Shown here: positions 1 to 24,899 of the stretch, one piece after another
How the letters are laid out: each line of letters opens with the position of its first letter
Numbering within the stretch: position 1 is the first letter of the stretch
Assembly: GCA_964438745.1 (NCBI GenBank)
Contig: CAYTLS010000001.1
Location: 1-24,899 of the forward strand
Direction: 5' to 3'
Length of the DNA stretch: 24,899 nt
Source of the DNA: an uncultured bacterium
GTDB lineage: Bacteria > Fidelibacterota > UBA2242 > JAFGTP01
The notes under the pieces: generated by a model
Database searches by the model: none
What the model saw: only the letters and a program-made list of their open reading frames with translations
What the model was told of the DNA's origin: nothing
Made by a program: the position numbers and the translations under genes

Positions 1-10
1 CATTGAAGCT

Positions 11-967
11 ATGGAATTAAACAATGTAAAGGATATTATCGGATATCGACTGGGGGAAACCGTTCACTGTATTAACGCGAATTTGATGGAGGGGGGCTGT
101 GGCACCAGTGAGTATTGCGCTTCCTGCGGCGCTGCGATCTCGATGGTATCGTCACTGGAAAAAAAATCAACATCCGAACAGTTATGCTCAATCAGAGTGC
201 AGAATAATGGCACACAAAACAATATATACTTTAAAGTAAAATCAGCCCACATTAAAGTTAATGACGAAAACTTTGTATTGATTTTTCTGGAAGATGTTAC
301 CCAAAATCAAAAAATGGCTGAGCTGGAACAGGTCTTTTTTCATGATATCTTCAACAAAGTATCAGGTATCATCAATGGTTGTGAAATTTTAAAATACCAA
401 AGTACCGAAAATACTGAAATCATTCAAATTATTTATGATCTCACTTATCAAATGGTGCGGGAAATTGATTTTCAACGGAAAATTATAAAAAATGAAAATA
501 ATGAAATTGCAGCGGACATCGATATTGTTTCTTTAGCCACTGTTTACCAGGAAATAAAACGTGTATTTAGTAATCACAGCGTCATAGAAAACAGGCTGTT
601 GACCTTTCCTGACACTATTGAAAACATCCGCTTTTATTCCGATATATCGATCATTGTGAGGGTTTTGACCAATATGATCAAAAACGCGCTGGAATCCACT
701 CCAAAAGGCGGTCAGGTGATTGTTTCACATCGGTCCAGTTCCGATTACATTTCAATCGAAGTTTGGAATGAAAAATTCATTGAACCAAAGATTGCCAAAC
801 AAATTTTCAGACGGAATTTTACGACAAAAAAAGGCCCCGGCCATGGTTTCGGTACTTTTTCCATGAAATTACTGGGCGAGGAAATGCTGGGAGGCAAAAT
901 TAGTTTTGCGACCTCAGTGGAAAAGGGAACCACCTTCCGGTTTGATATTCCCAATGAAAAGCCATAA
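11..967 (+). CDS. Sensor histidine kinase (PAS-like Cys-rich region + HisKA + HATPase_c); probably 5'-truncated by the window edge
   Basis: H-box FFHDIFN, N-box VLTNMIKNALE, F-box QIFRRNFTTK, G2 GPGHGFGTFS. The frame is open upstream of the ATG to the window start (att gaa gct atg). Confidence 0.9.
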   Translation: MELNNVKDIIGYRLGETVHCINANLMEGGCGTSEYCASCGAAISMVSSLEKKSTSEQLCSIRVQNNGTQNNIYFKVKSAHIKVNDENFVLIFLEDVTQNQKMAELEQVFFHDIFNKVSGIINGCEILKYQSTENTEIIQIIYDLTYQMVREIDFQRKIIKNENNEIAADIDIVSLATVYQEIKRVFSNHSVIENRLLTFPDTIENIRFYSDISIIVRVLTNMIKNALESTPKGGQVIVSHRSSSDYISIEVWNEKFIEPKIAKQIFRRNFTTKKGPGHGFGTFSMKLLGEEMLGGKISFATSVEKGTTFRFDIPNEKP

Positions 968-998
968 AAAAATACCGGCAAGTAATACCCTGCCGGTA
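967..998 (-). terminator. Intrinsic terminator, mainly for the minus-strand ECF operon
   Basis: Stem TACCGGCA (973-980) / TGCCGGTA (991-998) with a 10-nt loop. The plus-strand A-run gives a U-tract on the minus strand. Lies between convergent genes. Confidence 0.8.
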
Positions 999-1015
999 CT
1001 CTATTCATTATAATT

Positions 1016-2362
1016 CTATTTAACGACAAATCGTTGTGCAAATTCTGAATAGTCAATTTTCCCCGCAGTGTAATCAAGCACATCCTGTTTTTTGCATGAG
1101 AGATTTCTTTCTTGCTTTGCACTGGTGTTGTTCAAATTGATCTTAACGCTGATCTTTTCATCCGGCTGAACACTTTTCAGTGTTGCTCCGTAGATCGACA
1201 ATGTTTTTATAATATCTTCCTGGGTTTTATCCATAATAGAATCCAGTTCCGTCGCAGAAAATTCAGAACCGGAAAACGAAATAATATCAGTTTCAATATC
1301 ACCCTCCAGATCACTCTCAACCTGAACATTGATATCGATGTTTTCATTATCATCAGAGGATGCAACAATATGAGAATCTTTGTCAGTTTTATATTTGTAT
1401 TTATGGACGCTGGTTTTATTGTCTTTTTCTTGCTCCTTATCTGCTTTTACTTTGAAGTTTTCCAGTTTCTTTTGAGCCTTTTCCAATTCTTGCTGCACAT
1501 TTTCCATTTTCTTCTGAATTACTTTGGTATTGACCTGGAATGGGAAAAATTCTGTATTTCCGGCAATCGGCACATTAAATACGGCACCAAAGCCTTCAAG
1601 ATAAAAACCAGTGCTCTTGTTGCGCTTGTTCCAGAATTCAGATTTCTTTTCCAGAAAAGTATCAAAAATATTTGTCATCACTTCAATATCCTTTTTCTGA
1701 TTATCACTGGTTGGCGCATTGAAAATTAATTTTTGTTCAAGTTTACTCTCATCCATTTTACCCCGATAAAATCGTTTCAGATCCGCGACAGTGGCCGTCA
1801 TTTGTATCACCGCCGGAATATTGTACTTCCTATCCAGATGACGACTACGGTCTACTTTGAGATTGACCATGATCTTTTCAGACTCTTTCATTTCCAGGGT
1901 GCCGCGAGTATAGTTGAAGAAAAATTCCAACAGGATTTCTTTTACCATCTCCAGTTTCTTGTCAATTTCCGCCTGGGTATCCTGCTTTTTTTGTTCCAGT
2001 TTCTGTTGTTGCTCTTTGATTCTTTTCCGGTCTTCCTCTTCTTGATCACTGAGTTGAATCCTGCCATCTTCATCAATAATAGGAATCGGGGGCAATTCAG
2101 GAATTCTTAATTCCAACTGCTCACCTAAATTAAAGAAACCGGCGCTTTCAACAGTCAACACAATGCCATAATCATCATAATATTCCCCCTGAAATCTGTC
2201 TCCATAGGAGAAAAATATCGGACTGTCTTCCACAATCATCTTATCCAGAATATTTTCCATTATCGCAATATCCTTTTCCATACTCATGGGCATTGCAATT
2301 GCTGTCCGGCCCAATAAAAATGAAAGCGTAACGAAAAGGGTAATTAATTTTATAGTTTTCAT
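1016..2362 (-). CDS. Exported hypothetical protein with an internal two-fold domain duplication, third gene of the ECF operon
   Basis: 448-aa ORF with an N-terminal signal peptide (MKTIKLITLFVTLSFLLGRTAIA) and RBS-like AGGAG upstream. It starts 32 bp after the anti-sigma stop. Repeated motifs KDIAIMENILD / KDIEVMTNIFD. Confidence 0.85.
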   Translation of the reverse strand: MKTIKLITLFVTLSFLLGRTAIAMPMSMEKDIAIMENILDKMIVEDSPIFFSYGDRFQGEYYDDYGIVLTVESAGFFNLGEQLELRIPELPPIPIIDEDGRIQLSDQEEEDRKRIKEQQQKLEQKKQDTQAEIDKKLEMVKEILLEFFFNYTRGTLEMKESEKIMVNLKVDRSRHLDRKYNIPAVIQMTATVADLKRFYRGKMDESKLEQKLIFNAPTSDNQKKDIEVMTNIFDTFLEKKSEFWNKRNKSTGFYLEGFGAVFNVPIAGNTEFFPFQVNTKVIQKKMENVQQELEKAQKKLENFKVKADKEQEKDNKTSVHKYKYKTDKDSHIVASSDDNENIDINVQVESDLEGDIETDIISFSGSEFSATELDSIMDKTQEDIIKTLSIYGATLKSVQPDEKISVKINLNNTSAKQERNLSCKKQDVLDYTAGKIDYSEFAQRFVVK

Positions 2363-2394
2363 TTTAGAACTCCTTTATTAAAAAATGTTGATGT

Positions 2395-3057
2395 TTATTT
2401 TGAGCGTCCGGTGTTTAATAAATTTATAATTTCATCGACCGTGTGACTCGTCTGCTGTATTCTTATATCATTGGCTTTGTAAGCATGATTAACAGTACCC
2501 AGCAATTCTTCATATTCGCGGCTGCGTTCCTTGCGCATTTCCGTCAGCAAATTTCTCAGCATGACCACGGTTTGCTTTTCATCCCTGGCTTGGTAGGATT
2601 CCAAAAGTTGGGTGGTGAGTTTATAATTTTCATACTGTATTTTTTCTAACATTTCAGGAGTAAGTTCCTGCTGGGGTGTGGCCGTTTCCCGGGAGGTTAG
2701 CAACGCGGTCTGAAAGGTGAATCCATCATCCGTCACTTCGATTTTTGTATTGAATAAGGCCATGATAAAAAGAATTACGGCAAAGCCCAGCCCAATCTTT
2801 TTAACCCTTCCAAAATCCGGTATTAATTTTTGGAGAATCGCTGCCCATGAACTCTCTTCTTGAGTGAATGTCAATTGTACCGGTACCGGTTCATCTTTCC
2901 ATTGATTGAGAAAGTCAGGAACAGTAACCAACTCTTGATATTTTTTCCGGCATTCGCCACAGTGCTGCAAATGCTCTTCTATTTTTTGTTTGTTATCCGG
3001 ACTGATCTCATCATAGATCATATCCATGATCAATCGTTTATAATCTTTACATTTCAT
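2395..3057 (-). CDS. Zinc-binding anti-sigma factor (ZAS / zf-HC2) with a single TM helix and a coiled-coil C-terminal region
   Basis: N-terminal C-x(26)-HLQHCGEC (HxxxCxxC) motif and TM segment IGLGFAVILFIMALF. Overlaps the sigma stop by 11 bp. Confidence 0.9.
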   Translation of the reverse strand: MKCKDYKRLIMDMIYDEISPDNKQKIEEHLQHCGECRKKYQELVTVPDFLNQWKDEPVPVQLTFTQEESSWAAILQKLIPDFGRVKKIGLGFAVILFIMALFNTKIEVTDDGFTFQTALLTSRETATPQQELTPEMLEKIQYENYKLTTQLLESYQARDEKQTVVMLRNLLTEMRKERSREYEELLGTVNHAYKANDIRIQQTSHTVDEIINLLNTGRSK

Positions 3058-3616
3058 AGCCGAGGTCCTCCTTTCCTATTCCCCATTTCACGATAACTTT
3101 ACGAAGAGCATTCAGTCCGTAATACATACGCGCTTTCACAGTATTGACCGGTTCATTGAGAATAGATGCAATCTCAGTGAACTTCAGGTTATGGTACTGT
3201 TTCATGATAATAACAACACGTTGTTCTCTGGGAATAGTTTGCAATGCTTGTTTTATTATTAAATTTGATGTCTGATCATTGGTTTTGAATTGATGTTCTT
3301 TTCCAGGATTAAATTCCAGGTCATCATTGATTGTTATTTCTGAAAAATTTATTTCCCTTTTCTTGCGGAAATAATTTTTACTCTGATTAATCGCAATAGA
3401 GTAAAGCCAGGATTTAAATTTTTCCCGCTCTTTCAACTTTTTTAATTTTTTATACATCAGGACAAAGGTCTGTTGCATGATATCCCCCGCCACTTCCCGG
3501 TCACCAATATATTTAAGCAGAAAATTAAACAGTTGGCCCTGGTGCTTTCTGACCAGAACATTGAAAGCGGAAATATCGCCTTCTAAATAGTTTGCTATTA
3601 ATTCTTCATTTTTCAT
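3047..3616 (-). CDS. ECF (sigma-70 family group 4) RNA polymerase sigma factor
   Basis: 189 aa; region 2 (GDISAFNVLV..DIMQQTF..FKSWLYSIAIN) and region 4 (QRVVIIMKQYHNLKFTEIASILNEPVNTVKARMYYG). Confidence 0.95.
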   Translation of the reverse strand: MKNEELIANYLEGDISAFNVLVRKHQGQLFNFLLKYIGDREVAGDIMQQTFVLMYKKLKKLKEREKFKSWLYSIAINQSKNYFRKKREINFSEITINDDLEFNPGKEHQFKTNDQTSNLIIKQALQTIPREQRVVIIMKQYHNLKFTEIASILNEPVNTVKARMYYGLNALRKVIVKWGIGKEDLGYEM

Positions 3617-3625
3617 AATTGTCCC

Positions 3626-3653
3626 TTAGACCCACCTTAAGGAAAAAAAGTTT
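3626..3653 (-). promoter_or_regulatory. Putative ECF-dependent autoregulatory promoter AAACTT-N16-GTCTAA
   Basis: Minus strand reads AAACTT (3653-3648), a 16-nt spacer, then GTCTAA (3631-3626), ending 9 nt before the sigma ATG. Matches the general ECF -35 AAC / -10 GTC pattern. Confidence 0.7.
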
Positions 3654-3797
3654 TAAATAAAATTTATTTTTAATGGCAGTGGTATTTTTTTCTAAACACA
3701 ACGAAGAAAGAATATGATAATTTTGCAATTTTGTTGATTAGAAAAAATCTATTCAGAGGTGCAGCCCTATTTAAATAATAGCAATATTAGTAAATAA

Positions 3798-3830
3798 TTT
3801 GAACTAGTGCATAATATGCACAGATTCAAA
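3798..3830. promoter_or_regulatory. 33-bp imperfect palindrome, candidate transcription-factor operator
   Basis: TTTGAA-cta-GTGCATA-a-TATGCAC-aga-TTCAAA, in the divergent sigma/galE intergenic region. Confidence 0.45.
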
Positions 3831-4061
3831 TCTATTAAAACAACTAGATTAGAGAAAAGTAACAAAATAATCACCATAACTTCCCTCGGTTGCAACATTT
3901 TTAGCGTATTTTGTTTTTTTTGTGGTAGAAGAATCTGTCCAACTGTTCGTATTTTCCGGACAGTTTAATCAGCCCTATCACATTAAACTAAATTTTACAA
4001 AAATATGACAAATAATTTTTGGTAATCCTTAGATTTAATTTTAACTTTTACTCCCCGATTA

Positions 4062-4086
4062 TGGTATAACAAAATTGAAAAGAGGA
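4062..4086 (+). promoter_or_regulatory. Extended -10 promoter element and RBS for galE
   Basis: TGgTATAAC at 4062-4070; AGAGGA at 4081-4086, 5 nt before the ATG at 4092. Confidence 0.5.
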
Positions 4087-4091
4087 CGCCC

Positions 4092-5105
4092 ATGAAAATT
4101 TTAGTGACAGGTGGAGCCGGCTATATCGGAAGCCATACATCCGTGGAATTATTAAATGCCGGCCATGAGATCGTTATAGTTGATAATCTATCCAATAGTC
4201 ATAAAGAAGCTGTTAATCGCATTTCAGAAATTACCGGCAAAGAAGTGACATTTTATGAAATGAATATTCTCGATAAAACAGCTTTGGAAAAGGTCTTTGA
4301 AAAACACTCCTTTGATGCGGTCATTCATTTTGCCGCCCTCAAAGCGGTTGGTGAATCGGTTGAGAAACCGCTGCTCTATTATCACAACAATATTACCGGC
4401 TCAATTACGCTTTGCGATGTGATGGGAAAATATAATGTCAAAAACATTGTTTTTAGCTCCTCGGCAACAGTCTATGGCGATCCGGCAAGTGTACCGATCA
4501 AGGAGAATTTCCCTGTTTCAACGACCAATCCCTATGGCACTACGAAACTAACGATGGAAACCATTTTACGGGACTTGTATAAAGCCGATGAAAGATGGAA
4601 TATCGCTATTCTACGCTATTTTAATCCGATTGGCGCCCATTCATCGGGAAAAATCGGAGAAGATCCCAATGGCATTCCCAATAATCTAATGCCCTACATA
4701 TCACAGGTTGCCATTGGAAAACTTCAGCGACTGTCTGTTTTTGGTGATGATTATCCAACTGTAGACGGTACCGGCGTTCGGGACTATATCCATGTCACCG
4801 ACCTGGCTAAAGGCCATCTGGCCGCTCTGGACAAATTATCCCAGAATCCCGGTGAAGTCACTTACAACCTGGGAACCGGCAAGGGTTACAGTGTTCTGCA
4901 AATGATTACAGCTTTTGAAAAAGCATCCGGCAAAAAAGTACCTTACAAGATAGTTGACCGTCGCGCCGGCGATATTGCCGAATGCTGGGCAGATCCGGCA
5001 AAAGCAAAAACGGAACTGGGCTGGCAGGCCGAAATGGATCTTGACGATATGTGCCGGGACGCCTGGCGCTGGCAATCCAACAATCCCAAGGGCTATAACG
5101 ACTAA
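4092..5105 (+). CDS. galE: UDP-glucose 4-epimerase
   Basis: [10 protein letters not shown] Rossmann motif, FSSSATVYG, catalytic [23 protein letters not shown]; full length 337 aa. Confidence 0.97.
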
Positions 5106-5115
5106 GGCAAGAAAT

Positions 5116-5151
5116 AAGGTTAAGGTTAAGGTTAAGGTTGAGGTTGAGGTT
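5116..5151. repeat. Intergenic hexamer tandem repeat (AAGGTT)4(GAGGTT)2
   Basis: Six contiguous 6-bp units read directly between the galE stop and the hemolysin-III RBS. Confidence 0.95.
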
Positions 5152-5205
5152 CAAATACCTAAGGAAAAATTATAAAGAATTTTAATAAACTGTAAGGAAC
5201 AAATA

Positions 5206-5856
5206 ATGGATGGAAAAGATCCCATTAAATATGATAAAAAAGAAGAAATAGTCAATTCCATTAGTCACGGAATTGGCGCTGCCCTGGCAATTGCCGCTCT
5301 CGTTATACTAGTTGTTTTGGCAGTTAAAGAGGGCGATACCTGGCGGATAGTGAGTTTTTCGATCTATGGTAGTTCCATGATTCTCTTGTACCTCTCCTCC
5401 ACATTTTATCATGCATTTAGAAATCCAAGAGTAAAATCTATTTTCAAAGTATTTGATCATGCCTCGATTTATTTATTGATTGCCGGCACATACACCCCTT
5501 ATTTGCTGGTAAGTCTCCGTGGTCCCTGGGGATGGAGTTTATTCGGTGTCATCTGGGGACTGGCTTTTTTAGGCGTCATTTTTAAATTTTTCTTTGTCCA
5601 TCGATTCAACCGCATTTCTACATTTATCTATATTGCCATGGGCTGGTTAGTGATCATTGCCATGAAAGAAATGTTCAGCGTGTTGGATATCAGGGGAATT
5701 ATGTGGCTGTTTATCGGCGGATTATTTTATACAGCCGGAACGATTTTTTATCTGAATAAAACTGTTAAATACAGCCATGCGGTCTGGCATTTATTCGTAT
5801 TAATGGGCTCGATGTCCCACTTTTTTTCAATTCTTTTTTATGTACTGCCGAATTAA
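5206..5856 (+). CDS. Hemolysin III / PAQR family membrane protein (TrhA/YqfA-like)
   Basis: Motifs EEIVNSISHGIG, STFYH, FDHASIYLLIAGTYTP, HAVWHLFV; about 7 TM segments. Confidence 0.95.
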   Translation: MDGKDPIKYDKKEEIVNSISHGIGAALAIAALVILVVLAVKEGDTWRIVSFSIYGSSMILLYLSSTFYHAFRNPRVKSIFKVFDHASIYLLIAGTYTPYLLVSLRGPWGWSLFGVIWGLAFLGVIFKFFFVHRFNRISTFIYIAMGWLVIIAMKEMFSVLDIRGIMWLFIGGLFYTAGTIFYLNKTVKYSHAVWHLFVLMGSMSHFFSILFYVLPN

Positions 5857-5875
5857 CCGGAAATGATCTGCAAAA

Positions 5876-7342
5876 TCAGGTACTAAGCCCCTGTTCACCA
5901 TCCAATTCATGGGCCAACTGTTTTGCCTCTTTCATCATGGGAGAATCCGGGTCCGCACCAGACCATAAACTAAAAAAATGATCCAGGTAAAATCCGGCTT
6001 TTTGGTCTTTTCCCTGTTGATGATAAAATTTGCTAATATTTAATAAGGAAACCGGATTATTGGGATTCTTCTCGAGAATTTCCAAAAACCCTTTTATCGC
6101 TTCATCAATCTTGCCGTCTCTCCCCAGCGAGGTATAATATTTATTCTCTAATTTTTCCGGATAAATATCTGATAGTATGGCGGCGGCAGTTTTAAAATTG
6201 TCTGCTGCAATGGCATAATTTCCCCGGGCAAAAGCCAATTCGCCCTGGAGTATCGCAATATATTTCACATAATGCTTATTTTTGCTCTGGTTTTTTGAAT
6301 AAAAATTATTGATCTCTTTTTCGGCCGCCCCATAATTATTATCTGCAATATCCAGGATGATTTTCATATAATTAGCTTCAAACCGGGAAATCTGCCCTTT
6401 TATGCGTTCATATTCTACCCGCATTTTATCGATTTCATTTAATTCATAATAAAGGTTGAACAGAAAATGATTGATCTGATGAATCTGCTGAACCGGGGAA
6501 TGAAGTTCTTTCGCGATTTCGGCATGACCAATCGCTTCATCATATTGTCCCAGGTATTTATAGGCATCGGCAATCTTCAAGTAGATTGTTGCGGACATAA
6601 ATTTATTCTGGTTCAGTAGTTCTTTCTTCGTATCAATCAGTTTATTTAATAATTTGATCGTTTCGTGATAACGGCCTGTGATCAGATAAAATTCCGCTAA
6701 ACTGTCCCAGGGGTTCAGAATATTAGGCGCCACTTCTAAATATTTGCGGAAATATTCGAGGGCGTCCCGATAATATCCCTGTAAAGCATAAGTATACCCA
6801 ACCATATTATAGGCCATGGCATATTGAGGATGATCTTCCAGAATATTAAAATATTCTTTGCGGGCCTTTGTATAATCAGCCTGCCGGAATGCTTGCTGAG
6901 CCTTGATCACTTTTGAATCCAGACGATTTGGAAATTCAGTTAGCAGAGAGTCTTCGATTCGTAAGGCTTTTTCCCGGTTAAATTGAAAATTGGCCCGGGC
7001 TCTTGCAATCAGCAATTGTTCAAACCGTGAGGCATTATGCATATTTTCGAAGGCTTTGTTCAGAAAATATTTGACACTATCCTTGCCTCCTGTATCATAA
7101 TAAATATCCGCCAGCATCAATGAAACGATCGCGAAATTGGAATCAGCCTGAAACGCGTCCAAATAGAGATCTTTGGCTTTTTCATGATTGAAAGCATTAT
7201 GAAAGTCTTTTCCTTTTAGAAAATTTTCTCGTGCTATTGATGATTCAGTTGTCCATTTTTCTTGCTTTGAACATCCGGCAGTGAATAATATGATAAGCAA
7301 TAATGCCGTCATTGTGTTGATATTTAACTTTATTTTTAACAT
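5876..7342 (-). CDS. TPR-repeat lipoprotein
   Basis: Hydrophobic signal with lipobox TAG-C24; multiple TPR-like helices (AMAYNMVGYTYALQGYYRDALEYFRKYLEVAP; SLAEFYLITGRYHETIK). Confidence 0.85.
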   Translation of the reverse strand: MLKIKLNINTMTALLLIILFTAGCSKQEKWTTESSIARENFLKGKDFHNAFNHEKAKDLYLDAFQADSNFAIVSLMLADIYYDTGGKDSVKYFLNKAFENMHNASRFEQLLIARARANFQFNREKALRIEDSLLTEFPNRLDSKVIKAQQAFRQADYTKARKEYFNILEDHPQYAMAYNMVGYTYALQGYYRDALEYFRKYLEVAPNILNPWDSLAEFYLITGRYHETIKLLNKLIDTKKELLNQNKFMSATIYLKIADAYKYLGQYDEAIGHAEIAKELHSPVQQIHQINHFLFNLYYELNEIDKMRVEYERIKGQISRFEANYMKIILDIADNNYGAAEKEINNFYSKNQSKNKHYVKYIAILQGELAFARGNYAIAADNFKTAAAILSDIYPEKLENKYYTSLGRDGKIDEAIKGFLEILEKNPNNPVSLLNISKFYHQQGKDQKAGFYLDHFFSLWSGADPDSPMMKEAKQLAHELDGEQGLST

Positions 7343-7454
7343 AATTTATTTTAAAGGAATAAAGGAAGAAATACAACCAATATTTTATTTTTAAACTAAA
7401 GGAATATTAATATATTTGTTGGATTAAAAAAATCCTTCAAACTGGAACAAAAAT

Positions 7455-8702
7455 ATGACACAGATCAGACAACTCGTAATGCTTCATTACTCAATACCAC
7501 CGGTGGTCGGCGGTGTGGAATTTATGCTGGAACCCCTGGCACAACTGTTTGCCAAAAATGGCTGGTATGTCTCTATGCTGACCGGGAAAGGCAATATTAA
7601 CAATAAAAATATTAAAACCACTAATATTCCGGAACTATTCCCCGGGAATCCTTACGTGAAAAATATGCAAAAAATGCTGACCAGCGGATCACTGCCGGAG
7701 AATTATGAACTGGCGGTAACAAATTTTGAAAAAAAACTGGTTACACATATTGGCGATATTGAAAATATCATTATCCATAACATGATGACGATGCCTTTTA
7801 ACTTGGTTGCTACTGAAGCATTACACAATTACATCAATAATAATCCTCATAAAAACTTTTATGTATGGATTCATGACATGGCCTGGCTAATGGAAGATTA
7901 TAAGCAGAATCTGTTCAATCGAAAACCATGGTCCATTCTTCGCACAGCCTCAAAAAACGTGACTTATATTACCATTTCCCGGTTTCGAAAAAAACAAGCG
8001 GTAAAGTTGTTGGAGTTACCTCCCAATAAAATTGAAATTATTCCAAACGGAATCAATCTCACCGGCTTTCTCAATCTACATGATTCCACCCATCAATTCC
8101 TGAACCGGCTCAGTGCCGAACAAATATCTAAAATGATCCTGGTACCTGTCCGGATATTACCACGAAAAAATCTGAATCGTACCATTGACATCATTGGAGC
8201 ATTAGCCGCCAGGGATACTAACATTACAGCTGTCATTGCCGGTTCACCTGATTTTTCTGACCCGGTTTCTATTGATTATTATACAACAATCAAAGAATAT
8301 GTCAAAGACCGTCAGTTAGAAAAAAATATTCTGTTTCTACATGAAATAGTAGAGGATATTCAGATTGGAGAAGTAGGCAACCGACAGATGGTTCACGATC
8401 TTTTTCAGATATCGATGATGGTCATGCTTCTGAGTAAAGATGAAGGCTTTGGTATGCCGTTACTGGAAGCCGGCATCGTGAAAACACCCCTGGTCCTGTC
8501 AGAACTTGAGGTTTTCCAGGAAATTTCCGGTGATAATGCAATCTATATTTCTGACCTGGAGCCGGTCAAAGAAAGCGCAGATAAGATCTACGAGGAGATT
8601 CTGGCCAATCCGCAAAAGAACCAAAGGATGTTCGGTAAAATCATGAAAAACTTCACCTGGGATTCGATCTGGAATACCTATATTCAGAAAATTTTCAAAT
8701 AA
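7455..8702 (+). CDS. Glycosyltransferase family 4 (GT-B, retaining)
   Basis: N-terminal PPVVGGVE, IIPNGIN, RILPRKN, and the E-x7-E motif EGFGMPLLE. Confidence 0.92.
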   Translation: MTQIRQLVMLHYSIPPVVGGVEFMLEPLAQLFAKNGWYVSMLTGKGNINNKNIKTTNIPELFPGNPYVKNMQKMLTSGSLPENYELAVTNFEKKLVTHIGDIENIIIHNMMTMPFNLVATEALHNYINNNPHKNFYVWIHDMAWLMEDYKQNLFNRKPWSILRTASKNVTYITISRFRKKQAVKLLELPPNKIEIIPNGINLTGFLNLHDSTHQFLNRLSAEQISKMILVPVRILPRKNLNRTIDIIGALAARDTNITAVIAGSPDFSDPVSIDYYTTIKEYVKDRQLEKNILFLHEIVEDIQIGEVGNRQMVHDLFQISMMVMLLSKDEGFGMPLLEAGIVKTPLVLSELEVFQEISGDNAIYISDLEPVKESADKIYEEILANPQKNQRMFGKIMKNFTWDSIWNTYIQKIFK

Positions 8703-8729
8703 TCGACTTCTTCATTTCGATAAAAAAGG

Positions 8730-10463
8730 CTAGTGTCTGGATATTGGCAAATCAATAATAAATTCCGTGCCCACATTTTTTTCACTTTTGACATCCAGTT
8801 TTCCATTATGTTGCATGACAATATGCTTGACAATGGATAATCCCAGACCGGTGCCTCCCATCTTCCGTGATCTGGACTTATCAACGACATAAAAACGCTC
8901 AAAAATCCGCCCCAGATGTTTCGACGGTATACCAATGCCTGTATCTTTAATAATGATTCTTAATTTATTCTTTATTTTGTGGCTGGAAACGTAAATCCCT
9001 CCCTGATCCGTATACTTGGCAGAATTATCAATCAGGTTGATAAACAACTGCTCCAGTTTAAAGCGGTCGCCATCAATTTCTTTCACCTCAGGATCAAGCG
9101 TTACTGCAAAAGTAAGCTTTTTGGATTGGATTTTCATATCGACAACTTTTTCCACATCATCGATTAATTCTTCCAGATTAACCTTTTCAATATCCAGTTT
9201 AGACTTACGGGATTCAAGATTGGACAGTACCAGCAAATCCTTGACAATATAGATCAAGCGATCAGTATGTTTTTCCAGAATTTCAAAGTAATGCTTTTTC
9301 GTTTCGTCTGTCTCTTCATCCTGCAGCGTTTCTACAAAACCTTTTATTGCTGTCAGTGGGGTGCGCAATTCATGGCTCACATTGGAAACAAAATCCTTTT
9401 TTATCTGCTCCAGTTGCTTCATATCTGTAATATTTTTCAAACTCAGGATAATATCCCCTTTTGATTCAACTTTGGCCAGGGACACGATAAAATCTTTGTT
9501 ATTCCATTTGATAGTTTCCATAGCGACGGTTTCGTTTTTCAGGACTTTTTCAATCACGCGCTTAAAATATTTCCCCTTAAATATTTCCGAATAATTTTTC
9601 CCTACCAGGTCTGTTTCAGTGATTCTGACCATTTCAGGATTTGCCAGGATTATGTTTCCCTGGTTGTTTAATACGCAAATTCCTTCTTTAATGGATTCCA
9701 GCAAGCAATTCAGCGTTTCCTTTTCACTTTCAATACGGTTAAAAAGGCTTTGAATTCTCGACGTCATCTCATTGAAACTATCAGCAAAGGTACGCAGATC
9801 GCCGCGACTATTAATATCAACCCGGGTAGAAAGATTGCCATTGGAAACGCTGAGAGCGGCATTTTTTAATTTTGTGATCGGCGTGGAAAAATTTCGACTC
9901 ATAAAAATAGCTACTATCAGGGCAATAAAAAAAACCAAATAACTGGCTCGCAATAGTTTGGTTCTGAGGTCACTGATAATTTCATTAATATTTTCAAGGA
10001 ACATACTCGTTCGGATGACGCCGATAATTTCATTCTCTTTTTTAAGAGGCTGGGCCACATACAACATTTCTTTTTTTAAGGTACTACTGTAACGGAGGGA
10101 AGATCTGACTTCTTTAGTTTGAAAAGCATAATCGATCTCATCACGATAACGATGGTTTTCCATTTTTTCAGGATTGTGTTCAGAATCGCCCAGCACAACC
10201 CCCATTGTATCGACAACCGTGATTCGAATATTAAGTTTATTTCCCTTTTCTTTCACAAACCGGTCCAGATTGCCGTCCTCGAAATGTTGTACCACCTGAT
10301 CCGATAGCGCCAGATTTACTTTTTTTAATTCTGTTTTTAAAATGTTGATATAATTACTCTTGGTGACCCGAAAAGTAGTAAAAAGAGTCAATATCAGCAG
10401 GAGTAGAATTATAAAGAAAAATGCTGAAAATATTTTTAAAAAGAAGCTGGATATTCTGGTCAT
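8730..10463 (-). CDS. phoR: PhoR-like sensor histidine kinase (TM-periplasmic-TM-HAMP-PAS-HisKA-HATPase)
   Basis: FVSNVSHELRTPLTAIKGFVETL, NLIDNSAKY, DTGIGIP, RIFERFYVVDKSRSRKMGGTGLGLSIVKHIV. Co-oriented with an OmpR-family regulator and a porin. Confidence 0.85.
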   Translation of the reverse strand: MTRISSFFLKIFSAFFFIILLLLILTLFTTFRVTKSNYINILKTELKKVNLALSDQVVQHFEDGNLDRFVKEKGNKLNIRITVVDTMGVVLGDSEHNPEKMENHRYRDEIDYAFQTKEVRSSLRYSSTLKKEMLYVAQPLKKENEIIGVIRTSMFLENINEIISDLRTKLLRASYLVFFIALIVAIFMSRNFSTPITKLKNAALSVSNGNLSTRVDINSRGDLRTFADSFNEMTSRIQSLFNRIESEKETLNCLLESIKEGICVLNNQGNIILANPEMVRITETDLVGKNYSEIFKGKYFKRVIEKVLKNETVAMETIKWNNKDFIVSLAKVESKGDIILSLKNITDMKQLEQIKKDFVSNVSHELRTPLTAIKGFVETLQDEETDETKKHYFEILEKHTDRLIYIVKDLLVLSNLESRKSKLDIEKVNLEELIDDVEKVVDMKIQSKKLTFAVTLDPEVKEIDGDRFKLEQLFINLIDNSAKYTDQGGIYVSSHKIKNKLRIIIKDTGIGIPSKHLGRIFERFYVVDKSRSRKMGGTGLGLSIVKHIVMQHNGKLDVKSEKNVGTEFIIDLPISRH

Positions 10464-10476
10464 AAATTATTCCTGT

Positions 10477-11520
10477 TTATTTAAATTTGTAGGCTAATGT
10501 GAGCCTCGTTATTACATCTTTTCCTCTACCGGGCAGATCCTCCAGATCGTAATCATTGTACAAAATATTGGGCATTATGGAAATATCCCGGCGAATGTTA
10601 TATTCGAAGCCACCAATAAAGGATCGCTGGGTATAATTTCTTTCTTCCTCTACTGTATAATGACTATAACGAAACACAAAACTCACTTTGTCAATATAAT
10701 TATAAATGACTGGAACTGAAATCAGATGAATATCACCTTTTTTTTCAGATCGCATCAATTTATTTTCCTGATAAGTGTATTGAATTCCAAATCTAAATTT
10801 ATCGGATCTGTAACCGGTAAATATTTGACCGGTAAATTCATCATCCACTCCCTCTTTGGAAAGGCGGTAGTCCGTATAAAATTGGTAAAAGAAATGGTTA
10901 GCGAATTCCTGACTCAGACTTAGACTGTAAAGTTTATCGACGCGTCCCCAGCGTTCCGAGGCGTTGGACTCTCCGTTTCCAAAGAAAAAATGATAATTCA
11001 GATGGCTGAAAACTTTTTCTTTAGCTGCGATACCAAAATCCCGGCTGCTGCGAATACCAAAATAGTCCGATGCCGTCTTATCCAAATGACGAAACCCCCA
11101 GAATTTTTCAATTTCCTTGAAGGCCGGGCTACCACTGATCCCAAAATAAGCCGAGTGATCAGGGGTGACCTGCCATTTCAAATAGGCATCCTTGACACTG
11201 GGCGTCATTTTGGAGTAACTGTAATCCGTATTACTCATACTGAATCTCACCCGTGTTGAAAATGCTTCATCAATTTTTTTATCAAAAGTCAGATAAATTC
11301 GGCGAAATTGAAATCCACTGCGCTCATTGGTATACACCTGCCTCAACATTTTTGGTTTGTAATTCGCATGAACATCCTCTTCAGCATCATTGATATAATA
11401 AAAATCGCAGATAGCATTACCTGTAATTTTAATGTGTTCGTTCTCTTCGCCGGCCCATAAATAAGTCAATAATATCCACCCCACAACAACAATTCTTTGA
11501 AACTTCACTTCTTTGTCCAA
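10477..11520 (-). CDS. Outer-membrane beta-barrel porin, probably phosphate-selective (OprO/OprP-like); start may be TTG 11520 or GTG 11508
   Basis: Signal-like N-terminus, alternating aromatic beta-strands, motif FQFRRIYLTF..VKDAYLKW, C-terminal LTLAYKFK. Located between phoB and phoR. Confidence 0.7.
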   Translation of the reverse strand: MDKEVKFQRIVVVGWILLTYLWAGEENEHIKITGNAICDFYYINDAEEDVHANYKPKMLRQVYTNERSGFQFRRIYLTFDKKIDEAFSTRVRFSMSNTDYSYSKMTPSVKDAYLKWQVTPDHSAYFGISGSPAFKEIEKFWGFRHLDKTASDYFGIRSSRDFGIAAKEKVFSHLNYHFFFGNGESNASERWGRVDKLYSLSLSQEFANHFFYQFYTDYRLSKEGVDDEFTGQIFTGYRSDKFRFGIQYTYQENKLMRSEKKGDIHLISVPVIYNYIDKVSFVFRYSHYTVEEERNYTQRSFIGGFEYNIRRDISIMPNILYNDYDLEDLPGRGKDVITRLTLAYKFK

Positions 11521-11551
11521 TCATTTTAAATTAATAACTAAACCCGGCGCA

Positions 11552-11594
11552 ATTATACGAACGGGTAGTTAAAATTAAATTAAAGAATTGTTAA
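11552..11594 (-). promoter_or_regulatory. Pho-box-like array plus -10 element upstream of porin-phoR
   Basis: Minus strand: TTAAC (11594-11590), TTAAT (11583-11579), TTAAC (11572-11568) at an exact 11-bp period, then 10 nt, then a perfect TATAAT (11557-11552). No canonical -35. Confidence 0.75.
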
Positions 11595-11601
11595 GTTTTA
11601 G

Positions 11602-12282
11602 CTAATTTTCAAGAATAAATTTATAACCGACACCTACCACTGTTTTTATATACCCGGCATGACTGCCCATTTTTTTGCGGATCCGGCCAATATGGACATC
11701 AATTGTTCGATCAACCACATAGGTATCTTCCTGCCAGATTCGACTAAGCAGAAAATCCCGCGGAAACACCTTATTGGGATGAGAGGCCAGAAAAGCCAAA
11801 ATTTCAAATTCCTTTCTTGGAAAAAAGAGACTCTCTCCCTGAATTTTTACGGTATAATCGCTTTTATTGATTTCGATATCATAGACTTTGATCTTTTCCT
11901 TTTCCGGTGTTGGCTCTTCGACCCGACGAAAAATTGTTTTCATTCTGGACATCAGGCTTTTCATGCTAAAGGGTTTTTTGATATAATCGTCAGCTCCCAG
12001 TTCCAGCCCCAGTACTTCATCGAATTCTGAATCTTTAGCCGTTAGAAATACGATGGGAACATTGTTATTATTTTTGCGCAGTTCCTTACAAACATCATAA
12101 CCGTCCTTTTCCGGCATCATTACATCCAGCAAAATCATATCGATACTCTCGGTATCAATAATTTTTAAGGCCGCTACACCATCTTCCGCCTCGAGAGCAT
12201 TAAAATTATTCTTTTTCAGATTTAAACTGACTAATTTCCGAATATCTTCTTCGTCATCTACGATTAAAATATTTTTCGTCAT
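11602..12282 (-). CDS. phoB: PhoB/PhoP-like OmpR-family response regulator; start reassigned from 12303 to ATG 12282
   Basis: ILIVDDE, phospho-acceptor LLDVMMP, FLTAK, DDYIKKPF, winged helix (DRTIDVHIGRIRKK..IKTVVGVGYKF). RBS GAAAGGA 5 nt before MTKN. Confidence 0.85.
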   Translation of the reverse strand: MTKNILIVDDEEDIRKLVSLNLKKNNFNALEAEDGVAALKIIDTESIDMILLDVMMPEKDGYDVCKELRKNNNNVPIVFLTAKDSEFDEVLGLELGADDYIKKPFSMKSLMSRMKTIFRRVEEPTPEKEKIKVYDIEINKSDYTVKIQGESLFFPRKEFEILAFLASHPNKVFPRDFLLSRIWQEDTYVVDRTIDVHIGRIRKKMGSHAGYIKTVVGVGYKFILEN

Positions 12283-12353
12283 ATTCATCCTTTCTTGTTT
12301 CATAAATTCATTTTTTTTGCTATACTAAATTAAACTTCAAAGATATGGTTTAG

Positions 12354-12380
12354 GTTAAGTCAATGTAAATATTTTGTTAA
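12354..12380 (-). promoter_or_regulatory. Second Pho-box-like array upstream of phoB
   Basis: Minus strand: TTAAC (12380-12376), TTTAC (12369-12365), TTAAC (12358-12354) at an 11-bp period, same orientation as the first array. Possible -10 TATCTT at 12345-12340. Confidence 0.7.
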
Positions 12381-12400
12381 ATCAATTAAAAGAGGAAGTT

Positions 12401-13354
12401 ATGAAGCCCAAAATTATAGTTAGTAAATGTTTAGGTTTTGAAAATTGTCGCTATAATGGTCAAACAATACCGGATAAATTTGTTGATAAAATGAAAGAAT
12501 TCGCTGAGATAATCACAGTCTGCCCGGAAGTTGAAATTGGCCTGGGAATCCCCAGGCAACCGGTGAGACTCGGGCGCGATGGAGAAGAGATTCGCATGAT
12601 TCAACCGGCGGAAGAAATAGATGTCACTGAAAAAATGGCAGCCTTCACACGGGACTTTCTTTCTTCCCATAATGACATCGATGGCTTCATTATGAAAAAC
12701 CGTTCGCCCTCCTGTGGAATCAATGATGTAAAGATTTATCATAATCTCAGCAAACTTTCTTCTTCAAACCGGGGACAGGGATTTTTTGGCGGCCAATTGG
12801 AAATCTATTTCCCCAGCGCTGCAGTTGAAGATGAAGGCCGGCTGAAAAACCTGCAGATTCGTGAACATTTCCTGACAAAATTATACGTCAACACTCGCTT
12901 TCGGGCGACTAAAAAAGAAAACACTATGAAAGCCCTTGTGGAATTTCACACCCGCCACAAATATCTGTTTCTGGCCTACAACCAGTCTGCCTACCGTACC
13001 GGTGGAAAGATCGTAGCAAACCATGACAAGTTACCAGTCCCGGAAGTATATACGCTCTATGAATCCAATCTTATTCAAATATTGGCAAAAGCTGTCAAGC
13101 CCGCGAACAATATCAATTCTATTCACCATATTTTTGGCGGTTTTTCACAAAATTTATCATCTAATGAAAAAAAGTTTTTTCTCAATACTGTCGAGGAATA
13201 TCGTGATGAACGTGTTCCTCTGACCACTGTCATCCACTTGCTCAAATCCTATGCGATTCGCTTTGACAGCCAGTTCGTAAAAGATCAGATTTTCCTGAAT
13301 CCTTTTCCTGATGATTTGGTGAATTTGAGAGATTCCGGAAAACGGCAAAAATAA
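12401..13354 (+). CDS. DUF523 + DUF1722 protein (YbgA-like; DUF523 is the 2-thiouracil desulfurase TudS-type Fe-S domain); start reassigned to ATG 12401
   Basis: VSKCLGFENCRYNG, CPEVEIGLGIPR, MKNRSPSCG, AVEDEGRL, then DUF1722-like LVEFHTRHKYLFLAYN. RBS AGAGGA before ATG 12401. Confidence 0.9.
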   Translation: MKPKIIVSKCLGFENCRYNGQTIPDKFVDKMKEFAEIITVCPEVEIGLGIPRQPVRLGRDGEEIRMIQPAEEIDVTEKMAAFTRDFLSSHNDIDGFIMKNRSPSCGINDVKIYHNLSKLSSSNRGQGFFGGQLEIYFPSAAVEDEGRLKNLQIREHFLTKLYVNTRFRATKKENTMKALVEFHTRHKYLFLAYNQSAYRTGGKIVANHDKLPVPEVYTLYESNLIQILAKAVKPANNINSIHHIFGGFSQNLSSNEKKFFLNTVEEYRDERVPLTTVIHLLKSYAIRFDSQFVKDQIFLNPFPDDLVNLRDSGKRQK

Positions 13355-13437
13355 GCTCTGCTGTTCCAACCTTATGAAACCGGCCAATACCAGAAGTTAC
13401 TGACAGATAAATATTTTATAGAATTCATTAACAATTT

Positions 13438-13485
13438 AAAAAGCCCTGGGGTGACGCCTGACACCTATCAGGGTTTTGTTTTTTT
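13438..13485. terminator. Bidirectional intrinsic terminator between convergent genes
   Basis: AAAAAGCCCTG-g-GGTG...CACC-tat-CAGGGTTTTgTTTTT, with A/T runs on both sides. Confidence 0.7.
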
Positions 13486-13944
13486 ATACCAATCCGGCAC
13501 CGGTCGTTTGGTCCATTTGGCAAACCTGGATTTATCATAAATATAAAAATTTCGATAGCCCTGAACCGGGTTTTCCCTGACTTTAAATTCGTCAGGCATT
13601 GCTTGGGGGAATTCTGTTAATCCGATATCTCTTATTGGCGGTTCCGGAAGTGTCTTGATAATGCTGGCAGATTTGTGATCCTTAATTTTTTCATAACGAT
13701 ATTTATATTCTTCATTCAGCGCCAGCCCCAATTTCCGTAACCACTTCCAGTTGGATAAGGATAATCCAGCCCAGAGTGTACAGGGATGTTTCCGGTGCGT
13801 TGATTTATAAGGTGCAACTATCCCATTCTCATTGAGGACGGTACAAAGCATTTGCGCATACTCCAATATCATTTTGATGACATGCTGGTCGGCATGGTAT
13901 GCTACACATTTTTCAATATCCTTATCTAAAACAAAAATATTCAT
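13468..13944 (-). CDS. Pyrimidine dimer DNA glycosylase / T4 endonuclease V family protein
   Basis: MNIFVLD..HADQHVIKMILEYAQML (compare T4 DenV LADQHLMAEY), YKSTHRKHPCTLWA, FPQAMPDEFK, YRNFY..KSRFAKWTKR. Confidence 0.85.
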   Translation of the reverse strand: MNIFVLDKDIEKCVAYHADQHVIKMILEYAQMLCTVLNENGIVAPYKSTHRKHPCTLWAGLSLSNWKWLRKLGLALNEEYKYRYEKIKDHKSASIIKTLPEPPIRDIGLTEFPQAMPDEFKVRENPVQGYRNFYIYDKSRFAKWTKRPVPDWYKKTKP

Positions 13945-13993
13945 GAAAAAAGATAATTGTTTATTTTAAATAAAAAAAACAGAAGTTTAATCT

Positions 13994-14008
13994 GCCGATA
14001 CCTTTCCT
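13994..14008. repeat. 15-bp exact intergenic repeat, copy 1 (GCCGATACCTTTCCT)
   Basis: Identical to 17591-17605. On the minus strand it fills most of the spacer of TTGAAG-N17-TAAACT upstream of the glycosylase gene. Confidence 0.7.
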
Positions 14009-14071
14009 TCAAAAACTATTGGGATTAACCTGAATATCAGTCTATGAATTATTAAGATCGATAGCTAATAT

Positions 14072-14101
14072 AAAAAAAGAGCAGCCCATAATGAGCTGCT
14101 C
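14072..14101 (-). terminator. Intrinsic terminator for the 14131-14712 gene
   Basis: Minus strand GAGCAGC-U-CAU-u-AUG-G-GCUGCUC followed by a U-tract; the G-U wobble works only on the minus strand. Confidence 0.85.
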
Positions 14102-14130
14102 CGTGAGTAATCATGTTATTAATTGGTAAG

Positions 14131-14712
14131 TTAGTAAAGTTGAATGACGGCTAACTCATCATTATACCCTGATCCTTCAATTTCTTTTGAAACATCTTTG
14201 ACCTGGTCGTTTAGTTTCATGCCTTCTGCAAACAATGAGGAAGTATTTATTGTAGCATAGACTGTGCTGATAGAGTATGGATGTTCCAGTGTTAATGGTA
14301 GTCTTGCGGCAACAGCAGTTGAAATTCCCTGACGACAAGCATCCGTATTATTGGCAATACTGAAGACACTGTTATTCCGGCAATATTCTGCAACTTCCTT
14401 GACATCGGCACTCTCAGTAACAAGAATTACATCCGGCTTATTGATGGGAAGATCGGTGCTGCATGTGATCTTTATCAGGGTTGCGGCTCCAACTCTTTGG
14501 CCATTGTAAATAACCAGTTCTTCAGCTACATATTGATCACCGATAACATGAACTGTCACTTCATCCCTGGTCTGTAATGTTTCATTCAAAGCAACAAGCG
14601 ACATTGCACCCAATGCAAATCTTTTGTTTGTAAGGCGAAAATCACCTGCAAAAGTCTGTACAGTCAGTGTTAAGACAAGTACTAAAACCAGTGTTAAATT
14701 TAATTTCTTCAT
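14131..14712 (-). CDS. Exported YfiR/HmsC (DUF4154)-like protein, paralog A
   Basis: Signal peptide ending TFA. Pattern VHVIG..VAEEL..RVG..LP..PDVILV..YCRNNSVFSI..G..IN..AEGM resembles DUF4154. RBS GAAAGGGA. Confidence 0.65.
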   Translation of the reverse strand: MKKLNLTLVLVLVLTLTVQTFAGDFRLTNKRFALGAMSLVALNETLQTRDEVTVHVIGDQYVAEELVIYNGQRVGAATLIKITCSTDLPINKPDVILVTESADVKEVAEYCRNNSVFSIANNTDACRQGISTAVAARLPLTLEHPYSISTVYATINTSSLFAEGMKLNDQVKDVSKEIEGSGYNDELAVIQLY

Positions 14713-14754
14713 AACAATTCCCTTTCGTTTATCTTATTAATTTATTTACAGACT

Positions 14755-14785
14755 TGAGACTTACAACCTGATTAAAAGTTGTCAA
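14755..14785 (-). promoter_or_regulatory. Putative ECF promoter for paralog A (TGACAACTTTTA; CAACTT-N15-GTCTCA)
   Basis: The block is conserved upstream of paralog B and resembles the promoter upstream of the ECF sigma gene. Confidence 0.55.
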
Positions 14786-14837
14786 AAAACTTTTATTTTT
14801 TTTAATTTTTTTTCGGTTTAATAAATTGTTTATAAAC

Positions 14838-14868
14838 AAAAAAGCAACCTTATAAAAGATTGCTTTTT
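14838..14868. terminator. Intrinsic terminator between the two paralogs
   Basis: AAAAAGCAA-c-CTT..AAG-a-TTGCTTTTT, with A/T runs on both sides. Confidence 0.75.
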
Positions 14869-14896
14869 AATTTTTATGCCTTCTCTTTTTGAGCCT

Positions 14897-14919
14897 AAAC
14901 AACTGCCAAACTTACCAAA
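14897..14919. repeat. 23-bp exact intergenic repeat, copy 1 (AAACAACTGCCAAACTTACCAAA)
   Basis: Identical to 15865-15887. Confidence 0.95.
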
Positions 14920-14980
14920 TAAAACATATTATTTATACTCATTGGAAAAGGAATCAAATTTTCAAAAATATAATTAAAGA

Positions 14981-15562
14981 CTAATAAAGTTGAACCATTA
15001 CAAGATCTTTTTCAAACTTGTTTTCTTCAACCGGTTTAGCAATATCCATTACCTGGGGATTGAAAACCATACCTTCAGCAAACAAGGCTTCTTTATTAAT
15101 TTTGGCAAAAACAGCGGTCATTGAATATTTATTTTCATTTGGTGCTGTTTTTCGGGTTACGATCGCAGAGGAAAGTCCTTTTTGGCATAACTCAGAAACA
15201 TTGGTCACACTGAAAACTTTATTATCGCGACAATACCGAATAGCTTGTTTACATTTGGCTTCATCACAAACCAAAAGGACATCCGGATTTTCACTCGGCA
15301 GTTCATCACCAGCAGTGATGGAATTCAATTTAATAAATCCAACTCTTTGGTCAAGAAATATTTTCAACTCTTCAGCAACATCGACATTGCCTAATACAAA
15401 AACATCCAGTGATTCTTTTCCCTGAAGTGTTTCATTTAAAGCACATAATGACATAGCCCCAAGTGCAAATCTTTCATTGGTAATTTTAGGGCTAATTGCA
15501 AAGACCTGAGTACTTAAAACCAGTATCAGTGTCATTCCGAACAAAACATTCAATATCTTCAT
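14981..15562 (-). CDS. Exported YfiR/HmsC (DUF4154)-like protein, paralog B
   Basis: 193 aa, aligns without gaps to paralog A (89/193 identical by manual count). Signal peptide ending VFA. Confidence 0.65.
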   Translation of the reverse strand: MKILNVLFGMTLILVLSTQVFAISPKITNERFALGAMSLCALNETLQGKESLDVFVLGNVDVAEELKIFLDQRVGFIKLNSITAGDELPSENPDVLLVCDEAKCKQAIRYCRDNKVFSVTNVSELCQKGLSSAIVTRKTAPNENKYSMTAVFAKINKEALFAEGMVFNPQVMDIAKPVEENKFEKDLVMVQLY

Positions 15563-15599
15563 TTTTAATGCCTTTCCTTTATTTCAATAAATACAGGCT

Positions 15600-15630
15600 T
15601 ACGACTTATCATGATTTGTAAAAGTTGTCA
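15600..15630 (-). promoter_or_regulatory. Putative ECF promoter for paralog B (TGACAACTTTTA; CAACTT-N16-GTCGTA)
   Basis: Shares the 12-mer TGACAACTTTTA and TAAGTC..AAG.CTGTA with the paralog A upstream region. Confidence 0.6.
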
Positions 15631-15864
15631 TCAAAAGTAAATTTTTTATACTTTATTAATCCGCTTATTAAATTGTAAAAAATCATAATTGATGTCACAC
15701 CTTATACTTAACAATAACACAACAGCATTAAAACTTAAAAGGAATAAAAACAGTAATAAGGTAATAAATAAATAGAATGGGGAATCAACGTTCAAATAAA
15801 TAGCCGGAAAGTGGAATTGTTTTTTGATTTTAGATTAATTTTAATTATTTTAATACTGAGTCCC

Positions 15865-15887
15865 AAACAACTGCCAAACTTACCAAA
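15865..15887. repeat. 23-bp exact intergenic repeat, copy 2
   Basis: Identical to 14897-14919; 968 bp apart. Confidence 0.95.
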
Positions 15888-15893
15888 AAGTTG

Positions 15894-15918
15894 AAAGCCT
15901 TCATTTATTGAAGGCTTT
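15894..15918. terminator. Intrinsic terminator downstream of the 15951 gene
   Basis: Perfect 10-bp stem AAAGCCTTCA / TGAAGGCTTT with a 5-nt loop. Confidence 0.8.
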
Positions 15919-15950
15919 GGGATTTTTAGGGGTTAACTTTTGTGTTTTTA

Positions 15951-16928
15951 TTAAAATTTATCAACTGAATAGTCTTCATGACTGATCCAGATCACGACGT
16001 GATACCGGCCATTATTTTGGCTCAATCCTACCTGGATACTTTTCTTATCAATCTTCCATTCCGCTGTCCATTCGATAAATTCTTCTTCTAATTCTGATTT
16101 TTCAATAAATTTTGTATCTGTTAACCCATGCAATCGGTTATAATAATCAATAATATTTTCCCAGTTTTCTTTAAGTTCCGAGTTGTATTGTGTGCCCAAA
16201 TAACCGTTACTAACCAGGTTGATCAAGTATAACTTATCATTTTTGTAGACCGGTTTGAGATTATATTTATAGTCACCCAAATTCACTTTATAAATGGGGT
16301 TGTTGATCATTAATTCTTCGACTTTGATCCGTGGATCCTCTTCAAATTTTAAATTTGCTTCTTCTATAGTATCGCCAAAATTGATAAATCCAAAAGCCTT
16401 TTGCGCCAGTTTTTTATCCTTGGTTTGTTTTTTTTCCCGTTCTTTTTCCGCCTTTTTTTCTGCTGCCCGTTTAATATCTTTTTTCATGATCTGTTCGCGC
16501 AATTCAGAATAATTATCTATAATCTCACCATTTTTGAAAATAAGAACCGGTCCATTATCCTCAATATCAGCAATATAAAATTTGATTCCATAGGTTTTTA
16601 AGGGAAATAGCATAAGCGATAGTGTATCAGTCGTGGCTGTATATTCGGCCACAAAATCATTGAATAATTTTCGTGTGTCTTTGGGATTATAAACAGCCTG
16701 CCGGTTCAGTTTTACACTGATACTGCGATTAAATTTGTAGGGAAGACGATCCAGATTTGAATTATCATAAAGATAAGATTTTTCCAAAACGGATTCCCAT
16801 TTTGGTAATACTTCGTCAGCAAAATGCTCATCGACATATTTTTTGTAAAATGAACTTTGATAAAAAACAAAGGCCAATGCGCTTAAGACTAATATAGATA
16901 TCAAAATAAATTTGAATAAGGTTTTCAA
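15951..16928 (-). CDS. Membrane-anchored hypothetical protein (about 325 aa); start reassigned from 17123 to TTG 16928
   Basis: Strong RBS GAGGAG 8 nt before an in-frame TTG. The new start gives MKTLFKFILISILVLSALAFVFY (signal/anchor) and removes a 190-bp same-strand overlap with the upstream gene. Confidence 0.75.
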   Translation of the reverse strand: MKTLFKFILISILVLSALAFVFYQSSFYKKYVDEHFADEVLPKWESVLEKSYLYDNSNLDRLPYKFNRSISVKLNRQAVYNPKDTRKLFNDFVAEYTATTDTLSLMLFPLKTYGIKFYIADIEDNGPVLIFKNGEIIDNYSELREQIMKKDIKRAAEKKAEKEREKKQTKDKKLAQKAFGFINFGDTIEEANLKFEEDPRIKVEELMINNPIYKVNLGDYKYNLKPVYKNDKLYLINLVSNGYLGTQYNSELKENWENIIDYYNRLHGLTDTKFIEKSELEEEFIEWTAEWKIDKKSIQVGLSQNNGRYHVVIWISHEDYSVDKF

Positions 16929-16932
16929 AATA

Positions 16933-17460
16933 TTAACTCCTCTTTCTGTTAAAAAATCCAAGAATAATTCCCAACATAACTGACCATAGAGCAGCCAGAC
17001 CGATTTGATAATTTTTCGGTAAAGAAAAAGTAATCGTATGCGCCGGTATCCAGAACCAAAGCAAAGAATATAACCCTTTATCGATATTGTCCCAGTTTTT
17101 ATTTTTCTTGAATAAATTATCAAGCACCCGGTGAAAAATCACAAGAAATAAACCAAATTGTAAATTCATGGAAACTGAAAGAGCAAAACTTCTCATCAAT
17201 CCGGTCATTGGTGGTAAATATTGATGTGCAATTAAGTGATCAATAAATCCCTGGTATCCGGCAAAAGCATATTTGATCAGAATAGCCAGGATTCCCCACT
17301 CCGTCATTTTCCAGAGCATTTCCAGACCGGAAAAAGGATTATCGATTTTTCGTCCTACAATCCACCGAGAGATATATTCTCCCAGAGTTCCCAAAATAGC
17401 AAATTGTATAATCGCAGCCAAGATTCCATGGGTCTTTACAAATGTCAGGTACCATTCCAT
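16933..17460 (-). CDS. Mpv17/PMP22 family membrane protein
   Basis: About 4 TM helices. C-terminal LLWFWIPAHTITFSLP..QIGLAALWSVMLGIIL matches the Mpv17 W.P.Q/H..NF..P pattern. RBS AAGGA. Confidence 0.75.
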   Translation of the reverse strand: MEWYLTFVKTHGILAAIIQFAILGTLGEYISRWIVGRKIDNPFSGLEMLWKMTEWGILAILIKYAFAGYQGFIDHLIAHQYLPPMTGLMRSFALSVSMNLQFGLFLVIFHRVLDNLFKKNKNWDNIDKGLYSLLWFWIPAHTITFSLPKNYQIGLAALWSVMLGIILGFFNRKRS

Positions 17461-17590
17461 TTTATTTTCCTTATGTTTTCGCTAAAAGCTACAATTGTTT
17501 TAAGAAAAATCGAAAAAAAAATTACCGCCGAATAAAATAAAATGAGTAAATCTGCATTGTTTCTAAAAATATGACCGATGCCCATTTTGC

Positions 17591-17605
17591 GCCGATACCT
17601 TTCCT
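17591..17605. repeat. 15-bp exact intergenic repeat, copy 2
   Basis: Identical to 13994-14008. On the minus strand it lies within TTAACA-N18-CAAAAT upstream of the Mpv17 gene. Confidence 0.7.
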
Positions 17606-17695
17606 GCTGTTAAAAACCTTGAAAATTCATGACTAATTCAGGCTAATATATTGGCGCAACAATTTTTTCATGAGAAAACAAACCATTTTTTTTCA

Positions 17696-17724
17696 TTGCA
17701 TAGAGAACCATAACCGCCTAAATT
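17696..17724 (+). promoter_or_regulatory. Sigma-70 type promoter for the DtxR/MntR gene
   Basis: TTGCAT-N17-TAAATT, ending 45 nt before the ATG at 17770. Confidence 0.6.
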
Positions 17725-17769
17725 ACGATATTAACATTTGTTTTATGAATAATACAACCAGGGATTAAT

Positions 17770-18213
17770 ATGAGTACACATTGGCAGAAAATTGAAGCGG
17801 GAGTATTGAAACACAGTAGTGTTCATCATCTCATGGCAGTGCATCAATTATTGGATGAGCAGGGCTATGCCCGCACAACAGATATATCCAAAAAATTAAA
17901 TATTACAAGGGGTAGTGTCTCTATTACATTGAGCCGTCTTGAAGAAAATAATTATATAAAATTCGATGCCAATAAACATATCAGCCTGTCCCAAAAAGGG
18001 CAAAAGATTGTTGATGATGTCCTTCAAAAGCGAAAAATTCTATCTGAATTTTTAATGGAATCTTTGCAAATGGAAAAAAATGAGGCCGTAAATTGTGCTT
18101 GCCGAATGGAACATGTCATATCCCAGGAAGTGTTGAGAAGGCTGGAAATTTTCAATGACTTCTGCCGGGAAAATGTCTCCTCTTTACCGGAATTCAAACA
18201 AATACCCCTTTAG
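17770..18213 (+). CDS. DtxR/MntR family metal-dependent transcriptional regulator (no FeoA domain)
   Basis: wHTH GYARTTDISKKLNITRGSVSITLSRL, ISLSQKG, dimerisation motif ACRMEH; 147 aa. Confidence 0.9.
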   Translation: MSTHWQKIEAGVLKHSSVHHLMAVHQLLDEQGYARTTDISKKLNITRGSVSITLSRLEENNYIKFDANKHISLSQKGQKIVDDVLQKRKILSEFLMESLQMEKNEAVNCACRMEHVISQEVLRRLEIFNDFCRENVSSLPEFKQIPL

Positions 18214-18260
18214 AATTTGCTGTCATACTTTCCTGTAATATTAAAAAAAATGACAATGGG

Positions 18261-18291
18261 ACAAGGGATTGCAGTTCCTTGTTAACTTTTT
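18261..18291 (+). terminator. Probable terminator for the DtxR/MntR gene
   Basis: ACAAGGGA / TTCCTTGT stem (one G-U on the plus strand), 6-nt loop, followed by taacTTTTT. Confidence 0.5.
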
Positions 18292-18424
18292 ACTAATCAG
18301 GTATCCTGCTCCTGGAAAAAATAATTCCCATTATCCGGTTTCGTAGATAATCTGCGTTATATGTTCCCGACAATTATGAGAATTGTCCACAACAGGACAA
18401 CTGAACCTGTCAGGGAAGGTAAGT

Positions 18425-19195
18425 TTATTTTAATGGTTCGGTAGTATCGGTGTATTTTTGCAATATCTTCTGATATGTACCATTTTTGACAATAGTTTCC
18501 AGCCCCTTATTGAAATCATCACGAATTCCTCTTTCCCGAAAAGCGAATTTGTATTCTGTCGGTGGAAACAGATAATGAAATCTGACCGGTTCATTTGCTT
18601 TATTTCCAATCTCGTTCCGGACTTTTTTACGCAGGTAGTCAAAGATCCGTCTTTCCAACACAATCAGGTCGGCATCCCGTTCCAGAAATAACCGGTAAAC
18701 CTGGTTAGCCTGATGCGCATATTCGTAATAGTGCTCATTATCTTCAGCCATTTCCCGAAATTCATCTCCAAGCAATGTGCGCGCCCGCTGAAAGGCCAGC
18801 ACATGTTTATCTTTTAGAAAATCGATTGAAATGGTATCAGGATAATTTTTTTTCTTCAGGCTGATGGCGCAATTATTAAATCTGATCACAACAGGAGTAT
18901 AAAATACATTTTTCACAACTCCTTCTCTGATATTGATGGTGCCGTCAATCTGTCCGCTAGAGAGTTTGGAAAAAGTTCTGGCCAGCGGCAAATAAACCGG
19001 AACCACTTCATGATTACTAAAGGTGAAAGCGGTTTGAAGTATTTCCAGTTCAATCCCCCTGTTTTCTTCTTTTATTACATAAGGTGGAATTGAGTGGCTG
19101 ATACCGATTTTTATGATCTCGGCTTGTAAAGATTCAAGATTTACTAAGAGCAAAATGATGATTACAATAATTTTTCTAGAAATGCTTAAAAACAT
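18425..19195 (-). CDS. Orphan periplasmic substrate-binding protein (SBP_bac_3-like)
   Basis: Signal peptide, then IKIGISHSIPPYVI..GIELEIL, YLPLAR..GQIDG, FAFRE..RDDFNKGLETIVKNGTYQKILQKY. Confidence 0.88.
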   Translation of the reverse strand: MFLSISRKIIVIIILLLVNLESLQAEIIKIGISHSIPPYVIKEENRGIELEILQTAFTFSNHEVVPVYLPLARTFSKLSSGQIDGTINIREGVVKNVFYTPVVIRFNNCAISLKKKNYPDTISIDFLKDKHVLAFQRARTLLGDEFREMAEDNEHYYEYAHQANQVYRLFLERDADLIVLERRIFDYLRKKVRNEIGNKANEPVRFHYLFPPTEYKFAFRERGIRDDFNKGLETIVKNGTYQKILQKYTDTTEPLK

Positions 19196-19378
19196 GGACC
19201 ATTCCGTGATTATGATTAAAACTTTACCAATAAATTTAATAATTCTGACGTCCCAAAATAAATAATTATTTTAGTTTGCAGCATTTTTTTGCATCCACAC
19301 GTTACCGTTATATTAAAATTTATTTAACCTTTGTTTACACTATCTTGCTATCTTACATAACTAAAATTACAGGGATTT

Positions 19379-19879
19379 ATGAGTACATTTATTATTTTTA
19401 TTCTCTTTACCTGGTTTGTAATATTGTTTTTAATATTATTGAATGATTTGAGTTACGGGCTACTTAAAGAATTACACATTGCCAGGGATTCATGGGATTT
19501 GAATATATGTTGTGGCTATACAGAATGCGGAAAAATCAATGCTGATATCGTTAAACACAGCAGCGTAAAAAACTTTGTTTTATTAGAAGATATTTATAAC
19601 CTGCCATTTCAACCTGAACAGTTTGGCAATATTCTCTGTAGTCATACCATAGAGCATATTGAGGATCCACAAAAATTTCATAATGAATTAAGCCGGGTGG
19701 GCAAACGGATTACCTACCTGGTTCCGCCCCTTTGGGATCTTACAGCTGCTTTTAATATCTTCGAGCACCGCTGGATATTTCTGACCATCAAAAAGCGGCA
19801 TAATAAACTTCCAAAATATGTAAAACTACCCTTCTCAAAAATATTTCAAAAATTATTTGGCCAAAAAATAAAAGCTTAA
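19379..19879 (+). CDS. Small class I SAM-dependent methyltransferase domain protein with an N-terminal TM helix
   Basis: Motif I variant DLNICCG, then NADI, EDIYNLPF..FGNILCSHTIEHIEDP (Methyltransf_11-like). Confidence 0.8.
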   Translation: MSTFIIFILFTWFVILFLILLNDLSYGLLKELHIARDSWDLNICCGYTECGKINADIVKHSSVKNFVLLEDIYNLPFQPEQFGNILCSHTIEHIEDPQKFHNELSRVGKRITYLVPPLWDLTAAFNIFEHRWIFLTIKKRHNKLPKYVKLPFSKIFQKLFGQKIKA

Positions 19880-21076
19880 TCAGCAGTCACAATGTTTAGC
19901 CAGGCCACCCTCGGAAGTTTCTTTATAGAGATGGGGCAGATCATCGCCGGTTTGCTTCATGGTCTTGACGACTTTATCAAAATGGACATAATGTATTCCA
20001 TCGGAAATAATAGCGAAACTATTGGCGTCCAGAGCGCGGGAAGCGGCAAAAGCATTCCGCTCAATACAGGGAATCTGGACCAATCCCATGACCGGATCAC
20101 AGGTCAGGCCAAGGTGATGCTCCATACCCATTTCCGCGGCATATTCTATCTGATTGGGACTGCCACCAAATAATTGGGTCGCGGCACCGGCGGCCATCGC
20201 ACAGGCAGTACCAATTTCTCCCTGACAACCAACTTCAGCGCCGGAAATTGACGCATTATGCTTAACCAGATTACCAATAATACCGGCCGTCGCCAGGGCT
20301 CTCAAAATTTTTTGATCGCTGAATTTATTATTTTTCTGTATAATGTAGAGCACAGCCGGCAGTACGCCACAGGAGCCACATGTGGGGGCGGTAACAACAA
20401 TCTCACCGGCGGCATTTTGCTCGGCCACAGCCAGGGCATAGGCAAATAACAAAGAGCGCCGTTTCAGGGAATCCCGTTGCGATTGCGCTTTGATGTGGTA
20501 AGCTGCCGCTTTGCGACGCAGTCCAAGTTCTCCGGGGAGGGTACCTTCCTCTTCAATACCTTCGTGAATGCTCTTTTGCATGATTTGCCAGATCCTGGCT
20601 AAGTAATCCCAGATACCTTTTTGTTCAGAGATAGCGACTAATTCCCAAATATTTTTACCGGTCTGCCGGCACCATTCCAAAATATCCGTCATTGTTGTCA
20701 ATTTATAAAGCGATTGTATTTTATTTGTCACTGAAAAATCGGTGACCGAACCTCCACCGACACTGAAGCAAGTCCACTCACCCAATAATTTTTTCTGATT
20801 ATCATAAGCTTGAAAAGTCATACCATTGGGATGTTGCGGTAAAAAAATATCCGGTTTCCAGATAATCTCTGTTTCAGCCTCTCCCAGTCCTTTTTTAATC
20901 GCATAATCCGTCAGATGCCCCTTCCCGGTAGCCGCCAGACTTCCGTAAAGTGTTATCCTGAACTTTTCGGCATTACTGTACTGTGAGTGAAAATATTTTG
21001 CCGCCTGATTAGGACCCATTGTATGGGAGCTTGAGGGGCCGCGGCCGATTTTATAAATCTCTTGAATTGATTCCAT
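19880..21076 (-). CDS. sdaA: Fe-S-dependent L-serine dehydratase, single chain; start likely ATG 21076 (ORF track 21091)
   Basis: IGRGPSSSHTMGP, LYGSLAATGKGH, SVGGG, VVTAPTCGSCG, SISGAEVGCQGEIG, EHHLGLTCDPV.GLVQIPCIERN. Confidence 0.95.
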   Translation of the reverse strand: MESIQEIYKIGRGPSSSHTMGPNQAAKYFHSQYSNAEKFRITLYGSLAATGKGHLTDYAIKKGLGEAETEIIWKPDIFLPQHPNGMTFQAYDNQKKLLGEWTCFSVGGGSVTDFSVTNKIQSLYKLTTMTDILEWCRQTGKNIWELVAISEQKGIWDYLARIWQIMQKSIHEGIEEEGTLPGELGLRRKAAAYHIKAQSQRDSLKRRSLLFAYALAVAEQNAAGEIVVTAPTCGSCGVLPAVLYIIQKNNKFSDQKILRALATAGIIGNLVKHNASISGAEVGCQGEIGTACAMAAGAATQLFGGSPNQIEYAAEMGMEHHLGLTCDPVMGLVQIPCIERNAFAASRALDANSFAIISDGIHYVHFDKVVKTMKQTGDDLPHLYKETSEGGLAKHCDC

Positions 21077-21315
21077 AGCTATCCTGTTCATTTTTAAATA
21101 ACCGGAATTATACTAAAAATGTCACTAAAATACTAATCCTTTTCAAAGGGATTATTGCAGAATTTTTAATAATATTTTTGAAGGCTTACGGATGATATCG
21201 GATTTTACCATTTATATTACTTTTCCTAGGACCACTACCGGTATTAAACTGCTACTGCGAAAGGGATACAGACGATCCTACATGCAACTAAAAAAATGGG
21301 ACTGTTCGAATTTAC

Positions 21316-21693
21316 TTATTTGATAGCAACTGCTTCTATTTCAATCAGCGCATTTTTCGGCAGTTCGGATACTTCAACCAGGGCTCTGGCTGGTTTGGTT
21401 TCTGAAAAATATTCTTTATAGACCTCGTTGACAGCAGAAAAATCTTCCATTGACTTTACATAAACATTGACCTTAACGATGTCTTCCACTTTGTAATTTG
21501 CACCCTTTACCACAGCAATCAGATTTTTCAGTGATTGGTGGGTTGCGCGACTAATATCATCATCAATCAAAAGTCCGGTTGTCGGGTCAATGGGTATTTG
21601 TCCGGAACAAAATAACATTCCACCTTTTTCAACCGCCTGTGAATAGGGACCAATTGCCGCCGGTGCATTTTCTGTATGAATTTCTTTCCTCAT
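21316..21693 (-). CDS. ridA: RidA family enamine/imine deaminase
   Basis: APAAIGPYSQAV, FCSGQIP, VKVNVY, catalytic Arg in PARALVEV, LIEIEAVA. Confidence 0.93.
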   Translation of the reverse strand: MRKEIHTENAPAAIGPYSQAVEKGGMLFCSGQIPIDPTTGLLIDDDISRATHQSLKNLIAVVKGANYKVEDIVKVNVYVKSMEDFSAVNEVYKEYFSETKPARALVEVSELPKNALIEIEAVAIK

Positions 21694-21771
21694 AAAAACC
21701 CTTTGCTATTTACAATTTTTATTCTATTGATCGTTATTTTGTATATCTCAAAAAAGATAATGGTCTGTTGA

Positions 21772-22632
21772 TTACAGAAATTTTTTAATGGCTTTTATAC
21801 TTCCCAAAAATCCCATCAAAGAACCGATGATAACCATAGTAAAATAAAAACGGATATTCAACTCAATATGATAGTTGAAAACTGTCTGGAAATAATCATT
21901 CTGCACTTTGGCAATTACAAAAATAAAAAGGGAACTCAGGATAGAAGCGATCAGCCCTTCCAGAAATCCTTCGATCAGGAAAGGCACACGAATAAAATTA
22001 TCCGTGGCGCCGATCAGTTTCATGGTTTCCACGATCTCGCGACGGGCAAAAATAGACATTTTTATAGAATGAGAAATCAGTAATACGGAGATTATCGTGA
22101 GAAACAGAAATATGACCAATATGACAATCATAATACTGCGCTGATATTTTTCCATCAGATATAAAAATTTCTTGCGGTACTTGATCTCATCCACCGCCTC
22201 ATGTTTGCGAAAATTAGTGGTAATACTTTCCACCGAGGTTGCATTTCTGTAATTGGGCAGCAGAGAAATAGTAAAAGAAGGCGGCAGAGGATTGTATTCC
22301 AGCACATCCAGTATATCTTCACCAAATTCCGCTCTGAATAATTCAGCCGCTTCCCTGGCAGAAATAAACTTAATGCTTTCCACCTCATCACGGTTTTCCA
22401 GAAAAGTACGAAAATCGCTGATTTCTTCCTCTGTAACATTTTTATGCAGAAATATATCAATATCAAATTGCGAACGAATCTTATTGACAGCCGCCAATGT
22501 GTCACGGGCGCCGATAAAACTAAGCCCCACAATAATGAGGGCAATCCAAATGATCAATATCGTAAAGGCGCCGGCATATTTTGACCGCACCAATCCGTGG
22601 AATCCTTCTTTGAATAAAAACCAAAATACCAT
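21772..22632 (-). CDS. ftsX: Cell division permease FtsX
   Basis: TM-periplasmic-3TM layout; NPLPPSF, SIFARREIVETMKLIGATDNFIRVPFLIEG. Overlaps the ftsE stop by 1 nt. Confidence 0.93.
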   Translation of the reverse strand: MVFWFLFKEGFHGLVRSKYAGAFTILIIWIALIIVGLSFIGARDTLAAVNKIRSQFDIDIFLHKNVTEEEISDFRTFLENRDEVESIKFISAREAAELFRAEFGEDILDVLEYNPLPPSFTISLLPNYRNATSVESITTNFRKHEAVDEIKYRKKFLYLMEKYQRSIMIVILVIFLFLTIISVLLISHSIKMSIFARREIVETMKLIGATDNFIRVPFLIEGFLEGLIASILSSLFIFVIAKVQNDYFQTVFNYHIELNIRFYFTMVIIGSLMGFLGSIKAIKKFL

Positions 22633-23291
22633 CAGGTGGCACTCACTATTTTTGATTTGCTGATTTGAAACAGCCGATATTTGGGCACCCGGTTGATTAG
22701 ATCATAATCATGAGTCGCCATAATTACCGATGTTCCTGATTGATTAATTTTGTATAATAATTTCACCAGTTCGATACTGACGCGGGGATCAAGATTTCCT
22801 GTTGGCTCATCAGCAAGGAGAACTTTCGGCTCTATGGCCAGGGAGCGGGCCAGGGCTACACGCTGTTTTTCACCACCGGATAACTCGTGGGGTTTGTGAT
22901 ACCACTTGTCGGCTACATCCAGTTTTTCCAGCATTTCCTCAGCTCTTTCCTTAATATTCTTGGTCTTATAATTTGCAGCATAAAGTGCCAAAGCCACATT
23001 CTGATAAACATTGCGGTCCGGAAGAAGTCGGAAGTCCTGGAATAACATGCCGACTTTACGCCGTAAATAAGGTAAATCCTTACGGGAAATTTTTTTGCTG
23101 GAATATTGCTGGAAAACCACTTCACCCTTGTCTGGTTTTACATCCATATAAATTAAACGCAGGATCGTTGATTTGCCAGCACCCGACGGACCGGTCAGAA
23201 ATACAAAGTCGCCGGCATTGATCGTAAAATTGGCTTCTTTTATTCCTCCACGGTCATCAAATGTACAACTGGCGTCTTTAAATGATATCAT
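22632..23291 (-). CDS. ftsE: Cell division ATP-binding protein FtsE
   Basis: Walker [55 protein letters not shown]; upstream of ftsX. Confidence 0.93.
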
Positions 23292-23500
23292 AGGAAAAAC
23301 TAATACCTCGCAAACAAATTAGCAACCAGAATGTTAGAGAATTACTAATATTTCGAAAAGAAGGAGTCAAATACAATTAATTTTTAGGAACCAAATATTT
23401 TTCATTGATAAAAATCAGATGTTTTACTTAATTTAAATTCGATTTTTGTCTTCCCGTTTTGTTATTTTTTTAATCCATTTTGAATAGAAACAATCACATT

Positions 23501-24625
23501 ATGAATACTATTTTCACAATCGGAATTTTCCTGTCCTTCTTTCTGTCGCTCTTACTGACAGCAAAAAAAGAAAAAAGTCTGCCGGATATTATTCTTGCCA
23601 TCTGGCTAAGCATCATTGGTGTTCATTTAACAAGTTACTATCTATATTCCCTTGATTTCTGGTCAAAGTATCCACACCTGATCGGGATAACTTTACCAAT
23701 ACCATTGCTACACGGGCCCATGCTCTTTCTTTATGTCCTCTATTCATTTCGGGATGAAACAGAAATAAGAAAAGTGGACTATCTGCATTTTGCACCGGCC
23801 CTTTTATCCTGGTTGTACATGTGCCGGTTTTATTTTTTTTATTCACCGGAAGAAAAAATAATGGTGGACAAAGGTCTCGTTGATGATTTTTCCGTGTTTA
23901 CGACAATTTCTTTGGTTGCTTTCATTATTTCCGGACTGGTCTATCCTGTTTTGGCTTACCTGGGAATCGGTAAATATGAGAAATTAAAAGATGACAACTT
24001 TTCCTATGATAATCGCATTAGTCTCAATTGGCTGAAATACTGTATTTACGGCACCGGCTTACTCTATTTAACCGCTGCGGCTGTAGTTATTTTACAAGAT
24101 GGTCTCAACATCGCTTTTTCCTTTAATGCTGATTTTATATTTTACATTTTGGTGGTTTTTTATGTGATATGTATTGGCTACTTCGGCATTCGTCACCAAA
24201 ATATCTTTACCGAAAAGGATAAAAATAACCGATTGGTAAAGACCAAACCCAAAGGGGAATACAAAAAATCCGGGCTCAAACCGGAGGTTGCCGAAGATAT
24301 TCACCAGCGGCTGGAAAAACTAATGCAGCAGGAAAAGCCTTATACCAATCCGAAACTGACCTTGAGCGAGCTGGCCGGCAGTCTTGATGTTTCGCCCAAT
24401 CATCTCTCTCAAATTATCAATCAGTATGCAGCTATGAACTTTCATGATTTTGTGAATCAATACCGGATTGATGAATTCATTCAAAAGGCCACAACCAATA
24501 AAAATTTCTCTCTTTTTGCCCATGCACTGGATGCCGGGTTCAATTCAAAATCTTCTTTTAACTATGTTTTTAAAAAACAAAAAGGCACAACTCCTTCCAA
24601 ATATCTGGCGAATTTACCTGCTTAA
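23501..24625 (+). CDS. AraC family regulator with an N-terminal multi-pass membrane domain (start ATG 23501 or TTG 23480)
   Basis: 6-7 TM segments, then KYKKSGL, YTNPKLTLSELA..SPNHLSQIIN..NFHDFVNQYRI, AGFNSKSSFNYVFKKQKGTTPSKY. Confidence 0.92.
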   Translation: MNTIFTIGIFLSFFLSLLLTAKKEKSLPDIILAIWLSIIGVHLTSYYLYSLDFWSKYPHLIGITLPIPLLHGPMLFLYVLYSFRDETEIRKVDYLHFAPALLSWLYMCRFYFFYSPEEKIMVDKGLVDDFSVFTTISLVAFIISGLVYPVLAYLGIGKYEKLKDDNFSYDNRISLNWLKYCIYGTGLLYLTAAAVVILQDGLNIAFSFNADFIFYILVVFYVICIGYFGIRHQNIFTEKDKNNRLVKTKPKGEYKKSGLKPEVAEDIHQRLEKLMQQEKPYTNPKLTLSELAGSLDVSPNHLSQIINQYAAMNFHDFVNQYRIDEFIQKATTNKNFSLFAHALDAGFNSKSSFNYVFKKQKGTTPSKYLANLPA

Positions 24626-24810
24626 ACAAAAAACTAATATTTTTTTGAATTCTCCTCATACAACATAACCTACTGAAAATATTTCATTTATACTTGCAAT
24701 CCTACAGGGTTGTACCTCAAAAAAGTCCAAACCAACAGGATTGGGCGCATACCTCCTTTTTTTTGCAAATATTTAGGCAGCAATTAAAAAAAACAAAAAA
24801 AGGAGTCATT

Positions 24811-24899
24811 ATGATTATTAAAAAATTTAAACACCCCGTTCTCTTTTATGTATTAGCAACCTTGTTGCCCTGGACCTGCTGGTTCATTGCCGGGCATAT
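24811..24899 (+). CDS. 5' end of a membrane protein, probably a CPBP (CAAX/Abi) intramembrane metalloprotease; truncated by the window
   Basis: RBS AAGGAG then MIIKKFKHPVLFYVLATLLPWTCWFIAGH. The PVLFY..T...W..W pattern resembles CPBP N-termini, but only 29 aa are visible. Confidence 0.55.
   Translation, partial: MIIKKFKHPVLFYVLATLLPWTCWFIAGH

Follow-up and report, generated by a model that had tools for sequence, protein, structure and literature searches.

ECF sigma factors are a major bacterial route of envelope sensing. The path by which a signal reaches the anti-sigma factor has been worked out in few model systems, such as those of RseB, CnrX and RsiV. In the stretch of DNA considered here (24,899 nucleotides at its full length, referred to below as the window) an ECF sigma factor gene and its anti-sigma factor gene are followed by a third gene, X, whose product is predicted to be exported. 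The question is what such a gene may contribute to the pair. We analysed the anatomy of the operon, the domain structure of X and of its homologues, the conservation of the gene order, and the periplasmic part of the anti-sigma factor, and compared them with the closest known systems.

The operon and its exported third gene

The genes of the candidate operon lie on the minus strand. A putative ECF-type promoter was read from the sequence at positions 3626..3653 (minus strand). It consists of AAACTT (3653-3648) and GTCTAA (3631-3626) separated by a 16-nt spacer, and ends 9 nt before the ATG codon of the sigma factor gene. The sigma factor (3047..3616, minus strand; 189 amino acids) has the Pfam domains Sigma70_r2 (1.3e-15) and Sigma70_r4_2 (8.5e-11). 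It scores 87 bits against the sigma70-ECF model TIGR02937, which is over the cut-off, and contains regions 2 and 4 only. The sigma gene shares 11 nt with the gene that follows, which encodes the anti-sigma factor (2395..3057, minus strand; 220 amino acids), a single-pass membrane protein with a zf-HC2 domain (2.3e-8). Its N-terminal part contains the motif H30-x3-C34-x2-C37, the transmembrane segment is at residues 86-104 or thereabouts, and a conserved periplasmic domain spans residues 106-220. The best PDB matches of this protein, both weak, are RslA (3hug) and RsiW (5wuq).

Gene X occupies positions 1016..2362 of the minus strand. It is an open frame of 448 codons yielding a protein of 448 amino acids, in agreement with the original prediction. 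The 32-nt gap after the stop codon of the anti-sigma gene contains a Shine-Dalgarno box AAAGGAG (2370..2376, minus strand), 7 nt before the ATG of X. Downstream of X, in the 48-bp gap between this gene and a convergent histidine kinase gene, there is a candidate intrinsic terminator (966..998, minus strand) with an 8-bp GC-rich stem TACCGGCA/TGCCGGTA, a 10-nt loop and a tract of seven T. This hairpin was read from the sequence; the automatic terminator scan had a loop limit of 8 nt and passed over it. From this anatomy we infer that the promoter, the sigma factor, the anti-sigma factor, X and the terminator form one co-transcribed operon. The ECF operon context earlier ascribed to X is thus confirmed by the Pfam domains of the sigma factor and by the single-transmembrane zf-HC2 protein encoded directly upstream. 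The histidine kinase gene was considered as a further part of the module and rejected, as it is conserved only within the genus.

A genome scan with a loose promoter pattern returned mostly noise from coding regions. A tighter pattern occurs at six intergenic sites of the genome, which also encodes five ECF-size sigma factors, so these sites cannot be attributed to the sigma factor of the window.

The N-terminus of X looks like a standard signal sequence. Residues 1-23 (MKTIKLITLFVTLSFLLGRTAIA; 2294..2362, minus strand) carry the sole hydrophobic 19-mer of the protein, followed by an A-x-A site; the hydrophobic segment itself was placed at residues 4-24, followed by A-I-A. There is no cysteine in the signal sequence of X, and no membrane segment was found in the rest of the protein. 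An N-terminal hydrophobic segment is present in all 95 members of the X family that were examined, and a lipobox-like motif in only three of these 95. The hydrophobic segment with A-I-A, together with its equivalents in the whole family, points to an exported protein, as had been suggested for X, with predicted cleavage of the signal sequence.

Two homologous domains and their inserts

X had been described as consisting of two copies of one domain. A BLASTP comparison of the halves of the single protein is only marginal (E=0.004), so that family profiles were needed for a decisive result. With four sequences, the N-terminal and C-terminal core segments align separately, with P-values of 5.7e-5 and 7.8e-5. 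With the alignment of 95 members and the inserts removed, the domain 1 profile aligns with the domain 2 profile over 126 columns at P=1.2e-33 (99.9% probability); with the inserts kept, the same comparison yields P=2.5e-30. The halves are thus homologous, which supports the earlier view of X as pseudo-dimeric. All eight motifs of the four pairs listed in the original prediction are present in X in the order given there, at residues 30-40/224-234, 59-71/252-264, 150-168/390-408 and 194-204/427-437.

Structures were predicted by AlphaFold2 as monomers, for X with the 95-sequence alignment and for a compact relative, P0045 (364 amino acids), with an alignment of 94 sequences. The model of X has a mean pLDDT of 82.6 and a pTM of 0.72; the respective values for P0045 are 85.8 and 0.81. 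Values of pTM of 0.72-0.81 indicate a defined arrangement of two domains packed together in the models. In the models, each half has four to five strands and four to five helices. Domain 1 comprises approximately residues 28-218 (1709..2281, minus strand), as delimited by the predicted secondary structure and the profile match to domain 2. Domain 2 comprises approximately residues 219-448 (1019..1708, minus strand) and repeats the order of elements in domain 1: a long helix, a beta-hairpin, an insert, a second long helix, two strands, two short helices and a short strand. Lack of structural likeness between the halves had been named beforehand as an argument against the repeat; the order of secondary-structure elements is identical in both halves in the models of both proteins. 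Given this order and the profile match, the two halves are predicted to be structurally equivalent.

The domain core is about 135 residues long and is marked in the 95-member alignment by the motifs DIxIME..L, G.YL.G(Y/F)G..F, F...Y and YR.GK. Single-domain homologues exist in Eisenbacteria (224 amino acids at locus L033 and 250 at locus L036), and thus the unit of about 135 residues is an independent domain.

Each half carries an insert between strand 2 and helix 2, that is, at the equivalent topological place, as had been noted for X. Insert 1 spans residues 76-135 (1958..2137, minus strand). Its charged helical part, about 53% D/E/K/R, runs on into the core and merges in the model with the core helix H107-150. 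Insert 2 spans residues 269-369 (1256..1558, minus strand) and consists of a charged helix (residues 279-313) and an acidic stretch (residues 317-365), which is predicted to be disordered and in which acidic and hydrophobic residues alternate. The description of both inserts as long, charged and coiled-coil-like fits X itself, where the helical parts contain about 50% charged residues. It does not extend to the family. Across the family, insert 1 varies from 33 to 107 residues and insert 2 from 26 to 117, whereas the four core segments have nearly constant lengths of about 45, 78-88, 51 and 79 residues. One family member has a complete CarboxypepD_reg domain, a beta-sandwich, within insert 1. 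Tracts of alternating aspartates and aromatic residues occur in the Marinimicrobia clade of the family. The (Asp-aromatic)n tract of insert 2 was considered as a family trait and rejected: it is present in ten of the 95 members, all of them long-insert forms. The loops of X tolerate very different inserts, namely helices, acidic tracts and a whole beta-sandwich domain. As the inserts are lineage-specific and 26-117 residues long, they are unlikely to form a conserved docking surface for the anti-sigma factor, and would be better candidates for lineage-specific sensing surfaces.

Comparison of the models with the PDB by Foldseek produced no match at E<=0.001 for either X or P0045. For the model of X from the window there was nothing under E=0.16 and no CamS entry. 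The list for P0045 is headed by four structures of the CamS family, considered below. No RseB or LolA structure was found among the matches of either model.

The X family and its linkage to ECF operons

A word-index search for homologues produced only three to eight relatives. The family came to light when 1.84 billion representatives were searched exhaustively with a profile: at E<=1e-3 this gave 553 clusters (50% identity), and at E<=1e-10 there were 210. The usual length of the proteins is 360-480 amino acids, and every name carried by the cluster members is "hypothetical protein". No match to X from the window was found in Pfam at E<=1. No relevant Pfam family was observed for the 95 members at E<=0.01, where hits were scattered noise, and ten members searched up to E<=10 produced noise only. 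There was nothing in NCBIfam, and no match in the PDB by sequence profiles; all that these three sources returned was coiled-coil noise. This agrees with the original failure to assign a family, as does the absence of Foldseek matches at the threshold given above. Neither the X family nor the matching domain of the anti-sigma factor has been described before. A module of an ECF sigma factor, an anti-sigma factor and a periplasmic accessory protein is an already known kind of system.

The near-invariant positions in the 95-member alignment are occupied by glycine, tyrosine, phenylalanine, leucine and one glutamate. No conserved set of catalytic-type residues is apparent in X, and there is no conserved set of histidines, cysteines or methionines that could bind a metal. 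These patterns suggest a domain for binding or scaffolding and not an enzyme.

Related loci were collected with an alignment of ten members. They are labelled mostly as Candidatus Neomarinimicrobiota, and also as KSB1, "Cytophagia", Eisenbacteria, Latescibacterota and Gemmatimonas. The genes stand in the order sigma, anti-sigma, X in 29 of the 30 informative loci, which span Neomarinimicrobiota, KSB1, Latescibacterota, Gemmatimonadota and Eisenbacteria. The synteny survey proposed in the original prediction thus demonstrated linkage to ECF pairs across phyla. In public genomes, 25 of 27 loci have all three genes on one strand, mostly abutting or overlapping. One of the other two is cut by a contig end. 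The other, L036 of Eisenbacteria, is a true exception, with a single-domain homologue located beside ffh and rpsP and no ECF pair. The same trio was observed at all four loci of further distant members found by the exhaustive search. On the contig of one more member, P0003, a zf-HC2 gene directly precedes X and is itself preceded by a cut ORF of 76 residues. The main text of a published ECF classification (PMC7826278) makes no mention of the phyla that carry the module.

The candidate promoter is conserved as well. In about 20 of 25 related loci, the pattern (A/G)AACTTTT...GTCTaA lies upstream of the orthologous sigma factor gene. In three of the five exceptions the start of the sigma gene was mis-called, so that the gene is shortened; the loci L032 and L034 have no motif.

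Of 41 genomes belonging to the same order, 29 have X and 27 have the anti-sigma factor, and the two are always adjacent. The two genomes with X only have small or partial matches on small contigs, most likely contig-end cuts. Both genes are absent from 11 of the 41 genomes, some of which are 96-99% complete; hence the module is dispensable. In a phylum-wide sample, the profile of close relatives matched 35 of 201 genomes at E<=1e-5.

The periplasmic part of the anti-sigma factor (residues 106-220) is conserved nearly to the same degree as its sigma-binding part, with mean column conservation of 0.50 as compared to 0.59. The profile of this part recognises the anti-sigma factors of all five most distant modules, with E-values from 6e-8 to 8e-26; three of these have lost the zinc motif, and one is paired with a single-domain X. 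Other anti-sigma matches in the 41 related genomes share the N-terminal domain only. Hence, within the genomes examined, the periplasmic domain and X occur only together. No fusion of the anti-sigma factor and X was found in eight longer members that were read, and the best 150 family matches are all at most 483 amino acids long.

Candidate role of X

We consider it about an even chance that X is a third component of the ECF module, a periplasmic partner that docks on the anti-sigma factor and modulates its removal, by analogy with known systems of this kind. If the sigma factor reads its own promoter, as the conservation of the latter suggests, all three genes would be induced together. The conserved core of X would bind the helical periplasmic domain of the anti-sigma factor, about 115 residues long, and this binding would control the ease with which the anti-sigma factor is removed. 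One option is that X protects the anti-sigma factor against the initial cleavage in regulated proteolysis, which is what RseB does for RseA. Another is that it relays a change induced by a ligand, in the way CnrX acts on CnrY. The variable inserts could serve as lineage-specific sensing or contact surfaces. Since X would be made from a sigma-dependent operon, induction would raise its level too and might help to reset the switch.

The main rival explanation is that X is what the sigma factor chiefly produces, in which case a conserved gene order and co-occurrence are to be expected just as much. Indeed, vertical inheritance of the operon as a unit would alone explain co-occurrence, and thus co-occurrence does not separate a partner from an output. 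Such an output might be a periplasmic chaperone, a scaffold or a structural envelope protein acting without contact to the anti-sigma factor, and we regard this as possible, though on the whole unlikely. It would be in line with the apparent co-transcription of X from a sigma-dependent promoter and with a protein that is exported and, judging by its sequence, non-enzymatic. Effectors are known in sigma operons, for example oatA, the effector gene of the sigV-rsiV operon of B. subtilis. Highly variable inserts, including CarboxypepD_reg, might suit varied envelope clients, and one homologue is not linked to any ECF pair. However, X is linked to the pair almost without exception, and as a single copy, over very long evolutionary distances, with frequent overlaps between the start of X and the stop of the anti-sigma gene. 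Moreover, an output function leaves unexplained the dedicated conserved periplasmic domain of the anti-sigma factor, which is found only beside X. The counterpoints to a partner of the anti-sigma factor are that no fusion of the two proteins was seen, that the homologue at L036 stands apart from any ECF pair, and that the module is dispensable.

Two further explanations concern the fold and the N-terminus. CamS has recently been renamed ClcR and is a cofactor of the elongation transpeptidase; it is located outside the cytoplasm and acts through contacts between proteins (PMC13321084). X might be a distant relative of these lipoproteins that acts on a peptidoglycan synthase under ECF envelope-stress control. 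The four structures at the head of the P0045 list come from four Gram-positive species: 3n2q (E 2.4e-3), 3ib5 (E 7e-3, probability 0.84), 2qx2 and 4hn3, with E-values from 2.4e-3 to 0.1. They are the closest solved structures by Foldseek, although the similarity is weak (E at least 2.4e-3), and CamS/ClcR proteins resemble X in being extracytoplasmic, non-enzymatic and of similar size. However, the TM-scores reach only 0.20-0.25 and the rmsd is 10-15 A, and the CamS matches did not recur with the model of X itself. The Pfam CamS family (PF07537) was matched neither by the 95 members at E<=0.01 nor by ten members at E up to 10. CamS/ClcR are Gram-positive lipoproteins, whereas X is not a lipoprotein (the lipobox-like motif being confined to the three members mentioned) and is tied to an ECF pair, a linkage not described for ClcR. 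The carriers of X are outer-membrane bacteria of the Fibrobacterota-Chlorobiota-Bacteroidota group of phyla. We take a relationship to CamS as no more than a lead, and a highly improbable one. It is improbable too that the signal sequence is retained as an uncleaved signal-anchor and that X, instead of being soluble in the periplasm, is an integral subunit of the inner membrane acting together with the anti-sigma factor, similar to YhdK with YhdL in B. subtilis. The N-terminal segment is modelled as a helix, there is an arginine in the region before the A-x-A site, and the hydrophobic N-terminus is kept in all members. On the other hand, a hydrophobic core of 13 residues, as is typical, leads straight into A-I-A, a standard site of signal peptidase I, and AlphaFold routinely presents signal peptides as helices. 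An anchored X would also be a variant of the partner proposed above and no true alternative to it.

One close analogue of X as a partner of the anti-sigma factor is RseB/MucB (operons rpoE-rseABC and algU-mucAB; PF03888). Like X, RseB/MucB is a non-enzymatic exported protein of two domains, and its gene directly follows that of a single-pass anti-sigma factor in an autoregulated ECF operon. RseB binds to the anti-sigma factor at its periplasmic domain and gates its proteolysis, and this is the role that X may play by analogy. However, PF03888 was not matched by X at E<=1 or by the 95 members at E<=0.01. The predicted fold of X consists of two tandem small alpha/beta units, whereas RseB combines a LolA-like half-barrel with a C-terminal domain. 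The anti-sigma factor of the window is of the zf-HC2 type, and its own conserved helical periplasmic domain is unrelated to RseA. A second analogue is CnrX of the CnrYXH system in Cupriavidus metallidurans, which, as proposed for X, is the third, periplasm-facing partner of a short transmembrane anti-sigma factor in a three-gene unit and conveys a signal from outside the cytoplasm to an ECF sigma factor. CnrX is a small, all-helical, membrane-anchored dimer that senses metals, whereas X is an alpha/beta protein of 448 amino acids with tandem domains; the gene order differs, and there is no sequence similarity. With respect to the pair itself, the sigma factor and the N-terminal domain of the anti-sigma factor are ordinary members of the class I (zf-HC2/ZAS) pairs, such as RsiW-SigW and RslA-SigL. 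The anti-sigma factor differs from RsiW and RslA in the distinct conserved periplasmic domain that co-occurs with X. Class I anti-sigma/ECF pairs are not known to have a conserved third gene of the X family.

As a tentative extension, the tandem domain of X may be a periplasmic sensor fold that has not been described before. This domain and the periplasmic domain of the anti-sigma factor would then jointly make up a device for sensing envelope stress in an ECF system of Marinimicrobia, KSB1, Latescibacterota, Gemmatimonadota and Eisenbacteria. Docking on the anti-sigma factor would fall to the conserved core, and the reading of different envelope signals to the interchangeable inserts (charged helices, Asp-aromatic tracts, CarboxypepD_reg). 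Such a device would be a functional counterpart of RseA-RseB in lineages that have no RseB. Should X prove to be a sensing partner, its structure would represent a new way of controlling anti-sigma factors, and it would provide a route to the envelope-stress physiology of organisms not yet grown. The family, with its hundreds of clusters, and the matching anti-sigma domain occur together in several phyla that are mostly uncultured, among them the Marinimicrobia, which are abundant in the sea. The immediate practical value of these observations is in annotation, as the X family merits a domain entry.

The rest of the genome was also considered. It has no homologue of MucB/RseB (PF03888) and encodes M50 site-2 proteases, and both of these facts fit a role of X as a partner of the anti-sigma factor.

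Periplasmic domain of the anti-sigma factor and linkage to gene X

The periplasmic part of the anti-sigma factor (residues 106-220, window 2395-2742) is a conserved domain without a name. Homologous domains were found in all distant modules (loci L033, L037, L039, L040, L041). Some of the distant anti-sigma factors have lost the HxxxCxxC zinc motif, and their periplasmic domains are still homologous. In 41 related genomes this domain occurs only beside gene X.

A single-domain X homologue of 250 amino acids was observed in an Eisenbacteria genome (locus L036, 2824-3576). It is placed between ffh and rpsP, without an ECF pair, and is the sole unlinked homologue among the cases seen.

Another homologue (P0004, 333 amino acids, about 40% identical to X) is filed in EukProt under the transcriptome of Anaeramoeba ignava. 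This is presumably a transcript from an associated or contaminating bacterium, and thus its presence in the transcriptome suggests that the X gene is expressed in a relative.

Neighbouring genes and promoter-like sites

A gene on the forward strand (window 11-967) is convergent with X. It encodes a histidine kinase whose N-terminal region is rich in Cys, and the two genes have a common terminator region. The kinase gene adjoins the module within the same genus (L003, the contig encoding the homologue P0003); it is not kept beside the module in more distant relatives. In the genome encoding the homologue P0008 (locus L037, 4413-7284), the strand that carries the sigma, anti-sigma and X genes encodes, downstream of them, MacA-like (YknX barrel), MacB/FtsX and outer-membrane efflux proteins. 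The downstream genes may be a part of the regulon in that genome.

Sites AACTTTT-N11-13-RGTC, resembling the sigma factor's own promoter, were observed in the window (14754-14780 and 15600-15626, reverse strand) and on other contigs of the genome (C15:1465, C317:1034, C55:3307). They are upstream of both YfiR-like genes and a few others, mostly encoding exported proteins. Since the genome encodes five sigma factors of ECF size, these sites are not assignable to the sigma factor of the module.

Insertions in the X domains

Homologues from the Marinimicrobia clade (loci L004-L009) contain alternating Asp-aromatic tracts in insert 2, the variable loop of the second domain, e.g. DFDFDFDFDFD. No such tract was found in members with short inserts, which form the majority of the family. 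The tract of the window's X (residues about 320-369, window about 1256-1400) is degenerate, IDINVQVESDLEGDIETDII. In the family member P0157 (locus L041, 1447-2898), the first X domain has a complete CarboxypepD_reg beta-sandwich domain within its insert 1, and therefore this loop tolerates insertions of whole domains.

Follow-up and report, generated by a model that had tools for sequence, protein, structure and literature searches.

Among periplasmic repressors that gate the activity of a membrane sensor, YfiR is the model case: it represses a diguanylate cyclase through direct binding, and binds YfiN and YfiB. To our knowledge, everything known about its function comes from the YfiBNR and HmsCDE operons, and we know of no description that connects periplasmic repressors of the YfiR type with ECF signalling. 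The DNA considered here is a stretch of 24,899 nucleotides (the window) from an uncultured marine bacterium, the assembly of which spans 2.9 Mb and is 83% complete. It carries two tandem genes, parA and parB, that a sequence-only reading had assigned by eye to the YfiR/DUF4154 family, and it raises the question of what such proteins do where no cognate sensor is encoded beside them.

Both genes are ORFs on the minus strand (parA, 14131..14712; parB, 14981..15562), each encoding a 193-residue, probably exported protein of the same divergent DUF4154/YfiR-like subfamily. These coordinates were confirmed, and the gap-free alignment at about 46% identity described earlier was reproduced by BLASTP (89 of 193 identities, E = 2e-62). 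Read from the sequence, the N-termini consist of MKK or MKI, a hydrophobic stretch and an FA/G or FA/I junction; a lipobox Cys is absent. They read as Sec signal peptides with a typical n-h-c region, comprising residues 1–22 in parA (MKKLNLTLVLVLVLTLTVQTFA followed by G; 14647..14712, minus strand) and in parB (MKILNVLFGMTLILVLSTQVFA followed by I; 15497..15562, minus strand). In the AlphaFold model of parA, the N-terminal helix (residues 3–21) stands apart from the domain. Both mature proteins are probably located in the periplasm.

The by-eye family call is correct but remote, in that the paralogs are homologous to YfiR/DUF4154 yet fall under the Pfam threshold. Against PF13689 (DUF4154), parA scored 15.7 bits (E = 0.016) and parB 15.4 bits (E = 0.021), both below the gathering cut-off of 24.9 bits; the domain was pre-annotated in one of 12 close homologs, and an NCBIfam search of the two proteins returned no match. 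The family profile (A1) collected 152 proteins at E <= 1e-3, and 102 of the 117 aligned relatives matched PF13689 at E <= 1e-3. Alignment of this profile by hhalign with canonical DUF4154 members (34 of 37 being PF13689) gave a probability of 99.9% (E = 5e-35, 171 columns), at only ∼20% identity between the paralogs and the canonical proteins. A PDB sequence search with the close-family profile did not find YfiR, and the wide profile found it at E ∼1.7 only, collinear across the whole domain. AlphaFold with only 13 close homologs yielded an unusable model (pLDDT 50); the AF2 model rebuilt from the 117-sequence alignment reached a pLDDT of 90.5. The best seven PDB fold matches of this model are YfiR chains (target-normalised TM 0.67–0.71, probability 1.0), led by 4yna, 4yn7 and 4zhu (E = 6e-5, TM 0.69–0.71). 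The structural similarity to YfiR that had been proposed as a check is thus present in the model (TM ∼0.7), with the fold match not being independent of the homology because the alignment behind the model consists mostly of DUF4154 members.

Cys111, Cys126 and the terminal Q191-L192 are invariant in 13 family members, the last residue being Y or F, and so is most of the N-terminal block R31-F32-x-x-G35-A36-x-S38-L39-x-A41-L42-N43-x-T45; the earlier claim for the cysteines and this block therefore stands. Helix alpha1 (RFALGAMSLCALNETLQ), near-invariant in the paralogs, is unlike the canonical DUF4154 consensus. The conserved QLY tail that had also been described holds at the genus level but not beyond it, where distant subfamily members end otherwise, and the idea that it serves as a protease or PDZ signal is weakened, because the tail is unconserved outside the genus and lies in a beta-strand of the model. 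YfiR contains a structural disulfide (Cys145–Cys152) and a redox pair (Cys71–Cys110) (PMC4655355). In the profile alignment to 4zhu_A, only Cys145 has a Cys counterpart, Cys126, and the parA residues at the positions of Cys152, Cys71 and Cys110 are Ala133, His55 and Pro93. A disulfide between Cys111 and Cys126 is predicted.

The subfamily is small, divergent and confined to a few related Marinimicrobia/Fidelibacterota genomes. The pair is retained in all four genomes of the genus, and a third lineage holds three copies. parA is the faster-evolving, derived copy, its clade being nested inside a parB-like grade in the tree, and parB is the more conserved, ancestral-like copy, with orthologs that are 77–82% identical. 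Both genes are under purifying selection (dN/dS 0.08–0.10), and on a value of about 0.09 the view that they are pseudogenes or relics was rejected. Homologs consistently found in standard operons, with degenerate copies in the window, are what the sequence-only reading had named as contradicting it; this is not the case here, as the same dN/dS speaks against degeneration.

The two genes are single-gene transcription units, each with its own promoter and terminator. A scan for hairpins followed by a T-run returned five sites against 1.1 expected. On the minus strand, intrinsic terminators follow parA (14078..14102; an 11-bp stem with six GC pairs, then TTTTTTT), parB (14839..14868; stem sequence conserved in sister genomes) and the upstream 325-aa gene, which is thereby separated from parB (15894..15918; conserved, with compensatory changes in L005). 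These three terminator-like hairpins make each paralog a transcription unit of its own, so that the earlier claim of a separate promoter and terminator is upheld for both genes; the promoters are not sigma-70-like, being of the ECF type. A 26-nt non-coding element is also present in two minus-strand copies, at 14894..14919 (TTTGGTAAGTTTGGCAGTTGTTTAGG on the gene strand; ∼190 nt upstream of parA) and 15862..15887 (∼310 nt upstream of parB). The copies are identical at 25 of 26 positions, the first is invariant in the sister genomes, and the 17-mer core has only two occurrences in the 2.9-Mb assembly. A Bacteroidetes-type box, TAnnTTTG, which was considered for this element, is only ∼2-fold enriched at −50 to −40 upstream of genes here. 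No known RNA family was found by Rfam in 13900–18300.

The ECF-type promoters, both on the minus strand, are TGACAACTTT-N13-AGTCTCA for parA (14755..14784), with the −35 box 71 nt before the ATG, and TGACAACTTT-N14-AGTCGTA for parB (15600..15630). Their blocks are invariant in a four-genome alignment, and the surrounding intergenic DNA has diverged around these footprints. Of 13 subfamily genes, spread over seven genomes and three family-level lineages, 12 carry the general form GACAACYTT-N13/14-RTCNTA between −64 and −76 relative to the ATG. Sigma-70 promoters were rejected: a consensus scan gave no site at the conserved position, where the −10 region is RTCNTA. The same motif precedes an ECF sigma gene on another contig (G000:C2) and its orthologs in seven genomes. 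The promoters of the paralogs are conserved in relatives and match the autoregulated promoter of the C2 sigma gene itself, and their spacing to the start codon is plausible.

In a genome-wide PWM scan, the three best sites were those of parB (score 25.0), the sigma gene and parA (22.6). Seven of the eight best sites are correctly oriented and 12–42 nt ahead of the start of an ORF. Five of the ORFs concerned are neither the sigma gene nor a paralog; four of them start with a signal-peptide-like or membrane-spanning segment, as read from their sequences, and the fifth (C310, 93 aa) is of doubtful standing. Envelope proteins and efflux components make up the rest of the candidate regulon. Promoter-like sites were not enriched genome-wide over the reversed-sequence control (8 versus 19 PWM matches at >=18 bits, and likewise with a strict regular expression). 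The regulon claim is hence solely one of position, rank and conservation, because the total number of matches does not exceed that in the control. Each of the seven genomes with the subfamily, these being the genomes checked, also has an ortholog of the sigma factor. A second ECF sigma gene, located in the window itself (3047–3616), has a looser version of the motif, so the C2 sigma factor is not the only candidate for these promoters. A conserved ECF-type promoter, which had not been recognized before, thus appears to place both genes under an envelope-stress sigma factor from another part of the genome, on which their expression would depend.

With regard to a partner, neither a diguanylate cyclase nor a histidine kinase nor a TonB receptor is encoded next to the pair in the window, the nearest kinase being a PhoR-like gene (8730–10463). 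A gene for a YfiN-type sensor with a CHASE8/PAS-like periplasmic domain is absent from the neighbourhood of the pair in the window, as is an OmpA-like (YfiB-type) lipoprotein among the window ORFs scanned. No sensor was found beside the subfamily genes of six other genomes (∼0.8 to 10 kb on each side). The orphan status therefore holds, in that no sensor gene adjoins the subfamily in any of the seven genomes. The earlier statement that no partner is adjacent is right for the window but needs correcting for the three sister genomes, in which the same syntenic block includes a TonB-dependent receptor at a distance of ∼3 kb; only the present genome lacks it. In this phylum, the outgroup DUF4154 genes closest to the subfamily belong to TonB receptor–DUF4154–MCP/HAMP sensor operons, and the best explanation is that the subfamily left such an operon.

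The reading that we prefer is that parA and parB are stress-induced, trans-acting periplasmic proteins of the YfiR fold, each with its own ECF promoter served by the C2 sigma factor; we place slightly better than even confidence in this reading as a whole. Envelope stress would release the C2 sigma factor, which would then transcribe both genes. The products would be exported as Sec-dependent, single-domain YfiR/HmsC (DUF4154)-fold proteins. As periplasmic binding proteins they would then engage, in trans, a partner in the membrane or the periplasm, in a manner pictured like that of YfiR on YfiN and YfiB.

The alternatives differ mainly in the partner that they propose. The first gives the earlier proposal of modulators or decoys a definite target: the stress-induced paralogs may bind the periplasmic domain of the sole CHASE8 sensor in the assembly (contig C106, CHASE8-HAMP-PAS), or compete with its cognate DUF4154 protein, and so couple stress to that pathway. 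Binding of YfiR-family proteins to the periplasmic domain of a YfiN-type sensor is established (PMC4655355), the paralogs keep the YfiR fold in the model, and this one sensor gene lies directly downstream of the canonical DUF4154 gene of the genome. In the only GGDEF protein (C46), as read from its sequence, just a short segment separates two hydrophobic stretches at the N-terminus, and a large periplasmic domain is not apparent. However, the low identity to canonical DUF4154 proteins weighs against this proposal, the distinct helix alpha1 argues for a different binding surface, and further sensors may be missing from an assembly of this completeness. We regard it as unlikely, although it fares better than the proposals that follow.

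Alternatively, the paralogs, once induced, might feed back on the ECF system itself: by binding products of the C2 operon, either the anti-sigma factor (at its extracytoplasmic part) or the toastrack proteins, they would adjust the stress response. Besides the ECF sigma factor, this operon encodes a zf-HC2/HEAT anti-sigma factor, the C-terminal HEAT domain of which is large, and two toastrack proteins that are exported (DUF4097 and Toast_rack_N). Such feedback would fit the presence of the sigma ortholog in every genome with the subfamily, and, the sigma gene aside, no sites match its promoter better than those of the two paralogs. The argument is, however, purely analogical, being modelled on RseB, which acts on RseA in the E. 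coli sigma-E system, and we know of no YfiR-family protein that binds an anti-sigma factor. Feedback of this kind is accordingly considered improbable.

A further proposal looks to the neighbouring genes, with the paralogs as parts of a DtxR-regulated metal-uptake cluster comprising a 175-aa membrane protein, the 325-aa anchored protein and, in the sister genomes, the TonB-dependent receptor. The order TBDR / DtxR-like <> 175 aa / 325 aa / parB / parA is conserved within the genus, and the outgroup DUF4154 genes directly follow TonB receptor genes. Against this, a terminator lies between the 325-aa gene and parB, each paralog has its own ECF promoter, and both paralogs remain under purifying selection in this genome, from which the receptor has been lost. 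Beyond the genus the neighbours of the subfamily genes vary, and the association with the DtxR/TBDR cluster is absent in G097, G073 and G144. These observations leave the proposal with little credibility. In relatives, ACAATTGT recurs at the promoters of the 175-aa gene, dtxR and the TBDR gene; it was rejected as a DtxR-like repressor operator, its genome-wide occurrences being mostly within ORFs, and no regulon can be claimed for it.

Equally doubtful is a non-signalling role, in which the paralogs would bind a small ligand or envelope component through a half-periplasmic-binding-protein fold during stress repair, independently of any sensor: the envelope and efflux character of the other candidate regulon members would suit it, and YfiR is followed in the fold matches by single-domain 'substrate-binding proteins' from Rhodothermus marinus (5z6v, 6k1x) and by ABC substrate-binding domains, but their TM (0.45–0.57) is lower than that of the YfiR matches, a ligand site cannot be singled out, and the most conserved surface elements match the protein-binding ones of YfiR (PMC4655355).

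The preferred reading, of stress-induced proteins acting in trans, concerns a subfamily in which the fold was kept, the operon lost, the cysteines rewired, duplication repeated and, as it appears, a stress-sigma promoter acquired. If it is true, the YfiR fold is able to serve as a free-standing, trans-acting module. The more specific idea that YfiR-fold proteins were recruited as the output or feedback of an ECF envelope-stress pathway, binding the anti-sigma/toastrack module or another envelope sensor in trans, is offered as a speculation with rather poor prospects. For an ECF sigma factor of an uncultured phylum, the analysis provides a candidate regulon that is concrete and open to testing; the practical value is modest until the partner is found.

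In comparison with known systems, the paralogs share with YfiR of P. aeruginosa and E. coli and with HmsC of Yersinia pestis a product of ∼170–190 aa with a single alpha/beta domain, which in the paralogs is probably exported as well. They differ from YfiR in their ∼14% identity to it and sub-threshold Pfam scores, in lacking Cys71, Cys110 and Cys152 and having a subfamily-specific Cys111 instead, in a 12-residue insertion (about residues 139–150) and in a C-terminal extension of 10–17 residues. Their genes are monocistronic, tandemly duplicated and preceded by an ECF-type promoter and, in contrast to YfiBNR, have no adjacent gene for a YfiN-type sensor or YfiB-type lipoprotein. The TonB receptor–DUF4154–sensor operons (L023–L026; G000 C106) contain members of the same family (E = 1e-13 to 1e-24 against the subfamily profile); there, however, a DUF4154 gene encoding 166–174 aa is flanked, at a distance of just a few bases, by genes for a TonB-dependent receptor and for a HAMP/MCP or CHASE8 sensor, whereas the paralogs in the window stand alone. 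The likeness to RseB of the E. coli sigma-E system is one of regulatory logic: in both cases an exported protein, predicted to be so for the paralogs, is encoded by a gene with the sigma factor's own type of promoter, which would permit feedback on the pathway, but the fold is unrelated and the paralog genes lie outside the sigma operon.

The two paralogs lie on the minus strand of the window as ORFs of 193 codons each, parA at 14131-14712 and parB at 14981-15562, and their products align end to end without gaps at 46% identity (BLASTP, E 2e-62), in agreement with the sequence-only reading. Their N-termini, inspected by eye, carry a basic-hydrophobic segment that contains no cysteine and runs up to FA followed by G or I; this reads as a Sec signal peptide, and the products are predicted to be soluble, exported proteins. 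Terminators consisting of a hairpin and a T run were found after parA (14102..14078), after parB (14868..14839) and after the upstream 325-codon gene (15918..15894), with five such sites in a scan of the region versus 1.1 expected, so that each paralog forms a separate transcription unit, as had been proposed. Values of dN/dS of 0.08-0.10 for parA and for parB (three ortholog pairs each) indicate strong purifying selection, and neither gene is a decaying copy. The two proteins are unlike at 54% of positions with the conserved blocks common to both, which may fit either diverged specificities or a heterodimer.

The assignment to the YfiR/DUF4154 family had originally been made by eye. Direct Pfam scans gave matches to PF13689 (DUF4154) of 15.7 and 15.4 bits (E about 0.02), below the Pfam cut-off of 24.9 bits, and an NCBIfam scan of the paralogs gave no match. 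When 1.84 billion representatives were searched exhaustively with HMMER, a profile built from the 13-sequence close-family alignment recovered 152 proteins at E<=1e-3; just five of these reached E<=1e-30, and the close subfamily is therefore tiny. PF13689 was matched at E<=1e-3 by 102 of 117 aligned wider relatives, and profile-profile comparison with 37 aligned canonical members, of which Pfam assigns 34 to PF13689, gave a probability of 99.9% and an E-value of 5e-35 over 171 columns. An AlphaFold model from the 13 close sequences alone was useless (pLDDT 50), and the model obtained with the wider relatives reached a pLDDT of 90.5 and a pTM of 0.83. When this model was compared with the PDB using Foldseek, the first seven places were taken by YfiR chains (4yna, 4yn9, 4yn7, 4zhu and 4zhy), with E-values down to 6e-5, probability 1.0 and target-normalised TM scores of 0.67-0.71. 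The next meaningful hits were to single-domain 'substrate-binding proteins' from Rhodothermus marinus and to ABC substrate-binding domains, in keeping with the reported relationship between YfiR and a single lobe of the periplasmic binding proteins (PMC4655355). Most sequences in the alignment used for the model are DUF4154 members, so the homology and the fold match are not independent lines of evidence. With all evidence taken together, the family call is safe, the paralogs being remote members.

Only 12 relatives, 193-204 aa long and 46-85% identical, were recovered when 5.8 billion proteins were searched by word index, and those with names come from Marinimicrobia/Fidelibacterota metagenome-assembled genomes. 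The conservation first noted between the two paralogs extends to all 13 close sequences, in which Cys111 and Cys126 are invariant, as are a large part of the helix-alpha1 block RFALGAMSLxALNETLQ, the motifs PDV and YC, and a C-terminal QL followed by Y or F as the last residue. Alignment with hhalign revealed a 12-residue insertion at about residues 139-150, containing the likewise invariant E143, Y146 and S147, and a C-terminus running 10-17 residues past the canonical end. The QLY tail had been suggested to be a protease or PDZ-recognition signal. It is kept among the 13 close sequences only, more distant subfamily members ending in ...EILAFYTAQNNELK, ...EEILAMK or ...DIIYAKQSFGSLE, and residues 187-191 form a beta-strand in the AlphaFold model; this suggestion is thereby weakened, and the conserved property of the C-terminus, as judged from the alignments and the model, is a short amphipathic strand rather than a terminal recognition tripeptide. 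Three tandem copies were also observed in a different genus, at 6812-9494 of locus L035 (genome G097, contig C263). In a maximum-likelihood tree the parA clade (support 98/99) is nested within a grade of parB-like sequences and the three G097 copies group as an amplification of their own, which implies at least two tandem duplication events.

The conserved promoter and the candidate regulon described here are additions to the sequence-only reading. Upstream of both genes lies TGACAACTTT, followed after 13-14 nt by AGTCTCA (parA) or AGTCGTA (parB), with the first box 67-71 nt before the ATG. ECF sigma promoters such as the sigma-E and sigma-W consensus sequences have the geometry AAC, 17-18 nt, GTC, and the parA and parB promoters, as read from their boxes, are of this type. 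The form G(A/G)CA(A/T)C(Y)(T/A)(T/A)-N13/14-(A/T)(G/A)TC(N)(T/A)A was found at -64 to -76 in 12 of 13 subfamily genes from seven genomes, including the distant G097, G073 and G144. The sole exception is the second G097 copy, which lies 76 nt downstream of another copy and is probably co-transcribed with the first; the first and third copies carry the promoter. In four-genome alignments of both intergenic regions the boxes are invariant, with most of the surrounding sequence diverged in sister locus L005. The intergenic regions also hold a 26-nt non-coding element, TTTGGTAAGTTTGGCAGTTGTTTRGG, on the minus strand at 14894-14919 and 15862-15887 (25/26 identical), about 190 nt upstream of parA and about 310 nt upstream of parB. 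Within the 2.9-Mb assembly the 17-mer core of the element is confined to these two copies, and three sister genomes have it unchanged; L005 and G144 carry a related copy within the 5' leader, directly after the ECF -10 box. Part of the element, TAAGTTTG, conforms to the Bacteroidetes-type -7 box TAnnTTTG.

The ECF-type promoter motif of the paralogs, as TGACAACCTTTTGAAATTAGTTCAATCATA, is also found immediately before an ECF sigma gene of the same assembly (contig C2, 9261-9818), and it precedes the orthologs of this gene in seven of seven genomes examined, in the conserved form TGACAACYTT-N13-WATCAWA. It is common for an ECF sigma factor to drive transcription of its own operon, and a motif before the sigma gene is therefore the usual signature for assigning a regulon. 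The operon (C2:9220-12998, locus L054) encodes the ECF sigma factor, a zf-HC2 anti-sigma factor with a C-terminal HEAT-repeat domain, a DUF4097 toastrack protein and Toast_rack_N, and by this predicted content is a module of envelope-stress type. A position weight matrix scan of the whole assembly placed parB (25.0 bits), the sigma gene (22.9) and parA (22.6) as the top three sites. Of the eight best sites, seven are correctly oriented and positioned 12-42 nt ahead of an ORF start; the four of these ORFs other than parA, parB and the sigma gene encode further candidate members, namely an uncharacterised exported protein (C317), a membrane protein of the Yip1 family (C279), a membrane-anchored protein of 361 aa with no annotation (C507) and an exported DUF2807 protein (C35), and the eighth site (C310) lies 78 nt before a 93-aa ORF. 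The total motif count showed no excess over a reversed-sequence control, and the evidence for the regulon consists of the rank, position and conservation of the sites. The window's own ECF sigma gene (3047-3616) has a looser AAAACTT-N15-GTCTAA directly before its ATG, below the matrix threshold, which favours the C2 sigma factor for the parA and parB promoters; cross-recognition by the window sigma factor is possible.

In the mechanism proposed, envelope stress would release the C2 sigma factor, which would transcribe the monocistronic parA and parB; the exported products, probably stabilised by a Cys111-Cys126 disulfide, would then bind a periplasmic partner, as YfiR binds YfiN and YfiB. YfiR does so via helix alpha1 and its C-terminal elements (PMC4655355), and in the subfamily it is the corresponding regions that show the highest conservation. 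We lean modestly towards this mechanism as a whole, with the remaining weight spread over the alternatives for the partner given below, and the putative trans-acting role is plausible.

An arrangement of receptor, DUF4154 gene and sensor had been taken as the norm, and it was indeed seen for the nearest non-subfamily relatives in the phylum (166-173 aa), whose genes lie a few bases from TonB-dependent receptor and HAMP/MCP sensor genes on either side. The subfamily as a whole has left this arrangement, which upholds the orphan status claimed for the pair. In three other Fidelibacterota loci (L024, L025 and L026) the order is TonB-dependent receptor, DUF4154 and a methyl-accepting chemotaxis protein (HAMP plus MCPsignal), the last being neither a diguanylate cyclase nor a kinase; this gene order points to YfiR-like control of chemoreceptors there. 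The genome listing that had been proposed, in an assembly of 2.93 Mb (590 contigs, 83% complete), gave four DUF4154 matches: parA, parB and genes on C106 and C76. A candidate partner is the single CHASE8 sensor of the assembly, a CHASE8-HAMP-PAS protein on C106 whose gene is interrupted by the contig end and lies directly downstream of a canonical DUF4154 gene of its own (174 aa, 87 bits). The C76 gene (6724-7499) follows an FtsX-like permease/ABC ATPase pair and encodes a long protein (>258 aa) with an N-terminal extension, running off the contig end; this type is kept in three sister genomes as 279-282-aa ORFs. The sole GGDEF protein (C46, 572 aa) shows two hydrophobic segments close to the N-terminus, separated by only a short gap, and no large periplasmic domain is apparent from its sequence; its gene lies directly downstream of another ECF sigma/anti-sigma-like pair (C46:3512-6480). 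A second candidate partner is the anti-sigma/toastrack module of the C2 operon, which would amount to feedback, and a partner within the ECF pathway would considerably raise the interest of the case. Alternatively, the proteins may have no protein partner and bind a ligand or the envelope.

The membrane proteins encoded nearby are a further candidate for the partner. On one side, the pair is flanked by a 158-aa gene (weakly pyrimidine-dimer-excision-like in orthologs), a DUF523/DUF1722 gene and, further out, a PhoB-like regulator, a porin and a PhoR-like kinase; on the other lie a 325-aa N-terminally anchored protein, a 175-aa membrane protein (16933-17460) and a divergently transcribed DtxR-family repressor gene. 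The 175-aa protein has only weak Pfam matches at E<=1, to 7TMR-DISM_7TM and DUF1129, and the scan listed no hit to Mpv17/PMP22. The claim that no TonB receptor is adjacent is true of this genome, in which 211 nt (18214-18424) separate the repressor from the next gene, but not of its sisters (L001, L005 and L006), where the same block includes a TonB-dependent receptor of 759-767 aa, placed between the genes for the DtxR-like repressor and SBP_bac_3. No receptor ortholog was found elsewhere in the assembly, the best tblastn matches being about 27%-identical paralogs, and the absence is a recent loss. In L003 and L005 a small His-rich membrane protein of 125-131 aa is also present beside the repressor, and the pattern across these genomes looks like stepwise loss of a metal-uptake module. 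The exact 15-mer GCCGATACCTTTCCT (13994-14008 and 17591-17605) is shared by the upstream regions of the 158-aa glycosylase-like gene and of the gene for the 175-aa membrane protein. The motif AAAACAATTGT, with palindromic core ACAATTGT, was observed in the window at 17461-17769 and in L001 at 4957-5507 and 5964-6107; it recurs in the promoter regions of the genes for the 175-aa protein and the DtxR-like repressor, and in relatives also in that of the TonB receptor gene, which suggests an operator of the DtxR-like repressor. A genome-wide search for it gave occurrences mostly within ORFs, and no regulon could be defined. In G097 the three tandem copies lie between a his operon and an ABC exporter, and the single copies of G073 and G144 have different surroundings; near the copies in these genomes no homolog was found of the 175-aa gene, the 325-aa gene or the DtxR-like gene. 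The association is thus limited to the genus, and the metal-uptake cluster is regarded as a neighbour rather than a partner.

The paralogs are a variant of a known family, and their cysteines differ from those of YfiR. In a HMMER alignment to chain 4zhu_A, parA Cys126 aligns with YfiR Cys145, one half of a disulfide reported to be essential for folding (PMC4655355), whereas YfiR Cys152 is matched by the invariant Ala133, and Cys71 and Cys110 by His55 and Pro93. Cys111 of the subfamily has no counterpart in canonical DUF4154 members. We infer that the disulfide has been rewired in the subfamily to Cys111-Cys126.

Follow-up and report, generated by a model that had tools for sequence, protein, structure and literature searches.

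A predicted autoregulated ECF σ factor operon and candidate ECF-type promoters of tandem YfiR/HmsC-like genes in an uncultured bacterium

The window (the whole stretch of 24,899 nucleotides analysed here) carries on its minus strand an operon for an ECF σ factor and, about 11 kb away, two paralogous genes for small secreted proteins. The σ gene (3047–3616) encodes a protein of 189 aa with matches to Sigma70_r2 (57 bits), Sigma70_r4_2 (42 bits) and TIGR02937 (87 bits vs. a cutoff of 42.9); it has the size of about 200 aa and the composition of σ2 and σ4 domains only that characterize ECF (group 4) σ factors, and it reaches no equivalog model, the top match being PRK12513 at 142 bits vs. a cutoff of 206. 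The σ gene overlaps by 11 nt the gene of a zinc-binding (ZAS-type) anti-σ factor of 220 aa (2395–3057, minus strand), which has an N-terminal zf-HC2 domain (PF13490, 34.4 bits) with the residues H29-x3-C33-x2-C36 and one transmembrane segment. The third gene of the operon (1016–2362, minus strand) encodes a secreted protein of 448 aa that matches no family and contains a weak internal repeat (E = 0.019). Both the overlap and the position of the 448-aa gene downstream of the anti-σ gene are kept in orthologous loci.

The operon is preceded by a sequence with the features of an autoregulatory ECF promoter (3626–3657, minus strand), with TTTAAAACTTTTTTT as its −35 element and GTCTAA (3631–3626) as its −10 element. 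This sequence stops 9 nt short of the ATG (3616), so that the mRNA would be leaderless or have a leader of 3 nt, with a start site expected at 3619. In five orthologous loci, TTTAAAAC(T)n ... GTCTAAGG with the −10 element GTCTAA is the sole conserved upstream sequence, while the spacer varies and the flanks have fully diverged. We then sampled 80 loci of the σ group from species-representative genomes (Marinimicrobia, KSB1, Latescibacterota, Calditrichota and others), and 71 of these contain AAC-N16–18-GTC within 90 nt upstream. The group consensus is tTAAAACTTTt ... (c/a)GTCT(a/t)A, or TAAAAC-N18-GTCTAA: the bases before AAC are T (48/66), A (63/66) and A (58/66), the base after GTC is T (59/66), and the gap between AAC and GTC is 18 nt in 61/66 and 17 nt in 5/66 sites. 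Because GTC ends only 8–13 nt before the start codon in the Marinimicrobia members, their operon mRNA is predicted to have little or no leader; in the members from KSB1 and Latescibacterota, the leaders measure about 30–60 nt. A motif conserved upstream of the gene of its own σ factor is the classical signature of ECF autoregulation, and the same principle underlies group-specific promoter prediction (PMC7826278, PMC7776599). Autoregulation of this σ factor is thus well supported by sequence conservation, and the promoter that an earlier note on this DNA had assigned to the σ gene appears to be a genuine one that is conserved across the σ group.

The two paralogs, A (14131–14712) and B (14981–15562), both on the minus strand, encode proteins of 193 aa that are 46% identical, as had been noted; A has a signal peptide and two invariant cysteines, Cys111 and Cys126. 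Intrinsic terminators follow A (14078–14102) and B (14839–14868), both on the minus strand, and the stem of the latter shows compensatory changes across genomes. As each paralog has its own upstream block as well as its own terminator, each probably forms a monocistronic unit. Further upstream lies the gene of a conserved membrane-anchored protein of 325 aa (15951–16928, minus strand; the 390-aa open reading frame listed there starts too early), which has the same position ahead of the YfiR-like genes in the other loci of the family that include this upstream region. The gene of an MntR/DtxR-family regulator (17770–18213, plus strand) is divergent from the cluster, and is also found in most related loci that reach that far. 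The conserved neighbours of the paralogs are thus the 325-aa protein and, in many loci, a 175-aa membrane protein and the MntR-like regulator; a TonB-dependent receptor neighbours the paralogs in several relatives. The paralog family comprises just 12 clusters at 90% identity, with Marinimicrobia or Fidelibacterota as the few named sources, and two to four tandem genes per genome. The loci that we compared come from distinct lineages (L001, L004, L005, L016, L019, L100 and L102/L103); a metagenome scan for further loci gave only three.

The description of both proteins as YfiR-like holds at the level of profile–profile homology and signal peptides, but the relationship is remote and falls below the Pfam cutoff: paralog A scores 15.7 bits with PF13689, vs. 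a gathering score of 24.9. All 16 family members match PF13689 weakly (best E = 1.7e-6). An exhaustive profile search that started from the paralog family reached 152 proteins, with PF13689 members at E of 1e-10 to 1e-18; among the reached proteins, 7/10 in a first sample and 15/15 in a second set match PF13689 at E ≤ 0.001, and alignment of the family with these 15 proteins by hhalign gave a probability of 99.8% (E = 2e-30, 168 columns). By inspection, an N-terminal MKKLN, a hydrophobic stretch and (F/Y)A are conserved in the family, as expected of secreted proteins. The AlphaFold2 model (mean pLDDT 50) was too poor for a fold search, and a profile search of PDB sequences returned nothing (best E = 0.53). 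Taken together, the profile comparisons make it well supported that the paralogs are remote members of the YfiR/HmsC family.

YfiR is described as a periplasmic repressor of the diguanylate cyclase YfiN that is sequestered by YfiB (PMC4655355, PMC4887326), and the earlier note had proposed that the paralogs couple ECF signalling to c-di-GMP or kinase sensors. This coupling finds no local support: the scanned ORFs of the window and the Pfam-annotated genes in the related loci that we examined include no GGDEF, EAL or OmpA-like gene, and a GGDEF/EAL or YfiB-like gene adjoins the paralogs in no locus examined; the proposal is therefore an analogy only.

The pattern AACTTTT-N12–16-GTC, on which the proposed regulon was based, has exactly three matches in the window, all on the minus strand (3629–3652, 14758–14780 and 15603–15626); they lie upstream of the σ gene and of both paralogs, where the earlier note had placed them, each on the coding strand. 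The AAC-to-GTC spacing is 18 nt at the σ site, 18 nt at paralog B and 17 nt at paralog A; the spacings given earlier (16, 16 and 15 nt, respectively) are right in relative terms, but their absolute values vary with where the box boundaries are placed. We also found TGACAACTTTTA and TAAGTC..AAG.CTGTA in the upstream blocks of both A and B, as described. Contrary to what had been stated, the intergenic DNA around these blocks is not otherwise dissimilar: a second block of 26 nt, 96% identical between its two copies (14894–14919 and 15862–15887), had been missed.

Could the likeness between the σ promoter and the paralog blocks be a chance match of short AT-rich words? Dinucleotide shuffles of the window give an expectation of 0.44 matches, and 2 of 100 shuffles reach at least three. 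Because A and B are paralogous, their sites derive from a single ancestral promoter, which leaves effectively two independent instances of the motif, not three; with only about ten specified bases and a pattern that was defined after the sites had been seen, the shuffle statistic alone is weak. Nevertheless, both elements are phylogenetically footprinted and the matching bases lie inside the conserved boxes; moreover, a matrix that was built independently of the paralogs puts their sites at the top of several loci (see below). We consider chance a very improbable explanation.

The upstream block of paralog B (15603–15629, minus strand) consists of GACAAC (15629–15624) as the putative −35 element, a gap of 18 nt after AAC, and GTC (15605–15603) as the putative −10 element; the predicted transcription start site is at about 15593–15594, the ATG lies 40 nt after GTC, and the block is conserved in all B-type orthologs. 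That of paralog A (14758–14783, minus strand) has GACAAC at 14783–14778, a gap of 17 nt and GTC at 14760–14758, with a predicted start site at about 14748–14749 and the ATG 45 nt after GTC; the A-orthologs of L001 and L005 have ATC in place of GTC. The bipartite AAC/GTC arrangement is conserved in every copy examined: among 18 paralog copies from nine loci, GACAAC is invariant (18/18), the gap is 17 or 18 nt, GTC occurs in 16 and ATC in two, and most copies continue with n-TA-(G/A), whereas the spacer sequence varies. GTC ends 37–52 nt before the ATG in these copies, a sensible position given that the typical 5′ UTR of ECF-dependent transcripts is about 20–40 nt (PMC7776599). GACAAC-N17/18-GTC is also specific to the family: of its 36 matches in the 670 kb of DNA that we retrieved, 29 precede YfiR-like genes and the other seven are scattered, where base composition predicts about six. 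None of the matches in these 670 kb lies upstream of a σ gene, and a second ECF σ factor with a GACAAC promoter did not emerge from this DNA. With its two invariant boxes set at the spacing of ECF promoters, its unconstrained spacer and a leader of normal length, the block is best read as an ECF-type promoter, which we regard as probable from conservation and geometry.

The block could instead be something other than an ECF promoter, with TTGACA serving as the −35 element of a housekeeping σ factor with a weak −10 element, or with the conserved bases forming an operator for a transcription factor (e.g. the MntR-like regulator) and the promoter lying elsewhere. TTGACA is indeed present in paralog A (14785–14780), as had been pointed out, and an MntR/DtxR-family regulator is conserved in the cluster. 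In addition, the block contains an extra conserved box, TGTAAATAAT, downstream of GTC, and a further invariant element (D2, below) lies upstream; both indicate selection on more than a simple two-box promoter. The extra box is TGTAAATAA in paralog A (14742–14750, minus strand), at or just after the predicted start site, and TGTATTTAT in paralog B (15587–15595, minus strand); TGTAA(A/T)TAAT recurs in most paralog copies, and the start of the 5′ UTR and an operator are candidate readings of it. However, only GACA of TTGACA is invariant, as ATGACA, GTGACA, TCGACA, CAGACA and TAGACA all occur; inspection of the positions 16–18 nt downstream reveals no TAnnnT −10 element but just nAGTCn; the AAC and GTC that follow at fixed spacing are the invariant positions expected of an ECF promoter; and genes of these genomes show no upstream enrichment of the Bacteroidetes-type TAnnTTTG. 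We also tried the block as a σ70 promoter in a consensus scan, which finds no coding-strand site there. A promoter of another type, or an operator, is on balance an unlikely reading, and we retain the ECF-type promoter.

The most puzzling feature of the locus is D2, an element with an invariant core of 17 nt, TTTGGTAAGTTTGGCAG, that the earlier note had missed. One copy in the window, TTTGGTAAGTTTGGCAGTTGTTTGGG (15862–15887, minus strand), directly follows the terminator of the 325-aa gene and precedes the promoter of paralog B by about 235 nt; the other, TTTGGTAAGTTTGGCAGTTGTTTAGG (14894–14919, minus strand), lies between the stop codon of paralog B and its terminator. The core occupies two fixed positions in most paralog loci; it is absent from L019, and L004 and L016 contain three D2-like copies. 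Elsewhere in 653 kb the core does not occur, except for one near-match in a coding region of L084. We considered and rejected several identities for D2. A Bacteroidetes-type −7 promoter (TAAGTTTG) is not indicated: the window shows no enrichment of TAnnTTTG (41 sites vs. 32.7 expected), and neither do the regions upstream of 89 long open reading frames of these genomes, where the reverse-complement control is commoner. By inspection, a σ54 promoter does not fit: the GG–GC distance is 8 nt rather than 10 nt and the −12 element is absent. Nor does D2 resemble a structured RNA: Rfam gave no match at gathering scores, just chance-level matches (E of about 0.4–0.5), and RNAalifold folds just the downstream terminator.

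Which σ factor reads the paralog promoters? The earlier note had proposed that the window σ factor, released from its ZAS anti-σ factor, directly transcribes both YfiR-like genes, which would then be weaker, sub-consensus members of its regulon next to its own, strong autoregulatory promoter. We built a matrix from 66 unique σ-upstream sites of other genomes only. In a scan of about 50,000 positions of the window, the σ promoter ranks first (27.4 bits), the promoter of B second (10.6 bits) and that of A sixth (6.8 bits); scans of L001, L004, L005, L016 and L019 give the paralog promoters first or second place, with 12–17 bits. The paralog sites are the top non-self matches in the window and most related loci, and such ranks from a σ-only matrix are compatible with the general specificity of this ECF group. 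The core AACTTTT ... GTC and the 17/18-nt spacing are shared with the σ group, several paralog copies carry its exact −10 element, GTCTTA, and C before AAC is tolerated in the group without a change of the recognition helix: L049 and L063 have nearly the same σ4 recognition helix as L071, and the own promoters of these close relatives carry either C or A directly before AAC, and GTCAT, which indicates that the σ group can tolerate paralog-type variants.

The same comparison also separates the two promoter classes. Leave-one-out scores of the autoregulatory sites have a median of 24.8 bits and a 10th percentile of 18.1 bits, whereas the paralog sites score 5–19 bits and so lie away from the consensus of the window σ factor; ECF σ factors are described as needing near-consensus promoters (PMC7776599). 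The differences are systematic and fall at −3 and −1 relative to AAC and at +3 after GTC: every paralog copy has G-A-C before AAC, where the σ group strongly prefers T/A/A, and a variable base followed by TA after GTC, where the σ group mostly has T. As GAC is invariant across deep divergence, among paralogs that are only 46% identical, these bases are probably read specifically. AAC and GTC at this spacing are common to many ECF groups. Bacterial genomes contain about ten ECF σ factors on average (PMC7826278), which sets a low prior for any one of them as the reader.

The distribution of the genes bears on the same question. An orthologous σ factor is present, or was so recently, in every evaluable paralog genome (the window, GCA_016934035.1 and, as a remnant, GCA_964498725.1), but this co-occurrence is confounded by shared ancestry within one small clade. 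The σ gene and the paralogs are 11–12 kb apart in the window, as had been stated, but this arrangement was not seen in the relatives examined: L001, L004 and L005 have no σ gene closer than 10 kb to the paralogs, and in the relatives examined no YfiR-like gene lies within 4 kb of the σ gene. Moreover, two genomes represent a natural deletion of the σ factor. In GCA_964498725.1 and GCA_046542955.1, σ residues 44–189, the N-terminus of the anti-σ factor and most of the 448-aa gene are deleted, and the syntenic locus encodes an in-frame fusion of 137 aa that joins σ residues 1–43 to the C-terminus of the anti-σ factor. Both genomes keep both paralogs, both promoters and both D2 copies, and the paralogs are under strong purifying selection: dN/dS is 0.08–0.10 between the deletion lineage and its 90.5%-identical relative L001 (dS of about 0.29), the same as in the comparison with the window. 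This persistence argues, though not decisively, against sole dependence of the paralogs on the window σ factor; with 81–93% identity to the window left in the remnants of the operon, the deletion may be recent, which makes persistence weak evidence.

Weighing the distinct promoter class (GACAAC ... GTC-n-TA vs. TAAAAC ... GTCTAA), the low scores and the persistence after σ deletion, we consider it rather doubtful that the window σ factor is the reader of the A and B promoters. We judge the caveat of the earlier note, a different ECF σ factor as the true reader, to be no less likely than its headline claim; the interpretation as a whole is partly supported. We propose instead that each YfiR/HmsC-like gene is its own transcription unit, transcribed with a 5′ UTR of about 30–45 nt from an ECF-type promoter specific to the family (GACAAC-N17/18-GTC-n-TA) and ended by an intrinsic terminator, and that promoter and gene have been copied together in repeated tandem duplications. 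The reader would most likely be an ECF σ factor that prefers GACAAC as its −35 element, and hence a σ factor other than, or additional to, that of the window; the operon of σ factor, ZAS anti-σ factor and 448-aa protein would form a separate ECF module, autoregulated through TAAAAC-N18-GTCTAA. We assign to this explanation as a whole, including a different or additional reader, a probability of roughly 0.45. The dependence on σ factors, the transcription start sites and the identity of the reader are what we infer from the two motif classes, whose conservation, geometry and specificity are observed directly.

A more far-reaching scenario is that an ECF σ factor of a widespread, unstudied group (Marinimicrobia, KSB1, Latescibacterota), with leaderless autoregulation, directly drives a tandem YfiR/HmsC-like family that has no diguanylate cyclase partner, and that TTTGGTAAGTTTGGCAG provides a second layer of control as an operator or an RNA-level site. 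We think this improbable; if true, the ECF σ factor, the YfiR/HmsC-like family and the TTTGGTAAGTTTGGCAG layer would constitute a new output module of envelope signalling. If an ECF σ factor drives these genes, they would be a documented case of ECF signalling that feeds YfiR/HmsC-type periplasmic proteins and would provide a functional entry point to a marine and sediment lineage that is uncultured; a full-text search found only two papers that mention both YfiR and ECF σ factors, and neither paper is about them. The components themselves, an ECF operon under autoregulation and a small family of secreted-protein genes with ECF-type promoters, are ordinary, and the link between them is a hypothesis. 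Regardless of that link, our analysis provides precise, testable promoter definitions for both motif classes and identifies a natural σ-deletion lineage.

Among characterized systems, the σ operon most invites comparison with E. coli rpoE-rseABC and B. subtilis sigW-rsiW, with which it has in common a two-domain (σ2 and σ4) σ factor, an overlapping downstream anti-σ gene, and a group-conserved bipartite promoter of its own with AAC in the −35 element and GTC in the −10 element. It differs from both in that the σ factor has no equivalog model and a conserved third gene of no known family follows; in that the −10 element of the Marinimicrobia members lies only 8–13 nt before the start codon, which implies leaderless mRNA; and in the spread of its σ group over Marinimicrobia, KSB1, Latescibacterota and Calditrichota. 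The anti-σ factor resembles the ZAS proteins RsrA, ChrR and RslA in its N-terminal zf-HC2 domain with H-x3-C-x2-C at H29/C33/C36, but is anchored in the membrane, and its C-terminal part, about 110 aa long, is extracytoplasmic. The paralogs, in turn, are like YfiR of P. aeruginosa YfiBNR, HmsC of Yersinia HmsCDE and the PF13689/DUF4154 family in being small and secreted and in their profile–profile homology, and we count the two invariant cysteines as a further common feature. Unlike these proteins, they fall below the PF13689 cutoff, and neither a YfiN/HmsD-type GGDEF protein nor a YfiB/HmsE-type lipoprotein is encoded near the paralogs in the loci examined; their genes are instead tandemly amplified to two to four copies, each with its own promoter.

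The window carries two minus-strand copies of a short element, D2 (14894-14919 and 15862-15887), which contains an invariant 17-nt core, TTTGGTAAGTTTGGCAG, and occurs twice per locus in the window and in seven related loci fetched from other genomes (L001, L004, L005, L016, L100, L102 and L103). The two copies occupy defined places: one lies directly 3' of the terminator of the 325-aa gene upstream of paralog B, and the other lies between the stop codon and the terminator of the first of the paralogs encoding YfiR-like secreted proteins. Within D2 the pentamer TTTGG recurs at intervals of 9 and 11 nt; in L004 and L016, the B-type gene has a shorter version of the element, GTAAGTTTGGCA, in its 5' UTR. 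D2 is predicted to be unstructured as RNA and has no match in Rfam; the only similar sequence elsewhere in 653 kb is a near-match in L084, which has two mismatches and lies on the opposite strand. D2 is absent from L019.

A separate stretch, TTGA.TCCTTT...GAGTATAAATAA, directly follows the stop codon of the B-type paralog in the window (14928-14980) and in its orthologs, and is conserved also where D2 is missing (L019; L100, 3864-3960). This post-stop sequence resembles a TATAAAT −10 box located ~15-20 nt upstream of D2, and a short transcript may run from the box to the terminator.

The promoter spacer of the B-type genes, ACAAAT.ATGATAAG (window 15606-15623), is conserved among B orthologs, and the A-type spacers are not. 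The B-type spacer includes a near-palindrome, ATCATGAT, and could serve as a putative additional operator. The YfiR-like genes are tandemly amplified, with three copies in L016 (1222-3582) and four in L100 (2348-5582), and a GACAAC...GTC promoter precedes each of them. At L100 3210-3863, the gene annotated as encoding 217 aa is in truth a 193-aa paralog, the promoter of which falls within the mis-called N-terminal extension.

In Marinimicrobia members of the ECF group (window 3614-3631, L020-L036 and others), only 8-13 nt separate the end of the −10 GTC from the start codon of the sigma gene, and the sigma mRNAs are therefore predicted to be leaderless or to have a leader of 0-3 nt; in KSB1 and Latescibacterota members, the GTC lies 31-63 nt upstream of the start codon.

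The sigma operon has undergone natural deletion in L013 and L014 (3947-4882; GCA_046542955.1 and GCA_964498725.1), leaving a 137-aa fusion ORF, P0121, in which sigma residues 1-43 are joined in frame, at a short similar stretch (DRE.A), to the C-terminal ~94 residues of the anti-sigma factor. A second deletion removed most of the 448-aa gene, and a RhuM-family gene is inserted beside the locus; the sigma promoter is kept, with its T-run shorter by one base.

As for neighbouring genes, the listed 390-aa ORF (window 15951-17123) has a TTG start that overlaps the preceding gene; as its orthologs are 325-328 aa long, its real start is probably internal, at about 16928. A TonB-dependent receptor gene lies near the MntR-like regulator gene in L001 (3825-6104), L005 (4677-6956) and L004 (3840-6143), adjoining SBP_bac_3 in L001 and L005; the corresponding place in the window (18214-18424) has no such receptor gene. 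The interval from the sigma operon to the paralogs contains a separate cluster (window 8730-12303) that looks like a Pho-type two-component system; it encodes a Cache-HAMP-PAS-HisKA sensor kinase, an OmpR-family response regulator and an outer-membrane protein resembling phosphate porins.
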